This document shows positions 1-64,000 of a DNA stretch of 64,000 bases, piece by piece (position 1 is the stretch's first letter; every line of letters starts with the position of its first letter). The notes under the pieces were generated by a model. The model did no database searches and had not been told where the DNA came from. It saw only the letters and a list, made by a program, of their open reading frames with translations. The DNA lies in NCBI RefSeq assembly GCF_009914755.1, contig NC_060925.1. The stretch is one strand, 5' to 3'. Made by a program: the position numbers and the translations under genes. This DNA is from the human T2T-CHM13v2.0 reference genome, Homo sapiens.

Positions 1-1103
1 CTCTACGAGCAACTTCCAAGCCTGGACCTCCTGTAAAACTGCAGATTCTGACTCTGTAGGTCCAGGAGGGGCGTGAGAAGCCACATTCTAACAAGCTCCC
101 AGGGCAGCTGCCGCCACTGCCGGTCTAAGCGCCACACTGAATAGCGAGACCTTAAGGCACTTCTGGTCTCTGTGCTTCCAGTTCTTCCGAGAAACTTGGC
201 ATCTTGCAGCCGTTTCGGAGAGTCCATGTGTGCCAGCTCTACCCACTTTGAGAGCAGAACAAGCCAGGAAGCTCTGAGAGTGGGACTGGAAGGTAACTGA
301 ATAAAACCGGTGACGGGGAGTTACGACGAAGCAACTAAGGGCACTGCTGTTGCCGACAGAATCCCTCACCTTGACATCGAGCTAGGGAGATGTGTTCAAA
401 ACCAGGGGAAGACTCTCAGGAACATGAGGGGAGAAGCCGAGATTTGTAATCCCCGTGGCTGACTTCACTTTAGTTCTGAGCAATAGCTAACACATTGCGC
501 GGCTTATTTATTTCAATATGTATGGAAGGGAGGAAGATCGAATGCCTTACACAAGTAGGTAGGACAGCATCACCATTGCTATCAGCCGACGGCCGTGGGC
601 CTACTGGGTGCCTACTGCTTCCTTGGCTCTCCCCAAGATTCCGAACTGTGGGCCTAATCCCATCGAGGAGGAGCAGGCAGAGGCACTCAACAGATGGGGG
701 AAAATTGCAAATATTTATTTGTGAAGATTTATTTCTCTACCTTCCACTCCCGGGGCACAATACCAGCAGCAGTCTGGCCCTGTGTCACCAGGACGGAAGA
801 AGTCCCATCTGCCTGGTTCCTTTCCCAGGTGCCACATGGGGTATGGGGCCTTCCCTGTCACCCTCTTCCCGCCCCCTGTCCATCACACAGATGGCCACCA
901 CTGCTTACCAATGGAAGTGTCCAGAGAAAAGCATCACCTAAAACTTCAAAGGACTGCTAAGTACTGGCTCAGACCTCCCATGGAAATTCCATCCAAAGTC
1001 CAGGAAAGCACTTTCGTTTGCACAGTCTATCTGCTGAATTGTATACATCTGTTTGGCTGCTAAATGAAAGATAAAATTTTTGGAGGCTTATTGTGGCAAG
1101 ACG

Positions 1104-1109
1104 TTTATT
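1104..1109 (-). terminator. AGT: AGT distal polyadenylation signal AATAAA
   Basis: tttatt on + strand, ~590 nt after the stop codon. Confidence 0.85.
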
Positions 1110-1303
1110 ACTAACACAAGGGAGAAATAACCAGCTATGGTTCCGCATTCAAACAGAAATTCAGGTGCTTGCATCTTTCACGTATTGTTCAAAAATCACA
1201 AGCATCTGTGGAAAAAACTAAGGTATTACAGACACTACACGGAGGTCATGTTCTTACATTCAAGACACTAAATACAAACCGAAGGCAATGCAAAAATGTA
1301 TAC

Positions 1304-1309
1304 TTTAAT
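1304..1309 (-). terminator. AGT: AGT proximal polyadenylation signal ATTAAA
   Basis: tttaat on + strand, followed on the minus strand by GU/U-rich sequence. Confidence 0.65.
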
Positions 1310-1694
1310 TTTAAAACCCAATTTTTGTTCTCAACTTGAAAAGGGAACACTTTTTTGTTTCACAAACAAGCTGGTCGGTTGGAATTCTTTTTGGAACAGT
1401 AGTCCCGCGCTAAACACTGGTTCTTGCCTCCCCACCCCCATTCTCTAAAATAAACCCAGCAAACTGGGAGGTGCATTTGTGCCGCTGCAGGCTTCTACTG
1501 CTCACTCCATGCAGCACACTTAGACCAAGGAGAAACGGCTGCTTTCCAGCTCAAAGTCGACTCATTAGAAGAAAAGGTGGGAGACTGGGGGTGACACATC
1601 GCTGATTTGTCCGGGGTTGTTATCTGCTGCTGGCCTTTGCCTCAAAGGCCAGGGGCAGAGGCCTTGCCAGGCACTGTGTTCTGGGGCCCTGGCC

Positions 1695-1946
<252 letters not shown>

Positions 1947-2623
1947 CTAGAGGGCCGGGGTGGGCTCAGGACCTCTGTGCTGTGCACTGTCCTGGAGGGG
2001 GACATTTTCCAGCCTGCCAGGAGGATGCACAGTGTATGCCTGCCCCTCAGTGTAGGCAAGGGTGTGTCTGTGTGTAGATGACCGTTAATTGGCCACAATG
2101 GCCAAACTCACATGCCGGCTCCTCCCTAACACACCCCTTACATCCTCCCATCTTCACATTCTGCCCTGATGTCCCAGGCAGAATTCCTGGCTCCCTTGGC
2201 CATGGCCCACCAGTGCCAGGGCTTAGCTAACTTAGCACAGAGGGCTCTTCCCGCTGGCCCCCGTAAGAACTCCCACTTTCTCCCCAGCACTGAGCACAGG
2301 GCCCAGAACATCAAGGCACATCCTTGGTAGCTGCAGATGTGCATGGTGCCACATGGCAGGGGGACATTCTGTCTGCTGCTCAGCATTTCCCTGAAGAAGG
2401 GGCTGGGCCCAGGGCACCAGGTCCAGGGGTGCTTGCTGTCTTCATCCCGGTTTCAACTCCACTATAGGAACCCTGGAGGACCCTGAGGCAAGGCAAGGCC
2501 AAGCAGGACCATGGAACACACACCTAGCAGGAGGAGGCACAGCAGGGATGGGGAGGGATTTGCTGCTCTGCACCTGGAAGGCCCCAGAATGCTCTGGCTA
2601 CTTCTCTCCCACCTTTGGCCCTA

Positions 2624-2962
<339 letters not shown>

Positions 2963-3439
2963 TTATGCTCCTTGCACCCAACCCTGACGACAGGGATGTT
3001 TGCTACCCCCATCACCCAACTAAGTCATCCTCCCCCTTGGGGAAAATTTCAGCAAAACCTACAATAAAAATCCTTCGTGTCATTTGCAATACTATGTGAG
3101 GGACATAGAAGATTTACCGATGAGGACCTAGGAATGGTTGTCCTTTGGTGCATTCTGTTTTTAGGTTGGCTGCATTGAAGGTGTGTTACTTGGGTAATTT
3201 TTAAATGCTATTCTCTGAAATAATGCACTGTGTCTTACTACTGCCACAGCAGTGTTCTTGATGACATGACACCCATGAAAAGGAGAGAGGCAGGAGGGTA
3301 CAGTGTCAACCTCGTGCTGGACACGTTGCTATGTCAACTCGATTGATCTTCGTATAGAGCCTCTTCCATCTTTTGGCATCCTTCAGAGCCCATGGACATT
3401 TCCAGTGATGTATCAAGCACTTATAAGAGCTGACAGTAC

Positions 3440-3846
3440 ACCCATGTTTACAGGGTACACTGCACTATTCACAGCAGCTCAAAGGTGGAAGCAACCCACG
3501 TGTCCATCGATGGATGAGTGGATACACAAAAGGTGGTAACCACATGCAATGGAATATTATTCAGCCTTCAAAAGGAAGGACATTCTGACATGTGCTACAA
3601 CATGGGTGAACCTCGAGGACATCGTGGTGGTTGCCGGGGCCAAGGGGAAGGGGAAATGGAGAGTTAGTGTTTCAGCAGGACAGAGCTTCAGTTTGGGAAG
3701 TTGAGAAGATAAATGGAGATGGACGGGGGTGATGGCTGCACAACAGTGTGAATGGGCCTAGTACCACTGAACTGTGCACTCGAAAATGGTTACGATGGCA
3801 AATTTTGTTACGTATATTTTACCATCACAATTTTTAAAACATAAAA
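3440..3846 (+). mobile_element. Old L1M 3'-end fragment in AGT intron 3
   Basis: aaaggtggaagcaaccca.gtgtccatc...gaatattattcagcc...aaaatggtta.gatggcaaatttt. Confidence 0.75.
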
Positions 3847-4485
3847 AACACCCAGAGTTGATGTCAAGCCATCGTGTCACTCAATGCCTGCCTCTGGGAG
3901 CAGATTTCCAGGCCTCGATGATCTGGGGTGATGTGTAGTTTGAGTCCAGGGCTCTGTGGAAAGGAATTGCAGCAGGAAAGAGGAGCTAACAACACCTATC
4001 CCCACCCAGCCGCCAGCCGCCAGCAAGGGCGTTCTGGAGTCAAGGGACGCTCCCTGAGAAGGCCCCACCCCCGCTCACGCGAAGTCCGAACCCTCCTGGC
4101 AAGTCAGTTCCAAGAAGCTCTTGGATGTCACAGGTGTGCTGTGTGTCAGGTGTGGGACCAAAATGGTCCTCTCTCAGAGGGCGGATTGCAATGTTTTCTC
4201 CCCCTCCAAAACTACCAGGCAAGTGTAAGTGTAGAAAAAGCATTCTTCCTCTCCTCCTTTACCTTGCCTGCACTTGAAAGACAGACACTAACTGGAGAGC
4301 TGGGTGCTGGCTGGATAGAGGACTGGTAGACAGACACACAGGCCGCCTGCCCAGCCCCGTGCCACCGCGGCCCTGCCCTGCTCTGCACCCAAGGCTCAGC
4401 TCAGGTGTGTCTACTCCCCACCCCGCCCCCAGCCTGGGCAGGACAGTGTGGCTCCCACATTCCAGGGGAGACCGGGAGGCTCCTA

Positions 4486-4857
<372 letters not shown>

Positions 4858-7839
4858 TCAGCCTCCTTCCTTGGCCCCCCCCAGGCCACTCTGCATTCTC
4901 CTGGCCACAGGACCGCAAGTGTGGCTCAAATATTTCTCCTGTAAAATGCAGCCATTTGAGTTCACTGAGGCAGCCCTAACCGCCACCTGCAAGACACACA
5001 ACATGCCAGGCACCAAACCGGGGGTTTTGCATCTGTCACCTTAAGGGACATAAGCCACTGGTACCTGCCAGGTCAACTCAAACCTAGAACTGTCCTGACC
5101 CAAAGGCTGTGGTTTGACACACTCACTTTTTAAAAAATTTAAGAGATGTTATTTTTTAGAGTGACTTTAGGTTCACAGCAAAATCGAGCAGAAAGTACAG
5201 AAAGTTCCCATATAACTCTTGTCCCCCACTACACAGCCTCCCCCGTGATCAACATCTCACACCAGCGTGGCCCATTTGTTGCAACTGACGAACCTACACT
5301 GACATGTCCTCAGCACTCAAAGTTGATAGTTTTCTTTGAGTCTCCCTCCTGGTGTTTTACATTCTGTAGGTTTGGACGCACGTAGAATGACATGTGGCCA
5401 CCACCGCACTATCCCACCACTCCTAGAGGCCCCTGCTCATACTCACTTTTTAATCCATGTCTAGCCCCAGCCATGGCAGAGCCCACCAGCTGTCCTGTGG
5501 CCCCCACCCTCCCCCATCACAGTCATAGAATACAGAGTGGGCCACGCAGGCCCCGGAAACGAGGGCTCCATTCCTCAGCAGCCCTTGCTACTGGGGAGAC
5601 TCACACAACCTCGTTGTGATGAATGGATTTGCACACTGGGCCTTGGGGGCAGGGGTGAGCCCTCTGTTTCCCCTCCTGCTCACAGGGCCGTGCAGATGAC
5701 AGAGAACTCGGGAGAGCCCGTTGTGGGAGAAGGACACAAATTTGTGTGTGACGCAGTTACCTGGGGTCTTTCCATGACAGCAGCCCACCCTCTGCCTCGA
5801 CCTTACACTAGCACATCCCTGCCCTCGGCTGTCCTCCCACTCATCCTGAAAGGCCTATTCTGCGGTTGTTCTTAGGAGAATAGGGTGAAGTTGTGTATAA
5901 GTTTGTCACAGAACAGTCCCCTGGGCACGTGGCACTTGGGAGTCTGAGTAGAGATGGTTCAGAAACAGTGAGGTCTCCCTTTGTACTGAATTGGAGGTCC
6001 CAGCATGAAAGTAGGGCAGCTGGGAGGACAGAACTGGCAGGCAGGAGCTGGGCATGGCTGTGCCTCCCCTGGGTCCGGGTCTCGTAAGAAGGCAGTGGCA
6101 GACCTGGCATATTTCTCGTCCTCAGTCCTCGGAGCACTCAGTCTCGGAAGGGCATGTGAGCGGGAAACTGCAGGGTTCCCCTTGCACGTTCCCTGCAGGG
6201 ACCTCGGTGCTGCCCACCTGGGCTGGCAAGGCTTTTAGTTTAGAGGGGGGAAAGGGACAATTCTTTTCTTCCAACAAACTAAACTAAAAAAGGGAAGCTG
6301 CCTCCCAAAAGACGCTGGGATTTGACATGAGAGTGGCTGCCGTCTTCCCTCTGCTCGTCTGACACGCACAGCTCACCATTCTCATCCGGAGGCTAGGTAA
6401 ATCTGTCGAGGTCAAGTCAGGACCTGGTGTCATGGAAACCGCCAGGGCCAGCGCCCCATGCTCAGGAGCACAGCAAGCACTGGGCAGACGGTACCCTGGA
6501 GCCCATCAGGCCCCAGATCCTCAGGTCCTCTCTAGTGGGACACATCTAGCTGCCTGCTGAGGTCATGTAAATAGAACATCATTGCTAAAGGGAAACCTAG
6601 AGGTCCCTAGACAGCCCCCGATCTCCTCACTGGACAGACCATGTGGGCAGGAAGTGGCTGCCTCCTTTGACGGAAACTGAGGCCAGCAAAGTTAGGAAGT
6701 GGGGCAGGGTCAGGGCAGCATGCGGTGGAGGCCGGCGAGGATCCTGGGCTTCCTTTGAGTCCCGATGTGGTTGGCTTTTTTATTCTTCCTCCTCTTCCTC
6801 CTGGCCTGGCTCTGCGGTCTGGGTCAGGTGGATGTGCTCTCTTTCGAAGGGAGACCCATTTCAGATGCCACTGGCTTTCTTGCCTTTGCCTTCTGCAGGA
6901 CCCTCCTTCTCAGTGAGCGCTCCTCCCAGCACTTCTCCTAGGGACAGCAGGCTAAGTCCATGTGTCCCTGCTCTGCCCTGCACAGTGTGCTGCCACCCTC
7001 AACCGGGCAACCCTCGGGCTGGCCTCTGCCCCTGTGACCAGTCAGTGCCAGGGCTGAGCAATCCCCCCATCTATCACCTCCCCCTGAACCCGAAGGGAAA
7101 GACCTCAAGGAGGTTGTCGTGGTAAGAAAAATCACTATGCGCCACTGAACCTCTTTCTCCACAGTCTTGTCTTTCACCTCCCGCCTGGCTCTCTGTCCCT
7201 CACGAGGTTAACATCTTGACAGAGCCTCCTCAGTGTCTCTTAGACACACCCCTCAGCCCCACCCCACCCATGGATTTGCCGAGCTGCTCCCTGAGCACGT
7301 GTTCCCGTGACTGTGTGCCTGGACTCTTGCGTAACCTTCAAACAATCCTCCCTGCCTCCAGTCTGCACACGGCAGGCTTCCGGGATGACCTCTGAACAGA
7401 ACGCGTCCCCATTCCCACACCTACCAAGCATGGCGTTCAAAGTGTCTCCAGCTCTGCCCTCCCCAGGCCCATTTTCTGGTTCAACACTCATGCCAAGCCA
7501 ACCGCCCCATCCTCGTTCCTTGCCCCAAACTCTGCAGGCTGGGCTCATCATGCTTGCTCCTAGCTTCACCAGCCCTGTTTCCCTCACTGCCAGGCAAGGC
7601 CTGCTCTCCGCTCCCCAGTGACCTCTGTCCTCTGAGAGCCCCGAGGCTTCCCTGAGTTACCTTGTGGAGCACGTTTCCCTGCAGCTCCAAATCCTAGGCA
7701 TTTGCCCATTGACCTTTAAAAGCCTGGAGGCAGGGCCTATACAGCCCTCCTCTGGCCTCCTCTGAGATGCCAGGCTTAAAGTCTTACAAGTAGCAAATCT
7801 TCAACAAGTATTTGTTAAATGAATGCTTTAAGCAATCTG

Positions 7840-8008
7840 TGGCTGGGTGCAGTGGCTCACACCTTTAATCCCAACACTTTGGAAGGCAGAGGTGGGAGGA
7901 TCGCTTGAGGCCAGGAGTTCAAGGCTACAGTGAGCAATGATGGCACCACTACACTGCAGCCTGGGTGACAGAACAAGACCCTGTCTCAATAAAAAAAAAA
8001 AAAAAAAA
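7840..8008 (+). mobile_element. Alu monomer (FRAM-like) in AGT intron 2
   Basis: ggctgggtgcagtggctcac...ctgggtgacagaacaagaccctgtctc plus polyA. Confidence 0.85.
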
Positions 8009-8511
8009 TCAACAATCTTTGTAGTAGAGGGTTTTCAGTAATGCCCCTCCTAACATGAAAGGGATTTAAGCAAGCCAATTGCTTATTTCTGCATGGGCCA
8101 GGGACCCCAGTTCCTGACCTTCTCAAGAGATATGAACCTGACCCTTCTGAGTGTAGAACTGGGCTGTGGGGCCAGGAGATGTGGGTTTCAATCCCAGGAC
8201 CCCCACTGGTGGCTGTGCCATCTTGAGCAAGGCACTTTGTTTCTCCGAGTCTCTATTTCTTCACTGGTAAACAAAGGCACAAATACCTCTTCACCACATC
8301 ATAAGGGGATTAAATGATGTAAGAAAAAGGATGTTGTATAGTCGTGCACATAGTAGGGCAGCAGGTCCAGGAGGTGGACGGCCCATCCAGGGACCCAGCG
8401 GAGCAGCCACTTCCCCACTTCTCAAGGGTGGTCACCAGGTATGTCCGCAGGGCTGCCCCCTGCCCATCTCCAAGGCCTGACTGGCTGATCTCAGCTACAC
8501 ATTGGATACTA

Positions 8512-9441
<930 letters not shown>

Positions 9442-9619
9442 TTATTAACTGACCTTTAAGTGCCATCTAACCAGATCTTTCATTGTCCCAATATTCCCTG
9501 TCACCATTTAGCCCAGAATAAATCCATTCATGTCTACAAAAAAAAGAAGAAATGGATTCAAAGCTCCATGGAAAATATCTACATGATCCAAGTGCAAAAT
9601 GCACCAATATCAGCTGAAT

Positions 9620-10027
9620 TATGTCCTACCTCCCCCAACGGCCATAATGCCCGTGTTGAAGTCCTCAACCCCAGGACCTCAGAATGTGACCATTATTTGG
9701 AGACAGGATCTTTAAAGAGATGATTAAGTTAAAATGAGGCCATGAGGGTGAGCCCTGATCTAATATGACCTGTGTCCTTATGAGAAGAGGAGATGAGGAC
9801 ATGGACACACACAGAGGGAAGACCATGTGGGGACACAGAGGGAAGACCATGTGGGGACACAGAGAGAAGACGGCCATCTACAAGCCAAGGATAGAGGACC
9901 CAGAGGAAACCAACTCTGCTGATGGCTGGCTCCCAGGCTTCTAGCTTCCAGAACTGTGAGATAACACATTTCTGTTGTTAAACCCTCCCAGTCTGTGGTA
10001 CTTATGGCAGCCCAAGCAGATTAAGAC
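9620..10027 (+). mobile_element. MLT1-family MaLR LTR in AGT intron 1 (antisense to AGT)
   Basis: Motifs gttgaagtcctcaacccc, gattaagttaaaatgagg, ccagaactgtgagataa, atggcagccc...gattaagaca. Confidence 0.8.
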
Positions 10028-12639
10028 ATGCTCCTGCCTGCAGCTGTAAGTTTTCTTCCTAGAGAAACAAGTGTGTGCCAATCAGTAGGTCTTTGTGGAG
10101 GCCTCCTAGACCCCTGAGATGCTCATTCGAGGGCCCTAGGGTGAGGGCTGGGGATGGTTTTGTCATCTCCCTGTGGTCCCAACATGCAGCCGGGATTGAG
10201 CACCACAGGCTCAGCCCAAAGTCCAAGTATTTCCCACGTGTCTCAACCCCAAAACCAGCTCTCAACCATCCCTGCATAGCGCTATCCCCTGCAGAGCCCC
10301 AAAGGCATGCATACCTAGCATGGCTTGCCCAATGATAGTTGGATTCCTTAGTCTGTGCTGGGACCACGTATAAAAAAAAAAAAAAAAAATAGAAAATTCT
10401 CAGGTGACTCTGATATGTAAGCAGGGTTTAGAACCCCTGCCCTAGACACGGGTCCAGCACCACGTTCTCTCAAAGGCCTTGCAGCTGGGCTTCAGCCTCA
10501 GCTGCTACAAATGAAAGCTACCCTGAGACCCCCAGAAGAGGTTCTTGGGCTGGCCCTGCTAATTCATTTCATCTGACTCTTCTTGATTGAAGGGATAAAC
10601 GTTTATTCTATTGATTCATTCAATTCTAACATTTTGTACCACATCTCACTCATTTCTTGTGGAGGGGGGTGTACTGCAATATCGTCACTTCTTGGCCTTT
10701 TCTGTCCCCCCAGGGCTAGGCCAGGCTTCCTTGGAGCTGTAGCGTGTCATCACTGACTCAAGGCCACCTTGATGCCTAGATTTTTCTGCTTCATCTAAGC
10801 ATACCCAGTCATTCTTCTTACATTGGCAGCTGGCTTCCCTCACCCAGACCCGTAACCAGCACCTGCCCTCAACACGGTGCAGCTGCTGAAGTACCTGGTG
10901 TGTTTTGTTCTGCTTCAGTCATTCAAATGCCAAATTCTGACCTCAGCTACCATCTCACCCCACTCCCCATGCATTTGACTCCATCCGCTGTTCTCAGGAA
11001 GAGCCACATGACATGGAAAAATGGAACAGAAAACTCTCTCTGCTGCTTGCAGGCCTTTCTGTGCAGAGAAGCCTAAGCCACCAGTTCACACCTAATCTAG
11101 ACAGTCACATCAAATCAGGTCAACAGGGGAAACCTGTGGGAACCGACTGCTGGGAAGTCCTGCCTGACAAGCGCCAACTGTTCGGGGTTTGGATGGCGCT
11201 GGTCGATGCAGCCCGCTCACTGTGCTGCTCCTGCTCAGGCAGCGTCTCCAGAGACGCAATTCCATGGGCCATTTTTGAGGCAGAGACTGTCGTTTGTTCT
11301 CAGTTGTGATCTGCGGCTGCTCCCTAGGCTGGTTCCAGGTCTGCACGCAGCCGCGTCCTGGGAGTAATGGTGCTCTGGGGTGGCGGGCCTGACACCCTCG
11401 CCCTGAGTGCCCCTCCGCCTTCTCCTCTCCTGCCCCTGCCTCTTGGCCAGCACCTGCCCCTTCTATGTCTCCCTACTTCTCCCGGGCTGAATGCTAAAGG
11501 TGAAGATGATGGCTCATGCTCCTGTGGTGCCTGCCATTTGCAGGGCACTGTTCTCATATCAACCCCTCTGACCTCACCATAGTCCTCACCTTCCCTGAGG
11601 TTTCCCTGATGCAGTATTTCACCCTGCAGCTTTCCCCACCACACCGGGCACTCTCAACTCTCTCATCCAGCTCCCCTTTTCCCTCCTTATAACCCTCTGT
11701 ACCATGTAGTTATGCACTTATTCTGTCCAGCGTCTTTGTCTGTTTGCTCTGATGTGAATGTGAGCCCCGGAACAGGGTTCCCGCTGTTGTGTTTACTAAT
11801 ACAGCCCACATTCCTAGGATAGTCCCTGGGACCTACTGCATCCTGGAGAAGTAGTTAATGAATTGGTTCATGCTGTTTTGCAGAGGAACAGAGAGGTCCA
11901 GTGACTTGTTCAACGTCACACAGCTGGGAAGAGACAGAACTAGGACTCAGAACCAGGCCCCCTGACTCTGTCATCTACGAGCTGAAGCACCAATCTATGC
12001 TGCCCTCGAATAAAATTGGAATCTGCCTTTTAGCTTATCCCAAAGCTTAGAAAGCACTTTCATGTTATATTAGTTCTCTTCAGCTATACCAGAGCCCCTG
12101 AGACAGGGAGCCCAGGCATCGTTATTAGTTCCATTTTATAGGTGAGCAAATCGAGGTTCAGGGAGACGGTGACCAGCCTGATGACACACAGTCAGGCAGT
12201 CTGTCTCGAGGGAGGGGTAGGGTGACCACTCTGGGGATCCCAGCTGGAGACTGACCGAGCCCGGCCCTTCCCTCCAGCCCCAATTCCTGCACAAGCCCTG
12301 CTATTCCTCCTGATGGCAAGAGGACCCGGTGGACTCTTGGCCATGATGACTCTGTTCCTGTACCAGTCTGCTCCGTTCCTGAGGACCCTAACTTTTCTCA
12401 GCGGAAGCAGGAAGACCTGACCATCTTGTCCTATTGCTGAGGAGGAGCAGCTCCTCCTGTAAGACCCCAGGTGGGCACCGAGTGGGGGAAAGCCCGCGTC
12501 CAGATGACTGGTCTTATGAGAGGGGAGAGGTTTTTCAGTCATCACCGTGCCTCCTCCCGGCCTTTTCCTCCTAGCCCACAGCTCAGTTACATCTGAGAGA
12601 GACAAGGCCGAGAAGGAGCTGAGGGGGCCCCCGGCTTAC

Positions 12640-12674
12640 CTTCTGCTGTAGTACCCAGAACAACGGCAGCTTCT
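12640..12674 (-). other. AGT: AGT non-coding exon 1 (TSS approximate)
   Basis: About 25-30 nt downstream of TATAAATA; ends at strong donor AAG|gtaagc (GT at 12639-12638). Confidence 0.9.
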
Positions 12675-12960
12675 TCCCCTGGCCGGGTCACGATGCCCTA
12701 TTTATAGCTGAGGGGTGGGGATGGAGCTGTTCCCAGGCTGCCTGTGCACAGGCTGGAGAGGAGGGTTACATCACTTGGCCAGACCACAGGCTGGCCAGAA
12801 GGACAGATGCCAGAAGCGACACTCACGCTGGGACCTCTTCCAGGAAGTCTTAGTGATCGATGCAGAGTTTCACTGCTGAACAGAGTGAGCCGGTGCAGGG
12901 TCGAGTTACACATTTACCGAAGTTTGCAGGAGTCGGGGCCAAGGTTCCCAGAAACGGGAG
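12675..12960 (-). promoter_or_regulatory. AGT: AGT proximal promoter: TATA box (12699-12706), AGCE1 region between TATA and TSS, two STAT/GAS acute-phase elements (12838-12846, 12945-12953)
   Basis: Minus strand CTATAAATAGGGCATCGTGACCCGGCCAGGGGAAG. TTCCAGGAA and TTCCCAGAA match TTCNNNGAA at about -164/-172 and -271/-279. Confidence 0.9.
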
Positions 12961-15011
12961 CATCTCCCTAGGTGTGTGACAGCCTGAGGCCAACCACCCA
13001 GGCCTTCTGACCCAGCCCCGGGAGATGTACCCCCAAGAGGCCACAGGGACATGCAGGCCGGAGGTGCAGAGGGCAGAGGGCAGGGGAGAGTCTTGCTTAG
13101 GCAACACGGGGGCCACTTCTGACCCTGCTGCCCGCTCATGGGATGTGTGACCTTCAGCTGCTCCAAAGAGCCTACCCTGTGCAAAGGCCTCTAATAGACA
13201 CTGGGGAAAACACACAAGCAAGTGAAAAGTGCCTTCTGGAAGTTTCCAGTGTAGCTGGGGAGACTGTTAAACACCAACAATAGCACAGCCAGATTGAAAG
13301 ACACAAACAAAATGCCTTCAGGATGCAGGCATTGAAAGATGTGCTGTTCTGTGTTTATGCTGTACAAATTGCAAATGGTAAGTTTCACATGACCAGTAAA
13401 AGGGTTATAATTCTTATTTTCCTATAGGTAAGACTTGCTTTTGTAGTCATTATAACAGGGCATGACAGAGACCTTGGTGAGAGTCGCCAGAAGCCAGTGA
13501 TCACAAGTGACGCAGTGGGTGAGGCAGGTTGGGAGTGGTGATGTGTCCAGCCTTAAATACATGGTATTAGGGCACTGAAGGGACAGGAAGGAAGATCCTG
13601 CTTCAACACAAGCAGGTTCAAGGAGCCACGGCATATCCACGATGGCAGACATGAAATTACCCAGGAATGGAACATTTAACAACAAAGAGCAGGAAGAGAT
13701 GGTGCCTGGATATGAGGCAGAAGCTGTACATTCACTGACTGAACAATCAACAAACACACAAATACCTCTTTTTTACCCATTACTCTAAATCTTCATTTAA
13801 AAAAATCATATCTCACATGGGCCTGTAAATTCTGAAATACATTTTTTTAATTACTTTGTTCCTATAGATAGGGACTCCTCAAAAATCACTTGTCTGGGGC
13901 CCCACAGCGACTTAGAGGTGGCTTTGTCTGAACAGAACATTCGGGCCAGGTACAGTGCCTCGCATCTGTAATTCAAACACTTTTTGAGGCCAGGAGATGG
14001 AGGTTACAGTGAGCTATGATTGCACCACTGCACTCGAGCCTGGGCTACAGAGTAAGACTCTGTCTCTAAATAAATAGACAATTTTAATTTAATTTTTTTA
14101 AAATAAGAGACCATTCAAAGTGCTCCTGCCTGCGAATGGGTTAGTTGGAACAGTAGAGACTGGGGTCCTAGGCCTGGCTGTGCCACTAACTAGTTGTTTG
14201 AGGATCAGCAAGTGGTTTAACTGCAGTAACAAGTCGACCTGGACACAAGGGGGAGGTAAGGATCTAGCACTGATTAAGCAACAACCTTGTGCCCAGTGTT
14301 TAAATATTTCGGCTCTTTAAAGCCTCACAATTTGTTTCATTCATTCACTATTCCTGGTGCTCAGCATATGTCAGGGAACAAAACAAAGATCCTGGTCTTT
14401 GGGAGAGTTTCCACTGTGCCTGGGCCTCCTGCCTCGGGCCCTTGGAATGATCACTCCATTCAACAGCAAAGATAATAAACAACTGATCAGGTAACATGCT
14501 GGAAAGTGGTGTAAAAGAAAATAAAATTTCAGGACCCTCTAAATTTGGCCTCTAAGCAAGCCAAACTTCTCTTAATAATGACACGTTACTGGGGAGAACA
14601 TAAGAAAATAATTTTGGTTAGATTGGACCCAATAAAGAATATCTGCTTAAACTTGTTGCAAGATTGGTTAAAAGCCCTTAATCCATGCCCAAGGCTGACT
14701 ATCAGCTGGGGGATCTTCTACGTAAGGCTTTAAAGCTCATTAAAATCAATCAGAAAATTGCTAGAGAATTTTATTGAGAATGTAAATTATTCCCATAAGG
14801 AGCAGCCATTCAAACTGACTGCAGACATTTGACCCAGCTCAGATTCAGGCCAGTTTTCTTCCCAGTAGGCACCTTCTGTGTTCATTCCATCAGTGGAAGT
14901 TTCTTATGTGTACATTCCATCAGCGGAAGTTAGGGACAGAGCTTATCTGTGGCTAAATGAAGACTGTTGAATGAAAAGCAGAGGTTCTACATAGAAACCA
15001 AATAAGCCATC

Positions 15012-15372
15012 TGATATGGTTTGGCTGTGTCCCCACCCAAATCTCCAATTGTAGCTCCCATAATTCCCATGTGTCACGGGAGGGACCCAGTGGGAGGTAA
15101 TTGAATCATGAGGGTGGATCTTTCTGGTGCTGTTCTTGTGATAGTGCATAAGTCTCATGAGATCTGATGGTTTTATAAAGGGGAGTTCCCCTGAACATGC
15201 TTTCTCTCTTTTGCCAGCCACCATGTAAGATGTGCTTTTGCTCCTCCTTCACCTTCCACCATGATTGTGAGGCCTCCCCAGCCACGTGGAACACATAAGT
15301 CCATTAAACCTCTTTTTCTTTATAAATTACCCAGTCTCTGATATGTCTTTATTAGCAGCGTGAGAACAGATA
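15012..15372 (+). mobile_element. THE1-family MaLR solo LTR
   Basis: Starts TGATATGGTTTGGCTGTGTCCCCACCCAAATCTC; typical 3' end ATTAAACCTCTTTTTCTTTATAAATTACCCAGTCTC. Confidence 0.85.
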
Positions 15373-15459
15373 CCATCAGTCAGAATCGGATCCAGGAAAC
15401 CAGCCACATATGGAGTCAGCAGAGCATGATGTATTAGTCAGGCAGGTGCTATTGGGATA

Positions 15460-15820
15460 TGTAGGGAAAAAAAAGAGAGATCAGACTGTTACTGTGTCTA
15501 TATAGAAAGGGAAGACATAAGAGACTCCATTTTGAAAAAGAGCTGTACTTTAAACAATTGCTTTGCTGAGATGTTGTTAATTTGTAGCTTTGCCCCAGCC
15601 ACTTTGACACAGCCCTAGATCCCTTAAACCTTGATTTTATACAACACATGTTTTTGTGAGCTCCAGGTTGGGTCAAAGTGGCTGGGGCAAAGCTACAAAT
15701 TAACAACATCTCAGCAAAGCAATTGTTTAAAGTATAGCTCTTTTTCAAAATGGAGTCTCTTATGTCTTCCCTTTCTATATAGACACAGTAACAGTCTGAT
15801 CTCTCTTTCTTTTCCCTACA
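15460..15820. mobile_element. HERV-K (HML-2) LTR5A/LTR5B-derived palindromic element made of two inverted U3 5' ends
   Basis: Both ends read TGTAGGGAAAA(G/A)AAAGAGAGATCAGACTGTTACTGTGTCTAT inward. Arms 15460-15608 and 15672-15820. Flanked by GGGATA / GGGATG. Confidence 0.9.
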
Positions 15821-16484
15821 GGGATGATGACGTTTGGGATCAGTTCTACTCTGTGGTTTCTGAGATGAGACTTGGTCTAAACTAGAACTCCTACTTTCCA
15901 ATCTCTTGACCACCCAGCTAGTCATGGGATGAACACATAAACTCCTCTCTCCAGCAAAACTAAACCAAACCAGGAAAGCAGATTATTTATTTATGTATAT
16001 GATGCAATCAAACCTGGAACCAGCTGTATGAGGTAAGGAAAGAATGAAGGGTAAATACAGGAATGGGGTTTCCATTTTTTGCCTCTGAGCCAAAACTAAT
16101 TGTTTCACAGGAGCCTTGTTCTCTGCTGGGATCAGAACTGCAACCCCACATCATGCCTTGGAAGAGACATGTGAGCCCTGAACATCATTTACTGGAAAGC
16201 AGGAAGAGGGGTGGAGCCTACTGTCCTGCATCCCATGATGGATCCTTGAAGTTCCAAGTTTTCCTTGCATGACAAGGACACTTCCCAGCATTTCTGGTCC
16301 TCATTGCTGCCCATCTATATCATGGGGGCTGGAACCGGGCATTTGGAGCTCTCGATTTGTAAAATGGGCTCATTAGGGAAAAGTCCATTTCTTTCCAATA
16401 AAGAACACTCAAATACAAACAGAATTTTCTTAAGTTGGCTCACATGGGCTTTAGACTCCTGACAAATAAAACAAAATAGTCTGA

Positions 16485-17770
<1,286 letters not shown>

Positions 17771-17890
17771 AGATGCCTGCTCCTCCTATTGAATCCTTTT
17801 AGACATCATCTGATACCTCGGGCAGTGCCCTATGGACTGCTGTTGATTCAGACATAGCTGTCCATGAGCTGGAGGAAAACAGTCATATAA

Positions 17891-18259
<369 letters not shown>

Positions 18260-18415
18260 TAATTGCAGCACATTTCAAAAGTTATAACCAAGCCAATGGC
18301 TTTTCTTGTCAACAGTTGCAGATTTATAAATAAGAAATGAGTCGTTTACCTCTATCAATGTCAACATTAGCTGACATAATTAGTGAATCCAGTTTCAGGT
18401 ACTTATGAAAAATGG

Positions 18416-18915
18416 TGTTATCAAGCAAAAAGTGATTGCTGCCTGATGCACTAGAAGCCAGTGCTATGACTCTGGGTTTTTGACAAAAGAAAAGCTTTCT
18501 ATTGCAACAGGGGTCAAGCTCAAACCTGTCTCCCTGAGACGGCTTTAAGGCAGGGCATAATTTTATTAGAAAAGGTTTAGCGGGTGGATATTGGGATTGT
18601 AGGTGATTAGTGAAAGGAAAGGGGAGGCCTAGAAAATCCTCAGGTTTGCACAGTTATCTCTTCATGTTGCCTCAGGGGTCCCATGAGAAAATTTCAAGGG
18701 GTTAATATGAAACACGTGGTAGAAATTCAGGCTGTGACTTCACCAAGCTCACTGTGTGCAAACTCCAGTTGGCCATGGTGGTTCCAACTGATTTCTGCTA
18801 GTTTTATCTCACAAGCAGAGGTAGTTTCAGCATTTGAGCAAGTTGTTTCTTACCTTGCAAACTCAAGAATTTCTGTTAGTTACTGACTTCTTTAATCCTT
18901 TAGGGCACAATTTCA
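18416..18915 (-). mobile_element. ERV1-class solo LTR (MER4 group, subfamily uncertain)
   Basis: TG...CA termini; minus strand starts TGAAATTGTGCCC...aacagaaattcttgagtttgcaagg. Confidence 0.55.
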
Positions 18916-19021
18916 GTGGTAATAACCTGTTGGAGGCTGACTACAACCCCCTATTCCCTACCCCTTTCTCCTTTGTCCACATCCACAGATAAATTGAGAA
19001 AATGAAACACTCACTTTCCTA

Positions 19022-19658
19022 CTAAGGGCAGGAGGAGGCAGCCAAATGCCTAGGCAGATGGGGGCGGGTCCCCGGTGAAATCCCGCCTCCAAGCTGAAGA
19101 CAGTTTAAAGCCTGAAAGCCAAGCTACAACTTAAATCCTTGGACCAGATTGAGAACTTGTCTTCCTGTTTGGTGTGCTTTCCTCTGATTGATCCCCACCC
19201 TTCACCTATTTTACATATACCTGTCCTTTCCTAACTGATTTTCTACACTGTCATGCCCACCTTTGAGTAGAGTCTTTGCTTTAACCTTTTTTGCATACTC
19301 ATAAACCAATCAACACATACTCCCCATTCTGAGTCCATAAAAAGCCCCAGACCCAGCCACATGGGGCTTTCCCACCTTCTGGTAGGGAGACCACCCCTGC
19401 ATCCCCTCCCCACTGAAAGCTGTTTCATTGGTCAAAAAAATTCTTCTCCATCACCCTCACCCTTCAGAGTTCAGCACAGCCTCATTCATTCTGGGCGTGG
19501 GACAAGAACTCAGGAACTGGTATACAAGCCAGACCTGGCCCAGGGGGGCCGATTGGGTGAGGCACCTCCAGGGACAGGTAGTGTGCCCCAAGCAAGGCCT
19601 CCAGCATCACCAGCAAGAGGTCCCTGACTGGCAAAGGGACCGAGAAAAATCCTGCATC
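19022..19658 (+). mobile_element. ERV1-class solo LTR (LTR1/LTR27-like) nested in an older ERVL LTR
   Basis: ggaggcagccaaatgcctaggcagat...ataaaagccccagacccagccac...gaaaaatcctgcatca. Confidence 0.6.
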
Positions 19659-20006
19659 ACTGCTCTCCTCTGTAACCATTAGTGGTCAAGTAAGATAGTT
19701 CTGACCAATGAGACAAACAGAAATCTGTTGAGGGCTTTTGGGAGAGCTTTCTCTGTCCTTTTATCAGCAGAGTCAGTGGCTCAGACACTAACCCTGCTTC
19801 CTTCTTCAAATGTTGATGTAATGTCTGGAGACAAAACAGCCATTTTGCAACCATGAGGCAACAAGTGTAAGGACCAAAAGCCAGCAAGCAAAGAATGATA
19901 GAAAACACCTGGGTTTTTGCTTGGCATATAGAGTTATTTAAACTAGTACAAATGATTGCCTATCTCTGCACTATTGTGTGAGTACTATTTGCAGCATTTT
20001 TAGGCA

Positions 20007-21887
20007 AGTAAATTAGTACTGCAGAGAGTGGGACACTGCTGTAAAGATATCAAAAAATGTGGAAGTAACTTTTGAACTGGGTAGCAGGCAGAGGTTGGAA
20101 CAGTTTGGAGGGCTCAGAAGACAGGAAGATGTGGGAAAGTTTAGAACTTCCTAGAGACTTGTTGAATGGTTTTGACCAAAATGTTGATAGAGATGTTGAC
20201 AATGAAGTTCAGTCTGAAGTGGTCTCAGATGGAAATAAGGAACTTATTGGGAACTGGAGCAAATGTCACTCTTGCTATGCTTTAGCAAAGAGACTGGCAG
20301 CATTTTACCCCTGCCTTTAGGATCTGGGGAACTTTGAACTTGAGAGAAATGATCTGAAATAGGAACTTATGTTTAAAAAGGAAGCAAAGCATGAAAGTTT
20401 TGAATATTTGCATCCTGATGATGGGGTAGAAAATAAAAGAACCATTTTCTTGGGAGAAATTCAAGCCAGCTGCACAAATTTGCATAAGTAATGAGAAGCC
20501 AAATGTTAATCACCAAGACAATGAGGAAAATGGCTCCAGGGCATGTCAGAGACCTTCACCACAGTCCCTCCCATCACAGGCCTGGAGGCCTAACAGGGAA
20601 AAATGGTTTTGTGGGCAGGCCTAGGGCCCGCCTGCTCTGTGCAGCCTCTGGACTTGGTGTCCTACGTTCCAACCCCTCCAGCTTAAGCCATGGCTAAAAG
20701 GGGCCAAGGTACAGCTCAGGCCATTGCTTCAGAGGGTGCAAGCCCCAAGCCTTGGCAGCTTCCACATGGTGTTGGGCCTGTGGGTGCACAGGAGACAAGA
20801 ATTGAGGTTTGGGAACCTAGATTTCAGAGTATGTATGGAAATGCCTGGATGTCCAGGCAGAAGTCTACTGCAGGGGTGGAGATCCCATGAAGAACTTCTG
20901 CTAGGGCAATGTGGAAGGGAAATGTGGGGTTGCAGCCCTCACACAGAGTTGCCATTGGGGCACTGCCTAGTGGAACTGTGAGAAGACGGCCACCATCCTC
21001 CAGACCCCAGAATGGTAGATCCACCTGGCTTGCACCATGCACCTGGAAAAGCCACAGACACTCAATGCCAGCCTGTGAAAGCAGCCAGGAAGGGGGCTGT
21101 GCCCTGCAAAACCACAGGGGTGGAGCTGCCCAAGGCCATGGGACCTTGCTGCTTGCATCAGCATGACCTGGATGTGAGACATGGAGTCAAAGGCAATCAT
21201 TTTGGAGCTTTAAGATTGAATGACTGCTCCACTGAATTTTGGACTTGCATGGGGCCTGTAGCCCTTCTGTTTTGGCCAATTTATCCAACTGCCTGTACCC
21301 CCACTGTATCTTGGAAGTAACTAACTTGCTTTTGATTTTACAGGCTCCTAGGCAGAAGGGTCTTGCCTTGTCTCAGATGAGACTTTGGACTTGGACTTTT
21401 GGGTTAATGCTGGAATGAATTAAGCCTCTGGGGGACTGTTGGGAAGGCATGATTGGTTTTGAAATCTGAAAAGGCATGAGATTTGGGAAGGGCCGGTGGA
21501 GAATGATACGGTTTAGCTCTGTGTCCCCACCCAAATTTCATCTCGAATTGTAATCCCAACCTGTCAAGGGAGGCACCTGTAATCCCCATGTGTCAAGAGA
21601 GGGAGGTGACTGGATCATGGGGACGATTTCCCCTATGCTATTCTCATGAGAGTGAGTTTGCATGAGATCTGATGGCTTTATAAGTGCTTGACAGTTCCTC
21701 CTTCACACACACTTTTCTCTCTTCTCCAGCCTTACAAAGATGGTGTCTCCTTCCCCTTCCACCATCATTGTAAGTTTCCTGAGGCCTCCCCAGCCATGCA
21801 GAACTGTGAGCCAATTAAACCTCTTTCCCTTATAAATTACCAAGTCTCAGGTATTTATTTAGAGCAGTGTGAAAATGGACTAATACA
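20007..21887 (+). mobile_element. MST/THE1-type MaLR: internal region (~20007-21503) plus 3' LTR (21504-21887); no 5' LTR
   Basis: Internal motifs ttgaactgggtagcaggcagaggttggaacagtttggagggctcagaag. LTR runs tgatacggtttagctctgtgtccccacccaaat...ggactaataca. Confidence 0.85.
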
Positions 21888-22577
21888 GGCAGTTATGTGC
21901 AGCTGAAAAACATTCTTAAATAGCACAACCTTTATTCTCACTTGGAGGCCAGAAGAACATTATTCAAGAATTCAATTCTATTAAGCACAGTATATTTCAT
22001 GTTGAATTTTGGCTCCCTCTTTGTAATAGGCTTTGCTTTTTACAATTGTTTTAGTTGTTTTGTTTTTAGGGGAGTCATCAAAGTGTAGAGTATAATATTT
22101 TCCTAAGGCCAGAGCTTGTCTGCTATACCCAGATGAGGCTAGTAACTCTAAGCCATGACTGAATACCAAAGCTAGTGTCATGCTTTCCTTTCCTGTTAGT
22201 TTTTATTTTATCATCTAATATGCTCCATCCATAATTAGTCCTATGATGTGAGTCCGAGTGATTGTTCTGCTTCTATTTTCAGTAAGATAGGAAAAATGGT
22301 TATCTTCTCTTTGTCCACTCTCAAGCAGTTTTATGGTTCTTAATTTAAGTCCACAGGGTATTGAGCTCCTCTAAGAAAATTGTATATGAGCCTGGTGATA
22401 TATGCATTGTTGGTACACAGAGCTTTGTATAACAGCTGTGATCCTGAAAAACTGGACAAAAAGAAAAACTTTTCCAATGTACATTCCAGGAGCTCTCTAT
22501 TTATGGTAGTTCATGGTCAACCTGGCAACTAAAGAATACTCTTACTAAACAAATAATAGCATGAACGTTTATCTGTT

Positions 22578-22808
22578 CCAAGGATTGGCAAACTACAGCC
22601 CATGGGCCAAATCTGGGCTGGACCACCATCTGTTTGTGTAAACAAGTTTTATTGCAACACAGCCATGCTCATTAGTTTATGAATAGTCCAGGATGCTTTT
22701 GTGCTACAACAGCACAGTTGAGTTGTTGCAACAGAGAACATATGAACTGCAAAGCCTGAAATATTTATTACATGGCCCTTTATAGAAAAAGCTTGCTAAC
22801 CCCTAATC
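22578..22808 (+). mobile_element. MER58 (hAT-Charlie) element
   Basis: ttggcaaactacagcccatgggccaaatc...tggccctttatagaaaaagcttgctaacccct. A second copy lies at ~45313-45528. Confidence 0.7.
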
Positions 22809-23094
22809 TATTCTGTTAACTCAGATTGTGCATGACAGAGGAGTTAGCTATAGACTTATATATTGTCCTTTCATTTAAAAATTAGCTTTAGAAACATCTA
22901 CTGTATTTACAACACTTATTTAATGTATAATTTTATTATTCCATTCCTGTATGAAGGGATGACTATACTGGGAATTCTGAATATAATGACACCAAAATAA
23001 TTAGACAATATGTTTTATCCAATCCATAATGAATATTATAGGTAGAAATAGTCACTTTTTCACCAATCGAAAACTGATTAAAAAGAATATTGCT

Positions 23095-23393
23095 GGCTAG
23101 GCACAGTGGCTCACACCTGTAATACCAGCACTTTGGGAGGCTGAGGTGGTGAAACACTTGAGCCCAGGAGTTTGAGACCAGCTTCGGCAACATGGCAAAA
23201 CCCCATCTATACAAAAAATACAAAGAATTATCTAGGTTTGGTGGCACGTGCCTGTAGTCCCAGCTTCCTCAGGAGGCTGGGGTGGGAAGATCACCTGAGC
23301 CCAGGAGGTCAAAGCTGCAGTGAGCCATGATCATGCCACTATACTTCAGTCCGGGTAACAGAGTAAGACATTGTCACAAACAAACAAACAAAC
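23095..23393 (+). mobile_element. AluJ-like element
   Basis: Dimeric Alu, (AAAC)n tail, TSD agaatatt. Confidence 0.85.
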
Positions 23394-26383
23394 AGAATAT
23401 TCCTGGCAAAATTTAGATGTGCAGAATTTGAGCCTGAGACATTGGACTTGACTACAGCAGGGGAAAAATAAAACAAAAGGAAACTTTGGATCTGGCCATA
23501 AAAGAAAACTCACAGTAGCAGAAGCTATACTCAGGAAAATCTGATGGGGACAAAAATCAATTGATTAATTAGCTCTTTATTATAAGCTTTAAATGGAAAA
23601 GAATCTATCCTGATGAAAATTACTTTTCAGAAATAAAAATAGAAAATGTTTCATTAACTTTTAGAAAAATAAAAATGATTTAACTACACTACATAAAAAT
23701 TGATTAAGGGATTAAATTGGTTTAATGGATTTTATTCCAGAAAATACTTTTTTGATGAAAATTCATCAGCAGCCACATAAATCTGAGTAAAATACTGTTA
23801 TGTAAAATGTGAATTATCCAATGTCCTCAGTTTGTTTTGACGGGGGATGCATCCCTAGTTCAGGGATGGCCCCGGGCAGGCCTCGGGTGCTATTTCCATG
23901 TCAGTAGAGGGAAGGACCATGAAAGTAGAGACACAAAGTACCGTTTCCAAGTCTGTTATCTCCATTCAGACTTATTTGCCCTTATACTACTGCAGCAACA
24001 TGTCAGTGGTCCGAACTTTGTGTGTTTGCTTTGGCACTCAGGGTTGGGAAAAGTCTACAATGAAGAGTTCTGCTCACCATTTAATAAGTTTAGATAAGAA
24101 ACAGCTATCCAAATGGAAAAATATTGTCATCCTTTTCCCACCGAAGCCCCATAGTTGCAATGATATAAATATTGCTCTTGTGGGACTGAAATGCTATCTT
24201 TTGCGAAAACTGAGTTCTAGAAATAATATTTATTTAATGTTCAGTTCTTCTACAGAAAACATTGCAAAGAAATTTGGAAAGAGAAATATCAGTTAATGCC
24301 TTTCTACTGCAAAGAGAAGTAGAGAATTCAGAGTGGATCCAAGAGGCCAGTCATGGTAGGACTGCTAGGAAAGGCTCCCAACTAGAGCCAGTAAGACAGT
24401 AGTCACTGGGATTTCTGTCACCATTAGGGCCTCCTGCCAGCCATTCCACAGAGACCTAAATGACTGAACATCATCATGAAGAGAAGTGCCCACAACAACT
24501 GCTTTGCTCACCTTAATGATAAGAAGGATCAACTCTGCCTTATAAATGGTTCAGTGGAAATGATCAATTCACAATGTCTGGGGCTGGTATTTCTCTTAGG
24601 GACAAGGCAGTGTGTGCTATTTAGACTGCAAAATTGGAATGACTTCACTTGGCATCACGGCAGCCAGAGCCAACTTTGAATGGATCCCTGGATCTTCCAG
24701 GTGAATGGAATTTAACAAGCACAATAATAAACAAGTTATTGATGACTATGTGCCAGGACTTGTGTTAGACACTTTATATGCAATGTTCCATCTTTTTCTC
24801 CCTAAGACATAGACAGTGTTATTTTCCCCCATTTTATTGATAAAGATGACAAAGAACAGAGAAGACAGATCTCAGTTAGTTAGGGAGCCAAGATTTGAAT
24901 CCAAGCATTTTGTCCTCAGATACAGTTTTTAAACCAGCAAACCTACTGAAAAAAAAGTCTGAATGTCATTCCAGTCCTTCCATACCCCTTCACCCATAGG
25001 TGTCATTTTTGTCATCCTAATCCTCCAAATTTAAAAACTAAAAGAACCAAAAAAAAAAGACTTCACCTAAGATCCTAAGATGTCACTCTACTGGCTAAGG
25101 TGGGAGAGGGCTCTATTTGGCTTGCATTTACTATGTTTAAAAAAAAACATAGTAAGCATAGCTTATTGGATGACTTATATCACTTCATTACATCCTTAAT
25201 CAATAGTAGGGAGTCTAATGGGTGAATGAATCTCTTCAATCATCCTTTCCAAGCATCTCTCCTCCAAAACTCAGAGACGAGTCTTAATTCAAACTGGGAG
25301 AATCATGATCTGGAGAGGAATAACACTTAAGTGCCATTCATCTCATTCTTCCTCCTGTCTGCAGATTTGTCTAAACCCAGCAGGGCTTCCCAAAAAAGCC
25401 AGATGCTATGTCTCCCCAACCATTTGCTTCCCACCCCACACCACTCTCTCATATCTCCCAATGCTTCCTAAGAAGACGTCTGGGCTAGCTGAGTGACGAA
25501 TAAAGAATTTGGATAAAATACTGAAAGTTCTCCCTTCTCCTTTTCTCCTAAGTGGTCATGTGAATGGTGACCTTCTGGAGTCAAAGTTACCATCTCTGTT
25601 TTCTACACTGAGGATATGAATGGTGGGATGTTCAGGGATGGTGGCAGGAAATTAGAACCACAGTGGGCCTTGGAGAACCCTAAAATCACACCAGGAGTGC
25701 TCAGGGATGACCCTGATGCCTAGAAAGGATTCTCTCTCCTCCTACAATGTTGAGGCAAGAGAAAAACACAACTCCCCTCAGCTTCCTGCTCCAGACATTA
25801 ATGACTCCACTCTTGTCAGGAATTGTTACTTATGCCTTAACCCATGGGTGGCCCCCCAAGCCAGGGCAGGGAGATTGTCTCATGATACCAAACATCCAGA
25901 TTGTGAATCCCAGATGTCCTCCCAGGAGGAAAATATCCAACTGCCCTCACTGCACTAGTCCATGATCGTAACCAAAAACTATCAGACTCAACAAATATTT
26001 ACTGAGGACATATAAATAGACTGCAGTTACAGAGGAGATTAGAAAATTGAGAGGGAATACTAGGGACAGATTTATGCCATTAAGTGTGAAAACTTAAGTA
26101 ATATGCATAATATCTAGCAAAATTTAAATGACAAATACAGCCTCCAGAAGAAATCAAGACCCTAAGTAACTAACTAAGGAGGACATATAAAGTTCAGTCA
26201 GAGCTCTGTCCCCTAAAAGGCACCATGCCTGGAATGGGAAAATGACTTCTAGGGAACCAATAATTCTCATCTTTTATGAGTAATTATTGATACCTACCCT
26301 ATATAAGGTACTGACATGGGAGACATAAATTATATGACAATTTCCTGCCTTCAAGAACCTCAGTCACATTGAAGAGGTAATAT

Positions 26384-27116
26384 TGTAACCACCCAATTAG
26401 CTCATCTTCCCCACTGCCCAGATAGAGCTGATTTATCAAGACAGGGGAGTTGCAATAGAGAAAGAGTTTTATACACATAGAGCCACCTGAACAGGACACC
26501 AGAGTTTTATTATTACTCAGATCAGCCTCCTCAAAAATATGAAGGCAGGGGTTTTTAAAAGATAGTTTGGTAGGCAGGTGGCTAGAGAACAGATGCTGCT
26601 GATTGGTTGGAGATGCAATCATAGGGGTGTGGAAAAAATGGTCCTCATATGCTGAGCCTGCTTCTAGGTCAGGGACCACAGGTAGGGGTCGTGGGTCCAG
26701 GTAAAGTCACCTGGTTTCAGAAATACAAAAGTCTGAAAAGGAATCTGAAAAGGCCAATTTTAGGGTCTAGAGTAGTGATGTTAATTATAGGAGTAATTGA
26801 GAAAGTTGCAAATTTCATGACCTCCAGAATAACGGCTGGTGATTGCTTAACTATGTCTACATCTCAGCAGAATTCAGGCCCCTCTCATTCTTTTGACCTG
26901 GTGGCCTTTCATTAGTTTTACAAAGATGACTTAGTTTTGGGAAGGTCTATCATCATTTAAACTATAAACTAAATTTCTCCTAAAGTTAGCTTGACCCATG
27001 CCCCAAAATGACCCAGGACAGTTTAGAGGTTAAAAGGCAAGAAGGAGATGGTTAGGTCAGATCTCCTCCGCTGTCATAATTTGCTCACCGTTATAATTTT
27101 CGCTAAGGAGGTTTCA
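26384..27116 (-). mobile_element. LTR8/LTR8A solo LTR (ERV1)
   Basis: Minus strand starts TGAAACCTCCTTAGCGAAAATTATAAC...AAATTATGACAG. 4-bp TSD ATAT on both sides. Confidence 0.8.
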
Positions 27117-27864
27117 ATATTTATACCTGTTAAGATATAACTGGCAAAATAATAGCCACGATAATAAAATGCTGCCACTTACTGAGAACTTTTGAGGTAT
27201 GGGTCACCCTTTTAAGCTTTTGCATCTACGGCCTCATTTTCATGCTTTGTAACAGTGTCCACAGCAGCATACAGAGAAGGGGAGAAAAGGTTTGTGTGTA
27301 CTCTTTGCACCATAGCTCTTTCAGCACATGCATTAGTTTTGCTCTTGCCTCACATCCTCTTTTACTAATGCCAGGAAACACATCCAACACAACCTTATAC
27401 TCCCTGCAATCCCTGTCTCATGGGAGTAGAGAATCCTCATAGTGAGGATTGAATTAGTTAACATATGAAAGCATTTGGAGCAGAGCCTGCCAGGCAGTGA
27501 GCCCTGGGAGAGCATTAGTTGCTATATCACTCGTGAAAAGCCTTCCGGAAATGTGGTTGTCCACTAGGAGACTGAGCAAAGACAGTCAGGTACCCATGCA
27601 GTTAACTCAGTCAGGCTAACAGCAAACAGAACTTCAAAGGCCACCTGACCCTCTCCCCTGACCCAGAAAGCCTGAGGCACCTGCCTGGTGCAGTTTCTCC
27701 ACCATCTGCCATGCAGGGCACCACCATGCCCTTTGACCCCCACCTTCCACTCTCTCTCTGGACTTTCATCCGCACTCAGCAACAGCCTGTTGGCGCCAAA
27801 CAGCCTCCAGCCCTAATTGCTCTTCCTAGCTCCCGGGCAGTGTTCCCAACACCTAGTAGCCACT

Positions 27865-29812
27865 GTAAGGACAAATGCAACTTAAAAACAAGAGGCTTAA
27901 TTCTCCCGGTTGAAAATGGGGGAAGAGATTTCCCTCCCTCTCTTATTCTCAGAGCATTTACCTTAGAAAACTTGTAATTATAAGCACTTTCTCCTCTCTT
28001 TCAAATGTATATAACATTTTTGTGAAGATCAGATAGGACTTTTGTCAGCTTGATTACCCAGGCATGTGTTTCTCAAGGACCCGGGAGCCATCTCCTTGAA
28101 AGGCAAACATCAAGGGAGAGACAGTGGCCCCAGCTCCCAGTGTCTGTGGGAGGGTGAGAGCCTGCCTTCAGTGGGCACATGCCTCCAAGCTGCAAAACTG
28201 CCTCCTGTCACAAAGATGTAAGAAGCTTGTTTTTCTCTAGATAAAGCCCATTAGCTAATACAGATGGTCACCTCAGTTGCCAGGTAAAGTTAGAATGAGC
28301 TGTGTGTGACAAGTAGTGTTGTCAAGTTCTCTTACTACTATGTCACCCAGTGTAATGCCTACATGACATAGCTGAATTTCTACTCTTCTCTAACCTGTCT
28401 TCTCTATCTTATCTTTAAGAAACAGGAAGGCGGCCTGGGCACGGTGGCTCACGCCTGTAATCCCAGCACTTTGGGAGGCCGAGGCAGGTGGATCACGAGG
28501 TCAGGAGATCGAAACCATCCTGGCTAACACGGTGAAAACCCATCTCTACTAAAAATACAAAAGATTAGCCAGGCGTGGTGGTGCACGCCTATAGTCCCAG
28601 CTACTCAGGAGGCTCCTGACCTTGTGATCCGCCCGGCTAATTTTTGTATTTTTAGTAGAGACAGGGTTTCACCTTGTTGGCCAGGCTGGTCTCAAACTCC
28701 TGACCTCAGGTGATCCACCTGCCTCAGCCTCCCACAGTGCTGGGATTACAGGTGTGAGCTACCATGCCCGGCTATTTTTTTGTTTTGTTTTGTTTTTTAT
28801 ATTTTTAGTAGAGATGGGTTTTTGCCATGTTGGCCAGGCTAGCCTCAAACTCCTGATCTCAAGTGATCCATCCACCTCGGCCTCCCAAACTGCTGGGATT
28901 TCAGGCGTGAGGCAGGGTACCCAGCCAAGATACCCTATATTTTAACCCCCTCACCTCTCACTAGACAAGAAGTTGACTTGCGGCCATGCTCCTGCTTCTC
29001 CATTCTTTGGCCATTGAATAAAGTCTGCACTGCTTGAGGCTCGCTTTGGGTTTCATGTATTGGCTTCACGATACCATCTTTAGGGGAAAAGCTGACTCAG
29101 TTGGTAACAGTTACTGTCCGTCTTGAAAACGTGTGTGGAACGAGCTGTGTCTGCTTGGCTCCATAAGCAGGTGAGCTTCCTTTCTGTCTTGGCTGTCTCT
29201 TAGCAGATTGCTTGTGGTGTGTAACACTTTCTGGTTTAATGTTTTTCTCAATAATGAGAGTGTTTTCTTTCTTTGCTACCTTTGTAGAGAGGATTTCTGG
29301 GTTGGGAGATTTTGTTTTCCATTATACTTCTCCAACAGTGCCCACAGCTGTTGAAGAAAGAAAATAACTTTTATCTGAGGGATGTGAGCCTTTTCAAATT
29401 ATTAGGCCCAGATAGGCATTAAAATTAGACATCAATCGCATCCTACATGCCCCTTTTGAGCTATGTATTCATCCACTGAAACTGCTTGCTATTGCCAAGA
29501 GTAGTTATGAATTAACCTAATAATGCCTCACTGGACACTGTAAACCACACCCTATAGCTTAATAATGTATAGCCTATCACTAATCAATGTTATTTCTGGA
29601 AACCAATGAGAACTCCTGACAGAACTTTGTATCAGGCCACTCCCTGACTCCTCCCTTTTTGTTCCTTTAAAAACCTTGTGACGAAAGCCAAATGGAGTTC
29701 ATATCCAAGGTCACTTGTGTCTGAGGCTTCCAGGCAGCTGTCTTTATTCTGGCTCGAGTAATATTTGTAAATCACACTTCGTGCTTCAGCCTGTCCCTTT
29801 CAGGTCCACACT
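27865..29812 (+). mobile_element. Cluster of nested ERV1-type LTRs interrupted by an Alu composite
   Basis: LTR-like pieces ~27865-28340 resuming ~29110-29337, nested ~28341-29109 (AATAAA, ends ggtaaca), and ~29349-29812. Boundaries approximate. Confidence 0.5.
28432..28926. mobile_element. Composite Alu: truncated + strand Alu joined to inverted Alu fragments
   Basis: + strand 28432-28614; minus-strand pieces 28613-28633, 28634-28772, 28774-28926. Confidence 0.85.
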
Positions 29813-30057
29813 GTTTACCTAGTGCAGGGGTGGCTTCTAGCGGTCCCACAGGCCTCCCAACCCGATTCTCTGCTTCCCCTCCAGCCCCCTTCCATCTGTT
29901 ATCACAGAGCACATAGCCAGTTATTTCTTCAGTATAAATCCATGAGATTTCCTCCCAGAGGAAAACTCCCCAAGGCTGCCCATTGCAATGAGAGGAAACT
30001 CCTAAATCCTTGCCGTGTGCAGTCACTTACACGACCTGGCTGCTGCCCTTCTCTCTA

Positions 30058-30464
<407 letters not shown>

Positions 30465-31004
30465 TCAAAGCTTCCTAAGACACAAATCTTGCTGTTCCCT
30501 CTATCCAGCATCTTTGTGCAGCGGCTCCTCATCACTCATATCTCAGCTCAAATTTCACCCGTCTGATGACCCCCAGAGAAGAGCCCTGCCCACCAACCCT
30601 ATCTCACCTTATTCCACTGCACCACCCCTATCTTCTCTATAGTGACTATCATCCCATGAAATTATATTACTTATGTCCTGGTTTATGTACAGAGAGCATT
30701 ATTTTTTGTTGTTTGTTTGTTTATTTGTTTGTTTGTAGAGACAGAGTTTTGCTATATTGCTCAGGCTGGTCTCAAATTCTGGGCCTCAAGCAATCATTCC
30801 ACCATGGCCTCCCAAAGAGTTGGAATGATACGCATGAGCCACCGAGCCTGGCCACAGTGAGCATTTGGAGGGTTGATCTTCTTCATTGCAATATTTCCAC
30901 ACATAGAACAGTGTCTGGCCAGAGGTAGGTCTCACAACTCTCTGTGCCCACCAAGAGCAGGGTAGGGCTGGAATGGGATCAACCCCGGCTTTCTTGGTGA
31001 ACTA

Positions 31005-31445
31005 CAGTTGATCCTTGAACAGCACTGGGGTTAGAGGCACTGACTTCCTTCGCAGTTGAAAATGCAAGAATAACTTTTGACTCTCCCCAAACTCAACTCC
31101 TAATAGCCCACTGTTGATCAGAAACTTTACTGATAATGTAATGTTGATTAACACATATTTTTATGTCGTAGGTATTAAATACTGTGTATATTATATACTG
31201 TGCACAAAGTAAGCTACAGAAAATAAAATGTTATTAAGAAAATCGTAACAAAGAGAAAACATATTTACTCTCCATTAAATGGAAGTGGATCATCATCAAG
31301 GCCTTCATTCTTATCATCTTCAGGTTGAGTAGGCTTAGGAGGAAGAGAAGGAATTGGTCTTGCTGTCTCAAGGGTGGCAGAGGTGGAAGAAAATCCAAGA
31401 AGTGGCCCCACATAGTTCAGATCTGTGTTGTTCAAGGACCAACGG
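31005..31445 (+). mobile_element. Tigger-family non-autonomous DNA transposon
   Basis: TIRs cagttgatccttgaaca / tgttcaaggaccaacgg, TA flanks. Confidence 0.75.
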
Positions 31446-31552
31446 TATTTGAGGACTATACTGTATTAACACAGTGAATGCAGACAGGTACCTAAAACCA
31501 TCCCAGGCACAGAGGACAAGCTTAAATAACTGATCTGTTAAAAGTCAGTCCC

Positions 31553-31852
<300 letters not shown>

Positions 31853-32659
31853 GTCAGTTCCTTTTTGCAAAATTCCTTTCTGATTGAAATGATACAGCAT
31901 TACTATCAGCTCTGAAACTCAGTGTTTCCAAATACACTTTTCCACATTCTCCTAGCAAAATAACATCAAAGGGCGATGCTTATGAAAGCAAGTGCCCATG
32001 AGAAATGCCACAAGGAGACTCCAGTGAGCGCCTTTAGTTGAGGTCGATTTTCACTCGACAAATCACTAAGTGATTTGTTTGCCTTTGTCTACACCCTGAC
32101 AGTTGTCTCATTTGCTACAATTTAACAAGTCACGCCAAAATGTCATCCTTGCTTATTGTGTGAAAACAGAAGGCACTAGAAGGACAGACTTTTCCTCTGG
32201 AGAACTTGGCAATGAAGTTCATTGAGTTGGGATGAGCTAATCCAATCATATATTACAGGAGACATACAAATGGATTTCCACAACTGTTTTCACCCTAGTC
32301 TCTGCCTGGTCATTACATTTGATTTGATGGGGCCATTTGAGCACCGCTGTGAGGACTGGAGTAGTCTTCATCTCAGCTGGTCTACCAGTCAGCCACTTCC
32401 ACGTGGCTGTCTTCTGCGTGGAGACCATTTCATGTTCTTATTCTGCCAGTCATTCAGGGACCACTACCCAAGAGGCCGGGCCCAGATGACAGTCCAGGCT
32501 CCACCTTTGTGATGCACAGAAGCCCAACTCAAGCTTCTTGAAGCTTCTCATCTTCTCACTTAGGTTGGCACATGTATTTTCTCTTTCTCTTTTATAGATG
32601 ACCCTTTAACAAGTGCGGGTCCCTGGCACATACTGGAGTTTGTGTGTCATTGTGTATGT

Positions 32660-33122
32660 GTTATATTTACAAAAGGTGAATGCAACTCAAGTGTCCACCA
32701 ACAGATAAATAGAAAGACAAAATATGACATATCCATACGATGGAATATTATTCAAGCAAAATAGAAAGGACATTCTGACATATGCTATATCATGGATGGA
32801 CCTTGAAGACATTATGCTAAGTAACATAAACCAGTCACAACAAGACAAATGCTATATGATTCCACTTTTACGAGGTTCTTAGAATAGTCAGATTCATAGA
32901 GACGGAAAATAGAATGGTGGTTTCCAGGGGCTGGGGGAGGGGAGAATGGGGAGATTTTGCTTAATGGGCACAGAATTTCAGTTGGGGAAGATAAAAAGAA
33001 TTGTGGAGATGGATGGTGTGATGAGTCCACAACAATGCAAATATACTTGATGCCAATGAACTGAGCACTTAGAAATGGTTAAGGTTGTAAATTTTATGTT
33101 ACATGTATTTTACCATAATTTT
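32660..33122 (+). mobile_element. L1MB-type 3' fragment
   Basis: atggaatattatt...atggatggaccttgaagacattatgctaagt...aaatggttaaggttgtaaatttt. Confidence 0.75.
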
Positions 33123-33224
33123 TATATATGCATTTATAAATATATATATGGTGTGTGTATGTGTGTGTGTGTGTGTGTTTCATCCCTATGTACAAGGCAA
33201 GACTGCTTCCAGTGAAAAATTTAA

Positions 33225-33560
<336 letters not shown>

Positions 33561-34708
33561 ATAACTGGCTGTGTTTATCCCTGGAGGAGAGGGTCTGTGT
33601 CTATCCCTGGAGGAGAGGGTCGCTCATCGCCTCCCCGTTGCTCATGGAGGACTGCGCTTGGTACTTTATAGGCCTCCCGCCCTCCTGCAGGAGAACATTG
33701 TCAACATCACAACTGGCTGGCAGGGCCATTGTCTTTAAGGGCCTCACTGAACGCTTCCTTCCACTACCTCCCAGAGCATGGAAATCTCGCCCCGACTGCA
33801 GCGGGAGAAGGGGGCACAGTGCTGTTTCTCCTTCTTCCTTCTCGCTCCTTCTTAGAGTGGGCGAGCAACCTGGTTTCACCTTCCAAAGTGTCGTTAGTTA
33901 CCTCAAGAAGGGTCATCAACTTCTCATGAGATCCTCAAACTCAATGATTTCCGAGTCATGTTTAATATTTTTACATTTTTATTTTAAAATTACAATGTAA
34001 ATTAATACAGTCTTTTTTAAAAACTCAATACAGAAGTAGGTAAAGTGGCTTTTTTGTTCTCCTTTGCCCCCCTGCCCAACCCCACTTGGAGGAGGCCTGC
34101 CCCTGGTCTTAGCAGCTGGGCCCTGGGCTGACTCACCTGGTGGCCCCTCCCTCGGAGTGCACTTGTCACCCTGCTCCACCTCCTGGGAGGCTGATTACAC
34201 AGATGGTGTCACAGGGCTCCCTTCCTTCCCTGGCTTCCACTCCACAGCTTCTCCTTCCCCTTAGGTTGGCCTCAGGTGACTGCATCCTCCCCCATCAGCT
34301 CCCATCCCGCCCTCCTTCCTGAAACTGCTTCTCCTTCACCCCCTCAGAGCTGTAGATTCTAGGGGTACCCTGCTGCTTCCAGCCCCCCAACTGCTCAGTC
34401 TATCATGGTCTTCCTGCCCACATCTTTGTAAATAGTTCATCGATTAAACACTCCTCCAATTGCCCCATTCAAGTGTCTTCTCAGGACCCTGCCTTTACTG
34501 TTTAAAAGAAAACAGTCCCACCTGTCATTTAGGCGGGGTTTGGGAAAGAGTGTCAAAACACAAAGGTGATGTCTTAAATCCAAAGAGTTTGCATATCTTT
34601 GCTATATTTCTTGGTGCAGTTGAAAACACATAGGCTGATTAATAATACTCAGCTCCTAAAATTATTTTCTGCTTCCAAGCTTCTGAAACACATATATGTT
34701 TAAGGCAA

Positions 34709-34712
<4 letters not shown>

Positions 34713-34739
<27 letters not shown>
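34713..34739 (+). repeat. (TG)n microsatellite
   Basis: Directly visible; another TG tract at ~33149-33178. Confidence 0.95.
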
Positions 34740-34790
34740 TTAATACAATTGACCCCTTATCATTTTGATCCTGAGCATAAGAATTATTTC

Positions 34791-35079
<289 letters not shown>

Positions 35080-35859
35080 TTATTTCGAACACTTTTGTTT
35101 CCGCAGTATTCTTGCAACATCTGGGGCATGAACACAGTTCTCAGATATAAATGGGAACGGAGCAAGGAAGAAATAGGTTACTCTGGGTGTTCAGGATTTC
35201 ATTAAATGTTTTCACTACCTCAGCTTTCTTTTCCCCCTAAGTAGTCAGTGACATGGTGGTATCCTATCTAATCCAATTCTTCTAGCAGCACTTTGGGGCA
35301 AAATTTCAAAGCCCCAAAGCTCAGTTTCCTGCTAGGCTGGGCTTCGATCCCTTAAAAGGGTAGAGGTGGTCACAACTGAATGCTTCCCTGGAGTCTGTGG
35401 GAGGCATCTATCCCTTTTCAGCACCTGGATCCCTGTTGTTCTTGAGTGGAGGCTGGAAATTCTGTGAATCGGAAGCTCTGTGAATCGAAAGCTCTGTTCT
35501 CCTTGGGCTGAGAGGCAGGTACCCACTAAGCCAACCACCCTGGAGCTGGAATCTGGAGCACAGAGGTTCGAACGCTGAAGACAGCTGACTTTCAACCACA
35601 GGCATTTCTGACCCTGGTGCAAGACCATTTCTGCTCCTGCTCCCCAATCTCCCCTAGTTCTTGCTCATTTCCATGCCTGGTTCTTAGCTTCCCAGTCCAT
35701 TTTCTGAGCTCCCCAAACCCTTCATCAAATACCTCTCTGCCTAGTTTATACTGATCAGACTGCATTGCCCGCAAGAAAAACCCTGACACATGCAGGAGTC
35801 ATCTGCACAAAGTGCCATGCGTAGGTGACTGCTAAGAATAATACTTAGAAATTGTTTAT

Positions 35860-36160
<301 letters not shown>

Positions 36161-36254
36161 TGTTTATTATTATTATCATTATTGCTATCAAATCTCCCTT
36201 TTAGTACTACAACTTTACGAAACACTGTAGGAGGCAAAATGAGGCACAGAGCTT

Positions 36255-36862
36255 ATTTATCTTTTTAAGATATCTTCGAGATGTAATTCATATACTGTAC
36301 ATACAATTCACCTATTTAAAGTGTACAATTCAATGATTTTTAGCATATTTAGAGTTGTGCAACCACCACCACAGTCAATTTTAGAAGATTTCATCATCTC
36401 AAAAAGAAAGCCTTTAGCCATCACCCCCACCCCTCCCACTTCACCCCATCCCCAGCCCTAAGCAACCACTAATGACTTCCTGTCTCCATAGATTTCCATA
36501 GTCTGTTGTCCTTTGTGACTTGCTTCTTTCAGTTAGCGTAATGTTTTCAAGGTTCATCCAAGGTGTAGCATTAGTACTTCATTCCTTTTTATGGCTGAAT
36601 AATGTTCCACTACGTGGATATACCACACATTATTTATCCATTCATCAGCTGATGGACAATTAGTTGCTTGCACCTTCTGGCTGTTATGAATAAGGCTGTT
36701 GTAAGCATTCATGAATAAGTTTTGTGTGGACATCTGTTTTCAGTTCTCTTGACAGATACCCAGGAGTGAAACTGCTGGCTCCTACAGTAACTCTATGTCT
36801 AGTTGTTTGAGGACCTGTCACACTTTTCCAAATTGGCTGCACCATTTGACATTCTCACCAGT
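36255..36862 (-). mobile_element. L1MB-type 3' fragment
   Basis: tttaaagtgtacaattcaatg...agtacttcattcctttttatggctgaataat. Confidence 0.75.
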
Positions 36863-37624
36863 TCATACTTTTAAAAATTACCCACGTTAAACAAGAAATG
36901 ATGTTTATAAATCAGTCATCATAATTGAACTTCATACCATGGTAGTCTCATATGTAAAAAGTGCTATAAAAATAAGTGCTTATCATGTTACTTTATGTCT
37001 TCACAGCTATGATTGTCAGTGGCCTTATAAATTATTTTTTCCTAGAGACCCAAGCTAATAAATCTCTTTTGAAAGTTGAGTCATAAAAATTGCTATGACA
37101 CTTTGTGAAAGCCATAAGCTCGAAAGAGACAAATAGTTCTCTTCCTGAGCCTTCCATCCACACAAATATTAGGTATGCTTGCTGGCTAATGCTACCTTGC
37201 CAAAGGGGGAGGATACGTCATTTATAAGAATCAGAAAATGGTGCATTAAAAAGAGAAAATGGAGAGTGGGAAAGGATGAGATGCATAAAGAGATGCTGAA
37301 AATAAACCTTTACCACAAAAAGATGGGAATTCAATTAGATGTATGTCCCATAACTAAATACACAACTGTAGATGTAGGTGATAAATCAAATGAGATATTT
37401 TAAATTAAATTATTTTAATAAACCCAGTAATATTGTACACAGACAATATAAAAATCTCTGTAGTCAAAGGACTTTTAAAAAAATTACATCTCCTTCTGCT
37501 ATAGAAAAACTTCACACACCTCCAGCAGCAAAGAATCTTATTTCTCAGTGGTAAGGCATGTTAGGGATACTCTTGCTACTATGTAACAGACTTTATCAAT
37601 GTTCCCTCCAATTAAACATAATAA

Positions 37625-37905
37625 GGCCAGGTGCAGTGGCTCACATCTGTAACCCCAGCACTTTGGGAGGCCAAGGCAGGAGAATCATATGAAGCTAGGA
37701 GTTCAAGACCAGTGTGGGCAACATACTGAGACTCCCTCCTCTACAAGTTTTTTTTTTTTTTTTTAATTAGCTGGGTATGACTATAGTCCCAGCTGCTCAG
37801 GAGGCTGAGGCAGAAGGATGGCTGGAGCCCAGGAGTTGGAAGCCACAGTGAGCTATGATCATGCCACTGCACTCCAGCAGTGTCTCTAAAATAAAATAAT
37901 AATAA
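37625..37905 (+). mobile_element. AluJ-like element with T-rich linker
   Basis: Diverged dimer; middle A-rich linker replaced by a polyT run. Confidence 0.8.
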
Positions 37906-38391
37906 TAAATGTCCAATCACAATTTCCACTATGGGGCGGGGGGTGGCTGGGAATTAAGAGTCACCTTGTCCACCAGGGTGTTGCCCTGAGCAGGGCATGA
38001 GATGGTGTGGCAGAGTCTGCAGAGCTGAGAGCCCAAAGCTGGGGACCACTGAGAAGAGCAAATGAGTTTCTGAGGTTCGGCAAGCACAGAGAAACCAGGT
38101 GGAGGGCTCATCATTAACGGGAAATGTTGGAGCCAGGCTGAGCTTCCGGGGTAATTACGGTGCATTGCCCCCGATAGGAAAATGAAACACAAGTTATGCT
38201 AGCTGTGACCCCTCCACAGCAAATACCGTAAGGAAAGAAGCTGGTTCCCAGAGACACCTCAACCAAGAAGATCCCAGAGAGCCAGAGGTCCCTGCTCCAG
38301 TGGCAGGTTTGGTAAGATTCACCCTGACCTAGATGCCACTATCAGAAGGAGGAAGGAGGAGGAAGATCACTTATTTGGGGAAAAGTGGACC

Positions 38392-39023
38392 TGTTACTGG
38401 AAAGGGGTCCTGATCCAGACCCCAGGAGAGGGTTCTTGGACCTCACGCAAGAAAGAATTCAGGACGAGTCTATAGATCGAAAGCAAGTTTATAAAGACGT
38501 AAAGAAAGAATGGCCACTCCGTAGGTAGAGCAGCAGTATGGGCTGCTCAACTGAGTATACTTAGGGTTATTTCTTGGTCATATGCTAAACAAAGGGTGGA
38601 TTATTCATGAGTTTACCAGGAAAGGGGCAGAGGCTTCCCTGAAACAAGGCTTCCTCTCCTTTTTAGACTATAGAGGATGACTTCCTGACATTGCCATGGC
38701 ATTTGTAAACTGTCATGATGCAGGTGGGAGTGTCTTTTAGTATGCTAATGTATTATAATTAGAGTATAATGAGCAGTGAGGACGAACAGAGGTCACTTTC
38801 ATCGCCATCTTGGTTTTAGTGGGTTTTGGCAGCTTCTTTACTGCATCTTGTTTTATTTATCAGTGGGTTCTTTGTGACCTGTATCTTTGTGACCTGCCGA
38901 CCTCCTATGTCATCCTGTGACTAAGAACGCCTAACCTCCTGGGAAAGCAGCCAGGAGGTCTCAGCCTTATTTTACCCAACCCCTATTCAAGTTGGAGACA
39001 TTCTGGCTCAAACACCTCTGACA
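38392..39023 (-). mobile_element. MER41 (MER41B-like) solo LTR
   Basis: Minus strand starts TGTCAGAGGTGTTTGAGCCAGA...GAATAGGGGTTGGGTAAAATAAGGCTGAGACCT. Other end tgttactggaaaggggtcctgatccagacccc. Confidence 0.85.
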
Positions 39024-39218
39024 AACCTTACAGGATATTTGAACTTTGAAGTAACTGCTAGTTTACAGAGACAGAAGAAGAGAGATAGAGTAAGAGAGAC
39101 CATTTTAAAATGAATAAGAGTGTCACACAACAAAATCTAAACACAAGTTTTGGTGCGAGGTGGTAACTGGGGACTCCAGAGGGCAAGAAGAGATAATATT
39201 TTTTTAATTAGGATTTTT

Positions 39219-39500
39219 GGCCAGATGCGGTGGCTCACACCTGTAATCCCAGCACTTTGGGAGGCTGAGGTGAGTGGATCATGAGGTCAAGAGATCAAGA
39301 CCATCCTGGCCAACATGGTGAAACCCCATCTCTACTAAAAATACAAAAATTAGCTGGATGTGGTGGCACACGCCTGTAGTCCTAGCTACTTGGGAGGCTG
39401 AGGCAGGAGAATAGCTTGAACCCGGGAGGTGGGTTACGGTGAGCCAAGATCGCACCACTGCACTCTAGCCTGGCAACAGAGGAGACTCTGTCTCAAAAAT
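39219..39500 (+). mobile_element. AluSc-like element
   Basis: gaggtcaagagatcaagaccatcctggcc; TSD aattaggattttt. Confidence 0.88.
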
Positions 39501-40797
39501 TAGGATTTTTTTGGGCCCTAAACTGCGGAGAGTAAATTCCTATCCTGCTGCACCTGTGATTCAAGTCATCCTAAGATCTGTGCATAGCATCAACCTCCAG
39601 CTCCTAGATGAGAAGGAGAAAGGAAATCGTCTTGGGCTGAGGTCAAACTCCAGGGAAAGAAATCCCAGAGAGTTAGCAGAAGGCAGACAGGTATATTTAT
39701 CATTCTTCAACAATGAATGTTTAAGGAGTGAAACTACTTCTCAGGGATGGAAGTACAATTTCAACGGTGTCACCTTAGGCCATAGGGGCAGTGATCTAGA
39801 GCTTACTTAGGGAGATTAGGCCTTGGAGGAAACTATATTCCACAATCAAGCCAGAAAGCAAGGCCAGAGCTGAGAGAAGCTATAGGCAGCTTGTGCAGCC
39901 CTGGGAAACCAGGGGAACCACCAGGTCGTCCACGAGCCTATGCGCCTCCAAGCTGGGATCTCTTGAGTCAGACAGCTGAGGCCAAAGACTGGCATCACCC
40001 TGTGGAGCAGCGAGTGTGGGGGAGATTTGGGCTGGGTGCTCTGTTGCCTTTCAGGAGATGGCTCTTACCCTATGGTGTGATGCCTGAGCACGGCTCATTC
40101 CCACTGAAGAAAAGATTTGTTATGGTTCATGAATGAGTGCCCACTAGGACAGGGGTGAAACTAGGAGTGTTCCAGGGATGGACAAGTCCCTGGATGAAGA
40201 AAGTGAGACCCTCACCTGATGTCAGGCTTACCAATGACCTTGGGAGGGGATGGATAGGGAAGCAAGGTCTGGGTGAAGATCTAGTTCTCATCTTCTAGGA
40301 AATGGGGGTGGCCCTCAGGACAGATAAGCTCCTTTGCAAATGTACAGACATCTTGCGAGGAGAGATACACGGGGGAGGGAAGGCAGAGCCCACCTAGGCC
40401 AAAACATCATTGTGGGCTTTAAGTTTCAAACTAGGCTTTTAAAAGTCGACAACAGTTAAGGCTAGTGTTGTGGTGTACACCTGTAGTCCCAGCCACTGGG
40501 GAGGCTGAGGTAGGAGGATCTCTTGAGCCCAGGAGTTCAAGCCTTCAGTGAGCTATGATCATGTCACTGCACTCCAGCCTGAGTGACAGAGCAAGACTCC
40601 GACTCTAAAATAAAATTTTAAAAAATTCAACCAGGTAAATCTATAGGGTTAAAGCTAAAAAAATATAAAAGGCATGTAGAAAAGTCTCCCCACATTCCTC
40701 TACCCCCATCTACTCCACCTACCCCCAGAAAACAGAACCACTATTATGAGTAGATCTTTGTGTAGTTTCCGAGAGATTTTTATGCAGATATAAATAA

Positions 40798-41164
<367 letters not shown>

Positions 41165-41544
41165 ACTTTGACTTTTCAGTTGAACACTGTATCCCAGGGA
41201 CCTTCCCACATCAGTGTATGCAGAGTTTCCTTGTTCCGTTTTATGGCTGTACACTGTTCCACTTCATGATTAGCTGGACCATAATTTTCTTTACCATTCC
41301 CCCAACAGAGGGCACTAAGTGCTTTCCAACCTTTTTTAATGTAAACAATGCCACCATGAAATGAACAAGCTGGTATACCTTTCACTTTTCGGGGTGCGGC
41401 TCTATCATCAGGATAAAGATAAATTTCTAGAAGGGAAACAGCTGGATCAGAGTGGGTGCATTGGTAGCTCTGAGAGGTATTCATAAATAGTTCTCCAAAA
41501 AGGAGACACCAATTTACACTCCCTTCAGCAAGTAGGGGGGTGTT

Positions 41545-41835
<291 letters not shown>

Positions 41836-43990
41836 CAGTCGTCTTACTCTTAACATACCCAAAGTGTTCAACTTTTCTTCCAAGTCTGCCTCTCCTCCTT
41901 CTGTCACCACCATCACCCATTTGCTCAAGTCTGAAGGCAGGACACCACCTTTACACCTCCACCCTTGCACCCCAGCAGAACGCCCTGACAGTACTTCTCC
42001 TAGAAGAATCTGTCCCCTTCCTGCCTTCACTCTGGTTACATCTGGAGTTAGCCTCAGCCCCTCTCACCTGGACACCTGTGCAGGTCCCCTGCCTCTCCAC
42101 TCTCCACCCTCCTCGCCAGCCCACCCCATCCTCCACACTGCAAGCCAAGGGGCTACAAATGTCGCAGCCGGGTGGGCTCACTCTCAGCCCATCATAGGGC
42201 TGAGATCCCGCTGCAGGATCCAGGCTGTTTGGCATATCCCTCAAAACCCAGGCCCTGCTGTAAGGCCTGGACCGGGTGGGGTCCTAGAGGTCATCTCCCT
42301 GCACCCATGTGAAGCTTCCGAGCATTTGTCCTTGGGGTTTTGCCCCATGGCATCCCAGAGCCACCCAGGCACTATGTTCACCTCCTGCTGCCCTTCAAGA
42401 TGAACAAGAAGAAGAGAAACAAAGGGAGTTCGCCACAGGCCTGAGTGTGGAGGAGACAGAGAAAGAACAGCACAGAAAAGAGAGGCCAGGAAGGCCCCAG
42501 ATGCCAGGTCAGGTTCATTTCATGTAGAAATCACTTCAGCAGATTGCTCTGCTAAAGAGAAGAAAATACACTTAACATGATGCATGGCCCCCGCTTGGCT
42601 CAAAGCTGATTGCATCTCTAGGCTAGCGACAAGCTGGCAGAGCTTATTAAAAACAGTGCACATGATTCTCTGCCCAAGCTCAGAGCCCTTTCCCTCTGAG
42701 CCACTCAGGGCATTTCCCAGTGTGGGTGAGGAAGTGTGCAAGGCCTGGTAGACCTTAGACTGCATGGCTGCAGTTTCTGTAACTATTGTTCATCCTGAGA
42801 AGTGAAGGTTTGGAAAACTAAATGAAGACACCCAAGAATGCCATCTGCTTTCTTGAGGCATTGGTTCAATGTTTACTCAGCAAATGTGCATCGTGCTCCT
42901 GCCCTGCACTGGGCTGAGCTGGGAGCAGGATTAGACGCTAAGACAAAGTCATGGAGAAGTCCAGTGCCATGAGCTCTGCAGGAAAGATGGACCCAGGGCT
43001 CTGTGGGCAGACATTGGGCAGGAAGAATGATGAGGCTGTAAATCCTGAGAATGCACTCCCTCCCGCAGACATTCTCAGAGTCCCAGAGTGTTAGGGGGCA
43101 GGAGGAATTCCAGCTGTGGTTCTGGAGGATTGTTAAACCTTTTTGGTGTGTTTCCTACTCTGAGGCATGTTTGTTTTACTCACAATGATGATGCAATTCT
43201 CCAATTACCTAGCAACTATACTAAGACTCTAAAGAAAAAGGCAGGTTCTTCCAATACATAGATAAGTCCCAGGTGGAAGGACAAGACCCCAGCCTGGAGA
43301 GGTGTTTGTATCGGGAGGAGAATGAGAACGTAAATCCCTGAAGCTGGGAGTGGGTCTGGTGCTGAGCAAACCCTTTACAGTTCTGGTCAGTGCTGAAATT
43401 TACTTCAAGGTCCTTTCTCAGTTGCTGGGGCATTTGAAGGGGATGCTCCCAGAGATCTGGGCTGGTAATCATTTCCCTGCCGAGGTGTCACCAGAAATGG
43501 ATGGCCCTCACATTGCCACACCTGTCTCCCTAGGTTGCCCTCCTTAATCACTTCGAAACAGAACCGTCTGCCAGGGCAGTGGGCAATGGGACACTCCTGG
43601 GCAGCTCCATCATCTCTAGCCAAGAATCATTTGGACTGGCCAGAACTGCACTCTGGTCCCAGCCAGAGGACCCCAGTTCCAAAGTCCTTCATTGTGCAAA
43701 CAAAGAGACAAAAGAGATGCCTTGCAAGTTGAGGCAAGTCAGGCTCAGAAGGAGACCATGAAATTCAGCAGCATCTGTGGGAGGGGCAGGGGGTGCAGAG
43801 AGGATAGGGGAAAGGGAGGAATCAGCAGCTCCTGATCCCCTCCATGTGCCAGACTTTGCAAGTGGCTTTGCTTCCACAAACCCGCCATGCCTCTAGCAGG
43901 CAGCACCGATTATCCTGATTCACAGCTTGGAAGCAGGGACAGACAGCATGGATAACTCGCCCAAGATCACCCCAGGGAAAACTGGGAATT

Positions 43991-44359
43991 TGTCTTAGTT
44001 CATTCAGGCTTCTATAACAAAACAGCACAGACAGGGTGGCTTATAAACAACAGAAATGTGTTGCTCACAGTTCTGGAAGCTGGAAGTCCAAGATCAAGGC
44101 ACTGGCAGATTCCATGCCTGGTGAGGGTCTACTTTCTGGTTCCTGTGTCCTCACATGGTGGAAGGGAGGAGGGGGCCCTCTGTGACCTAATCTTTCATAA
44201 TGACACCAATCCCATTCATGAGGGCTCCACTCTTCTGACCTAATCACCCCTTAGAGGCCCCACTTTCTAATACCATTACCTTGCAGGGTATGGGTTCAAC
44301 ATACAAATTTTGGCGGGGTCGGGGGGGTGGTGCGGAATACAAGCAATCAGGCCATAGCA
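43991..44359 (-). mobile_element. MLT1-family MaLR LTR
   Basis: tgtcttagtt...ggtggcttataaacaacagaaat...ctcacagttctgga.gctggaagtccaagatcaagg is the reverse complement of the MLT1 3' end. Confidence 0.85.
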
Positions 44360-44649
44360 GAGTAAAACCCAAATATCCCCAACTCTAATGTCTAGACCTC
44401 CCCTGTAAAACCATATGCAGGATCTACTAGACAGAACGTGTGTCAGACTGAGTGCACACTCCTGGGAACTGTGAGCTTATATAAAAATTCACATCATGGC
44501 CTTTTAACTGTACCCATTAACTCAAGACCCCTTGTCTCCAAACCTCAACTTTGACTAGTTAGAGAATCACACAGAAATCATTATAAAGTGCTTAGAACAT
44601 CAGAGTTTTCACGTGGTGACTAATACTTTTATTGACTTATTTTTATTGA

Positions 44650-45121
<472 letters not shown>

Positions 45122-46049
45122 TGTATAATCATTTCTATGGGCAAACACATTTATCAAACCACCTCCATCCTCTAACATTTGTTTTTTCTCAGACGTGAGA
45201 TCCTATTTGTAGGACTATAACAACAAGGAACTTTATTAATATGATGTCTAGAGAACGAAAGAGGCACATGTGCCCTAGAGGAAGAGCCGATGTCCTCTGT
45301 GAGTTCTCCTCTATCAGGGGTCAGGTTGGATGAAATCTAACCCCCACCTGCCTTTGTAAATAAAGTTTTATTGGAACACAGCCACACCCATTCATCTGTG
45401 TCACATCTACGGCTGCTTTGTCACTACAACAGCAAAGTTGAGTAGTTGCAGCACAGACTTTGCGTGGCCCACAAAGCTGAAAATATTCATGGTCTGGGCC
45501 TTTACAGAAAAGGTTTGCTGACCCCAGTGCTGAATCACTATGGGATTGCCTGTGCAGGAGCTGTGCCAGCTGTGTTCACATAATGCATCCTGCTTTCATT
45601 CACCAAGCTCCCTTCCGACTACAAAACTCTGCCATTCTCTGATGCAGGAGATGGGACTCAAGGCCACACCGTGCACTTCTCCGTAAAGCCACCTCCTGGA
45701 CCAGTTGGGTTTCTTGCTCCTTTTCCTTCTGAAGCAATCCTCTCTCTCCCATTAGGCCCCCTGAGCGCACTAAGCAGAGGTGCCGCCTCTGAGTGGAATG
45801 TGCCAGGCCCCAGAGCTGCCTCTGAGTCTGCAGGAGTGCAGAGTGGGCAGAGGGCTCTCTCTGCTGTTTTCCATCAGGGCGTGTCCCATCTCAGTCTAAC
45901 AGGGAGGTGCCCAGAAAATAGGTGGAGGTGAGGGCCACTCAGCCCAGTGGCCCTCTGAGCTGTTCCTTCTTGACCGGCACACACAGCTCGCTTCTTCACT
46001 TTCTTTTCCATCCACTGCCGGACCCAAGCCAGCCTTCCAGGGAGCAGCC

Positions 46050-46262
46050 ATGCCTTACCTCTACCGGGCCCCAGGGCCTCAGGCACACCCGGTTCCCAAG
46101 GACGCCCGGATCACCCACTCCTCAGGCCAGAGCTTTGAGCAAATGAGGCAGGAGTGCCTGCAGAGAGGCACCCTGTTTGAGGATGCAGACTTCCCAGCCA
46201 GCAATTCCTCCCTGTTCTACAGTGAGAGGCCGCAGATCCCCTTTGTGTGGAAACGACCAGGG
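46050..46262 (+). CDS. CAPN9: Calpain-9 exon 1, coding part (71 codons)
   Basis: gcagccATG, MPYLYRAPGPQ...LFEDADFPASNSSL...VWKRPG (calpain N-terminus). Donor GGG|gtgagt at 46263. Confidence 0.96.
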
Positions 46263-49200
46263 GTGAGTGGGGTGAGCAGGGGAAGGAGCACAGATGAGGC
46301 CGAGGCTCAGCAGCCCCCGCAGGAAGTGGAAACAGGGGTGCTGGGGAGGGGCCGGCTACGCTCAGTGCAACTGAGGTGCATCATCCCAGTCTACCGTGGA
46401 AAGCTTTGCAGTTTGGAGGCAGAAAATAATGTACAGGCCTGGGATGCTCTGCGGTGGGGACCGGGGGCATCTGGTTGTACCCGCTCCCCGGCTCCAAGCT
46501 GTCTGACTCCTACCGAGGCTGAGGACCTGGAGTCAGAGTGGGTCTTGTCAGCAGGTGATAGGCACGAATCAAAACCTTATCCACAAGGACAGGCCCCCAC
46601 CCTGTGTGTGGTAACACTGAGATCACGTTATGCACAGTGTTCTGTGGCTTCTGGCCCAGAGCTGAGGGTGCTCAGTGTGGATGGATGTTTGGCTCAGCAA
46701 GGTCTCAGCAACCGGGTGACAGATGGAATACAAGGGAAGCAGGAATCTTCTCCCGAGAACCATGCACCCCCCATTCCCAGAGATCAGGGTGAACAGTGCC
46801 CCACCTCTGACAGTCTGGAGGTGTCGTCCCAAGAGGCACCAGCTGGTCACTGGGTCCCAAGAGGTGCTAGCTTGTGCCTGGGACGCCATGTCAATATTTG
46901 CGGTGCTGGATTAGTCAGGGCTCTACCTCTGACCCGGCGCCAGCTGGGCTGGCTTCCATTCCCTCCAGGTGTGTACGGGCCTGGGAGTGGCTCCTGTGGG
47001 GTCCGGTTGCTTTTGGGCAAGGAGGGGCAGTACAAGGGATGCTGGTCCTACAAGTGAGATCCTGAGTGCCCGTCTTATCCTGACAATTTGTCTCATGCAT
47101 ATAGTCATATCACTTCATTTCCCTGAGCCTCAGTCTCCTCACCTGTAAAATGGGAACAATAATGGCTAACGCAGGCCAATGTCTAGCACACAGAAGGTTT
47201 CCAGTACATTACAGCTATTGTCACATTATTACTATTACTGATACTATTATTATCATCATTACAATGATTATTAGCTCTGAGTCTCATCTTACATATGAGT
47301 AGCAAAGGACTCATCATAACTACCTCCTCACTATCTCCCAACATTAAAATAATGTTGATGATTAAAAACAATTTTTTTTAACGCACATTCACAAAACTTC
47401 TGGGCTCTTCAGGGGCAGGGCCAAAGTGAACCTAAGTGGGTGTTTCCGAAGTGGTAAGGGTTTTATTGCTATTTCCTGCAGTAGGCAGTGTGGGGTGTAT
47501 GTGTGTGCACGCACTTGTGTGTGTAGGAATTTGACTGTGTATGTGCATGTGTGTGACTGTGTGCACATGTGTGTGGATATGCATAGGCGTGTATGTGGGG
47601 GGTGGGTGACTGCATGCATAGGCACACAGGTGCTTTGATCTTCACCTGCCAGGTAATTGATCCCACAAGGTGCCATGTTCATGGGGAAATCACAGTGAGC
47701 ATTCAGTGGCCCTATCGGAGTTGGGGTGAAAGCTCCCAGGCACCTTCCTCACCGAAGCCACGCTGTGATTGTTTTTGGTTCTCTGCATATGGCCAATTGC
47801 AGTGTGAGGTCACGGCACTGGCAGATCACGTGGGGTTGCACTTTACAGACAGGATTAGTAGGTCATGCTCTGCTAAGTAAGAAAAAGGACACTTCCAAAC
47901 TAAAAAAGCAGAAGTTACAAGACATAAAAGAGTGACCCTCTGAGGGGCACCGCCCACGACCATTAGGTCTCCCTGGGCTTATTTCCGGCCTCGGCGCATG
48001 AACAAATGGGCGCGTGGGCAGCTGCCCAGGCTGCAGGCTGTGGGTGCATTTTTAACTGTGGGCAGAGATTTCCCTGCAGTTGATGTCAGGAGCCCTGGGA
48101 AATAGAGTTAGAGAAATTGATTTCCTGGGCCCCTGGTGAGCAGAGCCCCTGGCCAGAAGCAGCGGCTCTTTCTGTTTGATCCAGGGTTTCATACAAATGC
48201 TCATGTTCTCTACAGGCACTTGATATGAAAAGGTTGGAAGCACTTTTTCTCTTCCTTAAAATGGGGACAATAATGCAACTTATGGGGTCCTCATGAGGGT
48301 CAGCTGCGTTACCATGAGTAGAGCACTTAGCAAAGAGCCTGGTGTGTAAAGAATCAGTGCTGGTCCTTGTTATTTCTACTGCTGTCATTGTAACCTAACA
48401 CCATCGTCTCCTGACTCTAGGAGGGCCCCCATCCTTGCAGTCTATATTGACATCATCTAGTTTAAAGTGTAATCTGTACTCTACAACTCACTTACTTTTT
48501 GTCAAAGTTAGAATTCTCCAAGATAAAAGCTGGACGCACAAACCAGCATGGAGGGCATCTTTGTCTCCCCCTTCAGAAGTCTTCCCTCCTGGGACCAGGG
48601 CCACCAAGGCCTCCCCAGCGACTCTAGAGTCCCAGATCTCTGCTCCAAGGGGCTGTCTTCCTTAGTATTATCTCCTCTGGCATTGCCCCAAACGCTGGGT
48701 GAGGCCTTCATCCACAGGCCAGGGCCCTTGATACACACAAGCCCCTGCCAAGATGCACCCCGACCTGCCACCCAGCCCATGCCCCTGTACCAGCCCTCTG
48801 TCCCTTCTTCATCCCACTGTCTCCACCTACGGCAGACCCTTTATTGATCTTAACCCAGGTCTACTGTGTTGCTGTCGTTCCCACAGACTCATTTTCAGAA
48901 TCTGTTCTGCCTTTTCCTTTGTCTGCAACTGAAGATTGTCCCTTTGGTCTGGTCCTCATTCCCGTACCCCTATCTGTTTCTTATTTAGGGGAGTTAGGAG
49001 CTTTACATCATATCTTACAGATTTCTGTAAAATCAGGAACAAAAGGGCTGAGGATGAGCATGGAGACTCTTCTTGCAGCATAGAGTCGCAGGGAGCCGGG
49101 GGGTAGCGGGCCATAGGGAAATCACAAGCATTGCCAGGTTCCCTGCAGACCTCTGTGGCTTGGGCATCATTTGCAGTAGGACTCAGCATTACACGGTGCA

Positions 49201-49959
49201 CATCTCAGCAGCCCGTGGGACCGTGGGGCTGGACGGCCCTCCTCCTCAGCACCACCTTCTTGTCAAACACAGCTGTGCTTGGGGAGGGTGGGCAGAGCAC
49301 AAAGCCAAGGGGACATTGGAGGGCAGTGGACAGCCAGGCTTGCCCTCAAGGGAGCCCAGGGCAAGGAGTGCACTGAGGGTGACTCAGGGAACTGGCTGGG
49401 AGGGGCTGGGAGGCAGAGAGGGTGATAGGCTCAACCTGGAGAGAAGGTGAGATCACCCCCAGGTCTCATGCAAGGGACTGTGGACCTGAGTGGAAGTGGG
49501 TGCACAGAAAGAGGAGGAGGGAGTATCGGGTGAGGTCTCCCAGCCTGATGGGGAACAGCCACCATGCAGTCCATCCCTCCTTGTCTGCCTGTACCCATTT
49601 ATTTTTGGCCAGGCAATTCCCCCCCACCAATTCTCAGTGTAAATCCAGGACACCTCCCCGAAAGTGCCCACACCCCTCTAGCCCATGTGAACAACCCCTG
49701 TGGCAGACCTGTGCACAGCGTGGCATGTGACCACAGCCTCTCCTGCACGGTGAGCTTGCCGTTCCCTGTGCTGCTCCCCTGACCCCCAGGAGGGGTTGTC
49801 AGTTGTTCTGGGACAGCCCCAAAGGCCCCATGGCCTCCACAGTGCTGGGCACATGACAGGGATCGGCACATAGCTATGAACAGCAGCGTCTGGCATCTCC
49901 AGACCTTGCTGGAAATGTGGCTTTTCTTCACTGGAAGGCCATGTGAAAGACAGAATGAA

Positions 49960-50138
49960 TGAAAAAGAAAGAGAGAAAGAAAGAGAAAAAGAGAGAAGGA
50001 GAGGAAGAGAGAGAGGGAAAGGGAAGGAAGGGAAGGGAGGAAGGGAGGAAGGAAGGAAAGAAGGAAGGAAGGAGAGAAAGAGAAAGAAAGATAGAAAAAA
50101 GAAAGGAAGAAGAGAAAGAAAGAAAGAAGAAAGAAACA

Positions 50139-50210
<72 letters not shown>

Positions 50211-50212
50211 AG
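49960..50212 (+). repeat. Polypurine GA/GGAA/(GAAA)n compound microsatellite
   Basis: Directly visible; pure (GAAA)n at ~50140-50210. Confidence 0.95.
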
Positions 50213-53054
50213 GGTGGCTTTTCCCTTTGTGAATTATTCACTGTGCTTAGTAGAGGAAAGTGTGTCTTCGGCTGAGCCCTGATGATGTACAAGGTAAACA
50301 GAACAGTCCCTGAAAGCAAACATTCCAGGGTGCTTGGCCCTTAGTGCTCCAGGAAAACCACCTGGTGGTAGGGCTGTGGGGTGGGGGAGGGGAGGGGGAG
50401 GGGGAGGGGTCTGCGTGCCTCCCTCGGGGCTTCAGGCAGCAGTCTAGGTTCACTTCAGGTTTGTCAAGACCCCTGCAATTGAGACACCTCTGATCGTCCT
50501 ATCACAGGACTGTAGCTTCAGGTAACCCCTTCCTCATGGCCTCCCAAGCAACATTTCACAGGAACAAATGTACATCCAGGATCGACACGCACATGCAGGA
50601 CACTCACACGTAGACAATGCTCCCAAGTGCACATGCAACCAGCATACATGTGGAGCATGCACAAGCACACACGTGTACCACACCTGGGCACACACAACAA
50701 GGCAAGTCACAGGCACCTTGCACATGTGGGCATGTGGGCCGTCAGCATACACACCACTCCCAGGCATCTAACCCAGGCCCACCGCCTAGCTGCCCCTTCC
50801 ACACATGCGTCCGCAGAACCCCCTGTGACTGGCACGTGTGCACACCAATTACCAGAAGCACTGACCCACAGAGGAGTCGGTCACACATCCAGACACCTCC
50901 CCAATTTATACCCGATGGCTAATTTGTGTTTACTTGGAGAGTTTCTGAGTTTTTTCCTTTTGTATTTTTCTCCTCATTGGGTGCGATTTGGTTTAAAACA
51001 AAAACAAAAACAGACCTCTCCTGAACAAAACAACCAATTGCAAGATAGGAGCTGGGAGGCGGTGGCAGCTGCAGGCACAGTTGGTACGGTTGGCGGGGCC
51101 AGGCCTGCAGAAGGCTGGGGGAGGGGAGGGGCAGGGAGGATGGGAAGGAGGCGGGCATCCGGGAACAGCCCTGCCCCAGGAGCTAGCACAGCCTGCTGGG
51201 CAGGGATCTGTGGCTTTTGGAGTACATTTTATGTCCACTTGAGGAGTGAGTAGCATTGGCAGTGGGGGCATTGCTTGCCAGGGCTATCCCCTGGCAGGGG
51301 CTGGGCAATCAAGACAGGGAGGGCTTGGGGGACTCCTGGGTTTCCCTTCGGGCAGGCACATTCTGCAACAAGCCCAGAATGTCTAAGCTGGTGACAGATG
51401 AGGATGCAGCCGTGAGAAGTTAAATGGCCCACGCTGAACCCTACTGCTGAGCGGGGCAGGCTATTCCTGGGACTCTATTGAGGCCCACTGACATGGTCCT
51501 GGTTTGCATTGTCCTTCTGGGCTCAGCTCAGAGCCACCTGCAAACTCCTGCGCTAGCCAAGGTGGAGGAGGAAGAAGAGCAGTGCGCTTCCTACAGATGA
51601 GAGGGGTCCGCACAGGCAAGCCAAGCCAGGACCCCAGAACTGAGCAGCTGCCCCCCACCTTCACTCCCTTTCCAGCCACCACGGAGATCAGAGTCATTTA
51701 ATGAAATGGCGCCAAAGCTACCTGGAGCTGGGGGTGGGAATGCAAAGACGTGTGAGACCTGGCAGAGGACAGGCCAGCATTTGGGAGGTCCTTACTTCTG
51801 CCGGGCCTGGGGTTTTGGCGCATCTAAAAACACCCCGTGTTCTTCAGAAATTCTCCTGGCCAAGCTTTCTTGAGTATTTTAGACACTAATGCCACACATA
51901 GCTCTCCCTGGGCAGGCGCCCCTGGTGTCTGTCACTCCTCCAGGTTGTCACATCCTGGGGAATGCAGAGAGAGCACCAGCATTTGAAGCTTCTGCTCTTG
52001 GTCCTGATAATCCCCTTGACTTCAAAGAAATCTCTGTCCTGCCTTTGATTCTTTGGGACACAAGATGAGAGGAGAAGCAGGGTGCTGAGAAGCCTGAGGA
52101 AGACAATTCAAAGCAGAGGTCTCTCGGGGAAGGCGGCGCAGCTTGAGCTCCCCACGTGGCGTCCGCCCAGACACTGCTGGAACCTTCCACCTCCAGCCCA
52201 GGCCCCTCCTCAGTCCTGGTGCCTGGAAGAGTGGGAAGAGGTGGGAAAAATCCTTCACTCCTCTGCAGGCCCCGGCCCAGTTAACTCACCACCCCTGCAG
52301 GGTGAGCCAGAACGTGCCTCGCTGCCACAGGATTGGCTGTTACCTCTCCCGAGACCGGCCCGGCTTCCTCCCTCCCTCCCTCCCTCCCTCCCTCCCTTTG
52401 TTTAGGTCTGTGCTCCTCTGCTTCCCCCAGAGACGCCTCCCCTGCTGACTGCTGTAGCTAGCCTTGCCCCATCCCACCCCTTCCCTCTCCATCCTCGCTC
52501 TTTTCTCTCCTGGTTTATGGTTTGTCTCTTCCTCAAATGCAATTTGCAAAACTCTCCTGAACGAAACAACAGCTTCTGGGAGGTGGTGGCAGCTGCAGGC
52601 ACAGTGGCGCCGTGGGTGAGGCCAGGGCTGAGGCAGGCTGGGGGAGGGGCGGGGCAGGAGGCTGGGAAGGGGCGGGGCTTCCGAGAGCACCGCCCTCCGC
52701 GTCCAGGGCAGCTCCACCAGGGCAGGGGCTTTCCCTCTCTCTTTGTTGTCGTCCAATGTCAGGAATGGAGCCCAGCAACTCAAAGAGTGGAAGAATATAT
52801 GCATATCATAAGATTGCTTTCTACACTTTTTTGTTCATGTTTTATAAATACCCCTCCATATTGTATATGTATATATTAATATGTATTAATGATTACATTA
52901 ATACACATAGTGTATGTGCTTATGTGTAATATAGAATAATATATATATATAATGCACTTCGGTGAAACAATATGAGAGATGTGTGCATATCTCTCTTTAT
53001 ATGGTATAGATACATGAAATTTTACCTAAGTGCATCTCTGTAAAAAGAAACACT

Positions 53055-53345
53055 GAGCAGGGTGGCATGTGTCTGTAACCTCAATACCTTGGGAATCCAA
53101 GGCGGGAGGATCACTTGAGGCCAGGAGTTTGAGACCAGCCTGGGCAACATAGCGAGACCCCCATCTCCACAAAAAAAAAAAAAAAATTAAAAAGTGGCTG
53201 GGCGTGGTGACTCACGTCTGTAGTCCCAGTTACTTGGGAGGCTGAGGTGGGAGGATTGCTTGAGCCCAGAAGGTCAAGGCTGTAGTGAGCTATGATCATG
53301 TCACTGCACTCCAGCCTGGGTGACACAGCAAGATTCTGTCTCTAA
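53055..53345 (+). mobile_element. AluJ-like element
   Basis: Diverged dimer. Confidence 0.85.
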
Positions 53346-53864
53346 ACCTATATATATTTGGAATCCACTTTGTGGGGGAAGGATTATATAAAGAAAGAAA
53401 TGGAGAAGCTGGGTGGGTAGGGAGTATGTTTAGTCCAAGGCCCCAGCCTGTGGTACATGCATTACTCAGCTCCTTGAAGCCCACAGAGGTCACAGAGCTC
53501 ACAGCTGGGATAGCCCTGGACTCCTAGCCCAGTGCCTGAGTGAGCACAGGAATCCTCAGTGTGTGGCTGATGTCCAGCTTTGTGGCCGGGTGTGGCCTGT
53601 GTTTCTGGCCAGAGATTGGTGCTGAGTGCAGCTCAGGAGGCAGGACCTCTCCCCGGCGGAGGAGATTTACCAAAGATGAGCCCAGCCTTATCCAGAGCAT
53701 AGAGAGGTGGCAGCCTTTTACATCCACGTGGCCCTCCTCAGGGAAAAGAATCAAGCACAGGGAAAGCCCTCTGCCCCAAGAAAGCAGAGAGACCCTGAGC
53801 CTACCCTTTCATAGTGGCTTGCAGCATGGCAGGCCTCAGCCTAATAACACTCTCATTCCTCCAG

Positions 53865-53934
53865 GAAATCGTGAAAAACCCAGAATTCATTCTTGGAGGG
53901 GCCACCAGGACTGATATCTGCCAGGGAGAGCTGG
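53865..53934 (+). CDS. CAPN9: Calpain-9 exon 2 (70 nt)
   Basis: [24 protein letters not shown]. Acceptor cctccag, donor G|gtgagt. Confidence 0.97.
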
Positions 53935-54833
53935 GTGAGTGTAAGTGGATGGAGCATGGCGAGAGGGAGGTTGAGTCACTGGGACAGGCAAGCAACTGCA
54001 GCATGGGGTCCCTGAGGACCCAAGAGGCATGGGGCTGGGGGAACAACACTGCTTCGGCCTCTGCTTCCTCACTCCCTCTGAATGGAGTCCAGTGGCCTCA
54101 AGCCCCTGCACCTCTGTTCCTCTAGAGTCAGACATGCCTGTGATGTGGGGCTCACAGCCCCGGAGTTTACAGAGGAAAGTGACACCCAGCAGCGTTGGTC
54201 GGGCTCTCCTACACCACCACAGTAGCTAACACCTGCACACATGAACTCAGTCACCTGCGAGGTACTCTCCCCAGCACACATTGCCTCATTCCATCTTCAC
54301 AACCCACCCTCCTAACGTCACAGATGAGGAAATGGAGGCTGAGGAAGGCTAAGTAACTTGTCCAAGGTCACAGAGGTGGTAGACAGGCAATCAGGATTTG
54401 AACCCAGACACTCCAGCAGCAGAGCCCTTACTGCTAACCATTATACACACCCTGGGGAGCCGCTCCCCAGCAATCCAGTCTCCCTCCTGCAATGAACCTG
54501 AGTGCACCTCAAGTCACTCAAATTGGGTCCTGCATTTTAGGACTTAATCCAACTGGGCTGGGTTTACCTTTGTTCTATCTATGAAAGACAGAGAGAGTGA
54601 GAGAGCGAGAGACTTTCTTTTAAAAAATACCAGTGAAATCAGCCTAGAGAACAAACCACTGCAAGCTTGTGTGGACCCTGACTTATTTCTAGCTGAGGTT
54701 GTCACTGTGGTCTATTGGTTAAGAAAGGCCATGCTGGAACCTCCATGCTGAGCAACTGAGCTATCCTAAACACAAGATCCAAAGTCACAAACCTAGACTG
54801 ATGTTAGTTAATTAGCTAGACAGAGAGACAATT

Positions 54834-55078
54834 GAGAGAGAGAGAGAGAGAGAGAAGCAAATGGATAGATAGATAGAAACATAGATAATAAGTAATAGAT
54901 GATAGGTAGAAAACGGATGCATAATTAGATAGATAAATAGGTTGATAGGTTGATTGATTGACTGATAGACCATACAAAATAAATATATAATAATAGATAG
55001 ATGGTAGTAAATAATGATAGGAAGGTAGGTGGGTAAATACATGGATGGATGGGTATAGATAGATGATGGATGATAGAC
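54834..55078 (+). repeat. (GA)n plus degenerate (GATA/GGAT)n tract
   Basis: Directly visible. Confidence 0.85.
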
Positions 55079-55085
55079 GGAATTA

Positions 55086-55726
<641 letters not shown>

Positions 55727-56104
55727 CTAGATACAATGTAGACTTTTCAAAAGGTTTACATTCAGGTGGTCCTTCTCCAGGAGATCCTCCCTGCCGCTGC
55801 CCACCTCTCCCCCTCTTCCTCTGCCTCCCTTCCCCTCGACCCCGTAGTCCTCCATTGCTATCCAATAGGAAATCATTCTACTGGCTCCTTTGTTTTTCAA
55901 AGTTTTGGTTTGTCACATTGGCATAAACATATATTTGGAGTTACAACCTTATATTTTACCTTAGTGGATGGTTGATTCTAAAGATTATTTTGTAACACTT
56001 TTACTACACCAAAGTACTGTACATGGCATATATATGTTATAAAGAATAACAAGAAAATGAACAGCCGTGATCTGTTGCCACCCACAATAAGAACTAGAAC
56101 ATCT

Positions 56105-56242
56105 GGTCATGTAGAGTGCTCACACCTGTAATCACAGCGCTTTGGGAGGGGGAGGTGGGAAGATCTCTTGAGCCCAGGAGTTTTAGACTAGCCTGGGCAA
56201 CATAGCAAGACCACATCTCTATCAAAAAAAAAAAAAAAAAAA
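56105..56242 (+). mobile_element. FLAM-like Alu monomer
   Basis: Left monomer plus polyA; TSD aactagaaca. Confidence 0.8.
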
Positions 56243-58018
56243 CTAGAACACACTTGGAACAGCATCAAGGCATGCTGTTATCTGCAGGGGGTGGGGGTAG
56301 GGGTGGAGCTGGGTGAGTGTGAGGGGATGGAGCATGGCGAGAGGGAGATTGGATTGCTGGATCAAGAGCGACTGCAGTATGGGGTCCCTGAGAACCCAAG
56401 AGGCACAGCGTTCCCCCTGCAGTGAGCCGAGATGGTGCCACTTCACTCCAGCCTGCTCCTCCCATAGTGCCCTCTGCTCTGCACCACCCAGATAGCCGAG
56501 CAACACGCTGACCCACAGAGGGCACTTCTTCCAGGCACAGCTGGGTGGCCAGCCCCATCCATCTGCCCAGGCCCAAGAGAGAGAAAAGCAATCTTGTTTT
56601 GGCTTCTCAATCTCCCCGCCAAAAGCTCAGAGCATTTCTGGCTGAAAACACGTGAGGTGTTGAGTTCTCAGGCCGGAAAACACTCATTTTCCTCAACTGG
56701 GCAAAGTTGAAACTTGGAGGAGAGCTGGGAAAGGTCAGCCCACAGCAGAGGTCACTCTATTAGACTCCTGTTGGCCTGGCCGCCCTGAAGCTGAAAGCAG
56801 ACACCAAGTCTCTCCTTATCTTTGCATCTTCTGCGTGGCACAAGGTCTGCCACCCTAGAGGCACTTGGTAAAGTTTGCTGAACAAACGATCCTGCAGGTT
56901 CCAGCCATGTCACTTCCTAGTAGCATCTCCCAAAGCTGACCTGAGGCTCCCAAAGACCAGCAGATGCATTAGAAACCAATCCTTCTGTGCTCCAGCTAAG
57001 GCTGGGGGTGGCTTGTACTCTGCTGGTGACACCTCTCAGAAAGCCAGAACCAGGGCGATTCGGAATTAGCTTTCCCGATGTTCGGCCCTGGCGAGTCTCT
57101 CTTGCCTGTGTCAAACAGCCAGAAAAGGCCATATTACAATGTCCCAAGCCCAGTGACATACGGTGCTTTCCAGAAATGTGAACTCAGAAACTGCCAAGCT
57201 GAGTGTGATGGGCTTTTAGGTTCTGATGACGTTGATGTTGTCTACTGAAAACAAGTGAATCTGGATAAAGGTGATTCGGATAAATGGATCCTCCCAGATA
57301 TCTGCTTACACAGGCGGCATCTGAGACACTGTGAGGCACACACCAGACACAGCCCACACTCAGTGTGGGCAAAGGAATGCCTCCAGGAGTCTGGAACAGC
57401 ACAGATAGCACAGATAAAATCATGTTTGATGTTTGACTTCACTTTTTAGTTTTCCTCCAGATGTGTGTTAACATGAAGACACAGCTGGGAAGTTCAGTAG
57501 GTCAGTCAATAAATCTTGAAAATGCAAGATAATTTAAAGCAAATGGAGCCACCACGGAGATACCATTATCTGTAATTAAGCTGAGTCTGGGTTGGGGCTG
57601 CAGGGAGATTTCTAACCACCCTCCCAAGTACTGCCGAACCACTTGGGTGGCAGCTATGAAATGTCTGCTCGCCCAGCCCGTGCTGACACTGATGTATGCA
57701 GTCTTGGTCCTCTGGAAAGGGAGTTGCTGGAATTCACAGAGCTGATGCATCAGGCAGCCATATGTCTGAAACCCAAGTAAGCATGTCCTATAACAGTGCC
57801 AAGAAGGCAACAGCTGTTTATGATAGACGGGCAGAGAAGAGCAGGCAAGGGAGGCAGAAGGGGAGGAGAGAGTTATTTGTTGGTGTCCTGTCTGTTTTTA
57901 AACAGGTAGAAAAGATGTGGCCACATCTGAAACTCCCCACATCCCCTTCTGACACAGAGTTTTCCTATTTGCTGTGAAATAGCAATGAAAATTGTGATTT
58001 ATGGCTTCCATTTTGCAG

Positions 58019-58137
58019 GAGACTGCTGGCTATTAGCCGCCATCGCCTCCCTTACGCTTAATCAAAAAGCACTGGCCAGAGTCATCCCCCAGGACCAAAG
58101 CTTTGGCCCTGGTTATGCCGGGATATTCCATTTCCAG
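58019..58137 (+). CDS. CAPN9: Calpain-9 exon 3 (119 nt), catalytic Cys97 at 58024-58026
   Basis: [40 protein letters not shown] completes the QGELGDCW motif. Acceptor ttttgcag, donor CAG|gtaaga. Confidence 0.98.
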
Positions 58138-59343
58138 GTAAGAGGGAGCCCTGGGCCAGTGGGTTTACCTCTCTGGGGCCCGGCATGAGGGCAGGTGCAT
58201 TTCCACACTGCCTGGTAACCCTAGAAAAAAATGTCATCAGATCTGTGTGACATATGGTCCTAAACCATGCTAAAGCCACATTTTATCATGGAATAACAGC
58301 TAAATGCCTCAGAAGAACATTAACGGCATTGCACGGTGAATCCTTATGGAGCATACATTTAAAACTATAAGTGATGTTTTGGCAAATCTGGAGGTCCATC
58401 TGTTAAGGGTTTTATTATTTGGAATTTCTTGTGCTTTAAGCACAAATTGACTAAACCAATTATACCTCCAGGAAACTGGTTGATTTCTCATAAACAGAGA
58501 GGTTCTCTTTATGGAAGAATTGTAAATTTGGAGATCTTGAGGGATTTTAAAAAATAAAAACTGAGAAAAATACAGACAACATCTGCTGGAGTCCCGTGTG
58601 ACCCGCAGACCCTCAGCCGAGGTGCACATCAGGAGAGGCTTGCCCCCAGGAGATGGTTTCCTGCTGCTTCACCTCACTTTCTATCCCTCCAGTCTCTCCT
58701 CCACCCCTGTCCTTATATAGGGTTCGACCAGATACTGAAACTTGCCCCTTGTTCTTACTTAGGTGGGTGACCTCAGACAATTTTCTTAGTGACATTAAAC
58801 CTTTCTACACTCGTCTGAAAAAAGGAGAGACTGACAGTTCCCTGCAGGCTTCCCGTAGAGCTAAATGGCATCACACACAGGAGCCGGCACAGAGCCAGGC
58901 ACCGAGTAGGCATTCCTTGACCTTCCACCCCAGACAGTGTCACCTTCTCCTGACTCACAGGCCACCACTCAGGGCCAGCCCGTTTCTTCTGTCCCTGAGG
59001 CCTGCAATCTGATAAGCAGAGGTACTCTCAAGCCCTGTCACCAATAGCACAGAAGTGTTTCAAAGGCAAAGAGAGTGAGCAGGTCACATGTAGCTCAGGG
59101 AGCATGCAATTCCCAGGGGTCAGGCCTCCTGCGCCGGCTGGGGACAGAGCCACTTTGGGTCCCAGGGAAACTCTACCCCTGCTCTCTCACAGACCTGCCA
59201 CCACCTGGCTGTCTCCCTTCCCATCCTGTGACTTCTGCTGAGACCACAGTCTTGGTTTGATGGCGCCCCCAGGAGCCGGTCTTTCCCCAGTCCTCTTAAA
59301 CACACCAGGGTGGCAGTGTTGGGGGTGGTTAAGCTCAGAAAAT

Positions 59344-59413
59344 CCAGCAGAACTACTGCCTCTAAACCAGAACCAGAACCAGCAGAACTACTGCCTCTAA
59401 ACCAGAACCAGAA
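59344..59413 (+). repeat. Perfect 35-bp tandem duplication
   Basis: ccagcagaactactgcctctaaaccagaaccagaa x2. Confidence 0.95.
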
Positions 59414-61159
59414 CCACCACCTCTTGGGCTCCCAAAAGGAACAGTGTTCTTGTCCCTTGAATGTCACAGCTGGGAGGAGCCTTGGCAATCCCCTGACCCA
59501 GTCCTCTCATTAACTCCCGAGGACACTGAGTCCCAGGGAGTGGAAGTGGTTGATCCAGGGTCACAAAACAATAAGTAGCCAAGCCAGACCTAGAACTCAG
59601 GAGTTCTGGATCCAGCATCCTTTTGTGCTGCCAGGGATCATGTGGGGGTGGGGAGTGACCCTGTTGATGCCTGTCAGTCCCGCAATAACAATACTCCGCC
59701 CGCTCCCCTCCTTGGCCTTCTAGGAAGCAGAGCTTTGGAAATAAATCCACCTCCTTCACACTCCTCTTCCACTCCTCAGCCACAGTGCAGGTGTGCGTGC
59801 TAGGAAGTTAGCAGAGCTCTCTGGGCTGGCAGATAATCTCTCCTGACTCACAGGCCCCCTGAGCCAGCCCCTCTGCAAGGAAAGCCAGCCCTGAGGCTCC
59901 TCCCCACTGCTCCCCTGCTCAGGAACCCCAAGGCCCAGGCCCGAACTTTAAACACCTAACCCAACTGTGCCTCAGTCCCACCTGAAGCTGTGGATAGCCC
60001 CAAAAGCGGGAAGCCCTGGAGGGGAGGTCCAGCAGCAGCAGGTGACAAGAATCTTCCTTAAAACACACACACACACACAGACACCCTCAGCCACATCGTG
60101 GCCAACTCTTCTGATTGGGATTGAATCACTGATGCAGCAAGATGCTCAGGATGACACAGCAAAGCTGTAAATAAATGGCTCCCAAAACCACTGTGCCTAC
60201 CCTCCTCTTTCAACCCTTTTCTTCTTACTCTTAGAGGTTACCTTAGGATCGCTCTCAGGCCAACTGAACCAGAAGGAACGGGTAGGAGGTGGGTCACTGC
60301 AGGATACACAGAGAAACTACCATGGTCCTTGACTCGTTCCAACCTCCCTTCCTGTTCCCAGCAGACCACACACAAGCTCATACACATGCATACATGTGCT
60401 CAAACACACACGTGTGTAGAAGCACTTGCAAACACATGCGTGCACACATACATGCACACACGTGCACACATGTGAGCAAACACATGCTTTCACACATGCA
60501 ATGTATAAATAAACCACAAACAGTGCACATACCTGTCATGCCTGCCTGTATGCACATGTATACACATGTGTGCGCACATGCATTCACACACACCCACACT
60601 CCACTCATGTCTCCTCACTGGCACGCAGGGATTACTGAGTCCACCTGCCTCCTGTGTGAATGGCCAACAAATCAGTCTTAGGGGCTCCACTTATGGGCGA
60701 GGAGGGAGCAAGGTTAAGGAAAATTGGAGCTAGACCCTGAAACTGGATGGGAGAGAATAACAGAGAACTGGGCTACAAAACAGCAAACCCAAACCCCACG
60801 TTACCATTCTCCCTCCCCCACAAAAACAACTTTCTTGTGAAGAAGAAAAACTAATTCAGAGCACCGTAGAGTGTCTACTTGTGAGTCCTGTCCTGCCCCC
60901 TGCATCGCCTGCGGCTTTGATGGGTTGACCCTGAGTCTTTCAGCTGATGTCAATGGTTAGTGCTGGGTGGAATACTCAGCTTGTAACTTGGAGGACAAAG
61001 CCCAGGTGCCCTACCTTGGAACCCGTGTGTGATTTTCAAAGCTGTCTATGGGTAGCTTGGTCAGAGGGGAAAAAAGCAACAGGATCAACATTTACAAACA
61101 GGGCCTGGAGCTCCCATGTAGCTGACTCGCATCATTTCTGTCTTTTTCCTGGGCAACAG

Positions 61160-61293
61160 TTCTGGCAGCACAGTGAGTGGCTGGACGTGGTGATCGATGA
61201 CCGCCTGCCCACCTTCAGGGACCGCTTGGTTTTCCTCCACTCTGCCGACCACAATGAGTTCTGGAGCGCCTTGCTGGAAAAAGCCTACGCCAA
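61160..61293 (+). CDS. CAPN9: Calpain-9 exon 4 (134 nt); gene continues beyond window
   Basis: [45 protein letters not shown], conserved calpain motifs. Acceptor caacag, donor AA|gtgagt. Confidence 0.97.
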
Positions 61294-61739
61294 GTGAGTG
61301 ACAGCTTCCCCAGCTCAGGCAGCCTCCCGACAGGAGTCTCTACACTAGTCTTTGTAGTGAGCATCTAAGGGCTGGGAAAAAAATCAGGGCTCTGGGTTTG
61401 CAGGTGAGGCTCGGCAGGACCCAACCCTCTCAGGGCTCAAGCGGGGTTGGAGGTGGTTTTCCTGTCGTAGCCTAGATGTGCCCATCTTTGGGAGCAGTCG
61501 CTACATTCATGACCCTTTTTCTCCCTGGGCCATGAATCTGGCCTTTGGAAGAGCTGGGAAGGCAAGCGGAGGGGAATTCTGGCTGTGCCGACAGCACTTA
61601 GTGCTTCACACTTCCCTCGGACACTGGCATGGCTCAAACATCTGGGCTATTACGCACGTGGATATAGAGACATCAATTGTCCGTCCTACGGGATGCTTCT
61701 TTTTTATTTTTAAAAAATCGTATATGACATATCGATAAA

Positions 61740-62000
61740 TAATCGTATATGATAAAATGTATATGACATAAATTTTACCATTTTTAAGTGTGCAGTTGAG
61801 TAGCATTAAGTACATCCATGTTGTTGTGCAGCTATCACCACGATCTATCTCCAGCACTTTTTCATCTTGCAAAACTGAAATTCTGTCCCTATTAACAAAT
61901 AACTTCCTATTCCTCCCTTCCCCCAGCCCCTGGCAACACCACTCTACTTTCTGTTTTTATGATTTATCTAGTCTAGGAACCTCATATAAGTGGAACCAAG
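61740..62000 (-). mobile_element. L1MB-type 3' fragment
   Basis: aaatttaccatttttaagtg...cagcccctggcaac...ctaggaacctcatataagtggaa. Confidence 0.7.
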
Positions 62001-62599
62001 AAATTCATTTTTAATCACCAGCCAAATGGCCTCAGTTTCCTCAGGCTCTCAATTTCCAGCCCACTAGCTCGTTAGTGAAAGGCCACAACAGCCTGAATTT
62101 GATCCACAGATGATGGCAGAGCTCCTGGGAGCCACTTTCAGGTTCAGCCTGGATCTTCAAGCCATGAGAATACTATCCCCAGAGACAGAAGCAAGGATGG
62201 TCTTGCTTCTACCTCCAAGTGGGACATAAAAGTGGCAAAATAGAGGGGAGTCATACTGTGGTTAAATTAATCCTGAAATCAGCAGGACAGAATTAAAGCC
62301 ATCAAATAAGAACCAAAGATGCCCACGCTTGCCCTCTGTCCCACCCAGGTCTGTGCAAACACCATCAGTGCCACCAGACAGGCTTAAGGGGACAAAGGGC
62401 ACTGTTTCCAAGTCCAGTGGGTGGGACCCAAGCCCACCTCTGCCCCTTGGTGAGTGCCCCCCACATCAGGATGCAAGCAAGGCAACAGCAACTGTGTGCC
62501 ATCTAGTTTCTAAACATAAAAAAGATTTATTGGGGTCATTTAAAAAGGCCAAAAATGGTTGGCAGAACAGCTCACCAAAAAAAAACTGTATAGATGGTG

Positions 62600-63040
62600 T
62601 TATGGTTAGTTTTATGTGTCAACTTGATTGGGCCAAGGGATGCCCAGATAGCTGGTGAAGCATTATTTCTGGGTGTGTCTGTGAGAGTGTTTCTGGAGAA
62701 AATAGCTTTTGAATCAGTAGACTGAGTAAAGAGGATTGCTGCCACCAATGTGGACGAGCATTATTCAGTTTGTTAAAGATCCAAATAAAAGAAAACGACA
62801 AAGGAAGGGTGAATTCCCTTTCCCTACTTGAACTGGGACATCCATATTCCCCTGCTCTTGGACATTGGAGCTCCTCGTTCTCAAACCTTTGGACTCAAAC
62901 TTGGACTTACATCATCAACCCCCCAATTCTCAGGCCTTTGGACTCAAACTGAATGATACCACCAGCTTTCCTGGTTCTCCAGTTTGCAAATGGCAGATTG
63001 TGAGATTTCTTGGCGTCCGTAACTATGAGAGCCAATTTCA
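62600..63040 (+). mobile_element. MLT2-like ERVL LTR
   Basis: ttttatgtgtcaacttgattgggccaagggatgcccagatagctggt...attatttctgggtgtgtctgtgag. Confidence 0.7.
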
Positions 63041-63719
63041 AACGTATGAAATAACCTCATTGAAGGGGTTGGAGAGAAAGGTGCTGACCTAAGTAACTTT
63101 GGAAATCAGTGGAGTCTGTAAGATTAAAGGCAAAAGAAACTGTACGTGAGTGCTATGCTCTAGTTGCTAAAATTGTTTCTTGAAGGAGTACAAATGAAAA
63201 ATTGATCTAATTATACATGTATATTGAGCTGAACAATCGAGTGAACGGATGGTGGATGGCGGGAGCCGAGTTTCTCACTGTTGGATTGAGAGGTTACAGA
63301 TAGGCAAGGGGAGGAGGCCAGAATGATCCATGCAGATTAGAGTTGGAGATTCCAGAATGAACTTAGATTTAGCTTAACAGAGATGGTTATGTAGAGATAC
63401 ATGGATCTGTACATGGGTTATCATACACATATATATTGATCTATACTTGGGTTATCATACACATATGTATTTCCTTGCTTTGTCAGTGAGAGGAACTAGA
63501 AGCAATGACAATCCTGTGGCAACAAGCACACCTATGTCTCAAGTCTTGGTTTCTAAGATCATTCTTCAATCAAAGGAACTGGGGCTTCTTGGAGATAAGG
63601 CTGATTCTAGGACTGGGGCATACACACATACATACATATATATACACATACATATATACATACATACATAAAATGAACCTAGATCATCTTATAGTGCCAG
63701 AAAATGAGAACACATGCAA

Positions 63720-63720
<1 letters not shown>

Positions 63721-63765
<45 letters not shown>
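63721..63765 (+). repeat. (AC)n microsatellite
   Basis: About 22 AC units. Confidence 0.95.
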
Positions 63766-63767
<2 letters not shown>

Positions 63768-63860
63768 TGAGGTTATGCCAAAAGGACACAAGAGCATACT
63801 GAAGGAGCTCCAAACAGCCAAAGCTAGAAGAATTCAACCAACGAAATAGACAAAGCACTA

Positions 63861-64000
<140 letters not shown>

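What the first reader, a model, noticed from the sequence alone, without database searches (positions are those of the whole stretch)
15454..15826. MITE-like HERV-K LTR5 palindrome with two U3 ends and a retroviral-length TSD, 2.8 kb upstream of AGT
Seen: 15460-15608 and 15672-15820 are inverted repeats of 149 bp with only 2 mismatches around a 63-bp spacer. Both outer ends are the TGTAGGGAAAA start of LTR5 U3. On the minus strand 15820->15608 is a continuous 213-bp U3 (…ggatctagggctgtg) that switches abruptly onto the complement of its own earlier part (tcaaagtggctgggg). There is no R, U5 or internal sequence. The unit is flanked by GGGATA / GGGATG (5 of 6 match). Established: HML-2 integrase typically makes 6-bp TSDs and normally joins one U3 and one U5 end. 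Inference: a fold-back template switch during reverse transcription gave a 361-bp U3-U3 DNA that integrated as a unit, in effect a retroviral MITE. It could form a cruciform or a long dsRNA hairpin and doubles any U3 factor sites near the AGT promoter.
Basis: partly seen in the sequence, partly recalled or inferred. Interest (0 to 1): 0.85.

Follow-up and report, generated by a model that had tools for sequence, protein, structure and literature searches.

The report
Folded-back HERV-K LTR near AGT
A single-copy 361-bp palindrome made of the start of an old retroviral LTR and its own inverted copy sits 2.8 kb upstream of the angiotensinogen gene; one end matches the virus's plus-strand primer sequence, so it is likely the relic of a fold-back copying error made around the time of insertion, and it is not a transposon family.

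Summary
There are two 149-bp arms with 2 mismatches around a 63-bp spacer: HML-2 LTR5A U3 1-213 followed by inverted U3 149-1. It is single-copy, so it is not a MITE.

The left 'TSD', GGGATA, is also the exact end of the polypurine tract (PPT) that precedes 20 of 33 TGTAGGG-type 3' LTRs. Only the fold-back arm has this match; chance is about 0.3-0.9%, noticed post hoc. The inverted arm was therefore probably copied from a PPT-bearing U3.

Best model (0.40): plus-strand strong-stop DNA folded back and copied into its PPT primer, then was re-primed. Integrase joined the clean end, and the PPT-tailed end joined the target through GGGAT homology.

Rivals: fold-back repair in an integrated provirus followed by LTR-LTR excision (0.28); both ends joined by integrase (0.14); template switch in a solo LTR (0.14). 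The arms differ less than all six 5'/3' LTR pairs tested (2 versus 4-12), which mildly favours later formation or conversion. Primate orthologues were unavailable. No evidence of an effect on AGT was obtained.

The parts
15454..15459 (+). Left hexamer GGGATA: 5/6 copy of the right flank and 6/6 match to the end of the LTR5A/B polypurine tract (hybrid junction)
15460..15608 (+). Short (fold-back) arm: LTR5A U3 nt 1-149, inverted relative to the long arm; private change at 15471; rare variants at 15502 and 15542 shared with the other arm
15608..15820 (-). Long arm: continuous LTR5A U3 nt 1-213, same orientation as AGT; nt 1-149 (15820-15672) pair with the short arm; private change at 15735; base 15608 is shared by both pieces
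15609..15671 (-). 63-nt spacer, U3 nt 150-212 (hairpin loop); the fold-back junction has 1 exact shared base and 5 of 7 matching
15821..15826 (+). Right hexamer GGGATG: host target site next to a precise U3 end (inferred integrase-made junction)
   Evidence: flank unique in the genome

Best explanation
It is a single-copy palindrome of HERV-K (HML-2) LTR5A U3 sequence that likely arose when plus-strand viral DNA folded back on itself during reverse transcription and was then inserted with one normal end and one PPT-tailed end. Inferred steps: (1) plus-strand strong-stop DNA, still carrying its PPT RNA primer, stalled at U3 nt 213 and self-primed at nt 149 across a 63-nt loop. (2) RT copied back to nt 1 and on into the PPT. 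(3) RNase H cut at the primer-DNA junction, leaving PPT RNA annealed to its new DNA copy; this re-primed strand-displacement synthesis and gave a short duplex with two U3 ends. (4) Integrase joined the clean end (long arm) at GGGATG. (5) The PPT-tailed end, a poor integrase substrate, joined the same site through the shared GGGAT, leaving a hexamer that reads as both TSD and PPT; the same junction can be read as a 5-bp TSD plus one retained viral base. The anatomy, uniqueness and PPT match are shown; steps 1-5 are inferred. Today it is most likely a neutral relic that would form a 149-bp hairpin in pre-mRNA of the long AGT isoform.
For: (a) The left junction 13-mer matches the reverse complement of a natural PPT/U3 junction (L039) at 13 of 13. 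GGGGGATA precedes 20 of 33 TGTAGGG-type 3' LTRs; 12 have GGGGGAAA and 1 has GGGACATA; several are segmental duplicates. (b) Controls: none of 40 non-PPT copies has more than 4 of 6 matches to GGGATA upstream. Window background is 0.9% for >=5/6 to either PPT end, 0.26% for GGGAW and 0.016% for exact GGGATA. (c) The match is on the fold-back arm only, as the model predicts; the long arm's flank is not PPT-like. (d) The switch is local, with 5 of 7 microhomology, which 1.0% of 127,285 nearby position pairs in a natural LTR reach. A same-strand fold-back can only run into the PPT on a PPT-adjacent strand, and strong-stop DNA is both PPT-primed and destined to become the host-joined 5' LTR (established retrovirology; PMC13332604 figure legend). 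(e) PPT extensions of the U3 end are predicted to impair integration (PMC13332604 passages). In HIV-1, one-ended integration is completed by host enzymes that append viral sequence of either strand and join through short homology (PMC5041404 sections 10 and 12). (f) Rare variants shared by both arms need not mean late formation: three close-kin 5'/3' LTR pairs each share 1 such variant, against 2 here (one of the three may be an alignment artefact at the 14-nt repeat).
Against: The PPT match was noticed post hoc, covers only 6 nt and stops at -7. One-mismatch TSDs are common in kin (12 of 37 rows, 3 probably offset artefacts), so the mismatch alone needs no special cause. The arms differ at 2 of 149, fewer than all six 5'/3' LTR pairs measured (4, 4, 8, 10, 11, 12). 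P(<=2) is 0.24, 0.04 or 0.01 for means of 4, 6.7 or 8.2, and the naive age is about 4 My (95% range 0.5-14), against about 20 My for LTR5A proviruses (PMC3228705). Formation at insertion therefore needs some arm-to-arm conversion or luck. The two shared variants occur together in none of 56 other copies. Host-completed ends in HIV-1 usually give much larger duplications or deletions, and 0 of 184 unperturbed integrations were aberrant. Re-priming after a fold-back is my inference; I found no paper showing it.
Confidence: 0.4

Rival explanations
1. Post-integration, two steps. A normal provirus integrated with a GGGATG duplication. A break or stalled fork in its 3' LTR at U3 nt 213 was repaired by fold-back synthesis through U3 into the PPT, then joined at the U5/TSD end, deleting R-U5. 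Recombination between the 5' LTR and the remaining 213 bp of U3 later excised the internal region.
For: Explains the PPT match equally well: the observed junction matches a natural U5 end followed by the target hexamer at 11 of 13, the last 5 exactly. It also explains the young-looking arms and shared variants. Template switches that create inverted repeats are common in ape genomes (PMC7954356 passages).
Against: Needs two separate events, the second on only 213 bp of homology. The 148-nt inverted tract exceeds the 128-nt maximum of that study's gold-standard set (median 12), and about 800 bp must be lost as well.
Confidence: 0.28
2. One reading: an RT-made 361-bp U3-U3 DNA was processed and inserted at both ends by integrase, giving a 6-bp TSD that later took one point mutation. 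The PPT likeness is chance.
For: Both ends stop exactly at the TG...CA of U3. One-mismatch TSDs are common in LTR5A copies.
Against: Leaves a 0.3-0.9% coincidence unexplained, and has the same problem with low arm divergence.
Confidence: 0.14
3. A solo LTR5A suffered a four-point template switch during host replication. Synthesis folded back at nt 213, copied to nt 1, and returned at the LTR's own terminal repeat (CCCTACA versus CCCTTCA). This kept the TSD and deleted about 800 bp. The flank mismatch is a point mutation.
For: One event on the commonest substrate (most fetched kin are solo LTRs). It resets the arm clock, fitting 2 shared and 1+1 private variants. The terminal repeats match at 6 of 7.
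Against: A solo LTR has no PPT, so the 6/6 match must be chance plus a mutation to exactly the PPT base. The return must also land on one weak microhomology among many possible ones (inference).
Confidence: 0.14
4. Assembly artefact (fold-back chimeric reads).
For: Reads could not be examined.
Against: The arms differ at two positions, each private to one arm, both ends are exact LTR termini, and both flanks are unique sequence.
Confidence: 0.02

Closest known systems
HERV-K (HML-2) LTR5A solo LTRs and proviruses (Subramanian et al. 2011, PMC3228705)
   Same: U3 nt 1-213 is 95-98% identical to about 1.0-kb LTRs ending CCCTTCA, one of them followed by a Lys-type PBS (label recalled). It carries the segment near nt 135 that defines LTR5A, and has a short flanking duplication.
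   Different: Only 361 bp; no R, U5 or internal sequence; the second end is an inverted U3. It falls below that catalogue's 750-bp cut-off.
Aberrant one-ended retroviral integrations (HIV-1 and ASLV; PMC5041404)
   Same: One precise junction; the other end truncated, extended with inverted viral sequence and joined at short homology.
   Different: Germline and fixed in the reference rather than drug- or mutant-induced. The duplication is only 5-6 bp, and almost the whole provirus is absent.
Short-range template-switch mutations, four-point model (PMC7954356)
   Same: A reverse-complement tract creating a near-perfect inverted repeat with a short loop.
   Different: The tract is 148 nt against a median of 12 and a maximum of 128, with a large net loss; both outer switch points coincide with retroviral ends.
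MITEs / foldback DNA transposons
   Same: Short, non-coding, long terminal inverted repeats, flanking direct repeat.
   Different: Single copy, retroviral sequence, no transposase partner and no sign of ever having moved.

Membership tests
HML-2 LTR5A sequence | High identity to HML-2 LTRs (TGTAGGG start, about 1.0 kb, PBS-Lys after 5' LTRs) | tested here: met
   95-98% over 213 nt for most top hits; kin end at 999-1037 nt, and L017 is followed by a PBS (Lys label recalled)
HML-2 LTR5A sequence | LTR5A-specific insertion near position 135, absent in LTR5B (PMC3228705) | tested here: met
   A 13-nt segment at U3 134-146 is present here and absent in L067 and L068; criterion read; no Dfam/RepeatMasker run
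Solo LTR | Complete U3-R-U5 between TSDs | tested here: not met
   The sequence leaves U3 at nt 213; no U5 end
MITE | Short, non-coding, terminal inverted repeats | tested here: met
   361 bp, 149-bp arms; coding capacity judged from U3 identity only
MITE | Target-site duplication | tested here: inconclusive
   5 of 6 match, but the left copy is also the PPT end; the empty site could not be obtained
MITE | Multiple dispersed copies | tested here: not met
   Junction 24-mer with <=2 mismatches: 1 hit, itself. Outward-facing U3 motif pair 280-310 nt apart: itself only. No inverted second U3 in 86 other 3-kb loci
MITE | Mobilised in trans by a class II transposase | not testable with these tools
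   The ends are retroviral att-type; with one copy there is no sign of movement
Aberrant one-ended integration product | One integrase-type junction; other end extended with viral sequence and joined at microhomology | tested here: inconclusive
   The anatomy fits, but post-integration repair gives the same junctions
Aberrant one-ended integration product | Structure present from the time of insertion | not testable with these tools
   No primate genomes available; arm divergence is low relative to 6 of 6 LTR pairs

The most novel reading that the evidence does not exclude
The element is a germline fossil of a self-contained 'fold-back and PPT re-priming' product of reverse transcriptase: a 361-bp retroviral mini-DNA with two U3 ends, inserted by integrase at one end and by PPT/target microhomology at the other. 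A PPT-matching 'TSD' on the short arm would be a searchable fingerprint for a class of such LTR palindromes in other ERV families. This copy would supply the longest near-perfect local RNA duplex in the long AGT pre-mRNA within this window.
Probability: 0.3. Interest if true: 0.65.

Novelty: new variant of a known kind. Interest (0 to 1): 0.42.

Why it matters
If the origin was at insertion, this is a rare natural record of an aberrant reverse-transcription and integration intermediate fixed in the primate germline. It shows a route from an LTR to a foldback-like element. If the origin was later, it shows that a PPT/target microhomology can drive proviral collapse while leaving a convincing 'TSD', a caution for dating and classifying ERV fragments. 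Either way the question becomes directly testable from about 400 bp of orthologous primate sequence. Relevance to AGT (editing of the long isoform's pre-mRNA, or doubled U3 factor sites 2.8 kb from the main start) is a testable guess with no support yet.

Tried and rejected
Empty site from paralogues: both flanks hit only themselves.

Other copies: none by junction or by spaced motif pair. A genome-wide survey of outward-facing U3 pairs at all spacings was not achieved; only the 280-310 nt range and the fetched loci were covered.

Rfam at gathering threshold over 14500-17000: 0 matches.

Tree of 59 U3 rows: mostly unresolved, not used for dating or parentage. L042 (partial match), self loci and the duplicate loci L029 and L040 were left out.

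Shared variants as proof of late formation: rejected as decisive, because close-kin LTR pairs also share about 1 and position 42-43 is a recurrent CpG-type site (40 genome hits). Pos-83 G occurs in 2 other copies, neither with pos-43 A.

LTR pairs: 3 of 17 fetched windows had no U3 hit, so 6 of 9 intended pairs were scored. No consensus-based age was computed; dating rests on pairwise counts.

Literature searches found no description of this element: angiotensinogen+LTR5+upstream (0 papers); angiotensinogen+palindrome+endogenous retrovirus; AGT+angiotensinogen+inverted repeat+chimpanzee+promoter; LTR5A+AGT. Searches listed nothing on it by title or abstract start. Supplements of PMC3228705 and PMC7954356 had no hit for recalled hg19/hg38 coordinate prefixes. 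The supplement of PMC8755829 was a scan and unreadable. Non-CC papers, such as the AGT resequencing studies that included apes (recalled), were not searchable and may mention it. Earlier scan findings were not available.

Full report
OBSERVATION. The sequence is as described. Arms 15460-15608 and 15672-15820 differ only at arm positions 12 and 86. The unit is 361 bp: on the minus strand, U3 nt 1-213 followed by the reverse complement of nt 149-1, with one shared base. It folds far better than any shuffle, as DNA (z = -36) and as minus-strand RNA (z = -32). The only other inverted pairs in the 64-kb window with >=88% identity over >=80 nt are 10 and 35 kb apart. No Rfam family matches.

IDENTITY. 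A search of the genome returned 80 matches from 40 scored of 950 candidates; the best others are 95-98% identical over nt 1-213. Fetched copies continue past nt 213 as ordinary LTR sequence, mostly to a U5 end CCCTTCA at about 1000-1037 nt, and one is followed by a primer-binding site (HML-2/Lys labels recalled, no RepeatMasker run). The element has a 13-nt segment at nt 134-146 that two more distant copies lack. This is the LTR5A criterion of Subramanian et al., who date LTR5A proviruses to about 20 +/- 5 My and excluded solo elements under 750 bp (PMC3228705, passages). Among 37 non-PPT, non-PBS kin with a located 3' end, TSDs were perfect at 6 bp in 9, perfect at 5 bp in 12, had one mismatch in 12 (3 probably offset artefacts) and were worse or absent in 4.

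COPY NUMBER. The junction 24-mer with up to 2 mismatches hits only this locus. An outward-facing pair of U3 motifs 280-310 nt apart hits only this locus. Of 93 fetched 3-kb loci with a U3 hit, only the 7 that are this locus have hits on both strands; the other 86 include SVA-type loci and a few duplicates. It is not a MITE family. Other fold-backs with different spacing were not surveyed genome-wide.

THE LEFT FLANK. While checking kin I found that many LTRs are preceded by GGGGGATA. A genome-wide pattern for PPT plus TGYAGGG gave 33 sites: 20 end in GATA, 12 in GAAA and 1 in CATA; several are segmental duplicates, so the independent split is nearer half and half (the estimate is mine). The element's left junction matches the reverse complement of such a natural PPT/U3 junction at 13 of 13, and matches a U5 end followed by the right-hand hexamer at 11 of 13. 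The match ends after 6 flank bases, and the right junction has no PPT likeness. Controls: the upstream hexamers of 40 non-PPT copies match GGGATA at most 4 of 6; window background is 0.92% for >=5/6 to either PPT end, 0.26% for GGGAW and 0.016% for exact GGGATA. This is post hoc but sits at the diagnostic junction. The simplest reading (inference) is that the inverted arm was templated from a PPT-adjacent U3 and joined to the target through GGGAT. The same junction can be read as a perfect 5-bp TSD plus one viral base; both readings predict an empty site with a single GGGATG. The fold-back junction itself has 5 of 7 matching bases, a level reached by 1.0% of nearby position pairs (one search used a register off by one and is superseded).

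TIMING. Against 27 close kin, both arms share two rare bases (nt 43 in 1 of 27, nt 83 in 0 of 27) and each has one private change. Genome-wide, the nt-83 variant occurs in 2 other copies and the nt-43 variant motif at 38 other sites, a CpG-type position; none of 56 copies has both. As an empirical null I compared 5' and 3' LTRs of proviruses over the same columns; 6 of 9 intended pairs could be scored. Differences were 4, 12 and 4 in close kin and 11, 10 and 8 in more distant ones. Shared rare bases were 1, 1, 1 and 2, 5, 7. So two shared variants are unremarkable, but two differences is lower than every pair: P = 0.24, 0.04 or 0.01 for means of 4, 6.7 or 8.2; naive age 4 My, range 0.5-14 at 0.34%/My. 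This leans towards later formation or arm-to-arm conversion. Template switching is reported to homogenise inverted-repeat arms (PMC8604942, search listing only), so the clock cannot decide. The flanks are unique, so no paralogous empty site exists, and no primate genome was available.

MECHANISM. A same-strand fold-back reaches the PPT only on a strand where the PPT precedes U3, yet the long arm is joined to host DNA. Plus-strand strong-stop DNA meets both conditions, being PPT-primed and becoming the 5' LTR (PMC13332604, passages; PMC12789967, passages). Fold-back, read-through into the primer, the normal RNase H cut and re-priming would give a duplex with one clean U3 end and one PPT-tailed end, the tail on the short arm as seen. 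PPT extensions are predicted to impair integration. One-ended integrations are finished by host enzymes using short homology and viral sequence of either strand (PMC5041404, sections 10 and 12 read), though usually with larger duplications, and none occurred in 184 unperturbed HIV-1 integrations. I give this 0.40. Fold-back repair in the 3' LTR of an integrated provirus followed by LTR-LTR excision gives the same junctions and younger arms but needs two events (0.28). Integration of both ends by integrase (0.14) and a solo-LTR template switch (0.14) leave the PPT match to chance. These weights are judgement, not computed.

FUNCTION. By the supplied annotation the unit lies 2,784 bp upstream of the main AGT start, with the long arm in AGT's orientation, and inside the first intron of the isoform with an exon at 44069-44137; no RefSeq functional element overlaps it. 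It lacks the 3' part of U3, R and U5, where the LTR start and poly(A) sites lie (recalled), so it is unlikely to be an LTR promoter. Cruciform extrusion is unlikely with a 63-nt spacer (PMC7999016, passages). An RNA hairpin in long-isoform pre-mRNA is predicted. Nothing here shows an effect on AGT; a neutral relic is the default.

KNOWN OR NEW. Searches found no description (searches returned none; some searches were seen as listings only; PMC12657518 passages had no 'inversion' or 'inverted'; PMC7954356 passages and supplements; PMC8755829 supplement unreadable). Subscription papers and bioRxiv supplements were out of reach and could bear on this. Verdict: real, single-copy, a new variant of rearranged or aberrantly inserted HML-2 LTR, with an unexpected PPT fingerprint that makes its origin testable. 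Interest 0.42.

Noticed in passing
window 15005-15372 (+): A second masked LTR-like repeat ending 87 bp before the palindrome. It looks like a THE1/MST-type solo LTR (label recalled), with CCATC at both ends as a possible 5-bp TSD.
   Followed up: no
L025, L034, L036, L041-L065, U3 near nt 139: Many LTR5A copies carry 14 or 28 extra bases near U3 nt 139, apparently a variable tandem unit. The fold-back landing point (nt 149) lies just beside it.
   Followed up: partly
33 genome sites listed: TGTAGGG-type (older) HML-2 proviruses have two PPT endings, GATA and GAAA, whereas TGTGGGG-type hits (mostly SVA-like, label recalled) are almost all GAAA.
   Followed up: partly
L003-L065: LTR5A insertions show 5-bp and 6-bp TSDs at similar frequency (12 and 9 perfect cases of 37).
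   Followed up: partly
L098/L099 (G000:C4:9.09 Mb): The 3' LTR carries 10 rare changes in U3 1-149 against 2 in the 5' LTR, an asymmetry that may mean recombination or hypermutation.
   Followed up: no
window 14873-14931: A 29-nt head-to-tail direct repeat (90%). Part of it forms a 17-nt inverted pair with 15924-15940 across the element; probably chance.
   Followed up: no
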